A stretch of DNA of 64,000 bases. Source: an uncultured Erythrobacteraceae bacterium. Its GTDB lineage: Bacteria > Pseudomonadota > Alphaproteobacteria > Sphingomonadales > Sphingomonadaceae. The position numbers were made by a program, and so were the translations under genes. The notes under the pieces were generated by a model that worked only from the letters and a program-made list of their open reading frames with translations, ran no database searches and had not been told where the DNA came from. The DNA lies in the NCBI GenBank assembly GCA_963972905.1, contig CAXAXQ010000016.1, forward strand, positions 20,446 to 84,445, given 5' to 3'. Positions 1 to 64,000 of the stretch are shown in pieces. The stretch's first letter is position 1. The number at the start of each line of letters is the position of its first letter.

Positions 1-182
1 AGCTGATCGTCGAGCCATTCTTCTTGCGCCGAACGCTCGACCGTCAGGTCTTCCGCCGCCTGCTCGACCCTTTCCCCGAAGCTGGGCACCCCGGAGGTAT
101 CGTCGCTATCCCCGCTCGGATGACAGGTCGCCAGCGCGCCGAACGCGAGGAGACAGAACAGGGCTGAGAGGAGGGTTCGCAT
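1..182 (-). CDS. putative lipoprotein, N-terminal part only (runs off window edge)
   Basis: ATG at 182-180 on the minus strand. Reads MRTLLSALFCLLAFGALATCHPSG..., a signal peptide plus lipobox L-A-T-C. Open to position 1 and absent from the ORF track because it is truncated. Confidence 0.4.
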   Translation of the reverse strand, partial: MRTLLSALFCLLAFGALATCHPSGDSDDTSGVPSFGERVEQAAEDLTVERSAQEEWLDDQ

Positions 183-221
183 TGGGGGGATATAGCCTCA
201 ACCCTCTGAAAATGAATGCCC

Positions 222-2465
<2,244 letters not shown>

Positions 2466-2535
2466 TTACGGAAGCGATTTTCTGCCGCCTGCAACACTAG
2501 TATGCTGGAGGTCAGGGGCAGTTGGGGGACACGTC

Positions 2536-3543
2536 ATGGGCTGGGCGAGGAAAATCGGGTGCGGGTGCCTGGGGCTGGTGATCGTGCTGGCCATCGCGGG
2601 GGCCGCGATCTGGGTGTGGAAGCCGTGGACGCAGCTCGTCCCGCTCGAAATGGTCGAGCCCTCCGCGCAGCAGGGCGAGCGGGTCGAGACCGGCGACGTT
2701 CTGGGCAATTTCTACCCCGCCGAGGGTGCGAGCAATGGACCCGGCGTGCTGTTGATCGGCGGCAGCGAGGGCGGGCTAGGCAGCGACATGACCCGGCTCG
2801 CGCTGGCCTTGCAGGACGATGGCTTTTCGGTCCTGCACCAGAGCTACTGGCGCGCACCCGGCCAGCCGGAGCGGCTGGAGGGCATTCCGCTCGAAACCTT
2901 CCAGCGTGGCCTCGCCTGGCTCCGTGCGCAGCCAGAGGTCGATCCGTCGCGCACCGCGATGATGGGCTGGTCGCGCGGCAGCGAGGCGGCGCAGTTGTTC
3001 GCGATTCGCAATCCGTCGATCAAGGCGCTGGTGCTCGGCATGCCGGGCAGCGCTGTGTGGCCGGGCTTCACCTGGGATGCGCCGTGGCAGCAATTCGGAT
3101 CGCCCTGGACAAGGCGCGGAGAGCCGGTCGCGTTTCTCGACACCAGCGGGGTCCGGATGTGGGGTGCCGATCGGGCGAAGGTCGACCGCGAATTGCTCGC
3201 GCTGCAGGACGAGCAGCCCGATGCGGTGATCCCGATCGAACAGGTCGGCGTGCCGGTGCTGATGATCTGCGGCGAAGCGGACAATGTGTGGCAGTCCTGC
3301 GCGATGGGCCGCCGCTCGGTCGATCGGGCAAGCGCGGCTGGCAAGGATGACGTGCGCCTGCTCGCCTACCCCGACGCAGGCCACTATGCCTTTGGCGCGC
3401 CGGTCGGCGAGGATGATCCCGCGTTCGAGAACCTTGGCCGGCTCGGCGGTTCGCCGGAAAGCACCGCCGACGCACTGCGCGAAAGCTATCGTGAGATGGT
3501 CGCGTTTCTGAACGACGCGCTGCGGGGTGGGGGCTCGAACTAA
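2536..3543 (+). CDS. membrane-anchored alpha/beta hydrolase (BAAT / dienelactone-hydrolase-like)
   Basis: Start moved to the internal ATG at 2536 (MGWARKIGCGCLGLVIVLAIAGAAIW, a TM anchor). Nucleophile elbow G-W-S-R-G. The upstream part of ORF 2344.. overlaps ligA. Confidence 0.6.
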   Translation: MGWARKIGCGCLGLVIVLAIAGAAIWVWKPWTQLVPLEMVEPSAQQGERVETGDVLGNFYPAEGASNGPGVLLIGGSEGGLGSDMTRLALALQDDGFSVLHQSYWRAPGQPERLEGIPLETFQRGLAWLRAQPEVDPSRTAMMGWSRGSEAAQLFAIRNPSIKALVLGMPGSAVWPGFTWDAPWQQFGSPWTRRGEPVAFLDTSGVRMWGADRAKVDRELLALQDEQPDAVIPIEQVGVPVLMICGEADNVWQSCAMGRRSVDRASAAGKDDVRLLAYPDAGHYAFGAPVGEDDPAFENLGRLGGSPESTADALRESYREMVAFLNDALRGGGSN

Positions 3544-5204
3544 ACCCCCTCCAGCAACCGATCCGCCTGCGCGCGTGCCTCCGGCGTAATCTCCGCGCCC
3601 GAGAGCATGCGCGCGATCTCTTCCTGGCGGCCTTCCGCGTCGAGCAGCTCAACCGATGTCTTGGTAACCGTGCCGCTGCTCGCCTTGGCGATCTGGTAGT
3701 GGACCCGCCCGCGCGCCGCGACCTGGGGTGAGTGGGTCACCACCAGCACCTGGCCGTCGCTTGCCAGGCGCGCCAGCCGTTCGCCGATGGCAGAGGCGAC
3801 CGCCCCGCCCACGCCGCGATCGATCTCGTCGAAGATCATCGTCGCCGCGCCGCCCTGTTCCGCCAACGCCACCTTCAGTGCGAGGATGAAGCGCGACAGT
3901 TCGCCGCCGCTGGCGATCTTGTTGAGCGGGGCGAAATCCGCGCCCGGGTTGGTCGCGATCAGGAACTCGACCGCGTCCATGCCCGACGGGCCCCACTTTT
4001 CCTGCGGCAGCGGCTCAACATCCGTGCGGAACCGCGCTGCGTCGAGCTTCAGCGGCGCGAGTTCCGCGGCCACCGCTTTGTCGAGCGTCTTGGCGGCGGC
4101 CTTGCGCGCCTTGCGCAGCCGCACCGCTGCGCCCTCATACGCGTCGAACGCCTCCCGCTCGGCGATCCGTAGCGCATCGAGCTGCGCCTCGCCGCCTTCG
4201 ATTGCGTCGAGCTGGCTGCGCATCTCGCGCATCTTGTCCGGCAGTTCGTCGACCTCGCAGCGGTGCTTGCGAGCGAGTGCGCGCAGATCGAACAGGCGGG
4301 TCTCCGCGGCGTCCAGCGCAACGGGATCGTGGACCAACGCCTCAGCCGCCTCTTCCAGCTTCTCCTCCGCCTCGGTCGCCTCCAGGATCGCGCGGTCGAG
4401 CGCGCCAAGCGCTTCGGCAAGCAGCTTGTGCTCTCCGGCGATCCGGTCGAGCCGGCGCGCGGCGGTGCGCAGTTCGCTCAGCGGGGATTCGGAGCCTTCC
4501 CAGATGTGGCGCAGTTCCTCCAGATCGCCCGCCAGCCGCTCGCCCTTCTGCATCGCTGCGCGCTGTTCGGCGAGGCGCGCTTCCTCGCCCGCCTGCGGCG
4601 CGATCTCGGTCAGTTCGGCCAGATGCGCGAGCAGCAGATCCTGCTCTGCACTGGCGGCATCGATCGCGGCGCGTGCGTCTTCCAGCGCCTCCGAAGCGTG
4701 CTGCCATTCGCGCCAGTTGCGCGCGACCTTGGCAGTCTCGGCACCGGCGAACCGGTCGAGCAGCTGGCGGTGGCCGCGCGGGTTCACCAGCCCGCGATCG
4801 TCGTGCTGACCGTGCAGCTCGACCAGAATCGGCGCGAGATTGCGCAGCAGTGCGACGCTGGCCGACTGGTCGTTGACGAAGGCCTTTGAGCCGCCGTCTG
4901 CCTTGACCTGGCGGCGGATGATCAACGGTTCGCCCGGCTCGATCTCCACCCCTGCTTCCTCCAGCGCCTCGGCCAGCGGGGGCGGGAAAGTGGCGAATTC
5001 GAAACTCGCGGTGACGCTGGCCTGATCGGCGCCGCTGCGCACCAGCGCGGTTTCCGCCCGATTGCCCAGCACCAGACCCAGCGCGTCGAGCAGGATCGAC
5101 TTGCCTGCTCCCGTCTCGCCGGTGAGCACGCCGAGGCCGCGCCCGAAATCGAGATCGAGCGCTTCGATAAGAACCACATTGCGGACGGCGAGATGAGTCA
5201 GCAT
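3540..5204 (-). CDS. recN: DNA repair protein RecN
   Basis: N-terminus MLTHLAVRNVVLIEALDLDF, Walker A GETGAGKSILLDAL, long coiled-coil middle and a C-terminal SMC-like signature (ASGGELSRFILALK). ATG at 5204 preferred over 5231. Confidence 0.93.
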   Translation of the reverse strand: MLTHLAVRNVVLIEALDLDFGRGLGVLTGETGAGKSILLDALGLVLGNRAETALVRSGADQASVTASFEFATFPPPLAEALEEAGVEIEPGEPLIIRRQVKADGGSKAFVNDQSASVALLRNLAPILVELHGQHDDRGLVNPRGHRQLLDRFAGAETAKVARNWREWQHASEALEDARAAIDAASAEQDLLLAHLAELTEIAPQAGEEARLAEQRAAMQKGERLAGDLEELRHIWEGSESPLSELRTAARRLDRIAGEHKLLAEALGALDRAILEATEAEEKLEEAAEALVHDPVALDAAETRLFDLRALARKHRCEVDELPDKMREMRSQLDAIEGGEAQLDALRIAEREAFDAYEGAAVRLRKARKAAAKTLDKAVAAELAPLKLDAARFRTDVEPLPQEKWGPSGMDAVEFLIATNPGADFAPLNKIASGGELSRFILALKVALAEQGGAATMIFDEIDRGVGGAVASAIGERLARLASDGQVLVVTHSPQVAARGRVHYQIAKASSGTVTKTSVELLDAEGRQEEIARMLSGAEITPEARAQADRLLEGV

Positions 5205-5319
5205 CGCGACCGCAGGATAGCGTGCGCGCACGGGCGCGTCACCGGCACGCGCGCATGCTCACAGATCATTGATGTGCATAAGCGGCCCGATCGCGCGCCG
5301 CCCTGGGATCGAGGTGCGA

Positions 5320-6126
5320 TCAGTTGGCCAGCGCGACCTGCGTGTCGGCCGCGTGATCCTCGACCAGCGCATAGGCCTTGTCGTACCATTCGCTGCCGGG
5401 ATAGTTCGCACCGAGCACGGCGGCATACTTCTTCGCTTCCCGCGGAATGCCCAGCGCCAGGCTGGTTTCGGTCAGGCGATAGAGCGCTTCGGCGGCGTGG
5501 CTGGTGGTTTGGTACTCATCGACCACGTTCTGGAAGCGGATCTGCGCTGCGGCCCACTTACCCGACTTTTCGTAGAAGCGGCCAATGTCCATTTCCTTGC
5601 CCGCCAGATGATCGCGCACGAGGTCGATCTTGAGCCGCGCGTCGGAGGCATATTCCGATTGCGGGAAGCGACGCTCCACCTCGCGCAGGGCGACCAGCGC
5701 CTGCTCGGTCACCTTCTGGTCCCGCTGTACATCGCTGATCTGCTCGTAATAGCTCAGCGCGATCAGGTAATAGGCGTAAGGCGCGTCCTTGTTACCCGGG
5801 TGGATCGACAGGAAGCGCTGCGCGCTCTGGATCGCTTTCGAATAGTCCCGCGACACATAGTAGCTGAAAGCGCTCATCAACTGTGCGCGGCGCGCCCACG
5901 GCGAATAGGGGTGCTGGCGCTCCACCTCGTCGAACAGGGCGGCCGCGAGCTGTGGATTGCCACGGTCGAGCCGCTGCTTGGCGGTCGCGTAAAGCGTTTC
6001 CACGTCACGCGCGACATAGGCGGTATCACCCGGGCCGCCGCTGCCGCTGCCGGCACAACCGGACACGAGAGTGGCAATGGTGCCGAGGGCGAGCGCGGCG
6101 GCGATGGTCTTGGTGTTGGCTGTCAT
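5320..6126 (-). CDS. bamD: outer membrane protein assembly factor BamD (TPR lipoprotein)
   Basis: Signal peptide with lipobox LVSGC; TPR-like repeats typical of YfiO/BamD. Confidence 0.85.
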   Translation of the reverse strand: MTANTKTIAAALALGTIATLVSGCAGSGSGGPGDTAYVARDVETLYATAKQRLDRGNPQLAAALFDEVERQHPYSPWARRAQLMSAFSYYVSRDYSKAIQSAQRFLSIHPGNKDAPYAYYLIALSYYEQISDVQRDQKVTEQALVALREVERRFPQSEYASDARLKIDLVRDHLAGKEMDIGRFYEKSGKWAAAQIRFQNVVDEYQTTSHAAEALYRLTETSLALGIPREAKKYAAVLGANYPGSEWYDKAYALVEDHAADTQVALAN

Positions 6127-6186
6127 GGTCGCGCGGTATAGCGACCACCGCCATGAACGCCAAGTGAAACGCTGGGCCAGTCTCGC

Positions 6187-7359
6187 TCAGCTGGCCGGAC
6201 GCTCGCCATGGCCGGAAAGCTCGTTTCCATCGGGCGCGTCCCACAACAGATGGCGCCCCTCGAGCGCGACCAGGTTCTTCGACCGGATGACTTCGCCCTT
6301 GGTCTTGTAGCCAAGCAGCTGTTCGGCATCCAGATGCGGGTTCACCGCCAGCACGCGCAGCTCTTCGGAGGTGAAGTCGGATAGGCCGCGCGCACGCTCC
6401 TGCCCCTGCTGGTCGTAGATGTGGAGCACATCGCCCCGGCTGAAATCCCCGTCGATCGACAGGATGTCCTCGCGCCGGATCGCCCGGTCGCCGCTGGCCA
6501 GCTCGTCCGCAAGTTCGTCCGAAACGCCGATACTGCCCGCCATCTGGAGGCGGTTGGCGATCCACCTTTCCCATCCCGATGTCGGGGTATCATGGGCGAG
6601 AAACTTGGTCGCCCGGCGCTCTCCGTCGAGGACCGTCGTGAGCGGACAATCCACCTCGCCATGCGCGATGTAGGTGGTGACGCCCGCTTCCTGCGCGATG
6701 TTCGCAGCCATCAGCTTGGTCGTCATGCCACCGGTGCCCAACGTGCTCTTGCCCTTGGTGGCCTCCATATAGGGGCCAACGTCGGTCACTTCGGGAATGA
6801 ATTCCGCGCCTTCCTCGTCCGGATTGCGATCGAACAGGCCATCGACCTCGGTCAGAATGATGAAGTCCTTCGCATCGACCATCTGTGCGACCTTGGCCGC
6901 CAGCCGGTCGTTGTCGCCGACCCGGATTTCCTCGGTCGTGATCGAATCGTTTTCGTTGACGATCGGGATGACGCCCGCCTCGAGCAGGCGGAACACGGTG
7001 TTGCGGGTATTGAGGAAGCGCCGATGATCTTCGAAATCGCCGAGCGTCAGCAGGACCTGTGCGATTTCGAAATCGAATTCGTGGCCGATCTGCTTGTAGG
7101 CATTGGTCAGTATCGGCATGCCGCAGGCGGCGGCCGCCTGCTTGTCGCTCACTCCGGCGGTGTCGGGTCGCTCGCCCACGATCTTGAGGCCCAGCGCGAC
7201 CGCGCCCGAGCTGCACAGGATCACGTTGATACCGCGATCGCGCAACGCGGCCACATCTTCCAGCAGGCGCTGGATGAACCCGAACCGGGGGGTCAGGCGT
7301 TCACTATTCGCAATGAGGGTGGAGCCTATCTTGACGACGACGGTGTGCGATTGCGACAT
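6187..7359 (-). CDS. proB: glutamate 5-kinase with C-terminal PUA domain
   Basis: 390 aa with VVVKIGS N-terminus, NENDS..GDNDRLAA and GTGGMTTKL motifs, and a PUA-like tail. Confidence 0.93.
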   Translation of the reverse strand: MSQSHTVVVKIGSTLIANSERLTPRFGFIQRLLEDVAALRDRGINVILCSSGAVALGLKIVGERPDTAGVSDKQAAAACGMPILTNAYKQIGHEFDFEIAQVLLTLGDFEDHRRFLNTRNTVFRLLEAGVIPIVNENDSITTEEIRVGDNDRLAAKVAQMVDAKDFIILTEVDGLFDRNPDEEGAEFIPEVTDVGPYMEATKGKSTLGTGGMTTKLMAANIAQEAGVTTYIAHGEVDCPLTTVLDGERRATKFLAHDTPTSGWERWIANRLQMAGSIGVSDELADELASGDRAIRREDILSIDGDFSRGDVLHIYDQQGQERARGLSDFTSEELRVLAVNPHLDAEQLLGYKTKGEVIRSKNLVALEGRHLLWDAPDGNELSGHGERPAS

Positions 7360-7578
7360 GTTCTATCCATCTTGGCGGCGAGAAGAGTGGCGCGGACATA
7401 GGCAAGGGTGTTGCATCGCACAACCCGCTGGAAAAAATTGCACGGCTGTGTTATAAAAGAATAAACATATCGAACAGGCTCGGCGCAGCGCGGTCGTAAC
7501 AAGATCGCATCGAGCGCTTCAAACAAAAGACGGAGAGATATTATCTTTCAAGACATACTTCTTATCGGCTGCGGCAAG

Positions 7579-8328
7579 ATGGGTGGCGCTCTTCTCGAAT
7601 ACTGGAAACGCGGGGACGAGAGCTACACCATCGTCGATCCGTTTCTGGAACAAGCACCCGAAGGTGTTGCCTTGGTCAAGGACAAGGCAGCCCTGGGCGA
7701 CAAGCGCTTCGATGTGATCATCGTCGCGGTCAAGCCGCAGATGATCGACGACATCCTGCCCGCTTACGCGCCCGTTCTGTCCGATGGGGGCTATGTCGTC
7801 TCGATGGCGGCAGGCGCATCCATCGCGCGGATCTCGCAGGTCATGGGCGACGCGCCGGTAATCCGGATCATGCCCAACCTGCCCGCCTTCGTGGGCAAGG
7901 CGACCAACGGCCTCGTCGCAGGCCCGGGCGTCTCCGACGATCAGCGCAAGCACGCCACCATGATGATGGAGCGTACCGGCACCGTGGTCGAAGTCGCGGA
8001 CGAAGACCAGCTCGACCGCGTAACCGCCGTCGCAGGCTCGGGCCCCGGCTACGTCTTCGAACTCGCCCGCGCTTACGTCGCTGCGGCGGAAGGCATCGGA
8101 TTCTCGCACGAACAAGCCCGCGCGCTGGTTCTGGGCACGCTGGAAGGGACGATCGCGATGGCTATCGACCAACATGACCAGTCGCTGGAAGACTTGCGCA
8201 ATTCGGTCACCAGCAAGGGCGGCACCACCGCGGCCGGGCTCGATGCGCTCAACGGCGATGGCGCGGTGTCGCGCAAGTTCGAAGAAACGCTGCAGGCGGC
8301 CTACAAACGCGCCGTCGAACTGCGCTGA
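7579..8328 (+). CDS. proC: pyrroline-5-carboxylate reductase (true start probably upstream at a non-canonical codon)
   Basis: ProC-like throughout, with a C-terminal [10 protein letters not shown] motif. The Rossmann motif [10 protein letters not shown] begins at 7555, upstream of the first ATG at 7579 (see finding). Confidence 0.85.
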
Positions 8329-8434
8329 GCGGCGCGGCGGGGCGCGCCCTGAGCACGCTTCCGGAACCTCGGCCCCGTCTTGCCCGTCTAACAAGTGCAG
8401 CTTTACCAAGAAAACAGATCCGAAGAGGACTACC

Positions 8435-9700
8435 ATGAACGACCAGACCCTAGACCCCGCAATTCATATCCATGAGCTTGGAAGCAATGCGCGTGCGGCC
8501 GCCAAGGGCCTGCTGACCGCGAGCACCGATGCCAAGAACAACGCCCTGCGCGCTGCCGCCAAGGCATTGCGCGACAATCAGGATGAACTGCTCGAAGCCA
8601 ATGCCGAGGATGTCGAAAGCGTCGCGGGCAAGAAGCCGGAAAGTTTCGTCGACCGGCTGAAGCTTACGCCCGACCGGGTCGAGGGCATGGCATCCGCGCT
8701 CGAACAGATTGCTGAACTGCCCGATCCCGTGGGACGCAAGCTGGCCGAGATCGACCGGCCCAACGGGTTGAAGATCGAACGTGTCGCAGTGCCCATCGGC
8801 GTGATCGGCATGATCTACGAATCGCGGCCCAATGTCGGCGCCGACGCATCGGCACTGTGCCTCAAGTCGGGCAACGCGGTGATCCTGCGCGGCGGCAGCG
8901 AAAGCCGCCATTCGACCCGCGTAATCGTGCGCTGCATGCAGGAAGGCCTCAAGGCCGCCGGCCTGCCAGAACACGCGGTGCAGACTGTGGGTACGACCGA
9001 CCGTGCCGCCGTGGCCGCGCTGCTCAAGGCGGACGAGTTCGTCGACCTTGTCATCCCGCGCGGCGGGCGTGGTCTCGTCGAGCTGGTGCGCGATCAGGCG
9101 AGCGTGCCCACGCTGCTCCACCTCGACGGCAACTGCCACACCTATGTCCATGAAAAGGCTGATCTCGACAAGGCGGCCGAAGTGATCCGCAATGCCAAGC
9201 TGCGCCGGACCGGCGTATGCGGGGCGACCGAGAGCATCGTGGTCGACCGCGCCGTTGCGGAACAGGCCATCCCTAAGATCGCGGCGATCTTCGGCGATGA
9301 TTGCGAGCTGCGCGGCGACGAAACCGCCGTGTCGATCGCGCCCAGCATCAAGCCCGCCACGGACGAAGACTGGGGCACCGAATATCTCGATCCCATCGCG
9401 AGCGTGAAGGTGGTCGATGGCCTCGACGAGGCGATCGACTGGGTCGATACCTATTCGAGCCACCACACCGACGCGATCATCACCGAAGATGACGATGCAG
9501 CGCGCAAGTTCATGACCAGCATCGACAGCGCGATACTGATGCACAATGCCTCCACGCAGTTTGCGGACGGCGGCGAGTTCGGGATGGGCGCGGAGATCGG
9601 TATCGCGACCGGCAAGATGCACGCACGAGGGCCCGTCGGCCTCGAACAGCTGACCAGCTTCAAATATCTCGTCCACGGCAACGGCCAGACGCGGCCGTAA
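8435..9700 (+). CDS. proA: gamma-glutamyl phosphate reductase
   Basis: Internal ATG at 8435 ([22 protein letters not shown]). [12 protein letters not shown] and catalytic-Cys region GVCGATES. The longer ORF from 8174 overlaps proC. Confidence 0.93.
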
Positions 9701-9723
9701 GCTACGCGACCTGAACGAGAAGA

Positions 9724-9758
9724 GCCGCCGATGCCTCCCGAGGCGTCGGCGGCTTTTT
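9724..9758. terminator. bidirectional hairpin terminator between proA and the lipoxygenase gene
   Basis: GCCGCCGATGCCT (9724-9736) pairs with AGGCGTCGGCGGC (9741-9753) around loop CCCG, followed by TTTTT (9754-9758). It lies between convergent stops at 9700 and 9767. Confidence 0.7.
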
Positions 9759-9766
9759 CATGGCCG

Positions 9767-11722
9767 TCAGATATTGGTGCTACACGGGATGAGGCTGGGC
9801 AGCAGGAAGGTGTAGGGCCGCATCCGTTGCGCATTTCGCGCGACGATCTGCTGTTCGACATCGGCCAGCGCTGAGCAGAAGCGCGACAGCGGGCCGCCCT
9901 TCCCGGTGATCTGCGGGTCCTGAAACCACTGCGGATAAGGGAAGTCGGGCGACAGATAGGTGCCCAGCGGGCGGTAGTACAGCGAGCCGAGCAGGAACAG
10001 CACCTTCAACTGTTGCAGCGCCAGAACCTCGGGCGGCATCATCGCGAGCCAGCTGGTCTTGGTCCCGCCCTTCTGCGTATCGGGGGCCGGTTGCCAGAAC
10101 GCGCCCGTCACCGCCGGAGCGTATTCCATGATCGCCTTTTGCGGGAAGTTGACCGAGGCATGCTGCGCGCTGCCGGTGAAGATCGTCATCGTGCAGATAT
10201 CGATCAATTCTTGAATGGTCGTCGGCGCGGCGAACCCTTTCAGCTTGCCGCTGTCGGAGATTGCAGCCGCCCATGCCTGCAATTCCGTATCGCCGGTCAC
10301 GTCGTCGTCGGAGGAATAATAGGTCCGGATATAGGCCTTCGCCCAGCTCTCGATCGCGTTCCACACCAGCAGGCCGTCGTCGCGATAGGGGTAGTCGCCC
10401 AGCGCGGAATCTGCACCGACGCCGCGACTGACGATATCCTGCGGCAGCATGCCCTTGGCGAAATCGAAGCTAAGCCGCGCCTGCACGGCGGCCTGCTGGC
10501 TGCTCTTGATCGTGCCTGCGAAGATGTGGTCGATCGGGCCGCCCGCAGTGATCAAGCTGTTCGCGGCTGCGTCGTTGATGAACAGCGTGCCTTCGAAATG
10601 GGGTACCAGCAGCGCGTTGATCGGATGGGCGTCGGGAAGCTGGCGGTGAGTCGCGATGGCAATCGCCTCGATCACCAGATGCGTGCGCGCGAGATGGGCG
10701 AACAGCTCGTGATAATTGCCGTCGGCCACCTGAACGACCAGCTTGGCCATCTCCCAGCCCCACTGCTTCTCCGCACTCATGCTCGGGGTCATCACCGGGC
10801 TCGCCGCGTTGGACGGATCGCAGTTGATCGCGACCGGGACCAGGCTCTGCCCACCGGGCGGCACCGCGAACACCGCCACGGGGCAGGTCAGGTATTTGGC
10901 CGATCCGTCCCACTCGCCCGGCTTGATGATCGAGAGCGGAGAATAGTCGCACTTGAAGAAACGCCCCTCCTCCAGCGCCGCATCCAGCGTATCGCCCGGA
11001 ACAACCGCCGCATACTGCTTGGCCGTCACCGCGCATTTCTTCGGAATTTTGGCGATCGCCTCGATCAGCATGCAGTTGGGCCCCGCTACACGCAGGTTGG
11101 CGAATTCGAGATCGTCCTGGAATGTATAGGCGATCGGGGGAACCGCGATCGTCTTGAAATTGTCGAGATAGGTCTGGAGCGAGCGGGGGCGTTCCTTGCC
11201 CAACGCGGCCTTGGTTGCGCCGCGTAGTTCGATGACGCCTTTCAGCTTGGTCGCATGGTTCCTGAGGTCGGCGATGGCCACTTCAGCCTCGAACATGTGA
11301 GCGCAGTCCGTCGCCAGCGCGACGATCCCCTTGCCGCCGGTTACGTCCCCGGCGATCTTGGCCTCCAGCGCGGTGACGTCCTTCGCGATCGCGGCGACCA
11401 CCGCCCGGTCCGCCGCGATGAGCGCAGGATCGAGCGCGGAGAGGCCCTGTTCGACAAGCGATTCTTCCACCTTGATCTGGTTCATCGCCACCTCGATGAG
11501 GATCTTCACGAGCTTCAGCCACCATTCGAGCGTTGGCAATTCCGCCTCTGGCAGCGTCTTGACCACCGGCACACCTTCGAGCGAGGGCACCGCATCGGTC
11601 CACTCGTAGGTCGCCTGACTGGCCGCGAGCTGCGCCTCGCGGGCCTTGCGCTGCGCGGGCGTGTCGTTCTGCGGGAGGGTGGGATCAGCCGGTGCCTGGT
11701 GAGCCATTGTATTTCCGTCCAT
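9767..11722 (-). CDS. lipoxygenase (bacterial, no PLAT domain, no signal peptide)
   Basis: WxxAK-like WEMAKL, then H-x4-H-x4-H (YHELFAHLARTHLVIEAIAIATHRQ). Second ligand pair H-x3-N (GSAQHASVNFPQ) and C-terminal Ile (..PCSTNI). Confidence 0.88.
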   Translation of the reverse strand: MDGNTMAHQAPADPTLPQNDTPAQRKAREAQLAASQATYEWTDAVPSLEGVPVVKTLPEAELPTLEWWLKLVKILIEVAMNQIKVEESLVEQGLSALDPALIAADRAVVAAIAKDVTALEAKIAGDVTGGKGIVALATDCAHMFEAEVAIADLRNHATKLKGVIELRGATKAALGKERPRSLQTYLDNFKTIAVPPIAYTFQDDLEFANLRVAGPNCMLIEAIAKIPKKCAVTAKQYAAVVPGDTLDAALEEGRFFKCDYSPLSIIKPGEWDGSAKYLTCPVAVFAVPPGGQSLVPVAINCDPSNAASPVMTPSMSAEKQWGWEMAKLVVQVADGNYHELFAHLARTHLVIEAIAIATHRQLPDAHPINALLVPHFEGTLFINDAAANSLITAGGPIDHIFAGTIKSSQQAAVQARLSFDFAKGMLPQDIVSRGVGADSALGDYPYRDDGLLVWNAIESWAKAYIRTYYSSDDDVTGDTELQAWAAAISDSGKLKGFAAPTTIQELIDICTMTIFTGSAQHASVNFPQKAIMEYAPAVTGAFWQPAPDTQKGGTKTSWLAMMPPEVLALQQLKVLFLLGSLYYRPLGTYLSPDFPYPQWFQDPQITGKGGPLSRFCSALADVEQQIVARNAQRMRPYTFLLPSLIPCSTNI

Positions 11723-11846
11723 TTCCGTCGATTTTCATTGAGACCGCAGAAATGCTACGTCAGAATGGTTAATGGGCGGATTACGGTGGCCGGACTGCCC
11801 ACCCCGCTTAATTTTTGTTTAGACGTTTGCTGGTTATCTGGGGGCC

Positions 11847-13031
11847 ATGGACGGGGTGAGAACCATACTGCGCAATGCCGCGATTCCGGACCTTCCGCAG
11901 GAGGTTCGGACCGATTTCGTTGTGGCCAGCGCTACCACTGTTCAGAAGCAGGGTCGCTGGCTGTTCGTCGGGCTGCTGCTGACCTGCCCCTTCGCCGCGC
12001 TCGCCACGCCCGAGGGTGCCGGCTGGTTCGTACGCTGGGGGCTGCCCACCCTGATGGCGCTGTACTGCGCGATGGGTCTCAAAGACCTCTTCAAGGAAAA
12101 CCACTTTCCGGAAAAGCCCTGGCGGGCCGAGCGGTTCATGGTCCAGAGCTGGGCGTCCTCGCTCATCGGTGCGCTGATCTCCACCACCTGGGCGGTCGCC
12201 TGCTGGTCGGCAGCGGACCCGGGCGTACGGCTGCATTTTCCCGTCATCCTGGTCATGGGCGCACTCGCCACCGCATATTGCATGGCGAGCATTCGCGCAG
12301 CGGCGGCGACACATCTGGTGATCGACATCGGGGCCATCGCGACGCTGATGTTGCTGACCGGGTCGACCCTCGACATAGCGACCGCGGTGAGCCTGTGCGT
12401 CGCCGGGGTGTTCCAGTGGCGCATGATCAACGCGCACCACAATCAGGTGATCGAGCTGCTGATGCTCGAACGCAAGAGCCAGCGGCTTGCCCTGACCGAT
12501 CCGCTGACCGGGCTTCTCAACCGCCGCGCCCTGCTCGACTTTGCGCAAGGTCTTGGCGAGCAAGACGGGCAATCGCGGCTGCTGCTGATCGATATCGACT
12601 GTTTCAAGGTGATCAACGACACGCATGGCCACGACGTTGGCGATACGGTGCTGCAGGAGGTTGCGCGGCTGATCCAAGCGCATGCCGGTGACGGGGTCAG
12701 CGCGGCCCGGCTGGGGGGCGAGGAGTTCGCCCTGCTCGGCACGACCGAGGCGCTGCCGCCGGGCAAGGCAATGCAGCTGCTCGCGGAGATCCGCGAGGCG
12801 GAGATGCCGCATGGCGGACATTGCACGATCAGCATCGGCGTTGCGGAGGGTGCGCTGTGCGACGATTCCACCTGGCGCGAACTCTACCACCGGGCCGACA
12901 AGGCACTCTATGCGGCCAAGAGCCAGGGCCGCGACCGGACCGTGCACGAGCATGACCTCGAGATCATCACAGTGCCACCGGTGGAATGCGCCGCCTCGCC
13001 GAAGGGCGTGGAGGAGCGCAAGGTCGCCTAG
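11847..13031 (+). CDS. membrane-bound diguanylate cyclase (GGDEF domain)
   Basis: About 190 aa of predicted TM helices, then LTDPLTGLLNRRAL..IDIDCFKVINDTHGHDVGD..RLGGEEFALL..KALYAAKSQGRDR. Confidence 0.88.
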   Translation: MDGVRTILRNAAIPDLPQEVRTDFVVASATTVQKQGRWLFVGLLLTCPFAALATPEGAGWFVRWGLPTLMALYCAMGLKDLFKENHFPEKPWRAERFMVQSWASSLIGALISTTWAVACWSAADPGVRLHFPVILVMGALATAYCMASIRAAAATHLVIDIGAIATLMLLTGSTLDIATAVSLCVAGVFQWRMINAHHNQVIELLMLERKSQRLALTDPLTGLLNRRALLDFAQGLGEQDGQSRLLLIDIDCFKVINDTHGHDVGDTVLQEVARLIQAHAGDGVSAARLGGEEFALLGTTEALPPGKAMQLLAEIREAEMPHGGHCTISIGVAEGALCDDSTWRELYHRADKALYAAKSQGRDRTVHEHDLEIITVPPVECAASPKGVEERKVA

Positions 13032-13283
13032 CGGGACTGCCCATCGGGCACCTTGTGCTCGGCCATCGTAAAAGCGCGCGTGTAGGCTTTATGACATACC
13101 TGACACACAGTCCAGAGGTCGAAAACCGCCCTCCCTGTGCGCGACCGAGGTAGCCGGTCCATTGCTCGCAAGGGTCCGACGGGCAGGTCCTGCCTGCAAC
13201 ACGCAGATCGACGACTTGAAAGAGCGACTGCGAGCCTGGGGAAAGGCAGTCATGGAGGACAGCGCGGAGCCTTCACCCTCCAA

Positions 13284-13312
13284 TTGAAATACCCCTTGGG
13301 GGTATATATAGA
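13284..13312 (+). promoter_or_regulatory. candidate copA promoter with a dyad in the spacer
   Basis: TTGAAA (13284-13289), a 17-nt spacer containing ACCCC-TTG-GGGGT, then TATAGA (13307-13312), about 37 nt before the copA ATG. Locally AT-rich (GGTATATATAGAGCTC). Confidence 0.35.
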
Positions 13313-13348
13313 GCTCTCCCACGCTCAATTTCTGGCAGTCCCCTCCCG

Positions 13349-15052
13349 ATGGCATCCCTTTCCCGCCGCCACCTTATCCGCAGCACCGTCGCGCTTGCCG
13401 CCGCGAGCGCGCTGCCCGTGCCCGCCTGGGCACGCGGTGCCTCGCTGAGCCGGGCGCAGAACGGCTTCGGAGAGCTTTCGGGCGAGGACATCGAGCTCAC
13501 CATCGGCGATCATCACTTCATGACCGGCGGCCGCTCGGGCCACGCGGTCGCGGTCAATGGCAGCGTGCCGGGGCCGCTGATCCGCCTGCGCGAAGGCCAG
13601 AACGTGCGCCTTCACGTGACCAACAATCTGGCCGAGGACAGCTCGATCCACTGGCACGGCCTGCTGGTGCCGTTCCAGTTCGACGGCGTGCCCGGCGTCA
13701 GCTTCCCCGGCATCCGCCCGGGCGAGCGGTTCACCTACGAATTCCCGATCCGGCAGAGCGGCACCTACTGGTGGCACTCGCACTCGGGCCTGCAGGAACA
13801 GGCCGGGCACTACGGCCCGCTCGTGATCGAGAGCGACCAAAGTGCGGAGGGGCCCGATCCGCGCTACGATCGCGACTACGTGGTGCTGCTGAGCGAGTTT
13901 ACCCCGATCCATCCGCACGAAATCATGCGCAAGCTCAAGGTGGGCGAGCACTACTTCAACTACCAGATGCAGACCGCGACCGAGGGCGAGATGTCCGGGG
14001 AAATGCGCCGCATGTGGGGCCAGATGCGGATGAACCCGCGCGACATCTCCGATGTGACGGGCAGCACCTACACCTTCCTCATCAACGGCCACGGCCCGGC
14101 GGACGACCTGCAATTCGCGTTCCGCGCAGGCGAACGCGTGCGGCTGCGGATCATCAACGGATCGGCGATGACCTTCTTCAATGTGCGCATCCCCGGCGTG
14201 CCGATGACGGTGATCGCCGCCGACGGGCAGGATGTCGCTGAGGTCGAGGTGGACGAGTTCCAGATCGGCGTCGCGGAAACCTACGATGTGATCGTCAGCC
14301 CGCCCGATGGCAGCCACGCGATCGTTGCCGAGGCGATGGACCGCAGCGGAATGGGCGTCGCCAGCCTGACCAGCCACAAGGGCCATCGCGCTTCACCGCC
14401 GCCGCTGCGCGAGCCGGTGACGCTGACCATGGCCGACATGGGCATGATGGACCACGGCGGCATGGCGGGGATGGCAGGCATGGACCACTCCATGCGTGAT
14501 ACCTCCACCCTGCCGGCCGATGTAAAGGTCGGCCCCGGGCTCGACATGGTTTCGCCCATGCCGATGGACCGGATGGACTTCCCCGGCCTCGGCCTCGACA
14601 AGCTCAAGCACCGCGTGCTGCGCTACACCGACCTCAAGGCCAAGCGGATGAACCCGCACCGCGAGGTCGACCGGGAGATGCAGATCCATCTCACCGGCAA
14701 CATGGAACGCTACATGTGGAGCTTCGATGGCAAGAAGTTCACCGCCGTGACCGACGATCCGATCCGCTTCGGGTTCGACGAGCGGGTGCGCGTGACGCTG
14801 GTCAACGACACGATGATGGCGCACCCGATCCACCTGCACGGCCATTTCTTCGAACTGGTCAACGGCGCGGACCACATGCGCCAGCCACAGAAGCACACGG
14901 TGATCGTGCAGCCGGGCGGCACCGCGACATTCGACCTGACCGCCAACGAGCCGGGCGACTGGGCCTTCCACTGTCACCTGCTCTACCACATGCACGCCGG
15001 CATGATGCAGGTGGTGACGGTGCGGCCCTTCCCCGCAGGCGACGGCACATGA
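13349..15052 (+). CDS. copA: copper-resistance multicopper oxidase
   Basis: Tat signal SRRHLIRS..AWA. Copper-site motifs HWHG, WWHSHSG, HPIHLHGH and HCHLLYHMHAGMM. Met/His-rich loop MADMGMMDHGGMAGMAGMDHSM. Confidence 0.93.
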   Translation: MASLSRRHLIRSTVALAAASALPVPAWARGASLSRAQNGFGELSGEDIELTIGDHHFMTGGRSGHAVAVNGSVPGPLIRLREGQNVRLHVTNNLAEDSSIHWHGLLVPFQFDGVPGVSFPGIRPGERFTYEFPIRQSGTYWWHSHSGLQEQAGHYGPLVIESDQSAEGPDPRYDRDYVVLLSEFTPIHPHEIMRKLKVGEHYFNYQMQTATEGEMSGEMRRMWGQMRMNPRDISDVTGSTYTFLINGHGPADDLQFAFRAGERVRLRIINGSAMTFFNVRIPGVPMTVIAADGQDVAEVEVDEFQIGVAETYDVIVSPPDGSHAIVAEAMDRSGMGVASLTSHKGHRASPPPLREPVTLTMADMGMMDHGGMAGMAGMDHSMRDTSTLPADVKVGPGLDMVSPMPMDRMDFPGLGLDKLKHRVLRYTDLKAKRMNPHREVDREMQIHLTGNMERYMWSFDGKKFTAVTDDPIRFGFDERVRVTLVNDTMMAHPIHLHGHFFELVNGADHMRQPQKHTVIVQPGGTATFDLTANEPGDWAFHCHLLYHMHAGMMQVVTVRPFPAGDGT

Positions 15053-16176
15053 GCGGGTTTCGATCGCGCAATTTCCCCTCCCCTCGGGGAGGGGGCAGGG
15101 GGTGGGGGTTCGGCGCCCAAGGAACGCTCCGTTCACTGCTTCCGGCGCCTCACACAACCACCCTGCCTCCCCCTTCAGGGGCCCGGGTCTCCGCCTGTCT
15201 GCTGCTAGCTTTGCTGGCCACTCCTCTCACCGCGCAAGACCACTCCGCGCATGGCGAGAAGCCAGGCGCGCAGCCCGAGGTGGATCACTGCGCGATGGGG
15301 CACCTTTCGCCCGAACAGTGCGGCGAGCAGGAAGAGAGCCAATCTGCCCCGGCGATGGACGACGGCATGGCAGGCATGGACCATGGCTCTCATGGGATGA
15401 CCGACAAGTCGGCGCCGGGTGCCGCCCCCGAAAGCGCCCTTCCCCCGCGTGCGCTTCAGGGCCACGAGCATGCCGCCGATGCCATCTGGGGCGAGGACGC
15501 CATGGCGCCCGCGCGCCGGGAACTCGCCCGCGGGAATGGCGGAATGACCACCGGCATGATCCTCGTCGAGCGGCTCGAGGCGCGCATTACCACCGACGGG
15601 GACGAGACCGGCTACCGGTGGGACGCGCAGGCCTGGTACGGCGGCGACCTCAATCGCTTCGTGCTCAAGACCGAGGGCGAAGGGGAGTTCGGCGGCGCGG
15701 TGGACGATGCCGAGATCCAGGCGCTCTACAGCCGCGCGATCGGCCCATTCTTCGATCTGCAGGCCGGTGTGCGCTACGATCCCGAGCCCGACAGCCGCAC
15801 GCACCTCGTCCTCGGCGTGGCGGGCCTTGCGCCTTACATGGTCCATGTCGACGGGGCGCTGTTCCTGTCCGACCGGGGCGACCTCACCGCGCGGGTCGAG
15901 GCGGAATACGACCAGAAGATCACCCAAGCCCTCATCCTCCAGCCCCGGATCGAGGCGGAGTTCGCCGCGCAGGACATCGCCGAGCGCGCGATCGGCGCAG
16001 GCGTCGTCAAGGTCGAGCCGGGGCTGCGCCTGCGCTACGAGATCGCCCGCGAATTCGCGCCCTATGTGGGCATCGAATACGAGGCGAAGCTGGGCGAGAC
16101 GGCGAACATCGCGCGCGCAGGCGGCGAGGATCCGGACGGTTTCAAGGTTCTCCTCGGCGTGCGCGCCTGGTTCTAG
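15049..16176 (+). CDS. copB: copper resistance protein B (outer-membrane)
   Basis: ATGA overlap with the copA stop. His/Met-rich region (DHSAHGEK..MDDGMAGMDHGSHGM), beta-barrel-like C-terminal part ending ..LLGVRAWF. The N-terminal ~45 aa are encoded by a repeat element, so the start is uncertain. Confidence 0.82.
   Translation: MSGFRSRNFPSPRGGGRGWGFGAQGTLRSLLPAPHTTTLPPPSGARVSACLLLALLATPLTAQDHSAHGEKPGAQPEVDHCAMGHLSPEQCGEQEESQSAPAMDDGMAGMDHGSHGMTDKSAPGAAPESALPPRALQGHEHAADAIWGEDAMAPARRELARGNGGMTTGMILVERLEARITTDGDETGYRWDAQAWYGGDLNRFVLKTEGEGEFGGAVDDAEIQALYSRAIGPFFDLQAGVRYDPEPDSRTHLVLGVAGLAPYMVHVDGALFLSDRGDLTARVEAEYDQKITQALILQPRIEAEFAAQDIAERAIGAGVVKVEPGLRLRYEIAREFAPYVGIEYEAKLGETANIARAGGEDPDGFKVLLGVRAWF
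15074..15187. repeat. GC-rich palindromic MITE/REP-like element (family A) inside the copB 5' coding region
   Basis: Left arm is hairpin CCCCTCCCC-TCGG-GGAGGGG followed by GGGGGTGGGGG. Right arm CCACCCTGCCTCCCCCTTCAGGGG is a degenerate inverted copy. Same architecture as the elements at 54379 and 57786. Confidence 0.6.
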
Positions 16177-16314
16177 GCGGGCGCGGCTCGCCCGCTCCGC
16201 CCGCCGCGCAGCACGCGCGCGGCGCGGAAAATCGCTGTCCTACAGCCGCGCGGCCGGGGCATAGCCTTGCGCCCTCCCCGCCGCGCAAGGACCGCCGCCC
16301 ATGAGCTTCCGGCC

Positions 16315-17206
16315 ATGACCCGCAAAGCCGACAACCGCGAGCAGCGCCTGCCCGTGCCTGCTGGCGAGCTGCCCGACTTCGTCCCCGTCCCCCGCCACTG
16401 TGACCGCCACGACGGCTGGACCGAAGATCGCCAGCGCCGCTTCATCGCCGCGCTCGCCGATACAGGCAGCGTCCACGCCGCGTGCAAGGCGGTCAACATG
16501 AGCCAGGCGGGCGCCTACCACCTGCGCCGTCAGCCGGGCGCGGAGAGCTTTCGCGCGGCATGGGCTGCGGCGATCGACCTCGGCGTGCAACGCATCGAGG
16601 ACGTTGCGCCTTTCCTGTACGCGCAGCGCACAGGTAGATCTAAATGGGGACCGCGCGCTCAACGGCGTCGACGTGCCCGTCTATTCCTGCGGCAAGCTGA
16701 TCGGCACGCGGACCGCCTATAACGACCGCCTGCTGATGTTCATGCTCCGCAACCGCGCGCCAGAACGATTTGGGGGCTCGCGGTTTGCGGAAGGGCGCCG
16801 CGCCAATGGTCTTGGGGGCCTCAACGCGGTCGGCCAGATGGAGTTGAAGCGGCTCGAGAAACAATGGCGCGAGGAATACGAGCGCGAGCGTGCCCAGGGC
16901 GGCGAGGCCCGCGTGTTCGAAGCGCTCGACGCGAAGCTGAACGCGGCGCGCGACAAGTGGCTAACCGCCCTGAGCCCCCGCGCCCGCGCGGCCTACGACG
17001 CGTTCCGCGCGATCGAGGCCGAGGACAAGGCCGCAGGCTACCGCTGGTGGGATGACCCGGAGCATCCGGGGTATGATGACGGAGAAACCGACGACTGGGA
17101 AGACCGCGCCCTGCCCCCGCCCGGCTGGGAGCACCGTCCACCCGAAGAGGATGAGCCAGAGGAGACATCTCAGTGGCGCGGTTTGAAGGATGAGGGGTGG
17201 GAATGA
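16315..17206 (+). pseudogene. conserved HTH-like hypothetical gene split by a frame change near 16609-16648
   Basis: ORF 16315-16722 (frame 1) and ORF 16604-17206 (frame 2) overlap. The N part ends ..LGVQRIEDVA and the C part resumes DRALNGVDVPVYSCGKLIGTRTAYNDRLLMFMLRNRAPERF. The 40 nt between them (3n+1) break the frame. Confidence 0.5.
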
Positions 17207-17241
17207 TGGGTAGGTGAGAGTCCGAATCTATCTCCAGCGCC

Positions 17242-19047
17242 CTAGGCCTCGAGTAACGTCGAATAGAATGCTGGATCGCTCATCGCGATCCCAATACCTT
17301 TCGCAACGCAGGTTTCGGGTTCATCAGGTAGGTAAACAGGCAGACCAGTTTCCTGTTCGATCAACCTATCAAGTGAACCCAGCCGGGCCCCACCGCCGGT
17401 CAACACAATGCCCTGATCAACCACATCAGCAGCCAATTCCGGGGCTGTACCTTCCAGTGTAATTCGTATCGCCTCGACAATCGACTTCACGACATCCTCA
17501 AAAGCTTCAGCCAAGGACTCCTGAGACATCTCGACTTCCGCCGGAACACCTTGAACGAGATCACGACCGCGAAGACGGAATTTAAGATTCTTGACCGCAA
17601 AATCCGGTGAAGCAACACCGTACTCTCGTTTTATGCGTTCTGCTGTTGCACGCCCAATGTGCAAATTATGGTAGCGACGAACGTAGCTAATTACCTCATC
17701 CGTCATTCGATCCCCACCAGTTCGCACTGAAGTTGAGTAAGCAACGCCGTTAAGCGCAACAATGGCAACTTCTGTCGCCCCGCCTCCGATCGTCGCTACC
17801 ATCGTACCTACAGGATCAATCACCGGCGAGCCCGCTCCTAACGCAGCCATGAGCGGCTGCAGAACAATCGACACACGAGCGGCACCTGCTGCCTTAATGG
17901 CTTTGGCAATAGCCTTACGTTCAGCGGGCGTCGATCCTGCTGGCACACATAACACCACGTCCAAGGGTCGAATCAAATTTGGGCGCTCACCGGTAAGCGC
18001 GATAAAATGCTTCACCATAGCGGAGGCTACATCCAGATCAGCTATCACGCCCTCGCGGATGGGGTACACCACATTTATATTCTCAGGGGTTCTCCCTTCC
18101 ATTGCCAACGCTTCGTCACCAATGGCCACAATCTTGAAGAAACCGGGCTCCTGACGCAAAGCGACAGCCGAGGGTTGCGTCAATATCAAGCCCCTAGAAT
18201 TTGAGAATATTCGAGTATTCGTCGTACCCAAATCAATCGCGAACTCATGAACTAAGCCAAAGCGGCGAGACCTCCTTGTCCCTACGGCGCCCGTGGCAGA
18301 CCCTTCATTGTCTTCTTGGGGCTCAATGGTATCAGAGAATTTCTCAGTTGCGAGATCGACCTGAAGCCCCAATAGGGAGAACGTTTCTCTTACGTCCCTT
18401 CCAAATGCCTCTCTTTTCTCGTTATCTAAAATTAGAAGAGCATCAGCGCTAAATAATACCTTTAACCTCTTTCGAGTTTCGTGTACTATCTCAAAATTCC
18501 GAAGATCACTAGGAAGGTCGACTGGAGCGCCAGAATCCCTTAGGCATCTTGCAATTGCGATGGAGACATATTTTCTTAAAACTGTCTCACTTATCGCATC
18601 TTGCACGTCATCACTTGAAAAACGTGACTCAATTAGTTGGCGAACTTCCGAATAATACGTCGGACAGTTTTCCGAAGACACCGCTACCGCCAGATCTAGA
18701 AAGCTAAGCGGGGCTAGCTTACGGATGTCAGCGTGCTCATCCTCAGATTGGGCAAAAATCTCATGCGGCGTCCCGACAAAGGTAGAGTTATCAGTGATAA
18801 ACACTGATCTCCATTTATCCCCCGATCCAATTTCAATCGGATTCTCAAGATAGGCATGGCACTCCAGCGTCGTGACATCAAAGTCGAAAACGCAAGAATT
18901 AAGATCACCCGAAACTTCGGTCTCGCCAAGGTAAATAGCGTTGCTCAGAAAATTGGAAGAACGGAAAAGTGGGAGGGCTAAGCCAGGCCTCTCGAAAATA
19001 TGACAGCCAAATAGCTCGAATTTCGGAACACCAGTAATCTCCTTCAA
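17242..19047 (-). CDS. fusion protein: unknown ~265-aa N-terminal domain + MreB/actin-fold ATPase
   Basis: 601 aa with a TTG start overlapping the upstream stop. The C-terminal ~335 aa carry IDLGTTNT, IGGGATEVAIVAL, GGDRMTDEVISYVRR..IGRATAERIKREYG and LTGGGARLGSLDRLIEQETGLPV..DEPETCVAKG, the full MreB motif set. Residues 1-262 have no recognisable motif. Confidence 0.85.
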   Translation of the reverse strand: MKEITGVPKFELFGCHIFERPGLALPLFRSSNFLSNAIYLGETEVSGDLNSCVFDFDVTTLECHAYLENPIEIGSGDKWRSVFITDNSTFVGTPHEIFAQSEDEHADIRKLAPLSFLDLAVAVSSENCPTYYSEVRQLIESRFSSDDVQDAISETVLRKYVSIAIARCLRDSGAPVDLPSDLRNFEIVHETRKRLKVLFSADALLILDNEKREAFGRDVRETFSLLGLQVDLATEKFSDTIEPQEDNEGSATGAVGTRRSRRFGLVHEFAIDLGTTNTRIFSNSRGLILTQPSAVALRQEPGFFKIVAIGDEALAMEGRTPENINVVYPIREGVIADLDVASAMVKHFIALTGERPNLIRPLDVVLCVPAGSTPAERKAIAKAIKAAGAARVSIVLQPLMAALGAGSPVIDPVGTMVATIGGGATEVAIVALNGVAYSTSVRTGGDRMTDEVISYVRRYHNLHIGRATAERIKREYGVASPDFAVKNLKFRLRGRDLVQGVPAEVEMSQESLAEAFEDVVKSIVEAIRITLEGTAPELAADVVDQGIVLTGGGARLGSLDRLIEQETGLPVYLPDEPETCVAKGIGIAMSDPAFYSTLLEA

Positions 19048-19877
19048 AGCAAGCCCGCCTTATTATACCAATCTTCGGCGATCCTTTGAATATCCATTTG
19101 ATATTCGTTAGGGGACCGATTGGGCTGCCAGTCATATAACTTCAAATTAGCCCCCGCCCCTATCAATGGATCGACCAAATCCATTACTGGCTTATTACCT
19201 TCAACAAATTGTTTCGGCGCAATTATTAAGTGTAAATTGCCCGATATTTCTACGTTATGAGAAGCAGCCACTTCAATTGTCGAAGCCCTCATGTCATGCT
19301 CATTGCTACCTTCTGACCCGAGGCGCGCAATATCGAGATAACTTACTGCGACGGATTGAAAGGGCTTGATGGCGTCAGACAGCCCATGTCGGGTCCTTCC
19401 GGAATAATAATCCGAGACTTTCCCGAAGGCCCAACTTATAAATGTCAAAATTGATTTATAGTTTGGCTCGAGAGCGTAGTCCTCGAGCGGTACGTAAGGG
19501 TCCGCTTGGCTATCGAAAGAACCGTCTGCCGCACCCCCAGTATCAAAGGGATAAACATGTAATGGATCAGGAACAGCGGTGGACTTGAATACAAACGCTA
19601 CCGGGAATCGTGAAATTTGATGAGAATCTTCATCGCCGATTTTCGTTCGATATGCCGGACGCAAGACGAAGAAATATATTAAATCCTTCTTAAATACCTT
19701 ACACCGCCGTGTTAGTAGCTTACTACTACGGAGTATTTCTTTCGAGTTCCAAGCAGCTGTAACATGAACAAGGGGGAGCTCTCGCACATCCACCTCAGGG
19801 CCTGAAAGCCCAATCAGCTGGCGATCAAAGTTCCTATCCTCACGCCTTCGCAAGCCATGCCCCCCCCCTATCTTCAT
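19044..19877 (-). CDS. hypothetical protein, first gene of the low-GC cassette
   Basis: 277-aa ORF with AT-rich codon usage matching the downstream gene. Its stop TGA (19046-19044) overlaps the TTG start (19047-19045) of the MreB-fusion gene. No family recognised. Confidence 0.7.
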   Translation of the reverse strand: MKIGGGHGLRRREDRNFDRQLIGLSGPEVDVRELPLVHVTAAWNSKEILRSSKLLTRRCKVFKKDLIYFFVLRPAYRTKIGDEDSHQISRFPVAFVFKSTAVPDPLHVYPFDTGGAADGSFDSQADPYVPLEDYALEPNYKSILTFISWAFGKVSDYYSGRTRHGLSDAIKPFQSVAVSYLDIARLGSEGSNEHDMRASTIEVAASHNVEISGNLHLIIAPKQFVEGNKPVMDLVDPLIGAGANLKLYDWQPNRSPNEYQMDIQRIAEDWYNKAGLL

Positions 19878-19930
19878 TTAAGACTAGCGAGAAAATATAA
19901 GAGCTTCAATACGACAGCTTACTAACGCTA

Positions 19931-19991
19931 GTGGCTACTCCTCCCCCATCCGCAGCGTCGCAATGAAAGCCTCCTGCGGAATGCTCACATT
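19931..19991. repeat. diverged duplicate of the lepA 3' end (last 18 codons + stop + 4 nt)
   Basis: 56/61 identical to 20472-20532. On the minus strand it reads [18 protein letters not shown], versus [18 protein letters not shown] in lepA. Confidence 0.9.
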
Positions 19992-20072
19992 CCTCCCCGC
20001 CTACGCGGTGACCGGCCGCCTTGCGGGCGCTCGCGCATCCGCGCCCTCCCCGCAGCGAGCCGCCCCTCCCCC

Positions 20073-20387
20073 CTACCCCTTCTTCCGCTTCTTCCGCGCG
20101 GCGTACTTGGCGTCGCGGGCGGCTTTGAGTTCGGCTTCGGTGGGCTCGGGCACGTTGGCGGCGGCTTGCTTTTCTTCCTTTTCGGCCTTGGCCTGCGCGA
20201 TGGCGGCCTTGCGGGCGGCGCTCTTTTCGGCGGCGGCGGCGTCGCGCTCTTCCTGCTTGGCCTTGCGCCGGGCGACCTCTTCGGGGTCCATCGGCTTCTT
20301 CGCGGCCAGCTTCTTCAGCGCCTTGTCGCGGCGCTCTTGCGCCTGCGCGGCGCGTTCCTCGAACGTGGGTACTTTAAAACCTGCCAT
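20073..20387 (-). CDS. small Lys/Ala/Glu-rich conserved hypothetical protein
   Basis: 104 aa, MAGFKVPTFEERAAQAQERRDKALKKL...ARDAKYAARKKRKKG. GC-rich codon usage like the host. From memory it resembles a small alphaproteobacterial DUF family. Confidence 0.6.
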   Translation of the reverse strand: MAGFKVPTFEERAAQAQERRDKALKKLAAKKPMDPEEVARRKAKQEERDAAAAEKSAARKAAIAQAKAEKEEKQAAANVPEPTEAELKAARDAKYAARKKRKKG

Positions 20388-20471
20388 AGCGGGTGTCTTT
20401 TTCCTTCATTGGGCCGGCGGTGCCGGCATTGGTTGGCGCGAATAAGGGAGTGCGCGGGGTCGGGCAGGCGG

Positions 20472-20532
20472 GTGCCTACTCCTCCCCCATCCGCAGCGCG
20501 GCGATGAAAGCTTCCTGCGGAATGCTCACATT
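20472..20532. repeat. lepA 3' end copy of the 61-bp direct repeat
   Basis: Partner of 19931-19991; contains the authentic lepA stop (20476-20478). Confidence 0.9.
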
Positions 20533-22311
20533 ACCATATTCGCGCATCCGGGCCTTGCCCTTTTTCTGCTTGTCGAGCAGCTTCTTCTTGCGGCTGATGT
20601 CGCCGCCGTAGCATTTGGCGGTCACGTCCTTGCGCAACGCGGCGATGGTCTCGCGCGCGATCACCTTGCCGCCGATCGCGGCCTGGATCGGGATCTTGAA
20701 CAGGTGGCGCGGGATCAGGTCCTTCAAACGCTCGCACATGCCGCGGCCGCGTTCCTCCGCCACGCCCCGGTGGACGATCAGCGATAGGGCATCGACCGGC
20801 TCGTTGTTGACGAGGATGTTCATCTTCACGAGGTCGCCTTCGCGCAGGCCGATCTGCTCGTAATCGAAGGAGGCATAGCCGCGGCTGATGCTCTTCAGGC
20901 GATCGTAGAAGTCGAACACCACCTCGTTCAGCGGCAGCTCGTAGGTCACCTGCGCGCGCCCGCCGACATAGGTCAGGTTGGTCTGGATGCCGCGCCGGTC
21001 CTGACACAGTTTGAGGATCGAGCCGAGATATTCGTCGGGGGTGTAGATCACCGCCTTGATCCACGGTTCCTCGATCACCTCGATCCGGTTGGGGTCGGGA
21101 TAGTCGGCAGGATTGTGCAGCTCGATCACCTTGGCATCCTCGGTCTTCGAATGGCCGAGGTGGATGCGGTAGACGACCGATGGCGCGGTGGTGATCAGGT
21201 CGAGGTCGTATTCGCGGCTGAGCCGCTCCTGAATGATCTCGAGGTGCAGCAGGCCGAGGAACCCGCAGCGAAAGCCGAAGCCCAGCGCGGCGGAGCTTTC
21301 GGTCTCGAAGGTGAAGCTTGCATCGTTGAGGCGCAGACGGGCGATCGATTCGCGCAGCTTGTCGAAATCGGCGGCGTCGACGGGGAACAGCCCGCAGAAC
21401 ACCACCGGCTGCGGCTCGCGATAGCCGGGCAGCGCCTTGGTGGCGCCGTTCTTGACCGTGGTGATGGTGTCGCCGACGCGGGCCTGCTCCACCTCCTTGA
21501 TCTGCGCGGTGATGAAGCCGATCTCGCCCGGGCCGATCTCGGCGAGGTCGATGCGCTTGGGGGTGAAGGCGCCAACGCGGTCGATCAGGTGCTGGGTGCC
21601 GCCCTGCATGAACCTGACGCTGAGGCCCTTCTTGAGGACGCCGTCGATCACGCGCACGAGGATGACGACGCCTAGATACGGGTCGTACCAGGAATCGACG
21701 AGGCTGGCGGTCAGCGGCTGGTCGCGGTCGCCCTTGGGAGGCGGGATGCGCTTGACGATCGCCTCCAGCACATCCTCCACCCCGATGCCCGATTTTGCGG
21801 AGGTGAGCACCGCGCCGCCGGTCTGCCACGTGCCGGTGGCCTGGATGCCGACGATCTCCTCGATCTCCTCCGCCACCCGCTCGGGCTCGGCCGCGGGCAG
21901 GTCGATCTTGTTGATGACGGGCAGGATTTCGTGGTCGTGCTCGATCGACTGATAGACATTGGCGAGGGTCTGCGCCTCCACGCCTTGTGCCGCGTCAACC
22001 ACCAGCAGCGCGCCCTCGCACGCAGCGAGGCTGCGGCTGACTTCGTAGGCGAAGTCGACGTGGCCGGGGGTGTCCATCAGGTTGAGCTGGTAGGTCTCGC
22101 CGTCGCTGGCGGTGTAGTTGAGGCGCACGGTCTGCGCCTTGATGGTGATGCCACGCTCACGCTCGATATCCATGTTGTCGAGCAGCTGTTCGCTCATCTC
22201 GCGCTCGGTCAGGCCGCCGGTGAGCTGGATCAGCCGGTCGGCGAGCGTGGACTTGCCGTGATCGATATGGGCGATGATGCTGAAATTGCGGATTCTTGAA
22301 AGGTCGGTCAT
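20476..22311 (-). CDS. lepA: translation elongation factor 4
   Basis: 611 aa. G1 motif [26 protein letters not shown], and the LepA-specific C-terminal domain. Confidence 0.96.
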
Positions 22312-22408
22312 TACCGCGCCGCATTATACGGGGGCGGCGCACCTGTCAGCATGTTTGACGGGGATGGACGACTTGTCCTGTGTAGGACAGCGTTAATTGC
22401 GTTCGAGC

Positions 22409-25096
22409 TCAGGCCGAACGCCGCTGCTCGCGCCGGATGGAGCCGTCCGCCTCCGGGGTCGGCAGGTCGAAGTGGCCGCGCTGGTCGCGCCGCAGCCGCT
22501 GCGCGAAGCGCACGCCGATGCGGTTCTCTGCGCACCAGCGCACCTCCGCATCAACCGCCAGCCGTTCGCTCAGCGCGACACGAAAGACGGTCCCCTCGGG
22601 CACATTCCACAGGCCTTCGATCAGCGCGCCGTGCGAACAGATGTTGCGGATCGTGCCATTATAGAAGTCATCGTCGTGTTGCAGCACCACCCGGCGAAGC
22701 ATCGCCTGGCGCGGCTCGCGCGCGGCACGCGGCCCGTTGGGTCTGGCCTTGAGCCCTTCTTCCAGCCGTGCATCGGCCTCTGCGGTGGAGAGCGGCTTGG
22801 AATAGATATAGCCCTGGATGTGGCTGCACCCGTGCATCCGGATCAGCTCCAGCTCGTCGAGCGTCTCGACCCCTTCGGCGGTGGTGTCCATCCCCAGCGC
22901 ATTGGCGAGGCTGGAGATCGCCGCGATGATCGCACCATTGCGGCTGCCCGGCATGGTCGCCCCGCGCACGAAGCCCTGATCGATCTTGATCTTGTCGAAC
23001 GGTGCGTTTTTCAAATAGCCGAGCGAGGAATAGCCGGTCCCGAAATCGTCGAGCGCCAGCCGCACGCCGACCGCCTTGAGCGCGGCGAAGGTAGCATCCG
23101 TGCTCTCGCTGTCGTCCAGAAACACGCTCTCTGTGATTTCAAGCTCCAGCCGCGAAGGCGAGATGCCTGCCTTGACGATGGCATCGGCGATAACCCCGGG
23201 CAGCGCCGGGTCGGCGAACTGCAGCGGTGACACGTTGACCGCACAGCGCACCGAATTCGGCCAGCGGGTCAGATCGTGGCACGCCTGCCGGATTGCCCAT
23301 TCGCCCATCGCGACGATCAGCCCCGCATCTTCGGCCACGGGGACGAATTTTTCCGGGCTTATCCAGCCCTGCTTGGGGTGGTTCCAGCGCATCAGCGCCT
23401 CGAACCCGCTGATCTCTTCGGTCGCGGTGTTGACGACCGGTTGATAGTGCAATTGGAGGCCGCCGGTATCGATCGCCAGCCGCAGTTCTTCTTCCAGCTG
23501 ATTTCGTTCGCGTGCGGCGACGTGGAGATCGTCGGAGAACACGCGATAGCGCCCGCGGCCTGCGTCTTTCGCGGCGTACAGTGCAAGGTCAGCGCTACGA
23601 ACCAACCGCTCGCTGGTGCTACCATGCTCGGGCGCGATCGCAATTCCGACCGACGCACCGATGACCGCACGATTGCCGTCGATCGAATAGGGCTGCGAGA
23701 GCGAGTGGATGATATCGTCGCCCAGCCGTTCGAGGCGCGCCGTCTCGCAGCGCTTTGGAATCAGGACCTGGAACTCGTCGCCGCCGATCCGGCCGACCGT
23801 GCCGAGATCGCCGATCACCTTCTCCAGCCGCCGCGCGACCTGGTTGAGCAGGGCATCGCCTGTTGGATGGCCGAAGGTGTCGTTGACATGCTTGAACCTG
23901 TCGAGGTCGAGCATCAGGATCGAGCAGGCCCGCTGGGCCGGATTGCGGTGGGTCAGCAGCTTGGACAGCGCCTGGCTGAGCGCGTGACGGTTGGCGAGAC
24001 CGGTCAGCGAATCGTACAGAGCCAGGCGAGAGGCATGTTCGGCGCTGCGCCGACGCTCGGTCAGATCGGTGCCCGAGCCACGGAAGCCGCAGAAGTTTTC
24101 GAACGAATCGAAGATCGGACGTCCGTTGACCGACCACCACACCGTGCCGTCGCCAGCACGCCCCTCACCCCTGACCGGCAGTTCGTGGAACGGGGAGTGG
24201 GCGGTGAAGTGGAACTTGATCGTGCGTTCGGCGTCGCGATCATTGGGATCGACTTCGAACACGCTGGTAAACACCTTGCCCAGCAGATCATCGTGATCGA
24301 AGTCGTAACGCTCGGCAAAGACTTCGGAGATGTAGACGATCCGCCCATGCTTGTCGGTTTCCCAGAACCAACCCTGGCCGGTCGCCTCGTAATCGCGCAG
24401 GATGTCGATCGAGCGGTTGCGGCTGCGCTCTTCAGCCTGCCGCTCTTCCTCGCTGCGCCGGTCGTAGCGTTCCTGGAACAGCGCGATGCCCACCGCGGCA
24501 AGGATCGCGATCGGAAGCGCGACCACCGCCATGTTATCGCCATCGACGATCGAATGAAGCGCGATCGGCAGCCACAGCCCGATCTTGACGAACAGCATCG
24601 GAAATGGGCGCCCCGCCAGGAAAACCGCCGCCATGCTTCCTGCAAGGATCAGCGTGGCCGCGCCGAAACCCAGCGGCAGCCCTCCGTGGAGCATCCACTC
24701 GGCATAGGCATAGCCGACCAGCAGGTGCGGGATCAGCCCGAAGGCGGTGGTCACCGACAGGCGGCGGACCGTACCCGTGTCACGCACGAGCCGGGACAAG
24801 GAAAACAGCAGCGCCGATAGAAGCAACGCGACGAGCGAGGTGATCGGTGGATAGGATTGCGCAATCAATCCATTGGCCAGCGCGCTCAGCAGGGCCATGG
24901 CGCCCAGCAGCGGCCATTGCGATGGCAATGCCGGCGCGTCCTCGCTCAGGCTAAGCCCGCGTGCGCGCGCGAAAGCATCGGCTTCGCTGCTTTTGGTGGG
25001 CAAGCCGCTACGACGGCGTTCGCTCGCGGTCGCGTCGCCTTCAGGCGATCGCACCGTTGCTAATGCCCGTCTTTTCGTCCGCGTGCCGTCCTGCAT
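22409..25096 (-). CDS. membrane sensor with PAS-GGDEF-EAL and a C-terminal PilZ-like domain
   Basis: N-terminal TM block, PAS-like segment, GGDEF (RIGGDEFQVLI), EAL (EALMRWNHP..DDFGTGYSSL), then a ~100-aa tail (RRVVLQHDDDFYNGTIRNICSHGALIEG..VRWCAENRIGVRF) resembling PilZ. Confidence 0.85.
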   Translation of the reverse strand: MQDGTRTKRRALATVRSPEGDATASERRRSGLPTKSSEADAFARARGLSLSEDAPALPSQWPLLGAMALLSALANGLIAQSYPPITSLVALLLSALLFSLSRLVRDTGTVRRLSVTTAFGLIPHLLVGYAYAEWMLHGGLPLGFGAATLILAGSMAAVFLAGRPFPMLFVKIGLWLPIALHSIVDGDNMAVVALPIAILAAVGIALFQERYDRRSEEERQAEERSRNRSIDILRDYEATGQGWFWETDKHGRIVYISEVFAERYDFDHDDLLGKVFTSVFEVDPNDRDAERTIKFHFTAHSPFHELPVRGEGRAGDGTVWWSVNGRPIFDSFENFCGFRGSGTDLTERRRSAEHASRLALYDSLTGLANRHALSQALSKLLTHRNPAQRACSILMLDLDRFKHVNDTFGHPTGDALLNQVARRLEKVIGDLGTVGRIGGDEFQVLIPKRCETARLERLGDDIIHSLSQPYSIDGNRAVIGASVGIAIAPEHGSTSERLVRSADLALYAAKDAGRGRYRVFSDDLHVAARERNQLEEELRLAIDTGGLQLHYQPVVNTATEEISGFEALMRWNHPKQGWISPEKFVPVAEDAGLIVAMGEWAIRQACHDLTRWPNSVRCAVNVSPLQFADPALPGVIADAIVKAGISPSRLELEITESVFLDDSESTDATFAALKAVGVRLALDDFGTGYSSLGYLKNAPFDKIKIDQGFVRGATMPGSRNGAIIAAISSLANALGMDTTAEGVETLDELELIRMHGCSHIQGYIYSKPLSTAEADARLEEGLKARPNGPRAAREPRQAMLRRVVLQHDDDFYNGTIRNICSHGALIEGLWNVPEGTVFRVALSERLAVDAEVRWCAENRIGVRFAQRLRRDQRGHFDLPTPEADGSIRREQRRSA

Positions 25097-25332
25097 CCTA
25101 AATCCTATGCCTGAAAGCAGCTGGAGAAGGATTAACCATCAGGGTTAGGAAGAGGTTAAAGCCGATTACACCGACCCACGAATGGGCATCAGGCGACGCG
25201 TTATTGTGTTGCGTCGCAGCAAGCGCCATCACTGCACTTCCGTCCGGAAAAACGCAGTCTGAACAGACTACCCGTTCTGCTGGAATGCCACTCAGCTTTC
25301 GGTTTTTTGGTTTACTTTTAAGGCTTTGAAGA

Positions 25333-26235
25333 ATGATGCGCTTTAAAGACATGGACCTGCGCCTGCCCGGCTGGAGCCTGTTCGGCAGCACCGCGGGTAG
25401 TCAGTCACGCAAACACCCACGTGGCGAGCCGGGCGGCCCGCTGAGCGCGAAGGTCTCCTTAGAGACGGTCGACGGAATGGAGCTGCGGGTCGCGCGCTGG
25501 CGGCTCGACACCCCTTGCGCGCACCCCCCGCTGCTGTTCTTCAACGGGATCGGCGCGAACATCGAAGCGGTCGCTCCGCTGGCGGAAACGCTCACCGACC
25601 GGGGCTTCATCATGTTCGACATGCCAGGGACAGGGGAATCGCCCGATCCGGTGCTGCCCTACAATCCGTTTACCATGAGTTCGACCGCCGCGAGCGTGCT
25701 CGACAGCTTCGGGCTTGAAGCGGTCGATGTCATGGGGATGAGCTGGGGCGGCGCGATCGCGCAACAGTTTGCCCTGCAATACGCCAGCCGAGTGCGGCGC
25801 GTGGTGCTCGCCGCGACCTCTCCGGGAATGCTGATGATCCCGGGCGACCCGGCGATGCTGTTGCAGATGGCAGATCCCTTCTCGGGCCTTAACGCCATGC
25901 TGCGCAACGAATACCTGCTGGCGCTGGAGAATGCCGACGAGACCAGGCGCGCGCGCCATTCGATCGGCAATATCACTGCGCCCAGCAGCACGGGCTATTT
26001 CTACCAGCTGATGGCGCTGACCGGGTGGACCTCGCTCCCCGCCCTACCCTTCCTCGACAAGCCGGTGCTGGTGATGATGGGAGAGAACGATCCCATCGTG
26101 CCGCTAGCCAACGGCAGGTTGCTGGCAGGTGCGATTCCCGATGCAAGGCTGGAAGTGTTCGAGGGCGCAGGCCACCTGTTCCTGATGACCCAGCCGGAGC
26201 GGGCGATCGGCCTGCTGCGAGAGTTTCTGGGTTAA
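25333..26235 (+). CDS. phaZ: PhaZ-type poly(3-hydroxyalkanoate) depolymerase family alpha/beta hydrolase
   Basis: Blocks LLFFNGIGANIEAVAPL, GMSWGGAIAQQFALQYASRVRRVVLAATSPG and GYFYQLMALTGWTS..NDPIVPLANGRLLA..GHLFLMT closely parallel Pseudomonas PhaZ as I recall it. The start among several Met codons is uncertain. Confidence 0.75.
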   Translation: MMRFKDMDLRLPGWSLFGSTAGSQSRKHPRGEPGGPLSAKVSLETVDGMELRVARWRLDTPCAHPPLLFFNGIGANIEAVAPLAETLTDRGFIMFDMPGTGESPDPVLPYNPFTMSSTAASVLDSFGLEAVDVMGMSWGGAIAQQFALQYASRVRRVVLAATSPGMLMIPGDPAMLLQMADPFSGLNAMLRNEYLLALENADETRRARHSIGNITAPSSTGYFYQLMALTGWTSLPALPFLDKPVLVMMGENDPIVPLANGRLLAGAIPDARLEVFEGAGHLFLMTQPERAIGLLREFLG

Positions 26236-26287
26236 CGGGAAAGATCGACGCAGCTGCGCGATGGCCAGCGGTCAGACGCGCCAGAGA

Positions 26288-26659
26288 TTAGTCGCCCGAA
26301 AGCGCCTTGCCAGCCGCGATCATGGCTTTGCTCATCTGGTCGGACTCCGCCACACAGCGGGCCTGGATGGAATCATGGTTCTCCATGACCTCGGCCGCGA
26401 GCTCTTCGGTCATGATCGACTGCAGGCTGTCGACACCCTTGATCACCGACAGCTTGCCAGAAAAATACCCGACAAGCGCATAGAGGCCATTCGCGGTGTT
26501 ATCGTCGCGATTTTCGGCTTCCTCATACTGCCCGAGCGCTGCGGAAAATATCATCAGGCACTGCGCATCGCTGCGCTCGGATGCCACAGCCTGCGCAGGC
26601 AGCAAGGCCGTTGCGAGCGCCGATGCCGCGATGGCGAGGACAGGTTTACGAAATGCCAT
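26288..26659 (-). CDS. exported hypothetical protein
   Basis: Internal Met start MAFRKPVLAIAASALATALLPAQAVA, a signal peptide. No family recognised. Confidence 0.5.
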   Translation of the reverse strand: MAFRKPVLAIAASALATALLPAQAVASERSDAQCLMIFSAALGQYEEAENRDDNTANGLYALVGYFSGKLSVIKGVDSLQSIMTEELAAEVMENHDSIQARCVAESDQMSKAMIAAGKALSGD

Positions 26660-26685
26660 AATGATCTTGCTCTCCACTTGATTCC

Positions 26686-27210
26686 TCACCCGGCCACACC
26701 CCGGCGCCGTTCGTCTTCCTCGATCACGCGCAGCGCAGTACGAAACTCAAGCACCATCGCACAATGATCAGGCGGCACGGCGTTGGCATACCAGACGGCA
26801 TACCGCCGCTCCGGAATCGAGGAAAGCGCGGTCTCGAACGGCGCGCGCGCCGCCTCGGCGGCCCCGCGCCCGGCGTCCAGATCCACACCCAGCGGTGCCG
26901 ACGCCCTCATCCTCGCGAACTCGTCGCGCATGTTGCTTTCCAGCTTGGTCGACGTTTCGTTGTCCAGCTGGGAATAGCCGGGAAGGGCCTTCAGGCTTTC
27001 ACGCAGGTCCGCCACGCCGAGCATCAGCTCGATGCACCGCTCCGAATCCTCGTACACCGTCTGGCTCATCCTCGAGGTGAGGCAGCGAACCGCGTCGGGG
27101 TTCTGGTCCACGTTTTCGCTGGTGGTCGCGGCGACAATCGCCGGGCAATCGTCGGAACCGACCGGAGTAGCTGCGGACAGCAGGAACAGAGCGAGGAAGC
27201 CGGGTGGCAT
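26686..27210 (-). CDS. exported hypothetical protein
   Basis: MPPGFLALFLLSAATPVGS is signal-like. Co-oriented downstream of dnaN. No family recognised. Confidence 0.5.
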   Translation of the reverse strand: MPPGFLALFLLSAATPVGSDDCPAIVAATTSENVDQNPDAVRCLTSRMSQTVYEDSERCIELMLGVADLRESLKALPGYSQLDNETSTKLESNMRDEFARMRASAPLGVDLDAGRGAAEAARAPFETALSSIPERRYAVWYANAVPPDHCAMVLEFRTALRVIEEDERRRGVAG

Positions 27211-27282
27211 GGCGAAATTCCTTTCGCCAGCGAACCTAGCCCCGGCACACTGGCCGGAGCCAGTGACAAGCGCGGTTAGGTT

Positions 27283-28410
27283 TTAAACCCGCATCGGCAT
27301 CAGGACGTACAGCGCCGGGCTGTTCTCGTCCCGCCGGATCAGCGTGGGGGCGCCCGCATCGGCGAGGTGGAGCTCCACCATATCGCTGTCGATCTGGCCG
27401 AGGATGTCCTTGAGATAATTGGCGTTGAAGCCGATCTCGAACCCTTCGGACTTGTACTCGGCGGCGATCTCTTCGGCGGCAGTGCCGTTGTCGGGACTGG
27501 TGACCGACAAGGTTACCTTGTCCTCGTCCAGCCCCATCTTGACTGCGCGGGTCTTCTCGGTGGCGATGGTCGCGACACGGTCGACGCCTTGGAAGAAAGC
27601 CTTGGGATCGAGCCTAAGGAGCTTGTCGTTGCCGGTCGGGATCACCCGGCTGTAGTCCGGGAAGGTACCGTCGATCAGCTTGCTGGTCAGGACTACCCCG
27701 CCCTCGCCGCCCATCGCGAAGCGGATCTTGCTCGCGGAAAGATCGATCTGGACGTTGGAATCGAGTGCTTCGTCCAGCAGCTTGCGAAGTTCGCCGACCG
27801 CTTTGCGCGGCACGATGACGTCGGGCATGCCCTCCGCCCCATCGGGCCGGTCGAGCGTGTAGCGCGCCAGCCGGTGGCCGTCGGTCGCCGCCGCCTTCAG
27901 TACCGGACGCGCCTCGTCCGAGACGTGGAGGAAAATCCCGTTGAGGTAATAGCGCGTTTCCTCGGTGCTGATCGCGAAGCGGGTGCGGTCGATCAGTTCG
28001 GCCAGCTCGCGGGCGGGCAGCTCGAAACTGGTCGGCAACTCGCCCTCGACGATCACCGGAAAGTCGTCGCGCGGCAAGGTGGGCAGCTGGAAACGGCTGC
28101 GCCCGGCCTTGACGACCATGCGGTTGTCGGCGGTTTCCAGGCTGACCTGGCTGCCATCGGGCAGCTTGCGCGCGATGTCGAACAGCAGGTGAGCGGAAAC
28201 GGTGATCGCACCGGCGCCCTCTACACTCGCGGCGGTCATCGTTTCGACCACCTGCAGGTCGAGGTCGGTCGCCATTACCTTCACCCCGCCGCCAGCGTCG
28301 GCGTCGATCAGCACGTTGCTGAGGATCGGGATGGTGTTGCGGCGCTCCACCACGGACTGCACGTGGGACAGGCAGCGGAGCAGCGTAGCGCGTTCGATGG
28401 TGGCCTTCAT
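27283..28410 (-). CDS. dnaN: DNA polymerase III beta sliding clamp
   Basis: Internal ATG at 28410 gives MKATIERATLLRCLSHVQSVVERRNTIPILSNVLI.., about 375 aa, ending ..LYVLMPMRV. Confidence 0.93.
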   Translation of the reverse strand: MKATIERATLLRCLSHVQSVVERRNTIPILSNVLIDADAGGGVKVMATDLDLQVVETMTAASVEGAGAITVSAHLLFDIARKLPDGSQVSLETADNRMVVKAGRSRFQLPTLPRDDFPVIVEGELPTSFELPARELAELIDRTRFAISTEETRYYLNGIFLHVSDEARPVLKAAATDGHRLARYTLDRPDGAEGMPDVIVPRKAVGELRKLLDEALDSNVQIDLSASKIRFAMGGEGGVVLTSKLIDGTFPDYSRVIPTGNDKLLRLDPKAFFQGVDRVATIATEKTRAVKMGLDEDKVTLSVTSPDNGTAAEEIAAEYKSEGFEIGFNANYLKDILGQIDSDMVELHLADAGAPTLIRRDENSPALYVLMPMRV

Positions 28411-28486
28411 CGGTCCTTCTCTCGTCTCATAAGCGCTTGGAATGCGGCGCGACTCCCCCTCGAGTCTGCCTGTGCGCGAGAAAATC

Positions 28487-28561
28487 TTATCCGGTTTCCT
28501 TATCGCGCCTGCACTTAGGGGCAAGCAGCAAGCGCGAGTCCACCCGGATTGCTGGGGATAA
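28487..28561. promoter_or_regulatory. DnaA-box-like motifs upstream of dnaN
   Basis: TTATCCGGT (28487-28495), TTATCGCGC (28500-28508) and TGGGGATAA (28553-28561). The last is the reverse complement of TTATCCCCA, 8/9 to TTATCCACA. All lie 75-150 nt upstream of the dnaN start. Confidence 0.3.
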
Positions 28562-28626
28562 GGGGTTGAGGGCGGTTAGGCTAGCCGTTGGTGTTGCCGA
28601 TGCGCGCCAGTCCCGCCCCGCAACAC

Positions 28627-29379
28627 CTAGCCGAGCATCGCCATCCCGCCATTGACGTGCAGAGTCTGGCCGGTGACGTAAGCCGCCTCGTCGCTGGCGA
28701 GGTAGGCGACGGCCGAACCGATCTCGTCACCCTCGCCCATCCGGCCTGCCGGAATGCGCGCTTCGATGGCCGCCTTCTGCTTGTCCTCCAGCGCATCGGT
28801 CATTGCGGTGCGGATGAACCCGGGGGCGACGCAGTTGACCGTGATCCCCCGGCTTGCGAGCTCCTGCGCCAGGCTCTTCGACATGCCCGTCAGGCCTGCC
28901 TTGGCCGCAGTATAGTTCATCTGCCCGGGATTGCCCGTCGCACCCACGACGCTGGTGATCGAGATGATCCGGCCATGCCGCGCCTTCATCATCGGGCGTG
29001 CGGCGGCGCGCATCAGGCGGAACGCGGCTTCCAGATTGATCCGGATCACCTGGTCCCACTCTTCATCCTTCATCCGCATGGCGAGGTTGTCGCGCGTGAT
29101 ACCGGCATTATTCACCAGGATGTCGACCTTGCCGAGCGTGTCGATCGTCGCGGGGATCAGTTCTTCGACACTGGTCGGGTTGGAGAGGTCGCAAGTGATC
29201 TCGACATGATCGCCGCCGATCTCGTCCTGCAGCTGCTCGCGAAAGGCGCGCAACTTGCCACCATTGGAGCCGGACAGCGCGATCCGTGCGCCCTGCGCGG
29301 CAAGCGCCTTGGCGATCGACGACCCGATCCCGCCGCTCGCGCCCGTGACCAGCGCGGTTTTTCCTTCGAGTGAGAACAT
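28627..29379 (-). CDS. fabG: 3-oxoacyl-ACP reductase
   Basis: TGASGGIGSSIA Rossmann motif, NNAG and YTAAKAG (YxxxK). 250 aa. Confidence 0.92.
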   Translation of the reverse strand: MFSLEGKTALVTGASGGIGSSIAKALAAQGARIALSGSNGGKLRAFREQLQDEIGGDHVEITCDLSNPTSVEELIPATIDTLGKVDILVNNAGITRDNLAMRMKDEEWDQVIRINLEAAFRLMRAAARPMMKARHGRIISITSVVGATGNPGQMNYTAAKAGLTGMSKSLAQELASRGITVNCVAPGFIRTAMTDALEDKQKAAIEARIPAGRMGEGDEIGSAVAYLASDEAAYVTGQTLHVNGGMAMLG

Positions 29380-30317
29380 CAGGCCAGCTCCTTCGCCAGC
29401 GCTTCGAGGTCTTCCATGGTGATCGCACTGGTCACCTTCGCGTCCTTGTCGGTGCGGCTGACCATCGGGCCGAGCACCTTGCCGCCCAGTTCCACGAAAT
29501 GCTCCACCCCGTTGGCGCGCATCGCCAGAACGCTTTCACGCCAGCGCACGCGGCCGGTGATCTGATCGACCAGAAGGGCTTTCTCTTCGTCCGAATCGGC
29601 CACCTTTGCGGCGGTCACGTTGGCATAGAGCGGCAGGTCCATCGCGGAGGGCGGCGTGTTTTCGAGCGCCAGCTTCATCCGCTGCGCGGCAGGCTTCATC
29701 AGTGAGCAATGGAACGGCGCAGAAACGGCGATCTTGATCGCTCGCTTGGCCCCGTATTCCTTCGCCATTTCGAGCACGCGGTCGATCGCCTGCGCGTGGC
29801 CGGAGACAACGACCTGCGAGGGATCATTGTCGTTGGCGATTTCGCACACCTGGCCCTCGGCAGCGGCTTCGGCCAGCTTCTGCGCGGTCTCGATATCAGA
29901 GCCGAGCAGCGCGGCCATGGAGCCGACGCCGATCGGCACGGCGTCCTGCATCGCAATACCACGCAGGCGCAGCAGCTTGGCGGTTTCGGTCAGCGAGAAC
30001 GCGTTGACCGCACACAGCGCGGTGTATTCGCCCAGCGAATGCCCGGCGACACAATCGCCCGCATCCTTCAGCTTCATGCCGAAGTCCTTCTCCAGCACGC
30101 GCAGAGCAGCGATCGCATTGGCCATAATCGCGGGCTGCGCATTGGAGGTCAGCGTCAGTTCGGCGTCCGTCCCTTCGCGCATCATCACCGACAGCTTCTG
30201 GTTCAGCGCTTCGTCGACTTCCTGAAAGGTTTCGCGCGCGGCGGCGCTGGCTTCGGCGAGGTCGACACCCATGCCGACCTTCTGGCTCCCCTGCCCGGGA
30301 AAAATAAAGGCTCGCAT
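29379..30317 (-). CDS. fabD: malonyl-CoA-ACP transacylase
   Basis: Start at MRAFIFPGQGSQKVGMG. Active-site GHSLGEY. Its stop overlaps the fabG start (TGATG). Confidence 0.92.
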   Translation of the reverse strand: MRAFIFPGQGSQKVGMGVDLAEASAAARETFQEVDEALNQKLSVMMREGTDAELTLTSNAQPAIMANAIAALRVLEKDFGMKLKDAGDCVAGHSLGEYTALCAVNAFSLTETAKLLRLRGIAMQDAVPIGVGSMAALLGSDIETAQKLAEAAAEGQVCEIANDNDPSQVVVSGHAQAIDRVLEMAKEYGAKRAIKIAVSAPFHCSLMKPAAQRMKLALENTPPSAMDLPLYANVTAAKVADSDEEKALLVDQITGRVRWRESVLAMRANGVEHFVELGGKVLGPMVSRTDKDAKVTSAITMEDLEALAKELA

Positions 30318-30342
30318 CAAAATCTCCTTGTGGCCCGCGGGC

Positions 30343-31173
30343 CTAGGAACCGCGCGCCGGGCTGGCAAGGCCGAAGGGGACGATCCGGTTGTCCGCCGTG
30401 TGGCCGATCTGCGCCCGGCCCAGATAGGGGATCCCCGCCCGCGCGCACCAGAACTGCGCGATTTCCTCTGCGCTCATCCCGAATTCACGGTCGTTTTCGG
30501 GCACATTGCTGACCGCGCCGAGTCTGAGGCCAGCGACGCGCGGAAGGGTGTTGGAGAGGCTGAAGAACAGCCGGTCGACAGCATAAAGATGTTCGCTCAC
30601 CTCCTCGACCATCACCACATGGCCGGAAAGGTCGGGCAGCATCGGCGTATCGACCATCATCGCCAGCGTGATGAGGTTGAACGCAACCGTCGGCGTCTTG
30701 CCGTCGAGGTGCGGCTCCAGCCCGCTGCCATCGCCGGAGAACCAGCGCAGCACCCGGCGCACCGCTTCGCGCCCGCGTTCGCTGCGCGCGCTGACCGGCA
30801 TCGAACCGTGGACCGGCTGGCCGATCTTCGCCCGGTAGAGCGCGGCGAGCATGTAGCCCATGTCCGAAAACCCGACATAGGTCTTCTGCCGCGCGGCGTC
30901 GTTCATCTGCGATACCGCGGCCTGCGCGATCCGGTTCGATCCGTAGCCACCCTTCGCGAACCACACCGCGTCATACTGCGGATCGTTCGCGCATTCGAGC
31001 AGCGCGGTCAGGCGTTGCAGATCGGTGCCCGCGAAGTGGCCCCAGCTTTCGAAGCATTGCGGGTGCACATGGACGCTGTGCTCGGGGAATTCCTCCGCCA
31101 CCAGATGCTCGATCGCGGCGGCATGGGCGGGCGTGATCGCGGTGGCGGGCGCGCAGATGGCGATGCGGGTCAT
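30343..31173 (-). CDS. ldcA: LD-carboxypeptidase (peptidase S66)
   Basis: Internal ATG at 31173 (MTRIAICAPATAI). GFSDMGYML nucleophile region, EEVSEH and GHTADN. The upstream part of the long ORF is translated repeat element. Confidence 0.75.
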   Translation of the reverse strand: MTRIAICAPATAITPAHAAAIEHLVAEEFPEHSVHVHPQCFESWGHFAGTDLQRLTALLECANDPQYDAVWFAKGGYGSNRIAQAAVSQMNDAARQKTYVGFSDMGYMLAALYRAKIGQPVHGSMPVSARSERGREAVRRVLRWFSGDGSGLEPHLDGKTPTVAFNLITLAMMVDTPMLPDLSGHVVMVEEVSEHLYAVDRLFFSLSNTLPRVAGLRLGAVSNVPENDREFGMSAEEIAQFWCARAGIPYLGRAQIGHTADNRIVPFGLASPARGS

Positions 31174-31202
31174 GCGGTCGTTGTATCCGCCAAACCCACC
31201 CC

Positions 31203-31286
31203 CGTCATCCCCGCGCAGGCGGGGATGACGCTTGGTTCTATGGAGCCCGTGGCAAAAAGCGGGACCCCCGCCTGCGCGGGGGTGAC
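31203..31286. repeat. palindromic MITE/REP-like element (family B)
   Basis: CGTCATCCCCGC-GCAG-GCGGGGATGACG (31203-31230, 12-bp stem) and ACCCCCGC-CTGC-GCGGGGGT (31264-31283). The outer ends are inverted copies (CGTCAYCCCCGCGCAGGCGGGG). Confidence 0.7.
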
Positions 31287-31316
31287 GAGTTGGTCTAATC
31301 ACAATAGGCAAGCCGG

Positions 31317-32747
31317 ATGACCGACCTTCCCGACCCCACAGCCGACCTCACCGCCCGCCCCTGGTTCTTCTGCGGGATCGGCGGATCGGGGATGCAGCCA
31401 CTCGCCGCGATCCTGAAAGGGCGCGGGGCGGAAGTGGCCGGGTCGGACCGCAGCTTCGACCAGGGCCGCACGCCGGACAAATTCGCCGCGCTGGAGCGTC
31501 AGGGTTTCCAGCTCTTCCCGCAGGACGGCAGCGGGATCACCCGGCCCCAGCAGGTGCTGGTGGCAAGCGCAGCGGTGGAGGACACCGTCCCCGAAGTCGT
31601 CCGCGCCAAGGAACTGGGCCTCCCCCGCCTGACCCGTGCGGACCTCAACGCAGCGCTATTCAACGCCGCCGAAACAGGCGTCGCAGTCGCGGGTACCAGC
31701 GGCAAGTCGACCGTCACCGGAATGCTCGGCTGGATACTGCACCACGCGGGCCGCGAGCCGACAATCATGAACGGCGCGGTGATGAAGAATTTCGTGTTCG
31801 AAGACCGCCCCTTCGCCAGCGCGGTGGTGGGCGATGCGGACCTCTATGTGTCCGAAGTCGACGAGAGCGACGGCTCGATCGCGCAATACAAGCCCGCCGT
31901 CGGCATCCTGCTCAACGTGAGCCTGGACCACAAGAGCATGGACGAGCTGCGCCAGCTCTTTGGCGATTTCCTAAAGGCATCCGAGCACGGCGTGGTGAAT
32001 GCCGATGACGAGGAAGCCTTCCGTCTGGTCGCGCACGCCAATGCGCCGCTGACCTTCGGCGTGACCAATGGCTGCGCCGCGCTCGGCATCGTCGAGGGAT
32101 CGCTTGCCGAGGGCCCGACGCGGCAGGCAGCGATAGTCCACGACAAGCGCGACGATACGCAGCACGCGCTGACGCTGGACCTGCCGGGGCGGCACAACCT
32201 GTCGAACGCGCTCGCCGCCATTGCGGGGGCCAACGCGGCGGGTGTGCCCGTGGCCGATGCGGTCGCGGCGCTGGCCGAGTTCAAAGGGCTGGCGCGCCGG
32301 TTCGATATCGTCGGCAGCTCGCCCTCCGGCGTCACGGTGATCGACGATTTCGGCCACAACCCGGAGAAGGCTGCGGCGACCCTGCGCACGCTGAAAGCAC
32401 ATCCGGGCCGCGTGCTCGCCTTCTTCCAGCCGCATGGCTACGGGCCGCTCAAGCAGATGGGTGCCGAACTGGCCGAGACCTTCGCCCGCGAACTCGGCCC
32501 CGACGATGTGACGGTGCTGTGCGACCCGGTCTATTTCGGCGGCACGGTCGACCGCAGCGAAGGCAGCGAGCGGATCGTCGACCTGATCGCCAAGCACGGC
32601 GGGAAAGCCATCCACATCAACACCCGCGAAGGCTGCGGCGACTGGCTTGTGGCGAACGCCCGGCCCGGCGACCGCATCGCGATCATGGGCGCACGCGACG
32701 ATACGCTGAGCGTGTTTGCGCGGCACGTGCTCGAGCGATTGGCGTGA
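31317..32747 (+). CDS. Mur ligase family protein (MurC/Mpl-like)
   Basis: FFCGIGGSGMQPLA Rossmann-like N-terminus, P-loop GTSGKSTVTGML, SEVDESDGS and NVSLDHK. Divergent from ldcA. Confidence 0.8.
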   Translation: MTDLPDPTADLTARPWFFCGIGGSGMQPLAAILKGRGAEVAGSDRSFDQGRTPDKFAALERQGFQLFPQDGSGITRPQQVLVASAAVEDTVPEVVRAKELGLPRLTRADLNAALFNAAETGVAVAGTSGKSTVTGMLGWILHHAGREPTIMNGAVMKNFVFEDRPFASAVVGDADLYVSEVDESDGSIAQYKPAVGILLNVSLDHKSMDELRQLFGDFLKASEHGVVNADDEEAFRLVAHANAPLTFGVTNGCAALGIVEGSLAEGPTRQAAIVHDKRDDTQHALTLDLPGRHNLSNALAAIAGANAAGVPVADAVAALAEFKGLARRFDIVGSSPSGVTVIDDFGHNPEKAAATLRTLKAHPGRVLAFFQPHGYGPLKQMGAELAETFARELGPDDVTVLCDPVYFGGTVDRSEGSERIVDLIAKHGGKAIHINTREGCGDWLVANARPGDRIAIMGARDDTLSVFARHVLERLA

Positions 32748-33034
32748 GCGTCTACGAACGCGCCCGGCGCCACGCGCTCAAGATGCTGCTCGGTGTCGCG
32801 ATCGGCGTGGTGTTCATCATCGCGGTCGATGCGTGGGTCGGGCATTCGAGCATTGCTTTTGCCATCGTGATCTTCGGCTTGTTCATGGCCAATATCGGCA
32901 TTCTGGGCTTCAACTGCCCGAACTGCCGCAAGAACCTGTTCTTCTATCGCGGCGTTCTGATGCTGCCGTGGCCCAACAAGGTTTGCGGCCGGTGCGGGAC
33001 GGATCTGACGAAGGAGCCCTGGAAGGGCAAATAG
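32744..33034 (+). CDS. small membrane protein with C-terminal zinc-ribbon (CPNC..CGRC)
   Basis: GTG at 32744 overlaps the upstream stop (GTGA). Two TM helices, then NCPNCRKN..VCGRCGTDL. The start is uncertain. Confidence 0.45.
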   Translation: MSVYERARRHALKMLLGVAIGVVFIIAVDAWVGHSSIAFAIVIFGLFMANIGILGFNCPNCRKNLFFYRGVLMLPWPNKVCGRCGTDLTKEPWKGK

Positions 33035-33046
33035 CACGGAAGGCCG

Positions 33047-34009
33047 CTAGTGCGCGCCCTCGCCTTCGTCCTTGCCGTGTCCCAGTCCGAAGACCTTGTG
33101 CAGCACAAGGAAGATCGCCGCGCCCAGCACCAGTCCGAGCAGCGCCGAAGCAGCCGCGTAGGTCGCCCAGCCGAGGATGCCGCCCAGCGCGCCGGTGGTG
33201 GTCTCCACGGCATGTTCCAGCCCGTGGCTTGCATCATAGAGCGTGTGGAAGCCCAGTTCATGCGTGCCGTGCAGGATGATCCCGCCGCCGACCCACAGCA
33301 TCGCTGCGGTCCCCACGACCGACAAAATCGTCAGGATATGCGGCATCGCGTTGAGCATCAGCTTGCCGATCTTCTTCGCCGTATCGCCCGGTTTTTCCAT
33401 CAGGCTGAGCCCGATGTCGTCCAGCTTCACGATGATCGCCACCGCGCCATAGATGAACGCCGTTACCGCCAGGCCCACCAGTGCGAGCACGATGGCACGG
33501 GTCAGGAAGGTTTCCGCCGCGACCTCGTTCAGCGTGATCGCCATGATTTCGGCGGACAGGATCAGGTCGGTGCGAATCGCACCCGAGACCCGCTCCTTCT
33601 CGAACGCTGCCTCGTCCTCGATCGGCTCTTCGATGGTCTTGCCATGCTTCGCGCCGCTCAGCTTCTCGACGATCTTTTCCGCGCCCTCGTAAGAGAGGTA
33701 ACAGCCGCCCAGCATCAGGATGAAGACGATCGCCTGTGGCAGGAATTCGCTTAGCGCCAAGGCGCCCGGTAACAGGATCAACAGCTTGTTCTTCACGCTG
33801 CCCTTGGCGATCTTGGCGATGATCGGCAGCTCGCGCGCGGGGCTGAACCCCACGACATAGCCGGGGGTGACCGCCGCATCGTCGATCACCACGCCCGCGG
33901 TCTTGGAGCCCGCGCGGCCCGCCGCCGCTGCCACATCGTCGACCGAAGAGGCCGCCGCACGTGCAATGATCGAAACGTCGTCGAGTAATGCGGCAAGGCC
34001 ACCGGGCAC
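33047..34009 (-). CDS. DUF808 (YedI-like) inner membrane protein
   Basis: N-terminus GGLAALLDDVSIIARAAASSVDDVAAAAGRAGSKTAGVVIDDAAVTP is typical of DUF808. Several TM helices follow. Confidence 0.75.
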   Translation of the reverse strand: MPGGLAALLDDVSIIARAAASSVDDVAAAAGRAGSKTAGVVIDDAAVTPGYVVGFSPARELPIIAKIAKGSVKNKLLILLPGALALSEFLPQAIVFILMLGGCYLSYEGAEKIVEKLSGAKHGKTIEEPIEDEAAFEKERVSGAIRTDLILSAEIMAITLNEVAAETFLTRAIVLALVGLAVTAFIYGAVAIIVKLDDIGLSLMEKPGDTAKKIGKLMLNAMPHILTILSVVGTAAMLWVGGGIILHGTHELGFHTLYDASHGLEHAVETTTGALGGILGWATYAAASALLGLVLGAAIFLVLHKVFGLGHGKDEGEGAH

Positions 34010-34023
34010 GCTATTCTCCTACT

Positions 34024-34380
34024 TCAGACTAAGTTCTTTAGGGTATGACGGGGGCCGCGAGTGTCCGTTCCGACTGTGCTTTGGAAAAAATGCGTTGCGT
34101 CGGCCATCCGCGTCTGCCTGAAAACGGCGATAAGCTCACCGGCTTCGTCGAATGTGCAGAAAGTCTCGAGGGCGCGATCCGCCGACACCATCACGCTTCC
34201 GACTCTGCCGAAGGATAAGAAACCCTCCGCAAGGGGCGCTCCACGGCATGATTCGATAGTGGCCGCATCGGTTGCTTCCGCCAAGTATACCCGACTGAAA
34301 GAAGTCTTAGTGGGAGACCCGCAAGCGGCAAGCTGGCACGCGGCGAGTATCGTGGCTGCAAGTGTCGGAAATTTCGGCAT
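34024..34380 (-). CDS. putative lipoprotein
   Basis: ATG at 34380 gives MPKFPTLAATILAACQLAACGSP (lipobox LAAC). The longer ORF to 34872 overlaps rpsF and was trimmed. Confidence 0.5.
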   Translation of the reverse strand: MPKFPTLAATILAACQLAACGSPTKTSFSRVYLAEATDAATIESCRGAPLAEGFLSFGRVGSVMVSADRALETFCTFDEAGELIAVFRQTRMADATHFFQSTVGTDTRGPRHTLKNLV

Positions 34381-34584
34381 GGACTTCCCCTCGGCTAACG
34401 ACCGACGTAATGACTGCCCGCCGCGGCACCGTCCCGCAAGCCTTGCATTGTCCGCCAATCCAGCTATGTGCCTCGCTTCCCTGCTGTCGGCGACGGCTGG
34501 CAGTGGGGAAACCAAGAAAGCCGGAGGGGCCCCGTCATCCGGACGGACAAGCCAGCGATCGGCAGCAATGTGAAAGGACAAAGC

Positions 34585-34956
34585 ATGGCTCTTTATGAGC
34601 ATGTGTTCCTTGCGCGCCAGGATTTGAGCCAGTCGCAAGTCGACGCTCTGGCCGCGCAAGCCACCGAGATTATCGAGTCGAACGAAGGCAAGGTCACCAA
34701 GACGGAGACCTGGGGCCTGAAGAACCTCGCCTACAAGATCGACCGCAACCGTAAGGCCCACTTCGTTCTGCTGAACATCGAAGGCCCCGGTGCGATGGTC
34801 GCCGAACTCGAACGGCAGACCCGCATCAACGAAGACGTCATCCGCTACATGACCATCCGCGTGGACGAACACGAGGAAGGCCCGTCGGCGATGATGCGCA
34901 AGAACGAACGCGATTCCAAGAAGCGCCGTGAGCGCTCCGATCGGGGAGACGACTAA
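34585..34956 (+). CDS. rpsF: 30S ribosomal protein S6
   Basis: [22 protein letters not shown]..; tail ..[11 protein letters not shown]. Confidence 0.95.
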
Positions 34957-35180
34957 TGGCCCGCCCGTTTTTCCGCCGCCGCAAGACCTGCCCGTTCTCG
35001 GGCAAGAATGCTCCGGTCATCGACTACAAGGACGTGCGTCTGCTGCAGGGCTTCATGTCCGAACGTGGCAAGATCGTCCCCAGCCGCATCACCGCCGTCA
35101 GCGCGAAGAAGCAGCGTGAACTCGCCAAGGCGATCAAGCGTTCGCGCCATATCGGCCTTCTTCCCTACGTCGTGAAGTAA
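34956..35180 (+). CDS. rpsR: 30S ribosomal protein S18
   Basis: [30 protein letters not shown]..; TAATG overlap with rpsF. Confidence 0.95.
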
Positions 35181-35194
35181 GAGGAGCTAACACC

Positions 35195-35884
35195 ATGGAT
35201 ATCATCCTCCTCGAACGTATCGGCAATCTGGGCGGCATCGGCGACGTCGTGACCGTCAAGGACGGCTACGCGCGCAACTTCCTACTGCCGCAGAAGAAGG
35301 CGCTGCGCGCCAACTCTGCAAACAAGAAGGTCTTCGAAGCGAACCGCGAGCGCCTCGAAAAGGAAAACGCGGAACGTCGCGGCGAAGCCGAAAAGTCTGG
35401 CGAGAAGATCGCCGGTGCAGAAGTCGTCCTGATCCGCGCCTCGTCGAATGCCGGCCAGCTGTACGGTTCGGTCAACGTGCGCGACATCGTGGCGGGCCTC
35501 GAAGCCCAAGGCCACGAAATCGACAAGAAGCAGGTCGTCATGGGTAGCCCCATCAAGACGATCGGCATGCACGACGTCACCGTTGCGCTGCACCCCGAGG
35601 TGCACGTGACCGTGAAGGCCAACGTCGCCCGTTCGGACGACGAAGCCGAACTGCAGAGCCAGGGCGTCGACGTCCTCGCCCAGATGTTCGAAGACGACCA
35701 ACGGCAGATCGAAGAAGCGGCTGCCGAGAACCAGGTCGATCCCAATCTCGAGCCGGGCGAAATCCCTGCCGAGCTGATGGAAGACGGTGTTTCGACCCCG
35801 GAAGACCAGACGACCACCGAGTCGCTGATCGAAGCGACCGAGCCGGAAACGAGCTCGGACGAGGTCGAACCCAAGAGCGAATAA
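35195..35884 (+). CDS. rplI: 50S ribosomal protein L9 with a long acidic C-terminal extension
   Basis: [32 protein letters not shown].. 229 aa; the last ~80 aa are D/E/T/P-rich. Confidence 0.93.
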
Positions 35885-35912
35885 GCCTCGCTCCGATCAC
35901 AGCGAAACAAAG

Positions 35913-35949
35913 GGCCGCTGCCGTCAGCCGACGCGCAGCGGCCTTTTTC
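35913..35949 (+). terminator. rho-independent terminator after rplI
   Basis: GGCCGCTGC (35913-35921) pairs with GCAGCGGCC (35935-35943), followed by TTTTT. Confidence 0.75.
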
Positions 35950-36022
35950 GTTTGGTCGCCAAATGCCCTACATCGCGATCGCCACTTGGCGGTGTCATGC
36001 GACGCCGCTAGGACGCGCGGCC

Positions 36023-37459
36023 ATGCTGACCATCGACCAAGCTCTCGACGCGCTCGACGCGCAATATGAAAAAGCTATCACCGCGCTGCGCGAAGATATC
36101 GTGGCATTCGCCAAAACCGGCGGCCTGCCCACCGCAAGCGCGCGCGAGGGCCGCTACACCTATCCGCGCCTGCTGCTCCATTACGACGGCAGCGAACCGC
36201 AGGACGCACGCAGCCGCGCCTTCGGCCGTCTCGCCCGCGCGGGCACCTACGCCACCACGGTCACGCGGCCTGCGTTGTTCCGCGATTACCTTCGCGCGCA
36301 GCTGGAACTGATCGAGAGCGATTATCCCATCCGCCTCGACGTGCAGCCATCGGACCAGGAAATCCCTTTCCCCTACGTGCTGGACGGGGAAGCGACGGCC
36401 AAGCTCGCGGGCACGAGCCCGCAAGAAATTGCGCGCCATTTCCCGCACACTGATCTTGCCGATATCGGGGATGAGCTGGCCGACGGAATCGAACTGGAGG
36501 ACGAGGATGCAATGATCCCGCTCTCGCTGTTCGACGGGTTGCGGACCGATTTCAGCCTCGCGCGGCTGGCGCACTACACCGGGACCGACCCCGAGCATTT
36601 CCAGCGCTTCGTGCTGTTCACCAACTATCACCGCTATGTCGACGAATTCGTCGATTGGGCGGGCGCGCGGCTCGGCGATGACGATTGCAGCGCGCTTGCC
36701 GGGCCGGGTGGGCTCTTCCTGACCGAGCCGACGCAGGACGCGTCGAAGCAGCTCTCCGACGCGGCATGGCGGCGGCACCAGATGCCCGCCTACCACCTGA
36801 TCGGCAAAGGCGGCGGGGGGATTACGCTGGTCAATATCGGCGTCGGGCCGAGCAATGCGAAGACCATCTGCGATCATCTGGCCGTATTGCGGCCGGAGGC
36901 GTGGCTGATGATCGGCCATTGCGGCGGTCTGCGCGCCAGCCAGAAGATCGGCGACTATGTGCTAGCCCATGCCTATCTGCGCGACGACCATGTGCTCGAT
37001 CCCGTGCTGCCGCCCGAGATTCCGCTGCCCGCGATCGCCGAAGTGCAGCAGGCGCTTGCCGCCGCGGCGGAGGATGTGTCGGGCCGTCAGGGCAGCGACC
37101 TCAAGCAACGCCTGCGCACGGGCACCGTGGTGACGACCGACGACCGCAACTGGGAACTGCGCTATGCCATGTCGGCGCGGCGCTTCTCGCTGAGCCGCGC
37201 GGTCGCAATCGACATGGAAAGCGCGACCATCGCCGCGCAGGGCTACCGCTTCCGGGTGCCCTACGGCACGCTGCTATGCGTCAGCGACAAACCGCTGCAT
37301 GGTGAGATCAAGCTGCCCAAGCAGGCGAACACCTTCTACGAAGAGGCGATCGCCGCGCACCTGCAGATCGGGATCGGCGCCTGCCGCTATCTGCGCAAGG
37401 AGGGCGCACGCCTGCATTCGCGCAAGCTGCGGGCCTTCAACGAGCCTGCCTTCAGGTAG
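36023..37459 (+). CDS. amn: AMP nucleosidase
   Basis: Start at MLTIDQALDAL. Catalytic-domain block ITLVNIGVGPSNAKTICDHLAVLRPEAWLMIGHCGGL..IDMESATIAAQG. Confidence 0.88.
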   Translation: MLTIDQALDALDAQYEKAITALREDIVAFAKTGGLPTASAREGRYTYPRLLLHYDGSEPQDARSRAFGRLARAGTYATTVTRPALFRDYLRAQLELIESDYPIRLDVQPSDQEIPFPYVLDGEATAKLAGTSPQEIARHFPHTDLADIGDELADGIELEDEDAMIPLSLFDGLRTDFSLARLAHYTGTDPEHFQRFVLFTNYHRYVDEFVDWAGARLGDDDCSALAGPGGLFLTEPTQDASKQLSDAAWRRHQMPAYHLIGKGGGGITLVNIGVGPSNAKTICDHLAVLRPEAWLMIGHCGGLRASQKIGDYVLAHAYLRDDHVLDPVLPPEIPLPAIAEVQQALAAAAEDVSGRQGSDLKQRLRTGTVVTTDDRNWELRYAMSARRFSLSRAVAIDMESATIAAQGYRFRVPYGTLLCVSDKPLHGEIKLPKQANTFYEEAIAAHLQIGIGACRYLRKEGARLHSRKLRAFNEPAFR

Positions 37460-37480
37460 CCGCGGCTTACGGAGAAAAGG

Positions 37481-37897
37481 ATGGTCCAGCTCGATCCCGC
37501 CTACCAGCTCGCGCTAGCCGACATGATGATCGGCGTTTGCTCGTTCCTCGGCGGTTTCTCGGCGACCATCTTCGTCACGTTGCTGACGCTGGCGAAGCCG
37601 GGCGTCTTCGCGCGAATCTCCATCGGCGCATCGGCCTTCGCGGCGGTGGCCTTCATCATCTGCCTGACCTCGGCCGTTTCGATCAGCTTCGCGCTTCATC
37701 CCGCAGCGCCTTCAGCCGTCAGGGACGCACCGCTGTCGGCCCTGCAGGTGACAATCGCGATCAGCTTCATCCTCGGCATCGCCGCGATGCTGGGCTCGAT
37801 CGGAGTGGCCGGCTGGGTCCGCTCGCGCGCGCTGGGTATCTTCACCAGCGTGATCGCGGGGGTCGGGCTGCTGATGGCACTCACGCAGCTGACGTGA
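37481..37897 (+). CDS. hypothetical membrane protein (4 TM)
   Basis: 138-aa hydrophobic ORF with GC3-rich usage. No family recognised. Confidence 0.5.
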   Translation: MVQLDPAYQLALADMMIGVCSFLGGFSATIFVTLLTLAKPGVFARISIGASAFAAVAFIICLTSAVSISFALHPAAPSAVRDAPLSALQVTIAISFILGIAAMLGSIGVAGWVRSRALGIFTSVIAGVGLLMALTQLT

Positions 37898-38046
37898 GGC
37901 GTGCACAGTCGGCAATGCTGACGAGCGCGCTTTTTTCCAGCACTGACGGGGCGATAACCGTCCTCCCGCAGGCATCGCCAATCTTGCAATGAAATCAATC
38001 TAGCGTTTAGATAGTCGGCACGCAGGGGCCATGACGAAGAGCGACA

Positions 38047-39111
38047 GTGCTGACGACCGAGAACAAAGACGCGTGGGGCCGCTTGCCGTTCTCGCTGACC
38101 ATATCCGACCTCAGTCAGGATGACGAACCGTTGATTTTCGTCAACCGCGCTTTCGAGCGCATGACAGGCTATTCGCAATCTTCCGTCCTTGGCCGGAACT
38201 GCCGCTTTCTCCAGGGTGAAAAGACCGATCGCGACGTGGTCGCCCGGCTGGCGAAGGGTATCGCCGAATGCCGGGAGGTCGAGGAGACGATCTATAATTA
38301 CCGCGCCGATGGCGAGGGGTTCTGGAACCGGCTCGTTATGGCGCCCCTTTGGGACGAGCACGATTCCTGCCGGTTTTTCGTGGGTTTCCAGTGCGATCTG
38401 GGGACGGGTACCGACGCGAGGATCAGCGAGAAGCTGGACCGGCAGCTGGCCGAAGTTCAGCATCGGGTGAAGAACCACTTGTCGATGATCGTCGGCATGA
38501 TTCGCATCCAGGCCAACAGCGCCGAAGGAAACGCGAAACAGTTCGAAAGCCTGTCGCGCAGGGTCGAAGCGCTCCAGCTTCTGTACCAGGAAATGGACCA
38601 GGCGGGCGCAGCCAAGGCGACGGACAAGATCATTCCGCTCGGGGCCTATCTCAGCAGAATATCCTCTGCGATCAATCACATCGATGGGCGGCAGGCCATC
38701 AAGCTCAACTTCCAGTCTGACACGATCGATGTCCCGGTCGAGACCGCTGCACGGATCGGCCTCGTCGTATCCGAAATCGTGACCAATTCACTGCAGCATG
38801 CCTTCAAGGATCGGGATCATGGTGTGGTCACTATCCGGTCCAACGTCATGTCGAACGAGTTGCTCAGGATCACGATCGAAGATGATGGCGTGGGCCTGCC
38901 GGACGATTGCAACTGGCCGCACGAGGGGAATCTCGGCGCGCGGATCGTCCGTCAGCTCGTGGCAGGGCTGGACGGTCAACTCGAAGTTATCAAATCCGCC
39001 ACCGGGACCATTATCAATATCGATATCAAGCTGGCAGACCAGGCCGGGTTGATAGAAGCGGAACGCGAAGAAGAACAGCCGACCGTGACGGCCGCAGAAC
39101 AGCAGCAATAG
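38047..39111 (+). CDS. blue-light LOV-domain histidine kinase (HWE/HisKA_2 type)
   Basis: LOV core LIFVNRAFERMTGY..GRNCRFLQG (adduct Cys). H-box EVQHRVKNHLSMIVGMIRIQ. ATPase block EIVTNSLQHAF..IEDDGVGLP. GTG start. Confidence 0.9.
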   Translation: MLTTENKDAWGRLPFSLTISDLSQDDEPLIFVNRAFERMTGYSQSSVLGRNCRFLQGEKTDRDVVARLAKGIAECREVEETIYNYRADGEGFWNRLVMAPLWDEHDSCRFFVGFQCDLGTGTDARISEKLDRQLAEVQHRVKNHLSMIVGMIRIQANSAEGNAKQFESLSRRVEALQLLYQEMDQAGAAKATDKIIPLGAYLSRISSAINHIDGRQAIKLNFQSDTIDVPVETAARIGLVVSEIVTNSLQHAFKDRDHGVVTIRSNVMSNELLRITIEDDGVGLPDDCNWPHEGNLGARIVRQLVAGLDGQLEVIKSATGTIINIDIKLADQAGLIEAEREEEQPTVTAAEQQQ

Positions 39112-39230
39112 CTCCCACGCTGGCGGGGCTCAGACGAGGACTGAAGGTCGGCGGCCCAACGCGGTCGGCCTCCGCACGACCGGAAACCGCGACAATTTAA
39201 CGGGCCGACTTTCAGGTAGGACGCCCTTTT

Positions 39231-39728
39231 CTATTTCCCGCGTTCTTCGGCGAAGGCCATGTCTGCCACGCGGTCCACGGTATCCGCGTACATCCGCATT
39301 GCCGTCGAGAAAGTGCTGACCGGCACACCATTGCGCCCGGTCACCATGTCCCACGAAATCCACGGATCGCCTTCATCGTCGAGCCAGACCGAAGCGAAAC
39401 GCACATCCTCGTTTATCTTGATCGCGGAGGCGACGTCCCACTGCGTCTCACGGTCGAAGCCGGTGATGAACATCAGCGAGTCGCACTCGATATGTTCCTC
39501 ATTGCAACCGTAGAATACGATGGAAGAAGGCATGCCCGAGAACTCGGTTTGGATCACCGGATCACCCGAAGAGTCGACCTCCAGCTCCGCCTTGTACCCA
39601 CCCATTTCCATCGCAGATACGAGCGATGCCGGATCGTGCCCTCCGACCATCGAGGTCGGAGTCTGAGCCGACGCCTGTGTTACCAGGCCCGAGAGCAACA
39701 CGCCCGCCAGTGCCAATCCGTGCATCAA
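39231..39728 (-). CDS. exported hypothetical protein (possibly YbjN-like)
   Basis: Signal peptide MMHGLALAGVLLSGLVTQASA. Last gene of the co-oriented M2-rimB-rimK string. The family call is from memory only. Confidence 0.5.
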   Translation of the reverse strand: MMHGLALAGVLLSGLVTQASAQTPTSMVGGHDPASLVSAMEMGGYKAELEVDSSGDPVIQTEFSGMPSSIVFYGCNEEHIECDSLMFITGFDRETQWDVASAIKINEDVRFASVWLDDEGDPWISWDMVTGRNGVPVSTFSTAMRMYADTVDRVADMAFAEERGK

Positions 39729-39750
39729 CCCCTCCTTGAAAAACGGGCGC

Positions 39751-40656
39751 TTACCCCGCCCCCTTCGTCTTCGTTGCCCCGATCTTCGCGCTTTTTTCGA
39801 TGAATTCGATGATCTGGCCCGCGATATCCTTGCCGGTCGCGGCCTCGATCCCTTCGAGGCCCGGCGAGGAGTTGACCTCCATGATGACCGGCCCGTGGTT
39901 GGAGCGCAGCATGTCGACCCCGCACACGTTCAGCCCCATGCGCTTCGCGGCGCGCACCGCGGTGCTGCGTTCCTCTGGGGTGATCTTGATCAGCTGTGCG
40001 CTGCCGCCGCGATGCAAGTTGGAGCGGAAATCGTCCGCTGCGCCGGTCCGCTTCATCGCCGCGACCACTTTGCCGCCGATCACCAGCGCGCGAATATCGG
40101 TGCCGCCTGCTTCCTTGATGAATTCCTGCACCAGGATGTTCACGTTGGCGCCGCGAAACGCCTCGATCACCGACTTGGCGCTCGACATCGAATCGGCCAG
40201 CACCACGCCGATACCCTGCGTCCCCTCCAGCAGCTTGATAACAACTGGCGGGCCTTTGACTGCGCGGATGATCTCCTCCGCCTTCTTGGGATCATTCGCA
40301 TAGGCGGTCAGCGGCAGGCCGAGGCCGTGCTTGGCAAAGATCTGCATCGAACGCAGCTTGTCGCGGCTGCGCCCGATTGCGACGCTTTCGTTCAGCGGCC
40401 AGCATCCGCGCATTTCGAACTGGCGCAGAATCGCGAGGCCATAATTGGTGACCGAGGCGCCAATGCGGGGGATGACCGCGTCGTAGCCGATGCAAGGCTC
40501 CCCGTCGTAATAAACCTCGGGCTTGTGGCTCGCGATATGCACGGTGCAGCGGGTGGTGTTGAGGATGTCGAGCGAGTGCCCGCGCGCCTCAGCCGCCTCC
40601 GCGAGACGCCGGTGCGAGTAGAGGTTCGGATTACGCGCCAGCATGGCAATTTTCAT
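39751..40656 (-). CDS. rimK: RimK-family ATP-grasp alpha-L-glutamate ligase
   Basis: [18 protein letters not shown].., ATP-grasp blocks ([40 protein letters not shown]). Confidence 0.9.
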
Positions 40657-40666
40657 GGCCGGATAC

Positions 40667-41110
40667 TCATGGTTTGTGGCCTTTCACCGGGTCGCGCCCG
40701 GGGGACTGGAGCCAGGAATTCCCCGAATCGACGAGGAAGCGTCTTCGCAGGGCACTCCTCCCTATCAGCATCGGGAATTTCATGTCGCTACGATCTGCTA
40801 GACTGATCTCGGCGCGAAAGGTTTCCGCCCCGATCGTCAGCGGTGTCTTGATGACATAGCGAAGCTGCGTTTCGCCGTTCGAACTGGTGATCCCGCGCAC
40901 GTCGACATGCACTGCCTCGCACACCTGCATCACTTTGGTGCCGGGGAAGAACACCTCGAACCGGACGAATTTCTCGCCGTCGCGGCGAAATTCCTCGAGC
41001 ATGAGGCCATGGAGCGAACTGGTGCGCGCACCACTGTCGATCTTGGCGGGAACGCCCTTCAGGCCGAGATCGGGCAGGTCGACCATCTCGCGCCACCCGA
41101 CGGTAATCAT
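40667..41110 (-). CDS. RimK-associated retropepsin-like protease (DUF785 / RimB-like)
   Basis: 147 aa with motif [13 protein letters not shown]. Sits immediately upstream of rimK, as in known rimB-rimK pairs. Confidence 0.75.
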
Positions 41111-41135
41111 GTGACGGTGCGCCCTATCGACAGTC

Positions 41136-42995
41136 TCACCATCCGCTCGGCCTGCCGGCGTTCTGTTCGTCGAGCCAGGCCTTGAGCGGGGCGAAATACT
41201 CCATCATCGCCTTGCCGCTCATCTCGCGGCTGCCGGTGAACGCCTCCAGCGCATCGGGCCACGGCTTGCTCGCGCCCATTTCCAGCATCACCTCGAGCTT
41301 CTCGCCAACTTCCTCGTTACCGTAGAAGCTGCAACGGTGCAGCGGCCCTTCCCAGCCCGCCGCGTCGCACGCCGCCTTGTAGAACTGGAACTGGAGAATG
41401 CGCGCGAGGAAATAGCGCGTGTAGGGCGTGTTGCCGGGGATGTGGTACTTCGCGCCCGGATCGAAGGCATCGGCGGGCCGCTCAACCGGCGGCGTAATGC
41501 CCTGATATTCACGCTTCAGGTCGTGCCACGCGGTGTTGTAATCGGCAGGCGTGATCGAGCCATCGAACACGCCCCAGCGCCATTTGTCGACCAGCAGGCC
41601 GAAGGGCAGGAAGGCGACCTTGTCCATCGCCTGACGCAGCAGCAGGCCGATATCCTTGTCCGCGCTGGGCACGTCCTCGCGATCGAGCAGGCCGATCTGG
41701 ACTAGGTATTCGGGCGTGATCGAGAGCGCGATGAAATCGCCGATCGCTTCGTGGAAGCCATCGTTCGCGCCGTTGAGGTGCAGGAAATCCTGCTCGTTAT
41801 AGGCGCGCTGGTAGTAGTTGTGGCCGAGCTCGTGGTGGATGGTGACGAAGTCGTCCGCATTCACCTTGATGCACATCTTGATGCGGATATCGTCCTTGTT
41901 GTCCACGTCCCAGGCCGAGGCGTGGCAGACCACTTCACGGTCGGCGGGCTTGGTGAACATGCTGCGTTCCCAGAAGGTCTTCGGCAGCGGTTCGAAGCCG
42001 AGCGAGGAATAGAAGCCCTCCCCGATCTTCACCATGTCGATCGGGTCCTTTCCCTGCGCCGTCAGCAGATCGCCGATGTCGTAGCCAAGATCGCCCGAGC
42101 CTTCGGGTGCGACCAGCGGGTAGATATTGCCCCATTCCTGCGCCCACATATTGCCCAGCAGATCGGCGCGGATCGGGCCCGTGGCGGGCTGGATGTCGTT
42201 GCCGTACTTCTCGTTCAGCTTGGTCCGCACATAGGTATGCAGCGACCGGTAGAGCGGTGCGACCTCCTGCCACATCCGCTCCAGCTCGCCCGAAAATTGC
42301 TCCGGCGGCATGTCGTAGCCAGAGCGCCACATGGTGCCGACATTGTCGAACCCCAGCTCGACCGCGCCTTCATTGGCGATCTCGACCATGCGGGCGTAAT
42401 CGTCCTTCATCGGCGCGCCGACATTGGTGTGCCAGCTGGCCCACATCTCAGCGAGCTCGGCGGGGGTGCGTTCAGGATTGCCCATCTCCGCCTCGATATC
42501 GGAGCCGCTGATCTCCTCGCCGTTCAGCGTGCCCTTGCCCTTGCCATACTGGCTGTTGAGGCTGGTCGCGATCTGGTTCAACTCGGTCGCCGCGCCATCG
42601 GCGGTCGGCGCGGGCAGGACGATGCCGTTGCGCAGGATATCGAGCTTGCGCGCGACTTCGGGATCGAGCCCGTCGACCTCGGCATATTTCGCCGCTTCGA
42701 GCGCGTAGTTGACCGACTTCTCGGTTCCCTCGGCCCCGACCTTGGCGGCCAGCGCATCGGTATCATGCGTGATGTAGGTCGCGTTGACCCAGTAGATCTG
42801 GCTCGCGTGCAGCGAATAGTCGAACAGGTCCTTCTCCACCATCGCGACCCAGCTGGCGGCCCCTTCGGGCGTCATCGGATACTGCTTGGCCGCCTGCTCT
42901 GTCTGGGCGCCGTGGTCGTCGGCCAGCGCGGGCGTGGCGAGAGACGCGGCGGCGAGCGCGGCGAGCGAAACGGGAAGCAATTTCATGGGCGGCAT
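41136..42995 (-). CDS. M2 family (angiotensin-converting-enzyme-like) peptidyl-dipeptidase
   Basis: HEXXH as HHELGHNYY plus downstream HEAIGD. Signal peptide MKLLPVSLAALAAASLATPALA after an internal Met. The start (42995 or 42986) is uncertain. Confidence 0.85.
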   Translation of the reverse strand: MPPMKLLPVSLAALAAASLATPALADDHGAQTEQAAKQYPMTPEGAASWVAMVEKDLFDYSLHASQIYWVNATYITHDTDALAAKVGAEGTEKSVNYALEAAKYAEVDGLDPEVARKLDILRNGIVLPAPTADGAATELNQIATSLNSQYGKGKGTLNGEEISGSDIEAEMGNPERTPAELAEMWASWHTNVGAPMKDDYARMVEIANEGAVELGFDNVGTMWRSGYDMPPEQFSGELERMWQEVAPLYRSLHTYVRTKLNEKYGNDIQPATGPIRADLLGNMWAQEWGNIYPLVAPEGSGDLGYDIGDLLTAQGKDPIDMVKIGEGFYSSLGFEPLPKTFWERSMFTKPADREVVCHASAWDVDNKDDIRIKMCIKVNADDFVTIHHELGHNYYQRAYNEQDFLHLNGANDGFHEAIGDFIALSITPEYLVQIGLLDREDVPSADKDIGLLLRQAMDKVAFLPFGLLVDKWRWGVFDGSITPADYNTAWHDLKREYQGITPPVERPADAFDPGAKYHIPGNTPYTRYFLARILQFQFYKAACDAAGWEGPLHRCSFYGNEEVGEKLEVMLEMGASKPWPDALEAFTGSREMSGKAMMEYFAPLKAWLDEQNAGRPSGW

Positions 42996-43060
42996 CCTGT
43001 CGTAGCGTTTGAGATTGGCCGCGAAACTACCGTCACGCGGGGTAATAGCAAGCGGGCCCG

Positions 43061-43819
43061 TCAGCGTTTTGCCGGACCCAGCCACTCCGCCATTGCGCCC
43101 CCCAGATCGGGTTTGGTCACGCTGCTCATGTGGGTGCCGGGTATCTCGGCATAGGTCGCTTGCGCAAGCATGTCGGCGAGTTCCTGCGCGGAGCCATTGT
43201 CGCGATCCTCGTCGCCGCAGACCACCAGCGTGGGGCAGGTGATATTCTCCAACTCTGCGAGATCGAGGTTCTCCATGCTACCCAGCAACAGCCGCGCGGC
43301 GGTGCGATCGACCTTCTGCGACTTGAGGAACTGCATCGAGAAATAGGCCGGGTCGCCCTTAGGGATCGCATCGAATTCGTCGATCACGCGGATGAAGAAC
43401 GCCGCACGCTTGTCCCATTCGCGCAGGCCGTCGATGCCCATCCCGCCCAGGATCAGCCGCTGCGGGGCGAGCTTGCCGGTGGCAACGCCGTGGATCGCGG
43501 TCCGCGCGCCGAGCGAGAAGCCGGCAAGGTCGTATTCGGTCAGCCCGAGATGCTCGACCAGGGAAACGACGTCCTTCACCAGCACGCCCTCCGGATAATT
43601 CTCCGCCCCGTGGGGCGCCTCGCTCTGCCCGTGGACCCGGAAGTCGGGCATCAGGACTTCATAGCCCTGCTCGGCGATCCGCTGCGCATGGCCGAACCGG
43701 ATCCAGTTCATGTCCGCGTTGGAGAACAGGCCGTGCAATAGGATCAGCGGGCGGCCTTCGCCCATCCGGTGGAGCGCAAGCGTGGTGCCGTCGAAGGATT
43801 GGAAGCGATCAGTCGTCAT
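43061..43819 (-). CDS. alpha/beta hydrolase
   Basis: 252 aa with HGLFSN oxyanion region, nucleophile elbow GFSLGA and a C-terminal ..GTHMS His region. Confidence 0.75.
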   Translation of the reverse strand: MTTDRFQSFDGTTLALHRMGEGRPLILLHGLFSNADMNWIRFGHAQRIAEQGYEVLMPDFRVHGQSEAPHGAENYPEGVLVKDVVSLVEHLGLTEYDLAGFSLGARTAIHGVATGKLAPQRLILGGMGIDGLREWDKRAAFFIRVIDEFDAIPKGDPAYFSMQFLKSQKVDRTAARLLLGSMENLDLAELENITCPTLVVCGDEDRDNGSAQELADMLAQATYAEIPGTHMSSVTKPDLGGAMAEWLGPAKR

Positions 43820-43896
43820 CAGGTGGCTCGCGTGCTCCGGTTAGGGGGTCCGCCACCTACCAAATCGCGGGCGCGATGGGCAATGATCTTGACTTG

Positions 43897-43910
43897 ATAA
43901 GCACGCTTAT
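43897..43910. promoter_or_regulatory. candidate MarR operator palindrome
   Basis: ATAAGC-AC-GCTTAT perfect inverted repeat 15 nt upstream of the marR-family ATG, next to TTGACT (43889-43894). Confidence 0.4.
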
Positions 43911-43924
43911 TATGTGCCCCGTCG

Positions 43925-44371
43925 ATGGACAAGAACCTGGGCTGGCTGATGGTCGACAATGCGCGCCTCTTGCGCCGCGCATTCGACGAGCGGGTGCGTG
44001 CCATCGGCATTACCGGGCCGCAGGCGCGCCTGCTGCTCGCGCTCGAAAGATCGCCGGGCGAGAACCAGGCGTTTCATGCCGAACTGCTGGAGGTCGAACC
44101 GATCACCTTGTGCCGGATGGTCGACCGGATGGAGGAATCCGGCCTCGTCGAACGGCGCAACGACCCGCGCGACCGCCGCGCGCGCCTGCTCTACCTGACT
44201 CCGCGCGCCGCTGGCGAGGCCGAACGCATCCGCGCTGCGCTCGCCGGGATGCTCGACCAGATGCTCGACGGCCTTGACGAGAACGAGCAGGCGGCGTTTT
44301 CACGAATGCTTCACCGGGTTTCCGGTAATCTCTCCACCACTCCCGCAGCACAAGAGCCCGTCCATGGCTGA
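43925..44371 (+). CDS. MarR family transcriptional regulator
   Basis: 148 aa with a winged-helix region (GITGPQARLLLALERSPGENQ..VERRNDPRDRRARLLYLT). Confidence 0.88.
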   Translation: MDKNLGWLMVDNARLLRRAFDERVRAIGITGPQARLLLALERSPGENQAFHAELLEVEPITLCRMVDRMEESGLVERRNDPRDRRARLLYLTPRAAGEAERIRAALAGMLDQMLDGLDENEQAAFSRMLHRVSGNLSTTPAAQEPVHG

Positions 44372-45434
44372 AGCCGATCCCGTCATCGCAAGCGACCCGT
44401 CCGCGGCCGAGGAAGCACCCGCGACCGCGCCCAAGAAGCGCCGGTGGCGCCGGATCGCGCTGATGGCAGCGGTGCCCCTGCTGCTGCTGATCGGCGGGTT
44501 CGTGTACTGGTCCAGTCTGCAGGGCAAGGTGGCGACAGACAATGCCTACGTGCAGCAGGACCGGGTGTCGATTTCGGCAGAGGTCGGCGGGCAGATCGTC
44601 GAGGTGCTGGTCGCCGACGGGGATCGGGTCAAGCCGGGCCAGCTGCTGTTCCGGATCGACCAGCGCCCTTACCAAGTCCAGATCGCCGAGGCCAACGCGG
44701 CCATCGCGCAGGCGCAGGCCAGCCGTACCGCGCTGACCAGCGATCCCGACCTCACCGGCGCGTCGATCTCCGCCGCGCGCGAGGATATCGCGTATGCCGA
44801 AGCCAATTTCGCGCGCAAGGATGCGTTGTACAAGAAGGGCTTCCTGACCAAGACGGAGCACGATGCGGCGGCGCACCAGGTCAATCAGGCGCGCGAAGAG
44901 CTGCGCCTCGCCCAGGCCCGCAAGGCATCCGCGCAGGCCAAGCTCGCGGAAGGCGCTGCCGTTCCGGGGCAGAACCCCGCCATCGCGGCCGGCGAAGCCC
45001 AGAAGGCAGGTGCCGAACTCAACCTGAGCCGCACCGAAGTGCGCGCGCCCACAGCGGGCACCGTGACGCAGGCCGACCGGCTGCAGATCGGCGAGCAGAT
45101 CATGCAGGGCCTCCCCGTTCTCACGCTGGTCGAGGATGGCAGTTCCTATGTGGAAGCCAACTTCAAGGAAACCGATCTCGACGACATGCAGGTGGGCCAG
45201 CGCGCGGAGGTCCGCGTCGATGCCTATCCCGGGCTGGTCCTCAAGGGCGAGGTCGAGACGATCGGCGCAGGCACGGGTTCGGAATTCTCCGTGCTCCCGG
45301 CGCAGAACGCGACCGGCAACTGGGTCAAGGTGACGCAGCGCGTGCCGGTGAAGATCCGCATTACCAGCAAGAGCCCGCGGCGGCTGATCGCCGGGCTTTC
45401 CACGGATGTCACCGTCTTCACCGACGACCGCTGA
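44364..45434 (+). CDS. emrA: HlyD/EmrA-family membrane fusion protein
   Basis: Internal ATG at 44364 overlaps the marR stop. TM anchor, then TDNAYVQQDRVSISAEVGGQIVEV.., a coiled-coil and ..GNWVKVTQRVPVKI. Confidence 0.85.
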   Translation: MAEADPVIASDPSAAEEAPATAPKKRRWRRIALMAAVPLLLLIGGFVYWSSLQGKVATDNAYVQQDRVSISAEVGGQIVEVLVADGDRVKPGQLLFRIDQRPYQVQIAEANAAIAQAQASRTALTSDPDLTGASISAAREDIAYAEANFARKDALYKKGFLTKTEHDAAAHQVNQAREELRLAQARKASAQAKLAEGAAVPGQNPAIAAGEAQKAGAELNLSRTEVRAPTAGTVTQADRLQIGEQIMQGLPVLTLVEDGSSYVEANFKETDLDDMQVGQRAEVRVDAYPGLVLKGEVETIGAGTGSEFSVLPAQNATGNWVKVTQRVPVKIRITSKSPRRLIAGLSTDVTVFTDDR

Positions 45435-45438
45435 ATCA

Positions 45439-46995
45439 ATGGCCAGCGCCGCCCGCCCTGCCTCACCCGCCGCCGGAGCCGCCGCGCCTCCGGCTGCCGA
45501 CGAGCCCCTGCTACCGGTCCGCAACCAGCCGCTGCTGATGGTCGGCATCATGGCCGCATCGCTGATCCAGGTGCTCGATACGACCATCGCCAACGTCGCG
45601 ATCCCGCACATGCAAAGCGCGCTCGGCGCCAATGCGGAAAGCGTGACATGGGTGCTGACCAGCTATATCATCGCCAGCGCGGTCGCGATGCCGGCTACCG
45701 GCTGGCTGGGCGACCGGGTCGGCGCGCGGCGGCTGTTCATATTCTCTGTCGCGGGCTTCATCATCGCATCGATGATGTGCGGGATGGCGCAGAACCTTGG
45801 CGAGATGGTGCTGTTCCGCGCCTTGCAGGGGGTGACGGGAGCGTTCATCCCGCCACTCAGCCAGAGCTTCATGCTCGATAGCTCCCGCCCCAGCCGCCAC
45901 CCACAGGTGATGGCGATCTGGGGTCTGGGGATCATGATCGGCCCGATTCTGGGGCCGATCCTGGGCGGCTGGCTGACCGAAAGCGCCAACTGGCGCTGGG
46001 TGTTCTACGTCAACCTGCCGATCGGGGTTCTAGCGCTGGCCCTGCTGGTCGCGCAGTTGCCGCAGCGCGAGGGCAAGCGGCGCAAGTTCGACCTGTTCGG
46101 GTTCATGATGCTGGCGATCGCGCTCTCCTCGCTGCAATTGCTGCTCGATCGAGGTTCGCAGCTCGACTGGTTCCAGTCTTACGAGATCTGGTTCTACACC
46201 TTCCTCGTCGGCAGCGCGGCGTGGATTGCGATCGTGCATTTCACGACCGCGCGCGAACCGCTGTTCGACAAGGCCATTTTCGCCGACCGCAATTTCGTGA
46301 TCGCGCTGCTGTTCATGGTGGTGATCGGGATGGTGTTGTTCGCCAACATGGCGCTGCTGCCGCCGATGCTGCAGCGCCTGTTCGGCTATGGCGTGATCGA
46401 CACCGGGATGGTGCTGATGCCGCGCGGGGTCGGGGTGATGCTGAGCATGCAGCTGTCCGGCCTGCTGATCCGCCGCGGGCTCGATGCGCGAATCGTCGTC
46501 GCCACGGGTTTTGCCATCGCGGCCTATTCGCAGTGGATGATGGCCGGCTGGTCGCTCGCGGCGGACGAGTGGCATTTCATCGTCACCGGCCTCGTCCAGG
46601 GGCTGGGTCTGGGTCTGGTGTTCATCCCGCTCAACGTGACCGCGTTCTCGACTCTGCCTGGCCACCTGCGCACCGATGGGTCGAGCCTGCTCAACCTGCT
46701 GCGCTCGATCGGCGCGTCGGTCGGCATCTCCATCACCACCGTGCTCCTCGCCAGGAACATCCAGACCGCGCATTCGGACCTTGGCAGCCACGTCACCTCG
46801 GCGACCGTCGACGCAATCGACCTGTCGACGGTCGACCGCTACCAGCCGCTCGGCCAGACGGTGCTCTCGATGATCGATATGGAGGTAAACCGGCAGGCCG
46901 CGATGATCGCCTATATCGACGATTTCTACCTGATGATGTGGCTCGCGCTGGCGGCGATCCCGATGGTGTTTTTGATGCGCAAGGGCAGCAAATAG
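45439..46995 (+). CDS. emrB: DHA2 (EmrB/QacA) family MFS efflux transporter, 14 TM
   Basis: LDTTIANVAIPHMQ.., GWLGDRVGARRLF motif A and a length of about 518 aa. Forms an operon with marR-emrA. Confidence 0.87.
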   Translation: MASAARPASPAAGAAAPPAADEPLLPVRNQPLLMVGIMAASLIQVLDTTIANVAIPHMQSALGANAESVTWVLTSYIIASAVAMPATGWLGDRVGARRLFIFSVAGFIIASMMCGMAQNLGEMVLFRALQGVTGAFIPPLSQSFMLDSSRPSRHPQVMAIWGLGIMIGPILGPILGGWLTESANWRWVFYVNLPIGVLALALLVAQLPQREGKRRKFDLFGFMMLAIALSSLQLLLDRGSQLDWFQSYEIWFYTFLVGSAAWIAIVHFTTAREPLFDKAIFADRNFVIALLFMVVIGMVLFANMALLPPMLQRLFGYGVIDTGMVLMPRGVGVMLSMQLSGLLIRRGLDARIVVATGFAIAAYSQWMMAGWSLAADEWHFIVTGLVQGLGLGLVFIPLNVTAFSTLPGHLRTDGSSLLNLLRSIGASVGISITTVLLARNIQTAHSDLGSHVTSATVDAIDLSTVDRYQPLGQTVLSMIDMEVNRQAAMIAYIDDFYLMMWLALAAIPMVFLMRKGSK

Positions 46996-47005
46996 CGTGC
47001 CTTCA

Positions 47006-47653
47006 CTAGGCGCGCGGGGTGAGACCTTTCTGTTCCATCCGCCAGCGGACCATCGCGATCCGGTCCTGCCCGAAGAAGGGTTCGCCATCGAACACCAGCG
47101 TCGGCACTCCCCAGTGGCCCGCAGCCTCCAGCGCCTGCTGGTTGGCGGCGATCTCGGCGTCGAGCGCGTCGGCCTGCGTCGCGACTTCTGCATCGAGAGC
47201 TGCCGGGTCGAGCCCGGCCCGCTGCGCCGCATTGGCGAGATGATTGCCCTCGTGCCAGTTTTCCGCCCCGCCCCAGATCAGCTGCGCAGCCTCATGCGCG
47301 AAGGCCACGCCCTTCCCGCGCCGCGCCGCCGCCTGCCCCATCCGGGTGACGTAGCGGATAAAAGGCTGGTCCTGTGCAATCCTGCGCGTCGCCACATCCT
47401 GCACGATCGGGTCGGGGCGCGGCGGGCCGAAGGGGATGCTGTGAAACTGGGCCACGCGCATCATGTCGCGCACGGTGTAGCCGAGCCAGTTAGGATGATT
47501 GCGCTCGAAGAAATCCGGCTCTCGAATCGCCAGCGGCCAGACCGGCCGCAAGGTGATGTCGACCGCGTGGCTCTCCATCAGCGAACGATAGCGACCGATC
47601 GCGAGGTAGCTGTAGGGCGACCGGAAGCTGAAATAGAGATCGGCGGTCAGCAC
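47006..47653 (-). CDS. 2-hydroxychromene-2-carboxylate isomerase / DsbA-like thioredoxin-fold protein
   Basis: DLYFSFRSPYSYL N-terminus typical of the HCCA-isomerase family. 215 aa. Confidence 0.75.
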   Translation of the reverse strand: MLTADLYFSFRSPYSYLAIGRYRSLMESHAVDITLRPVWPLAIREPDFFERNHPNWLGYTVRDMMRVAQFHSIPFGPPRPDPIVQDVATRRIAQDQPFIRYVTRMGQAAARRGKGVAFAHEAAQLIWGGAENWHEGNHLANAAQRAGLDPAALDAEVATQADALDAEIAANQQALEAAGHWGVPTLVFDGEPFFGQDRIAMVRWRMEQKGLTPRA

Positions 47654-47666
47654 GGCCCCGCCCTGC

Positions 47667-48266
47667 TCAGCGGAAATTGCAGGCGACGCCGCCCCACAGC
47701 ACCGCGACCTGGTCGTCCTCGATCAGGCCGGAGACCAGCATTTCGTTGCCGCCGACGGTGAATTCCTCACCCAGCGTACTGTCTTCGAACGCAGCATAGG
47801 TCGAAAGCTTGCGCAGGTCCGTCGCCGACATGCCCAGCGCCACGCCATCGGGCCCGGTAAAGCTCGCCCGCTCGCTCGGCCCGTTGACCATCCACCCGAC
47901 GAAGCGGTCGTCCTGGAAATTGGCGACGAACTGATCGAAGGTCGCGAAGGTCATCGGCCCTGCGCCGCATTCCTCGTTGCTGCCGAATTGTGGACCGCCG
48001 AAGACTGCGGTCAGCGCCTCGACGACCTCGTCCTCACCTTCGCCGAAGTTGAGGACCGCGCCATCGCCGCCTGCTTCCGGCGGAGTGATCACCAGCCCAT
48101 CGGGAAGCAGGTCGATCGGTCGTTCGCTGGGCGCGTTGGGCGTCTGCGCGTCGATCTGTTCCTGCGTCACCGGCTCGCTGGGCTGAGGCTGTTCCGCGCC
48201 GTCATTGCACGCCACCAGCGAGAGCGCCGCAATCCCGGCCAAGGCCAATCCGAACCGATGTGTCAT
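47667..48266 (-). CDS. putative lipoprotein
   Basis: MTHRFGLALAGIAALSLVACNDG (lipobox LVAC). No family recognised. Confidence 0.55.
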   Translation of the reverse strand: MTHRFGLALAGIAALSLVACNDGAEQPQPSEPVTQEQIDAQTPNAPSERPIDLLPDGLVITPPEAGGDGAVLNFGEGEDEVVEALTAVFGGPQFGSNEECGAGPMTFATFDQFVANFQDDRFVGWMVNGPSERASFTGPDGVALGMSATDLRKLSTYAAFEDSTLGEEFTVGGNEMLVSGLIEDDQVAVLWGGVACNFR

Positions 48267-48330
48267 GTCACGCTCCCAAGCGAGGTTGTTCTGGCGCGAG
48301 AGTGTCAGAGCTGCCCGCGCGCCACAAGCA

Positions 48331-48750
48331 CTAGTCGTCCCCGTCCTCGCGCGGTCGCTGGTCGATGATCACCCCTGTCGGCTCATCGCGCGGCGGCTCC
48401 CGCCTTGCCGACCCCGTATCGTGCCACGATCCGTCGATCGTCTCGCCCCCACCACCGAATGCGCCAAACTGGCCGCGAACCCGCTCCAGCCGTCCGATCA
48501 GGAAGCGGCGGAACAGCAACGGACCCGCCAGCGAGACGACCGCGATCGGCACCGCGATCCACCACAGCCAGTCGAGCCAGTCGACGCTCTGCGTGAGCAG
48601 GAAGATGACCGCGAAGACCACGGCCCAGCGGATCCCCCAACGCACGACCAGACGCTTCAGGACAGCGGATGTCTCACGCTCGATCTGCTCGATCGAGCGG
48701 TCCATCTCGCCCGCCATGCGGCGCTGCTGTTCGGAATCGGGGCCGAGCAT
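48331..48750 (-). CDS. hypothetical membrane protein
   Basis: 139 aa with two TM helices and an acidic tail. Immediately downstream of asd. Confidence 0.5.
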   Translation of the reverse strand: MLGPDSEQQRRMAGEMDRSIEQIERETSAVLKRLVVRWGIRWAVVFAVIFLLTQSVDWLDWLWWIAVPIAVVSLAGPLLFRRFLIGRLERVRGQFGAFGGGGETIDGSWHDTGSARREPPRDEPTGVIIDQRPREDGDD

Positions 48751-48753
48751 CGC

Positions 48754-49782
48754 CTAGCCCTTCTTGAGGTGGCGGCGGCCCAGCAGTTCGGCGATTTGCA
48801 CCGCGTTGAGCGCGGCACCCTTGCGCAGGTTGTCGCTGACGCACCACAGGACGAGGCCGTTCTCCACCGTCGGGTCTTCGCGCACGCGGCTGATGTAGGT
48901 TGCCCCATCACCCACACATTCGACGGGGGTGATGTAGCCTTCATCCCCGCGCTTATCGATCAGCATCAGGCCCGGCGCCTCGCGCAGGATGTCCTGTGCC
49001 TGTTCGGCGGTGATCTCGCGCTCGAACTCGATCGTGACCGCTTCGGCGTGACCGACGAACACGGGCACTCGCACGCAGGTGGCGGTCAGTTTGATCTTGG
49101 GGTCGAGGATCTTCTTGGTCTCGACCACCATCTTCCATTCTTCCTTGGTCGATCCATCGTCGAGGAAGACGTCGATATGCGGGATCACGTTGAAGGCGAT
49201 CTGCTTGGTGAACTTGCTCGGCTCGACAGGGTCGCCGACGAAGATCGCGCGGCTCTGCTGGAACAGTTCGTCCATCCCTTCCTTGCCCGCGCCCGAAACG
49301 GACTGATACGTCGAGACGACCACGCGCTTGATCCCCGCCGCATCGTGCAGCGGCTTGAGCGCAACGACCAGCTGTGCGGTCGAGCAGTTGGGGTTGGCGA
49401 TGATGTTGCGCTTGGCATAGCCGTCGATCGCGTCGGGGTTCACCTCGGGCACGATCAGCGGCACGTCCGGATCCATCCGGAAATGAGAGGAATTGTCGAT
49501 CACCACGCAGCCCGCCGCCGCGGCCTTGGGCGCGTATTCCTTGGCGACCGCACCGCCGGCGGAAAACAGCGCGATATCCCATCCGGCAAAGTCGAAATGC
49601 TCGAGGTTCTTGCACTTGAGCATCTTGCCGCTGTCGCCGAACTCGACCTCGGTGCCGTGGCTGCGCGAGCTGGCAACCGCGGCGACCTCGTCGATCGGGA
49701 AAGCGCGCTCCGCCAGCACCTGCATCATTTCGCGCCCGACATTGCCCGTCGCGCCTACGATGGCGACCTTGTAACCCATCAT
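48754..49782 (-). CDS. asd: aspartate-semialdehyde dehydrogenase
   Basis: VAIVGATGNVGREM Rossmann motif, active-site NPNCSTAQ and a length of 342 aa. Confidence 0.94.
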   Translation of the reverse strand: MMGYKVAIVGATGNVGREMMQVLAERAFPIDEVAAVASSRSHGTEVEFGDSGKMLKCKNLEHFDFAGWDIALFSAGGAVAKEYAPKAAAAGCVVIDNSSHFRMDPDVPLIVPEVNPDAIDGYAKRNIIANPNCSTAQLVVALKPLHDAAGIKRVVVSTYQSVSGAGKEGMDELFQQSRAIFVGDPVEPSKFTKQIAFNVIPHIDVFLDDGSTKEEWKMVVETKKILDPKIKLTATCVRVPVFVGHAEAVTIEFEREITAEQAQDILREAPGLMLIDKRGDEGYITPVECVGDGATYISRVREDPTVENGLVLWCVSDNLRKGAALNAVQIAELLGRRHLKKG

Positions 49783-49847
49783 TCACTCCTGTGCGTGCTG
49801 CACTGCCACATGGGGCCAAGCGCCACGGGTCGCAAGCGCAACCGCGC

Positions 49848-51035
49848 TCAAATCACCTTGAGCATATGCAGCACCAGCACCGCCAGCGCCGCGAAAGCGA
49901 GCACTGCGCCCGGCAGCGTAATCCATCTGCGGCCGACGTTCTCCTTTACCGCCAGCGCGTTGAGGGTGCCGAAGACCAGCAGGAAAACCACACTCGCGCC
50001 GCTCACCAACCCGTCCAGCCCGCCCATGACCGCCAGCGCCAAGGCGCCTGCCGCGAGCAGCAGCACCGCCCATTGTGGCGATCCTTCCGCATTCTCGTGC
50101 CCCAGCGCACTCGGCAAACCGCCATCCTGCGCCACCTCGCGGGCCAGCCGCGCGGAGCTGAACAGCGTGGCATTGATCGCGCTCGCGGTCGAAAGCGCCG
50201 CCGCAATGGTCACCGCGATCAGCCCCGGCGTGCCAAGCGCGGCCTGCCCGGCCTTGGAAAGCGCAACCTCGCCATCCTCGATCACGGCCTGCGTGCCGGT
50301 CAGCATCGGGACTGCCAGCGCGACCAGCACGTAGATCAGCGCCGCGCTGCCGATCGCCAGCGGCATGATCCGCCCCATCAGTTGCTTGCGGTCCTTCATC
50401 TCGTCGTAATCATAGGCGAGCAGTTCGAACCCCTCGTAAGCCATGAAGACCGAGGCCGCGCCGATCACGATGCCGATCAGGCCGGGTTGCTGCGCGATGG
50501 ACAGCTTCTCGACCTGGAATTGCGCCAGGCCAAACGCAGCGAGCGCAGCGAGGATCGCCAGCTTGATCGCCACGATGGCGATCTCGACCCCCGCCGCCTG
50601 TCCGGCTCCGCGCAGGTTGAGAGCGGTCATGACGAGGATCACCAACGCCGCCATCGCCGGTGGCAGCCATGACGGCCCATCAATCGCCTGCCCCAGATAG
50701 GCCCCGAAAGTGTAGGCATAGACCGCGCAGGTCAGCACATAGCCCGCCAGCAGCACCCATGCCGAGCAGCGAGCGAGCCGGGTGAACTTCAGGTCGCGCA
50801 GGAAGGTGTAGATACCGCCCGCCTCGTCCTTCTCGACGGTCAGCGCGGCGAGGCTGTGTCCGGTGGCATAGGCGACCATGCCGCCCAGCACGAAGCTGAG
50901 CGCGGCCCAGTGCCCGGCATTGGCGATGACCACCCCCAGCGTTGAGAAAATCCCGCCGCCGACCATCCCGCCGACCGCGATCGCCCAGACCGCTGCAAGA
51001 CCGAGCTGCCCGTCGGTCGACTGGTTTTCGCTCAT
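49848..51035 (-). CDS. APC-family amino acid permease
   Basis: 395-aa polytopic membrane ORF. The start overlaps the stop of the upstream peptidase. Confidence 0.7.
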   Translation of the reverse strand: MSENQSTDGQLGLAAVWAIAVGGMVGGGIFSTLGVVIANAGHWAALSFVLGGMVAYATGHSLAALTVEKDEAGGIYTFLRDLKFTRLARCSAWVLLAGYVLTCAVYAYTFGAYLGQAIDGPSWLPPAMAALVILVMTALNLRGAGQAAGVEIAIVAIKLAILAALAAFGLAQFQVEKLSIAQQPGLIGIVIGAASVFMAYEGFELLAYDYDEMKDRKQLMGRIMPLAIGSAALIYVLVALAVPMLTGTQAVIEDGEVALSKAGQAALGTPGLIAVTIAAALSTASAINATLFSSARLAREVAQDGGLPSALGHENAEGSPQWAVLLLAAGALALAVMGGLDGLVSGASVVFLLVFGTLNALAVKENVGRRWITLPGAVLAFAALAVLVLHMLKVI

Positions 51036-53269
51036 TCCGGCGGTGTTACCCCGTGGCTATCCAGAAAATCGAAGATCGTGTTCCACAGGTGCACGCTGAT
51101 CTTCGGGCCGCTGACCCGGTGGGTATAGCCTGGATAGAGCATCATCTCGAACGGCACCGCCGCTTCCTGCAAGGTAGAGATCAGCTCGGTCGAATTCTCG
51201 AACACCACATTGTCGTCCGCCATGCCGTGGATCAGCAGCAGGGGATCGGTGATCTCGGTCGCCTTGGGAATGGCACTCGCCGCGTCGTAGGCCTCGGGCA
51301 CCTTGTTCGGATCGCCCATGAACCGCTCGGTATAGTGGGTGTCGTACAGCTCCCACCGGGTGACCGGAGCGCCGGACACGCCTGCGGCATAGAGGCCCGG
51401 ATCGGCCTGCAACTGCTTGAGCGTCATGTACCCGCCATAGGACCAGCCGTAGATCGCCAGCTTGTCCGGATCGACGAAGTCGAGCGACTTGAGGAACTGC
51501 GCGCCGGCCTTCTGGTCGCGCACCTCGACCCCGCCCATCGCATGATAGATCGGCTGTTCGAACGCGACCCCGCGATTGGCCGATCCGCGATTGTCGAGCT
51601 GAAACCAGATATAGCCCTTGTCGACGATCGCCTGCGCCAACGCCGAGGTCCACCCGCGCGTGACGGTCTGCGGACCGGGGCCACCATAGTGGGAGAAGAA
51701 CACGGGATAGCGCTTGCCCGGCTCCATCTCCGGCTTGAGCATCATCCAGTGCAGCGGCGTGCCATCCTCGGCGGCAATCGTCCCGAACTCGGGCACGACA
51801 TGGCTGGCGAGAAAAGGCGCATAAGGGTGATCGGCGTCGAGCGCGTTTTGCTCCACCCATGCCAGCCGCTCGCCCGAGGTATCGGCCAGATAGCTTTGCG
51901 GAGGCTGGGTGGGCGAGGACCGCGCGATTAGCAGGGTCTGCGCATCCTTGTCCATCGAAGCGGAGTGCGTGAAGCCGCGATCGGTCAGACGGACAGGATC
52001 GCCGCCCGCGATCGGAGCCTTGTAGACCTGCTGCTCCAGCACATCCTCGATCCCGTCGAAATAGAGCATGCCCTCGTCTTCGTCGACACCGATCAGCGCG
52101 GTGACCGGCTCCTTGCGGTCGGTCAGTTTCGACCACTCGCCATCGGCGAAGCGGTAGAGATTGCCGACGCCATCGCGCTCGCTCCACCAGATCAGCGAGC
52201 CGTCCTTCATGAAGTGATAATTGTCCGACAGGTTGATCCAGTAATCCTGCGTCGCGGCCTTTTCGGTGAACCATATCTCGCTCGCGCCGGTCGCCGGATC
52301 GACCTTCAGCATATCCAGCCGGGTCTGATCCCGGTTCTGGCGCTGGACGTAGAGCGCGCTGCCGTCGGGTGCCCAGTCGACCCGGGCGAGATAGATGTCG
52401 GTGTCATCCCCCAGATCGACCTTCACCCGGTTGGTACCGCCCGGGTCCATCACGAACAGCTCGACAATCGCATTGTCGCTGCCCGCCACTGGGTATCGCT
52501 GATCGTACACCTTGGTGCCGGTCGCGCCGATCGCGGCACGGGTGACCACGCCCACCGGGCTCTCATCGGTCCGCTGCACGGCGAGCCGTGTGTCGTCGGG
52601 GTTCCACCAGTAACCGGTCATCCGGCCCATTTCTTCCTGCGCGACGAATTCCGCCTCGCCCCAGCGGATCAGTTCGCCCTCTTTCGGGGTGATCGGCTGC
52701 GCCTCGTCGCCAACCGGTCCGACCCACAATTGACGGTCGCGCACGAAGGAGACGTAGTTGCCCTTCTGGCTGAGCTTGGGATTGAGTTCGCTTTCCTCGG
52801 TGTCGGTCAGCCGGGTGACGCTTCCGTCCAGCCGGGCCAGGTAGAGATCGCCGTCCAGCGGCACCAGCACGCCCGATCCGTCCGCGTTCCACTGATAGGC
52901 GATGATGCCCTTGAGGTTCCCGACCCGCGCACGCTCGCGCTGCATCTTCTCGTCTTCGGACAGCTCGCGGCCCGAGCCCAGCGCTTCGCTGTCGACCAGC
53001 ATGGTCCATTCGCCGCTCTGGCGGTCGTACCCCCAAAGATCGTAGCGTTCGCGATCATCCGCGCGGTTGCGGAGCAGGGTCAGATAGCGGCCATCGGGAG
53101 AAAGCTTCGCCTGGCGCGGGCTCGCCCCGTCGAGGCCGGGACTGGCGAAGACGCGTTCGATGGTGAGATCTGCGTTCTGGGTGGCCTGGCTGGTCATGTC
53201 GTCGCTCTCCTGCGCGGCAAGCGGTGTTGCAAGGGCGAGAATGGCTGCGGCGGCAAGCAGGTGGCGCAT
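51032..53269 (-). CDS. S9B dipeptidyl-peptidase IV family serine peptidase
   Basis: Signal peptide, DPP-IV-like beta-propeller N-domain, nucleophile GWSYGGYM and C-terminal ..HGMADDNV..YPGYTH. Confidence 0.88.
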   Translation of the reverse strand: MRHLLAAAAILALATPLAAQESDDMTSQATQNADLTIERVFASPGLDGASPRQAKLSPDGRYLTLLRNRADDRERYDLWGYDRQSGEWTMLVDSEALGSGRELSEDEKMQRERARVGNLKGIIAYQWNADGSGVLVPLDGDLYLARLDGSVTRLTDTEESELNPKLSQKGNYVSFVRDRQLWVGPVGDEAQPITPKEGELIRWGEAEFVAQEEMGRMTGYWWNPDDTRLAVQRTDESPVGVVTRAAIGATGTKVYDQRYPVAGSDNAIVELFVMDPGGTNRVKVDLGDDTDIYLARVDWAPDGSALYVQRQNRDQTRLDMLKVDPATGASEIWFTEKAATQDYWINLSDNYHFMKDGSLIWWSERDGVGNLYRFADGEWSKLTDRKEPVTALIGVDEDEGMLYFDGIEDVLEQQVYKAPIAGGDPVRLTDRGFTHSASMDKDAQTLLIARSSPTQPPQSYLADTSGERLAWVEQNALDADHPYAPFLASHVVPEFGTIAAEDGTPLHWMMLKPEMEPGKRYPVFFSHYGGPGPQTVTRGWTSALAQAIVDKGYIWFQLDNRGSANRGVAFEQPIYHAMGGVEVRDQKAGAQFLKSLDFVDPDKLAIYGWSYGGYMTLKQLQADPGLYAAGVSGAPVTRWELYDTHYTERFMGDPNKVPEAYDAASAIPKATEITDPLLLIHGMADDNVVFENSTELISTLQEAAVPFEMMLYPGYTHRVSGPKISVHLWNTIFDFLDSHGVTPPE

Positions 53270-53300
53270 GGTGATCGTATTCTCCCCAATATCCTCCGCC

Positions 53301-53410
53301 CGTCATTGTGAGCGAAGCGGTTGCGCAGCAGAAGCCGGAGGCTTCAACCAATCCAGAGCGGCAAAGCGCCGGCTCCGGATTGCCGTGCGGCTTCGCCGCT
53401 CGCAATGACG
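53301..53410. repeat. palindromic MITE-like element (family C, CGTCATTGYGAGCG termini)
   Basis: Left end CGTCATTGTGAGCGAAGCGG; right end CCGCTCGCAATGACG (reverse complement CGTCATTGCGAGCGG). Internal hairpin GAAGCC-GGA-GGCTTC (53331-53345). Confidence 0.7.
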
Positions 53411-53428
53411 AATAATGGGGCCGAATGC

Positions 53429-53455
53429 AAAAAGGGCGGCCCGATTGGACCGCCC
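53429..53455 (-). terminator. rho-independent terminator after rplS
   Basis: On the minus strand, GGGCGG-N10-CCGCCC is followed by TTTTT (plus-strand AAAAA at 53429-53433), about 30 nt after the rplS stop. Confidence 0.7.
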
Positions 53456-53484
53456 TCTCGAAATTCTAGATGTGGAAGCCGCGC

Positions 53485-53871
53485 TTACGCGTCCGACTTC
53501 GTGCCCTTGGCGGGGCGCGGATCGCGACGTTCGGCGATACGCGCGCTCTTGCCGGTGCGGCCACGCAGGTAATAGAGCTTCGCGCGACGCACGACGCCGC
53601 GGCGAACCACGGTGATGCTGTCGACGATCGGCGAATAGAGCGGGAAAACGCGTTCAACACCTTCGCCGAAGCTCATCTTGCGGACGGTGAAGTTGGAACC
53701 CATGCCGCGGTTCGAACGCGCGATCACGACGCCTTCGAAGTTCTGAATACGCTCGCGCGTACCTTCGACGACCTTCACGCCGACGCGCACGGTGTCGCCG
53801 GAGCGGAATTCCGGAATATCCTTGCCGAGATTTTCAATCGCTTCGGCTTCGAGCTGCTGAATCAGGTTCAT
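53485..53871 (-). CDS. rplS: 50S ribosomal protein L19
   Basis: [42 protein letters not shown].. Confidence 0.95.
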
Positions 53872-54704
53872 TGGTCCTGGTCCTTCGTTTCTCGCTGCGC
53901 GCCAGAGGCAGACTGGACCGGAGCATCAGTGTGACGCTCCCACAAATCCGGCCTGCGTGACCGTGTCATCTCTTCGGAGCGTTGCTTTCGCCACGCCGCG
54001 ATCTTCGCATGATCCCCCGATCGCAGCACTTCGGGGATCGTGCGCCCTTCCCATTCCTGAGGTCGGGTGTAGTGCGGGTACTCAAGAAGGCCGTCCTCGA
54101 ACGACTCTTCCGCCCCGCTTGAAGCCGCGCCCATTACTCCCGGCAGCAGCCGAATGCAAGCGTCGAGTATGGCGATTGCGGCGGTTTCTCCGCCCGACAG
54201 GACGATGTCCGCCAGGCTGACTTCCTCGATATAGGGCCGCGCCTCGAACAGCCGCTCGTCGAACCCTTCAAACCGCCCGCACAGGATAGTGACGCCCGGC
54301 CCTTCTGCGATCTCGCGAATGCGCGCCTGCGTGATCGGTTTCCCGCGCGGAGTCATGGCGAGAACGGGGACCGCTGCTCCCCCTTCCTTGAGGGAGGGGG
54401 GGGGGTGGGTGCTCGACGCTGCAGGCGCGGAACGCCCCTCCCCAACCCCTCCCCGCACGGGGAGGGGCTTATCGGTCACACAATCCAACGCCGCCGCAAG
54501 CACATCGCACTTGAGCACCATGCCCGCTCCGCCCCCGGCAGGCGTATCGTCCACCGTGCGGTGCTTGTCGGTCGCGAAGTCGCGAATCTGCACCGTGTCG
54601 AGCGCCCACGCGCCTTCCCTCAGCGCGCGCCCAGCGAGGCTGACGCCCAGCGGGCCGGGAAACATCTCCGGGTAGAGAGTCAGGACGGTAGCGGTGAAGG
54701 TCAT
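53868..54704 (-). CDS. trmD: tRNA (guanine37-N1)-methyltransferase with a 30-aa repeat-encoded insertion
   Basis: [20 protein letters not shown].., [10 protein letters not shown] and [24 protein letters not shown] at 54704 preferred over GTG at 54722. The insertion is [30 protein letters not shown]. Confidence 0.92.
54379..54467. repeat. GC-rich palindromic MITE/REP-like element (family A) inside trmD
   Basis: Left arm CCCTTCC-TTGA-GGGAGGG followed by GGGGGGTGGG. Right arm CCCCAACCCC followed by TCCCC-GCAC-GGGGA. Confidence 0.7.
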
Positions 54705-54708
54705 GCAA

Positions 54709-55128
54709 TTACTCGAAAACACCCGGATCGGGCACCCGGGCCCGGCCTTCTCGGGGCCGCACCAGGCGGATGGTCAGATAAGCGGCAATCAGATCGACAC
54801 CGAGGGCACTGGCGTAGAGCATCCGGCCGCGCGTATTCATACGGGAAAAAAGATCGATCGCCTCGGCCAAGGACGGCTTCCCGAACATTGCGATCAGGGC
54901 GATCGGCAGGGCAACCAGAAGCAAAAAAGGGGGCAGCGCACCCGCGATGGCAAGGCCGAAGGGCGAGCGCAGGGACATTCTGCGCCCCACAACGAAGGCG
55001 CAGGCAGCGCTTAGCAGCGCGCCGATCAGAAGGATAACCCCGAAGAAGATCAGCACGTGGGACGCCGGGACCACCGAAGGCTCAACCGTCGAGACGCTGA
55101 CGGAGGCAGATGCAGCGAACGCGATCAT
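54709..55128 (-). CDS. hypothetical membrane protein
   Basis: Start taken at [10 protein letters not shown].. About 139 aa with 3-4 TM helices. Lies between rimM and trmD. Confidence 0.45.
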
Positions 55129-55445
55129 TGAAAGGTGCTCACATCGAAGCAAGTCAGTTTGTCTAGACGGCGCGTCGCGAAGTGCGAGACCGGCCACCCG
55201 ACTATCGCCACGCCTGCCAGCAAGACAAAGGCCGAAGCCAATCCGACAACCACGAACTCACGGCCATCCAGCGCCATTACCAGGATAAGGGGAGCGCAGG
55301 CCAGGCCCGGTCCCAACAGCGCTGCCCACAAGGTCCGTACCCGCGTGCTCGCTGCAGGCCTGGCGAACAGAACCAGCAGAATTGCGCCGAGCGTCGCCAT
55401 AATGAGCACGACGACGAAAAAGACGATCACTGCGATCATTTCCAT
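55125..55445 (-). CDS. hypothetical membrane protein
   Basis: 106 aa with 3 TM helices (MEMIAVIVFFVVVLIMATLGAILLVLF..). 4-nt overlap with the next gene. Confidence 0.5.
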   Translation of the reverse strand: MEMIAVIVFFVVVLIMATLGAILLVLFARPAASTRVRTLWAALLGPGLACAPLILVMALDGREFVVVGLASAFVLLAGVAIVGWPVSHFATRRLDKLTCFDVSTFQ

Positions 55446-55500
55446 CGAGATACCATAGCATTCGTGTCGCTATTCGTTGCGCAGATGTACAAGCGCCCGC

Positions 55501-56337
55501 TCACCCCCCGCAACCGCCGCAGCCACCGCCGCCGCAGCCCGATCCGCCGCCATCGCCGCCGCCGTCACCGCCATCTCCGGTATAACCTGCGTCCCCACCG
55601 CCGCCGTGGCGCATCGCGTGCAGCGGGTCGAACGGCGTGCCGGCCAGCACGGCGGTGCCGAAGATCGCCACGCCCAGCCCCATCTGGTCGCGGGTCGGCG
55701 CGCGCTTGAGCCCGACATGCTCCTGCCGCGCCTGCTTCAGCGCGCGTTCGCCCTCGCGCGTGCGGCGCAGCCCGGCGATCAGGCGCCAGCCGATCACCAC
55801 CGCGCCCAGCGCGATAAGGATCACGAGGATGCCCACCGGCTCGCCCTCAGCGCTCCCGGCCTGCAGGCGATAGAGCCCGAGCAGCACGATTGCGAGCATC
55901 GGCAGTGCAGCGACGATCCGGACCGGCAGCGCCTGGCCCGATCCGGTCAGCAGGCCCGTATCGACCAGCGCGTCGCGGTCCGCCTGATAGGCCCCGTCGA
56001 TCGCGCGCGCAAAGGTTCTCCAGCCGAAGTTGTCGCCCAGCGACATCAGCCGCGTTTCCGCACCGCCCGAAGCGGCCTGCCGGTCGCGCACGTGGAATTT
56101 CTTGCCCTCCAGCTCGAGCCGTCCCGAAGCAAGCAGGTCGGCCATCACCGCCTCGGCATAGCGGGCCTTGCCACTTGCCAGCGCGGCGAACTGGCCAGCA
56201 TTGCTCGGGCGGCCCGGCTCGCCCGCCGGGCGCAGGATTGCAGGCACGATCAGCGCGAGCAGCCAGCCGAGCACGATCAGCCCGGCATAGAGCGTGATGA
56301 ACTGCGCCGCCCCGTATTGCGTAAGGTCGATATTCAT
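55501..56337 (-). CDS. TIGR04222-like membrane protein with a Gly/Cys-rich C-terminal tail
   Basis: 278 aa. N-terminal TM, internal TM pair and tail ..GGGGDAGYTGDGGDGGGDGGGSGCGGGGCGGCGG, as I recall for TIGR04222 proteins. Confidence 0.65.
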   Translation of the reverse strand: MNIDLTQYGAAQFITLYAGLIVLGWLLALIVPAILRPAGEPGRPSNAGQFAALASGKARYAEAVMADLLASGRLELEGKKFHVRDRQAASGGAETRLMSLGDNFGWRTFARAIDGAYQADRDALVDTGLLTGSGQALPVRIVAALPMLAIVLLGLYRLQAGSAEGEPVGILVILIALGAVVIGWRLIAGLRRTREGERALKQARQEHVGLKRAPTRDQMGLGVAIFGTAVLAGTPFDPLHAMRHGGGGDAGYTGDGGDGGGDGGGSGCGGGGCGGCGG

Positions 56338-56350
56338 TGCGCCCCACTTC

Positions 56351-56929
56351 TCACAACAGAACCCCCAGTGCGAGTACGGCCAGCGCTAGCCCGATCGCAG
56401 CGCCGAAACCATAGGCTTTGCCGCGCGGCACAATGAAGGCGTCTGCCGGATTCACCCGCACCGCCTCTGGATCGACGAGGAAGCGGCGACGCGCATCGGG
56501 CCAGATATCGTCCGGCGCAGCCTCGCCGAAATGCGCTTCGTAGCTGGCGAGCGTCTGAGCATACTGGTCGTAATAGCGCGTCCGCTCGACAGTCCCGCCC
56601 GCAGTCGGACCGTGGTGCAGCGGCATGCGCAGCACCTCCGGGCAGAAGCGGCCCCAATAATCGCGGCTGAAGGTCAGGTGCCGGTGCCACACCTGATCGA
56701 CCGCGTCCGACGGGGTGAGCTCATGCCCGGCCTCGCAGGCAAGCCAGCAGAACCGCTTGTATTCGGTGAGCACGCACGCAGCATAGTTCGCGCTCCAGCG
56801 GTTCTCCCGCGCGAGGCGCTGGACAAAGGTGAATGCGGCATCCGCCGGGCCGATCTCGTAAGCGGCCAGCCGCTGCCACAGCTGGGTCGCGACTGCTGGC
56901 GGCGGCAGCGAGCTGCCACCCTCCCCCAT
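56351..56929 (-). CDS. conserved hypothetical protein (glycine-rich-domain-protein-like, VWHRHL motif) with a C-terminal TM
   Basis: Start at MGEGGSS. Motifs YKRFCWLAC and DQVWHRHLTFSRDYW. The upstream part of the 271-aa ORF overlaps the preceding gene. Confidence 0.5.
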   Translation of the reverse strand: MGEGGSSLPPPAVATQLWQRLAAYEIGPADAAFTFVQRLARENRWSANYAACVLTEYKRFCWLACEAGHELTPSDAVDQVWHRHLTFSRDYWGRFCPEVLRMPLHHGPTAGGTVERTRYYDQYAQTLASYEAHFGEAAPDDIWPDARRRFLVDPEAVRVNPADAFIVPRGKAYGFGAAIGLALAVLALGVLL

Positions 56930-57264
56930 CAGTCGAAATCCTTCCCGGGATCGGCCGAAAAGCGCCCGGCCGCTCGCTTCTTCGAGAAGACATACGCCGC
57001 CGGGAAGCAGATCACCGCCGCCAGAATGAACGCGCCGATGACAAGAGCGCCCACGGGCGGGACCACCTCGGGCACAAAGCCCGTCTCGCTTAAAATGGTC
57101 AGGATCGGCAGCGAAGCGGGCACGAACGCGCCAGTCAAAGCCGCCCAAACGGCGCGCATTTTCCATGAGCTTTTGGGCGCCATCACATCGAGCGCAAACG
57201 CGATCGCGAGCGTCAGCCCGACCACGACCGCCACCATCACCAACAGGCCGAGGATCATGAACAT
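56929..57264 (-). CDS. hypothetical membrane protein
   Basis: 111 aa with 3 TM helices. Starts 7 nt after the rimM stop. Confidence 0.5.
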   Translation of the reverse strand: MFMILGLLVMVAVVVGLTLAIAFALDVMAPKSSWKMRAVWAALTGAFVPASLPILTILSETGFVPEVVPPVGALVIGAFILAAVICFPAAYVFSKKRAAGRFSADPGKDFD

Positions 57265-57270
57265 GATCCT

Positions 57271-57837
57271 CTAGTCAGCGAATTCGGCGGCGATCACAAG
57301 GCGCTTTTCATCCCATTCGGGCACGGCTGTGGGGATCATCGGGACCATGAAGGTCTTCGGGCCCTTTTCGGGCACGGGATCATGGGCGATCTCGACAATG
57401 TCGGTCGCGCCGTAATTGGCCACGTCGATCACGTGGCCGACCGCCGCGCCATCGGTGGTCACCACTGGCAGGCCGATCAGGTCCGCGTGGTAGAACTCGC
57501 CTTCTTCGAGTGGGGGCAGCGCGTCGCGCGCTACGCTCAGCAAGGTGCCGCGCAGGGCTTCGGCAACGGTGCGGTCGGGCACCTCGGCGAAGCGGGCGAT
57601 TGCCCCGCCCTTGTTGTCGGAGCGAATCTTGGTCGCGGTCAGCGCGCCCACACCCTGACTGGCGCTGAAAGTCTTGTGGCGCTTCAGCGCCTCGACATCG
57701 TCGCCGAACAGCTTGAGGCGGACCTCGCCCGCCACCCCGTGCGCGCCGATGACGGCGGCGAGGGTGATGGGTTTGTCGGCCGAGTCCCCCTCCCGCGAGC
57801 GGGAGGGGTTAGGGGTGGGCCTGGCAGGGCGTGTCAT
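57271..57837 (-). CDS. rimM: 16S rRNA processing protein RimM
   Basis: Core ITLAAVIGAHGVAGEVRLKLFGDD.. and a PRC-barrel C-domain. The first ~17 codons, including the ATG, lie inside a repeat element. Confidence 0.88.
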   Translation of the reverse strand: MTRPARPTPNPSRSREGDSADKPITLAAVIGAHGVAGEVRLKLFGDDVEALKRHKTFSASQGVGALTATKIRSDNKGGAIARFAEVPDRTVAEALRGTLLSVARDALPPLEEGEFYHADLIGLPVVTTDGAAVGHVIDVANYGATDIVEIAHDPVPEKGPKTFMVPMIPTAVPEWDEKRLVIAAEFAD

Positions 57838-57882
57838 CGCGTGACGCGCCCACCCCCGGCCCCTCCCGCAAGCGGGAGGGGA
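57786..57882. repeat. GC-rich palindromic MITE/REP-like element (family A) spanning the rpsP-rimM junction
   Basis: Left arm CCCTCCC-GCGAGC-GGGAGGG followed by GTTAGGGGTGGG. Right arm CCCACCCCCGG followed by CCCCTCCC-GCAAGC-GGGAGGGG. Confidence 0.75.
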
Positions 57883-57892
57883 GCGAAGGCCA

Positions 57893-58363
57893 TTAGCCTT
57901 CGGCCTTTTCTTCGCCGGCGTCTTCAGCCGGTGCTTCGGCGGCAGCTTCTTCAGCCGGTGCTTCTTCGGTCTTGGCCTCTTCCTCGGCCGGAGCTTCCTG
58001 AGCGGCCTTCAGCGCTTCGGCTGCTTCGGCTTCCTTGGTGGCCTTTTCTTCGGCGCGTTCCTTGGCCTTTTCGCCCGGCTCGGCCTTGTTCGGGTTGTTG
58101 CGCGCCTTGCGCTCCTGAATACCGGCGGCATCGAGGAAGCGGGCGACACGGTCGCTCGGCTGCGCGCCGACGCCGAGCCAGTACTTGGCGCGGTCTTCGT
58201 TCAGCTGGACGCGCTTCTCGTCGTCCTTGGCGAGCAGCGGGTTGTAGGTGCCGATCTGCTCGAGATAGCGACCGTCACGCGGATAGCGCGAGTCGGCGGC
58301 AACGATGCGGTAATAGGGGCGCTTCTTGGCGCCGCCACGGGAAAGTCGGAGTGCAATAGCCAT
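57893..58363 (-). CDS. rpsP: 30S ribosomal protein S16 with an Ala/Glu/Lys-rich C-terminal extension
   Basis: [26 protein letters not shown].. 156 aa, versus roughly 80-90 aa for the canonical protein. Confidence 0.94.
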
Positions 58364-58401
58364 TTCGGTTCGTCCTTGGTCTTAATCTAAGTCGGTTTCG
58401 G

Positions 58402-59886
<1,485 letters not shown>

Positions 59887-60023
59887 CAGGTCACGTTACT
59901 CCAATTTGCGATCCCAAAGAGAGGAAACGCGAAAAACGCCGGCGGACGAAAACTCGTCGGCCAGCGTCGGGGCGGTGCCCCTTCTGAAACTCAAACCGGA
60001 TAGCGAACTATCCTGAAAACCGG

Positions 60024-60099
<76 letters not shown>

Positions 60100-60175
60100 G
60101 TGCCGGTGTTGGGAGGCGCCGTTTAGAAAGCACGGCGCCCCTTTGCAAGCGGAATATCCGCCTGCGAAACGAAAA

Positions 60176-60508
60176 TCAGGTGTCGTCCTTATCGTCGTCG
60201 TCACCCTTGGACTTGGCGACGCCCAGATCGTCATCACCGCCAAGATCGACCTCGTTATCCGGCGAATCGTCGTCGTCATCGACATCGATATCCTCCAGAT
60301 CGTCATCGGCCAGATCGCTGTCGGCCTCCTCGTCCTTCTTCTTCTTCTCTTCCTCGAAGGGAATCGGCTGCTTCGACTTGAGCACCGGCTCGGGCGACCA
60401 GGTGTTCTCGCACTCGATGCAGGTCACCGGGTCTTCATTGCCCAGATCGTAGAAACGCGTGCCGCACTTGGGGCAGGTGCGCTTGGTGCCCCATTCGGGT
60501 TTGACCAT
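60176..60508 (-). CDS. TIGR02300 (FYDLN_acid) zinc-ribbon protein with an acidic tail
   Basis: Start at MVKPEWGTKRTCPKCGTRFYDLGNEDPVTCIEC, followed by a D/E-rich tail. Confidence 0.8.
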   Translation of the reverse strand: MVKPEWGTKRTCPKCGTRFYDLGNEDPVTCIECENTWSPEPVLKSKQPIPFEEEKKKKDEEADSDLADDDLEDIDVDDDDDSPDNEVDLGGDDDLGVAKSKGDDDDKDDT

Positions 60509-60654
60509 GAGAGATGTCCTTGTTGCGGGCGCTGCCATGTTCGCGCGCGCCGATGTGAATTTGCGTGAGGGCTGACTTGGGGCCGCCACCGCCCCGAATC
60601 AAGAATGGCGCGCGCCTTGCCATGCACCAATGCCGGTGTCAAAGCCGCCAGCGC

Positions 60655-61983
60655 ATGAATGACGAGACCGCCTCCCATCGCTTCAGCCCTGTCGGCCCCT
60701 TGCGCGGGAGCATCGCGGTGCCCGGCGACAAGTCGATCAGCCACCGCTCGCTGATCCTGGGCGCGATGGCGGTGGGCGAAACGCGCGTCTCCGGACTGCT
60801 CGAGGGCGAGGATGTGCTGGCGACCGCCGCCGCGATGCGAGCGATGGGCGCCGATGTCTACCGCGATGACGACGCGACCTGGCACGTCCACGGCGTCGGC
60901 ATCGGCGGATTGCTGCAACCCGAAGCCGCGATCGACTGCGGCAACAGCGGCACCTCGGCCCGCCTGCTGATGGGCCTGGTCGCAAGCCACGGGATCACCG
61001 CGACATTCACCGGCGATGCGAGCCTGTCGAAACGCCCGATGGGCCGCGTGATCGAGCCGCTTTCGCTGATGGGAGCAAGCTTCACCGCAAGCCCCGGCGG
61101 ACGTTTCCCCTTGATGCTGGAAGGCGCGCACCCGGCAGTGCCGATCACCTACCGCTTGCCGGTGGCGAGCGCGCAGGTGAAGAGCGCGGTGCTGCTGGCG
61201 GGATTGAACACGCCCGGAATCACCACCGTGATCGAACCGGTTCCGACACGCGACCATAGCGAGCGCATGCTTCGCGGCTTCGGCGCGCAACTGGAGGTCG
61301 CCGAAGAAAACGCAGCGCGCGTCATCCGCCTGACCGGCCAGACCGACCTGCAATCGCAGGACATTGTGGTGCCCGGCGATCCCTCATCCGCCGCGTTCTT
61401 CATGGTCGCCGCCAGTCTGGTCGAGGATAGCGACCTGACGATCCGCAATGTCGGCATGAACCCGACCCGCGCCGGGCTGGTCGGCGTGCTGCGCGCAATG
61501 GGCGCGAATATCGAGGAAATCGACGTGCGCGAAGTCGGCGGCGAACCCGTCGCGGACCTGCGCGTGCGCCATGCTCCGCTCACCGGGATCGAGGTCGATC
61601 CGGCAGTCGTGCCGAGCATGATCGACGAATTTCCGGTGCTGTTCGTCGCCGCCGCTCTGGCGCGGGGCACCACGGTCACACGCGGGCTCGAAGAACTTCG
61701 GGTGAAGGAAAGCGACCGCCTCGCCACCATGGCCGCCGCGCTGGAGGCGATCGGCGCGCGGGTGGAAGAGCGCGAGGACGGGCTGACGATCCACGGCACC
61801 GGCGGCGAGCCGGTGCGCGGAAGCGCCAATGCGCGGGTGAAGACGCATCTCGACCACCGCATCGCGATGAGCATGGCGGTCGCCGGGCTGGTCGCCCACG
61901 ACGGGGTGAAGGTGGACGACACCAGCCCCATCGCGACCAGTTTTCCCAACTTCATGGCGCTGCTGGATGAGGTGACGCGGTGA
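60655..61983 (+). CDS. aroA: 3-phosphoshikimate 1-carboxyvinyltransferase (EPSP synthase)
   Basis: Internal ATG at 60655 ([10 protein letters not shown]..). [36 protein letters not shown] and DHRIAMS. Confidence 0.94.
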
Positions 61984-61997
61984 TCGCAATGCTCTCC

Positions 61998-62167
61998 GCC
62001 GTCCTCTCCCCGCGCGGGGAGAGGACGGCGCAGCTTGCTCCGGCCGGAGCTGGCGCAGCTTGGAGAGGGGCGTTCGAGCTAACTCTCAGGTGCCCCCCTC
62101 CGCAACTCCGGCTAAGCGCTATTCGCGCCAAGCCTTCGTATCCTCTCCCCGACCGGGGAGAGGGATA
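61998..62167. repeat. palindromic REP-like element pair (family D, CTCTCCCCG..CGGGGAGAG)
   Basis: Perfect 32-nt palindrome GCCGTCCTCTCCCCGC|GCGGGGAGAGGACGGC (61998-62029) and imperfect hairpin TATCCTCTCCCCG-AC-CGGGGAGAGGGATA (62139-62167). Confidence 0.75.
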
Positions 62168-62169
62168 AG

Positions 62170-62430
62170 GTGCACATGGATATCTACTCGCTTATCGGCT
62201 TCGTGGGCATGGCCTGCATTATCGGGGCCTACGCCTACCTCACCTTGAGCAAGGCACCGAACCCCTTCATCCTGCACGGCACCAATCTGGCGGGTGCAGC
62301 ACTTCTGACCGTCAGCCTGCTGGTCCATACGAACCTGCCCAGCCTTGTGCTCGAAGGCTTCTGGGCCGCGATCGCACTGTACGGCATCGCCAAGGCGCTT
62401 CGCGAACGAAAGGGAGCGAAGCAGTCATGA
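62170..62430 (+). CDS. small hypothetical membrane protein (3 TM)
   Basis: 86 aa. Start is GTG 62170 or ATG 62176. The stop overlaps the next gene (ATGA). Confidence 0.5.
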   Translation: MHMDIYSLIGFVGMACIIGAYAYLTLSKAPNPFILHGTNLAGAALLTVSLLVHTNLPSLVLEGFWAAIALYGIAKALRERKGAKQS

Positions 62431-63437
62431 TCCGCACCATCCTCGCCGCCGCCGCGCTCGCCGTTTCGGGATGCGCAACGCTTCCTCCGCCCGAGACAGC
62501 GCCCGCCCCCGCCCCGGTTCAAGCCGTCGCGGTGGACGCTTATGCTGCACCAGACCGCGAACTGATGGTGCCTGTCGAAGGCGGCGAAGTGTACGTGCGC
62601 GTCAATGGCGATCTCGCTGCGGCGCCCCCGGTGATCTTCCTCCATGGTGGCCCCGGAGGCACGCATAACGGCCTCGCCTCCATGCTGGGTTTGACGGACG
62701 AGCGCGCGGTAATCCTCTACGACCAGCTCGACAGCGGAAAGTCGGACCACCCGAACGACCCTGCCAACTGGCGTGTCGAGCGGTTCGTCGAGGAACTGGA
62801 AACGATCCGCCGGACGCTCGGCGCGGAACGCTGGCACGTGGTCGGCCACAGTTGGGGTTCGGCGATCGCGCTGGAATATGCCGCGAAGTATCCGCAGCAC
62901 GTAGCCTCGACCGTGCTGGGTGGGACCTATATCAATACCGAGCGGTGGATCGCGGATGCCAACATCCTGCTCGAAGACCTGCCCCAAAGCGTCCAGCAGA
63001 CCATCGCCGCGTGCGAGACCGATGCGCCCCCGCCTGCGGAGCAATGCTCGGCCGCAACCGATGCGTTCTACGCCGAATTCAATCGCCGCGAACCGGCCAC
63101 TGCCGCGCTGCGCGCCTATTCCGAAAGGATCGGCGGAAGGGGCTTCAACCCGGTGATCTACAACGCGATGTGGGGGCCGAGCGAGTTCCGCTCCAAAGGT
63201 TCGCTCAAGACCTACGACGCGGTCCCGCTGCTCGCGCAGATCGACGGGTCGCGCACGCTTTTTCTGATCGGCCAGTATGACGAGGCGCGGATCGACACCG
63301 TGCAGGACTATGTGAAGATGACCCCGGGCGCGGAATTCGGCGTGGTCCCTGGGGCCGCGCACGGCTTCTTCACCGACCGGCCGGTGGAGAGCGAAGCGAT
63401 CCTGCGCGCGTGGCTGGTAAGGCACGACGCACCGTGA
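62427..63437 (+). CDS. proline iminopeptidase-family alpha/beta hydrolase, lipoprotein
   Basis: Lipobox [13 protein letters not shown] oxyanion motif and GHSWGS nucleophile elbow. Confidence 0.82.
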
Positions 63438-64000
63438 TTATCGCCGTCGACGGACCGACCGCCAGCGGCAAGGGCACTCTTGCCAGAGCCATCGCCGCGC
63501 ATTTCGGCCTGCGCCATCTCGATACCGGCCTGCTCTACCGCGCGGTCGGGCGGCAGGTGCAGCTTGCCGGCACCGATCCTGACAGCGCAGCGGATGCCCT
63601 CGCCGCAGCCGACTTCCCAGACGCGCTGCTATCCGATCCGGAACTGCGCAGCGAAGCGATCGGCGGTTATGCCAGTCGCGTCTCGATCCACCCGCAGGTT
63701 CGCGCGGTCCTGCTCGACCGCCAGCGGGCTTTCGCACAGCAGCCAGGCGGCGCGGTGCTCGACGGGCGCGATATCGGCACGGTGATCTGCCCCGATGCGG
63801 ACGTGAAACTGTTCGTCACCGCCTCGCTCGACGCGCGGGCCGACCGGCGATTTGCCGAAATGCAGTCGCAGGGCCGCGAGATGACGCGCGAGGACGTCCG
63901 CGCGCAGATCGAACGGCGCGATTCACGCGACATCAACCGCAAGGATGCTCCGCTGAAGCCGGCACCCGACGCCTTCGTTCTCGATACCACCGCGCTGGAC
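63434..64000 (+). CDS. cmk: cytidylate kinase (3' end beyond the window)
   Basis: GTG at 63434 overlaps the upstream stop (GTGA). [21 protein letters not shown]-loop, ..[10 protein letters not shown].. and RRDSRD. Confidence 0.9.

Follow-up and report, generated by a model that had tools for sequence, protein, structure and literature searches.

Direct repeats of the 3′ end of a gene are a classic signature of site-specific integration. The DNA analysed here (64,000 nucleotides, referred to below as the window) carries such a repeat of the end of lepA next to a two-gene cassette of low GC content, and this raises the question of whether the second copy is an att-like scar left when the cassette was integrated or has a different origin.

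The anchor of the locus is lepA itself (20476–22311, minus strand), which encodes a protein of 611 amino acids with the Pfam domains GTP_EFTU, EFG_C and LepA_C and which shares 76–97% amino-acid identity with LepA from the Sphingomonadales. The last 18 codons of this gene, together with the stop codon and the 4 nt that follow, form the functional gene end T (20472–20532, minus strand), which we use as the reference copy of the repeat. The orphaned copy T′ (19931–19991, minus strand) is a direct repeat of T, with 56 of 61 positions identical and a start-to-start distance of 541 nt. Within the coding part, three of the differences (GAA>GAG, ATC>ATT and GCC>GCG) are synonymous third-position changes and a fourth, GCG>ACG, replaces Ala by Thr; the fifth mismatch, a single base, lies past the stop codon. 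The exact matches fall into runs of 20, 8, 2, 0, 23 and 3 nt. The chance expectation of a match of at least 56 of 61 positions anywhere in the window is about 8e-17; the second-best match to the lepA tail in the window reaches 30 of 61, and there is no third copy. The first-pass annotation had reported the 61 bp duplicate and its substitution pattern, and our comparison agrees with it exactly. It was also correct in stating that the two copies bracket solely a 480 bp segment, which contains a DUF6481 gene of 104 amino acids (20073–20387, minus strand; PF20089), while the low-GC cassette lies outside the pair. The junction between the copy and the cargo is not an assembly artefact, because L085, which was assembled independently (Logan ERR2752152), matches the window with 100% identity over positions 16972–20127.

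About 150 loci were compared in all, and individual related loci are denoted by L-numbers. The fetched sets covered 80 lepA loci of reference genomes and 63 DUF6481 loci of metagenomes, as well as the surroundings of genes homologous to the cargo and to the right flank. In the Sphingomonadales, a converging homologue of the window gene at 16315–17206 is found 0.04–5.6 kb behind lepA, and in some loci a DUF6481 gene directly follows lepA. L042 (190 nt), L152 (39 nt behind the DUF6481 gene) and L150 have an empty interval between the two flanks. In approximately 35 loci the interval is occupied by 2.5–5.3 kb of low-GC DNA, as islets of one to four genes, and these loci together encode about 80 different cargo protein clusters in which anti-phage functions predominate. 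The cargo types include HNH_2/EcoRII-N, EcoRII with Dcm, Schlafen/AlbA_2, reverse transcriptases, a dCMP-deaminase/kinase fusion, Z1 with a methylase, NERD, Hachiman HamA with a helicase, a D12 methylase with ParB_N, OLD-like AAA_15/TOPRIM, KAP NTPase, dGTPase, HerA, MazG_C/HMUDK/Nmad2, ABC-3C components, zeta toxin and HD-CE. The region is a hotspot bounded by lepA, with or without the DUF6481 gene, and by the converging gene on the right, with conserved flanks, diverse low-GC defence cargo and empty sites. The earlier view of the lepA 3′ end as a hotspot at which small modules pile up is upheld by these loci, for example by the array in L155 described below.

Two further features of the hotspot were noted. 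At least nine islets that otherwise differ (L012, L016, L006, L098, L101, L102, L103, L107 and L154) have in common a protein of about 300 amino acids with an HNH_2 domain and an N-domain resembling EcoRII-N; it often adjoins the right flank, and its partners vary (KAP NTPase, dGTPase, HerA, DUF3644 and AAA_15). In L097 (10001–10306), L120, L121 and L146 the DUF6481 gene is found beyond the right-flank gene, so that during evolution this gene has shifted with respect to the hotspot.

The right-flank gene (16315–17206, plus strand), which converges on the islet, resembles a terminase small subunit. Its homologues match PHROG 4044, 'terminase small subunit', with E values from 1e-20 to 5e-24; the family is confined to the Sphingomonadales and has no Pfam domain. 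In about 35 loci the variable region ends on the right at the TerS-like gene, with identities of about 63% (amino acid) and 70% (nucleotide), and its homologues elsewhere (in L091 and others) are single ORFs of 225–256 amino acids. In the window copy a frameshift near 16604–16722, just after the residues QRIEDVA, splits the gene into two overlapping ORFs; this could indicate a pseudogene or an error in the metagenome assembly. An AF2 model of the protein (pLDDT 79) displays an HTH motif and a helical fold. Comparison of this model with the PDB gave no significant structural match and no recombinase fold, and the best target-normalised TM-scores, 0.48–0.49, were to the Sf6 small terminase. The PHROG match, the HTH/helical model and the lack of any recombinase-like structure lead us to reject the idea of a novel recombinase in the right flank.

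Copies of the lepA tail, located with blastn-short, are found at the left edge of about 30 islets and are always on the same strand as lepA. Among 50 Sphingomonadales reference genomes they occur in L016, L023, L034, L040, L044 and L048; they are also present in the window, in its conspecifics L002 and L003, in L086 and L155, and in 19 of the 27 DUF6481 loci from metagenomes. The 29 loci from other alphaproteobacteria had no such copy. Every complete copy extends to the natural lepA stop codon, with the cargo starting directly behind it, and in no locus is there a copy beyond the cargo. The interval between lepA and the orphan tail never contains low-GC cargo. It consists of a 60–84 nt UTR in L040 and L086, the DUF6481 gene in the window, L002, L016, L023 and a marine clade, a ParE-type toxin–antitoxin pair in L044, two ordinary genes in L034, and a small ORF with ccdAB in L155. 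Two tandem copies are present in each of L099 and L102.

In the window, T′ is preceded by a spacer of 49 nt (s; 19992–20040, minus strand), a two-hairpin element similar to a lepA 3′UTR. The spacer is homologous to the sequence behind the lepA stop codon in L086 and L091, and its first 25–30 nt or so are also found behind the lepA stop codon in L006 and L009. An alignment of the relatives indicates a compensatory change in hairpin 2. The combined unit s+T′, with the shared start AATGTGAGC, can be aligned in the window, L086, L091, L099 and L092; its identity to the window is 84–86% in L086, L091 and L099 and weaker, 74%, in L092, and the content downstream of it differs among the five loci. 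Since s is single-copy in the window, and is found only at this locus in the loci fetched, it is not a dispersed repeat of the REP or MITE type. From these alignments, T′ and s are best regarded as an inherited module, homologous to modules of relatives that carry other cargo. L091 matches the sequence after the DUF6481 gene of the window as far as position 20025, inside s, and then continues with ordinary genes; the arrival of this cassette in the genome was therefore not the event that made T′. The same conclusion is reached from the presence of s+T′ in L091, L092 and L099, all of which lack the cassette; the first-pass annotation had named just such a finding as a refutation, and the proposal that T′ is the scar of this cassette's integration is accordingly not supported. 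Between the window and L086 the identity is 84% for s+T′ and 82% for lepA, but only about 65% for the cargo DNA, so that constraint, homogenisation or independent replacement of the cargo has to be invoked.

Two relatives are particularly informative. L091 is the closest, and its lepA is 93–95% identical to that of the window outside the last 130 nt or so; this terminal stretch (9630–9760) is 81–83% identical to the window and is nearer to other lineages. The order in L091 is a foreign lepA tail, s, a window-type tail and then the native DUF6481 gene. In this mosaic a new lepA end has been installed, with recombination breakpoints inside lepA, and the old end has been displaced. In L155 (13418–16845; lepA on the minus strand) the order is lepA, an ORF of 146 amino acids, a first tail copy, ccdA/ccdB, a second tail copy, HD-CE cargo and the TerS-like gene. 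The first copy is 192 nt in length and 99.5% identical to the resident tail, while the second, of 129 nt, is 95.3% identical and has a 1 nt deletion. Both copies are derived from the resident tail, and they are older with increasing distance from lepA. We note that the gene caller had labelled both of them as small LepA_C proteins.

We consider it probable that T′ is an orphaned lepA 3′ end, displaced as a by-product of integrase-free recombination at a hotspot for defence islets. Ordinary recombination is the apparent route of islet swapping because no integrase has been found, as detailed below. Homologous recombination in the conserved flanks would be the usual means by which Sphingomonadales swap islets, and it would leave no scar, which explains the many occupied sites that have no copy of the tail. 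Occasionally, incoming DNA anchored by homology in lepA would deliver a fresh lepA tail together with extra DNA, such as a 3′UTR patch, a DUF6481 gene, a toxin–antitoxin pair or a small ORF. The far end of this DNA would join inside or just after the resident tail, so that lepA remains intact and the old tail, with the cargo or other DNA that follows it, is pushed downstream. Once formed, a tail copy (in the window with its hairpin spacer) would be inherited and spread by ordinary recombination, and could itself act as the left-hand homology during cargo swaps. The hotspot, the orphan tails with their geometry, the lack of recombinases among the ORFs searched, the mosaic tail of L091 and the decay gradient of L155 are observed; we infer the mechanism, which would be homology-facilitated illegitimate recombination and/or double crossovers through a copy of the tail, as well as the sequence of events in the window.

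Displacement of this kind has precedents. Type VI secretion system (T6SS) effector ends undergo sequential displacement, and C-terminal displacement in rhs genes takes place through homology-facilitated illegitimate recombination (PMC5361080); the 3′-end displacement is attributed to a homologous anchor, located in the conserved 5′ part of the gene, and an illegitimate join at the far end (PMC5361080). The rhs, CDI and T6SS arrays (Jackson 2009; Kirchberger 2017, PMC5361080) share with the present locus an intact gene followed by orphan 3′ ends in the same orientation, with no integrase. In the window and about 30 related loci these are downstream lepA 3′ fragments that run to the natural stop. 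The arrays also have the newest module beside the gene and the older ones pushed downstream, which is the geometry seen in L155, where the more decayed copy lies further from lepA, and in L091, where a foreign gene-end patch is followed by the displaced end and then by native downstream DNA. At lepA, in contrast to those systems, the displaced ends are those of a conserved GTPase with a housekeeping role and contain no variable toxin domain, and the payload is whatever trails the tail (defence islets, toxin–antitoxin pairs or DUF6481). Displacement at lepA is thus a by-product of recombination and not its selected product.

The locus is also comparable with the core-gene defence hotspots described previously (Johnson 2023, PMC10250203; Oliveira 2017, PMC5635113), which have fixed core flanks, diverse low-GC defence cargo and no recognisable mobility genes, and for which exchange by homologous recombination in the flanks has been inferred. 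More generally, hotspots that bear no marks of mobile elements recombine at their flanking core genes (PMC5635113; PMC10250203). In contrast to those hotspots, the islets of the Sphingomonadales described here are very small (one to four genes), carry visible scars at their left edge in the form of orphan lepA tails, and have a TerS-like gene as the right flank. The known phenomena are 3′-end displacement and defence hotspots free of mobile genetic elements, and the case of the lepA tails is a variant of these.

A possible but distinctly less probable reading, likewise integrase-free, is that T′ is the lepA tail of a donor, brought in on one segment with the cargo and the TerS-like gene. This segment would have crossed over homologously in the TerS-like gene and been joined illegitimately downstream of the DUF6481 gene of the recipient; the cargo would then be younger than the DUF6481 gene. 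In most relatives the tail copy is indeed nearer to the lepA tails of other genomes than to the resident tail. For these relatives this finding leads us to reject a recent in-place duplication of the resident tail, which could still apply to L155 and L044, and it supports the earlier suggestion that the fragment evolved inside functional lepA genes, as does the foreign patch in L091. Close strains, the flanks of which are more than 92–98% identical, differ in the copy allele and in the cargo together, and the identity between them breaks exactly at the DUF6481 stop. L002 and L003, for example, are 98% identical to the window through the DUF6481 gene; in L002 the identity ends 3 nt past the DUF6481 stop codon, and what follows in both is a different lepA fragment (about 98 nt can be aligned, starting at about −117) and then Dcm-like cargo. 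The copy in L002 retains about 30 nt of lepA 3′UTR of the L086 type past its stop, and the window and L086 have both the cassette family and s+T′ in common. These observations favour arrival with the cargo. However, the L155 copies are close to the resident tail and their decay increases away from lepA, the copy in L091 precedes native and not foreign sequence, and the TerS-like gene, at the identities given above, would be a poorer anchor than lepA. The T′ of the window matches the resident tail (53 of 57 positions) and a foreign tail (52 of 57) equally well, so that it may be either the displaced old end, in which case the DUF6481 gene is the later arrival, or the tail of a donor that accompanied the cargo.

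We regard as unlikely the att-scar model, in which elements with a tyrosine or serine recombinase, or integrase-less cis-mobilisable elements served in trans, enter the lepA 3′ end and provide a replacement tail, and in which the islets accrete in tandem and the integrase and the distal repeats are lost later. The 3′-end direct repeats match the expected signature, the final 30 nt or so are common to all of the complete copies and could hold a core site, and the tandem arrays have their newest unit beside lepA. Islands that integrate into gene 3′ ends, including integrase-less cis-mobilisable elements, resemble the lepA locus in having a 3′-end repeat, a target gene that stays intact and units arrayed in tandem. 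The tail copies have their left ends at no fewer than eight positions (−220, about −190, −130, −117, −57, −48, −38 and about −30), which speaks against a single crossover core with constant repeat boundaries, but the end at about −188/−190 (G|TGATCGC) recurs in three lineages that differ in the genes inserted: L155 (at about 14509), L044 (about 11021) and the marine clade (for example L099, about 378). Such a recurrence is not expected of random illegitimate joins; it may point to either a hot spot or site-specific action, and it counts against displacement as the best explanation.

The other evidence does not favour an integrase. The first-pass annotation had called for a search for recombinases that target lepA; ours comprised Pfam analysis of 60 islet ORFs and a home-made motif prefilter applied to the locus sequences. 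No integrase, transposase or resolvase was identified in the 60 islet ORFs, and the prefilter of 4292 ORFs from all of the loci returned 20 candidates, of which six were checked by Pfam and none was a recombinase. Among the ORFs searched, therefore, no integrase was present in or near any of the approximately 150 loci. The repeats at lepA differ from those of integrase islands in that their boundaries vary and the cargo lies outside them; in no locus does a pair of copies enclose low-GC cargo, and a distal copy occurs in none. The DNA between the copies may be just the short UTR of L040 and L086 or conserved genes, and in many genomes the DUF6481 gene lies behind lepA with no repeat at all (it adjoins lepA with no orphan tail between them in L005, L010, L015 and L152). 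A search for the lepA tail in IMG/VR viral contigs, using an exact degenerate pattern, gave no match, nor was there a match among PLSDB plasmids or GenBank phages, so that no attP-bearing element was found. A literature search for lepA as an integration target returned nothing relevant. The tandem accretion of islets that had been proposed thus stands, on the evidence of the L155 array, but the att-like scar and the loss of an integrase and distal repeat that were proposed with it do not. A site-specific step by a recombinase that acts in trans from elsewhere in the genome is kept as a minority possibility.

A further and doubtful proposal is that the locus is a mobilisation platform that needs no integrase, built from the tail copies and the TerS-like flank, with a pac-type packaging start and RecA homology arms. 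If so, phage or gene-transfer-agent particles would preferentially carry the adjacent islet, starting from the TerS-like gene; any Sphingomonadales recipient could use the orphan tail, renewed with every swap, and the TerS-like gene as universal arms for installing the islet, and the recurring −188 boundary would mark a defined site of processing or recombination. The recurrence of this end, the conservation of s+T′ and the constant TerS-like border keep alive both packaging-linked mobilisation, again a minority possibility, and a site-specific step in trans. Our literature search found no paper that joined the terms 'gene transfer agent', 'small terminase' and 'Sphingomonadales'.

It is very improbable that the copy and its hairpin spacer are retained for a function of their own, as a portable left homology arm (a landing pad) in islet exchange or as a terminator, insulator or leader of the cargo, since the conservation of s+T′ at the level of a core gene (84–86%) where the cargo differs or is about 65% identical, the compensatory change in the spacer hairpin and the GGAGG that the L016 copy supplies just upstream of a cargo gene have to be set against the stops, frameshifts, truncations and widely differing lengths of many copies, the many occupied hotspots with no copy (including L006, L007, L015, L043, L095, L097 and L154), the lack of an Rfam match in 19700–20700 and the lack of any predicted promoter or terminator inside s+T′.

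Defence islets often sit in hotspots that show no trace of the route by which the islets arrived. At lepA, by contrast, recombination has left readable scars, in the form of orphan tails of a housekeeping gene that in places make up ordered arrays, and the order and mode of insertion can therefore be reconstructed without any integrase. The turnover of defence hotspots that are free of mobile genetic elements thereby becomes directly testable in the Sphingomonadales. The locus flanked by lepA and the TerS-like gene is also a place to mine new defence systems, among them the MreB-fusion cassette of the window.

This cassette (17242–19930, minus strand) consists of two genes, and across approximately 17240–19930 the GC content drops from about 0.65–0.70 to 0.44–0.54. 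Gene 1 (19044–19853, minus strand) encodes 269 amino acids from a TTG start, or 277 amino acids from an ATG at 19877; it has 119 homologues, every one of which is hypothetical, and searches of Pfam, PADLOC and PHROG gave no match to a known family. Gene 2 (17242–19047, minus strand) encodes 601 amino acids, with an N-domain that has no assigned family, followed by an MreB/actin-like ATPase domain (residues 268–591; Pfam MreB_Mbl, E = 7e-108), and gave no match in PADLOC. A homologous gene pair lies directly behind lepA and the s+T′ module in L086 (9878–12570), with amino-acid identities of 67% and 46%, which links the cassette family to lepA ends. The expected tie between cassette homologues and lepA ends therefore applies to L086, where the copy is of the same kind, but not to L087–L090 (10001–13578), in which a homologue of gene 1 is found within an unrelated defence island (Dcm/HATPase/Z1/DUF4420/AIPR). 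In that island the gene 1 homologue is followed by a protein of 913 amino acids, and the N-domain of gene 2 (residues 9–185) is homologous to the N-domain of this protein (31% identity, E = 2e-18). The N-domain in the window is fused to the MreB/actin-like ATPase domain. The two genes appear to make up a candidate anti-phage system, modular in build and as yet undescribed. We also note a run of nine G residues at 19861–19869 (minus strand), a few bases ahead of the TTG codon at 19853 where gene 1 probably starts; L086 has only G5 at the matching place, and the run is a candidate slipped-strand switch that could turn gene 1 on and off.
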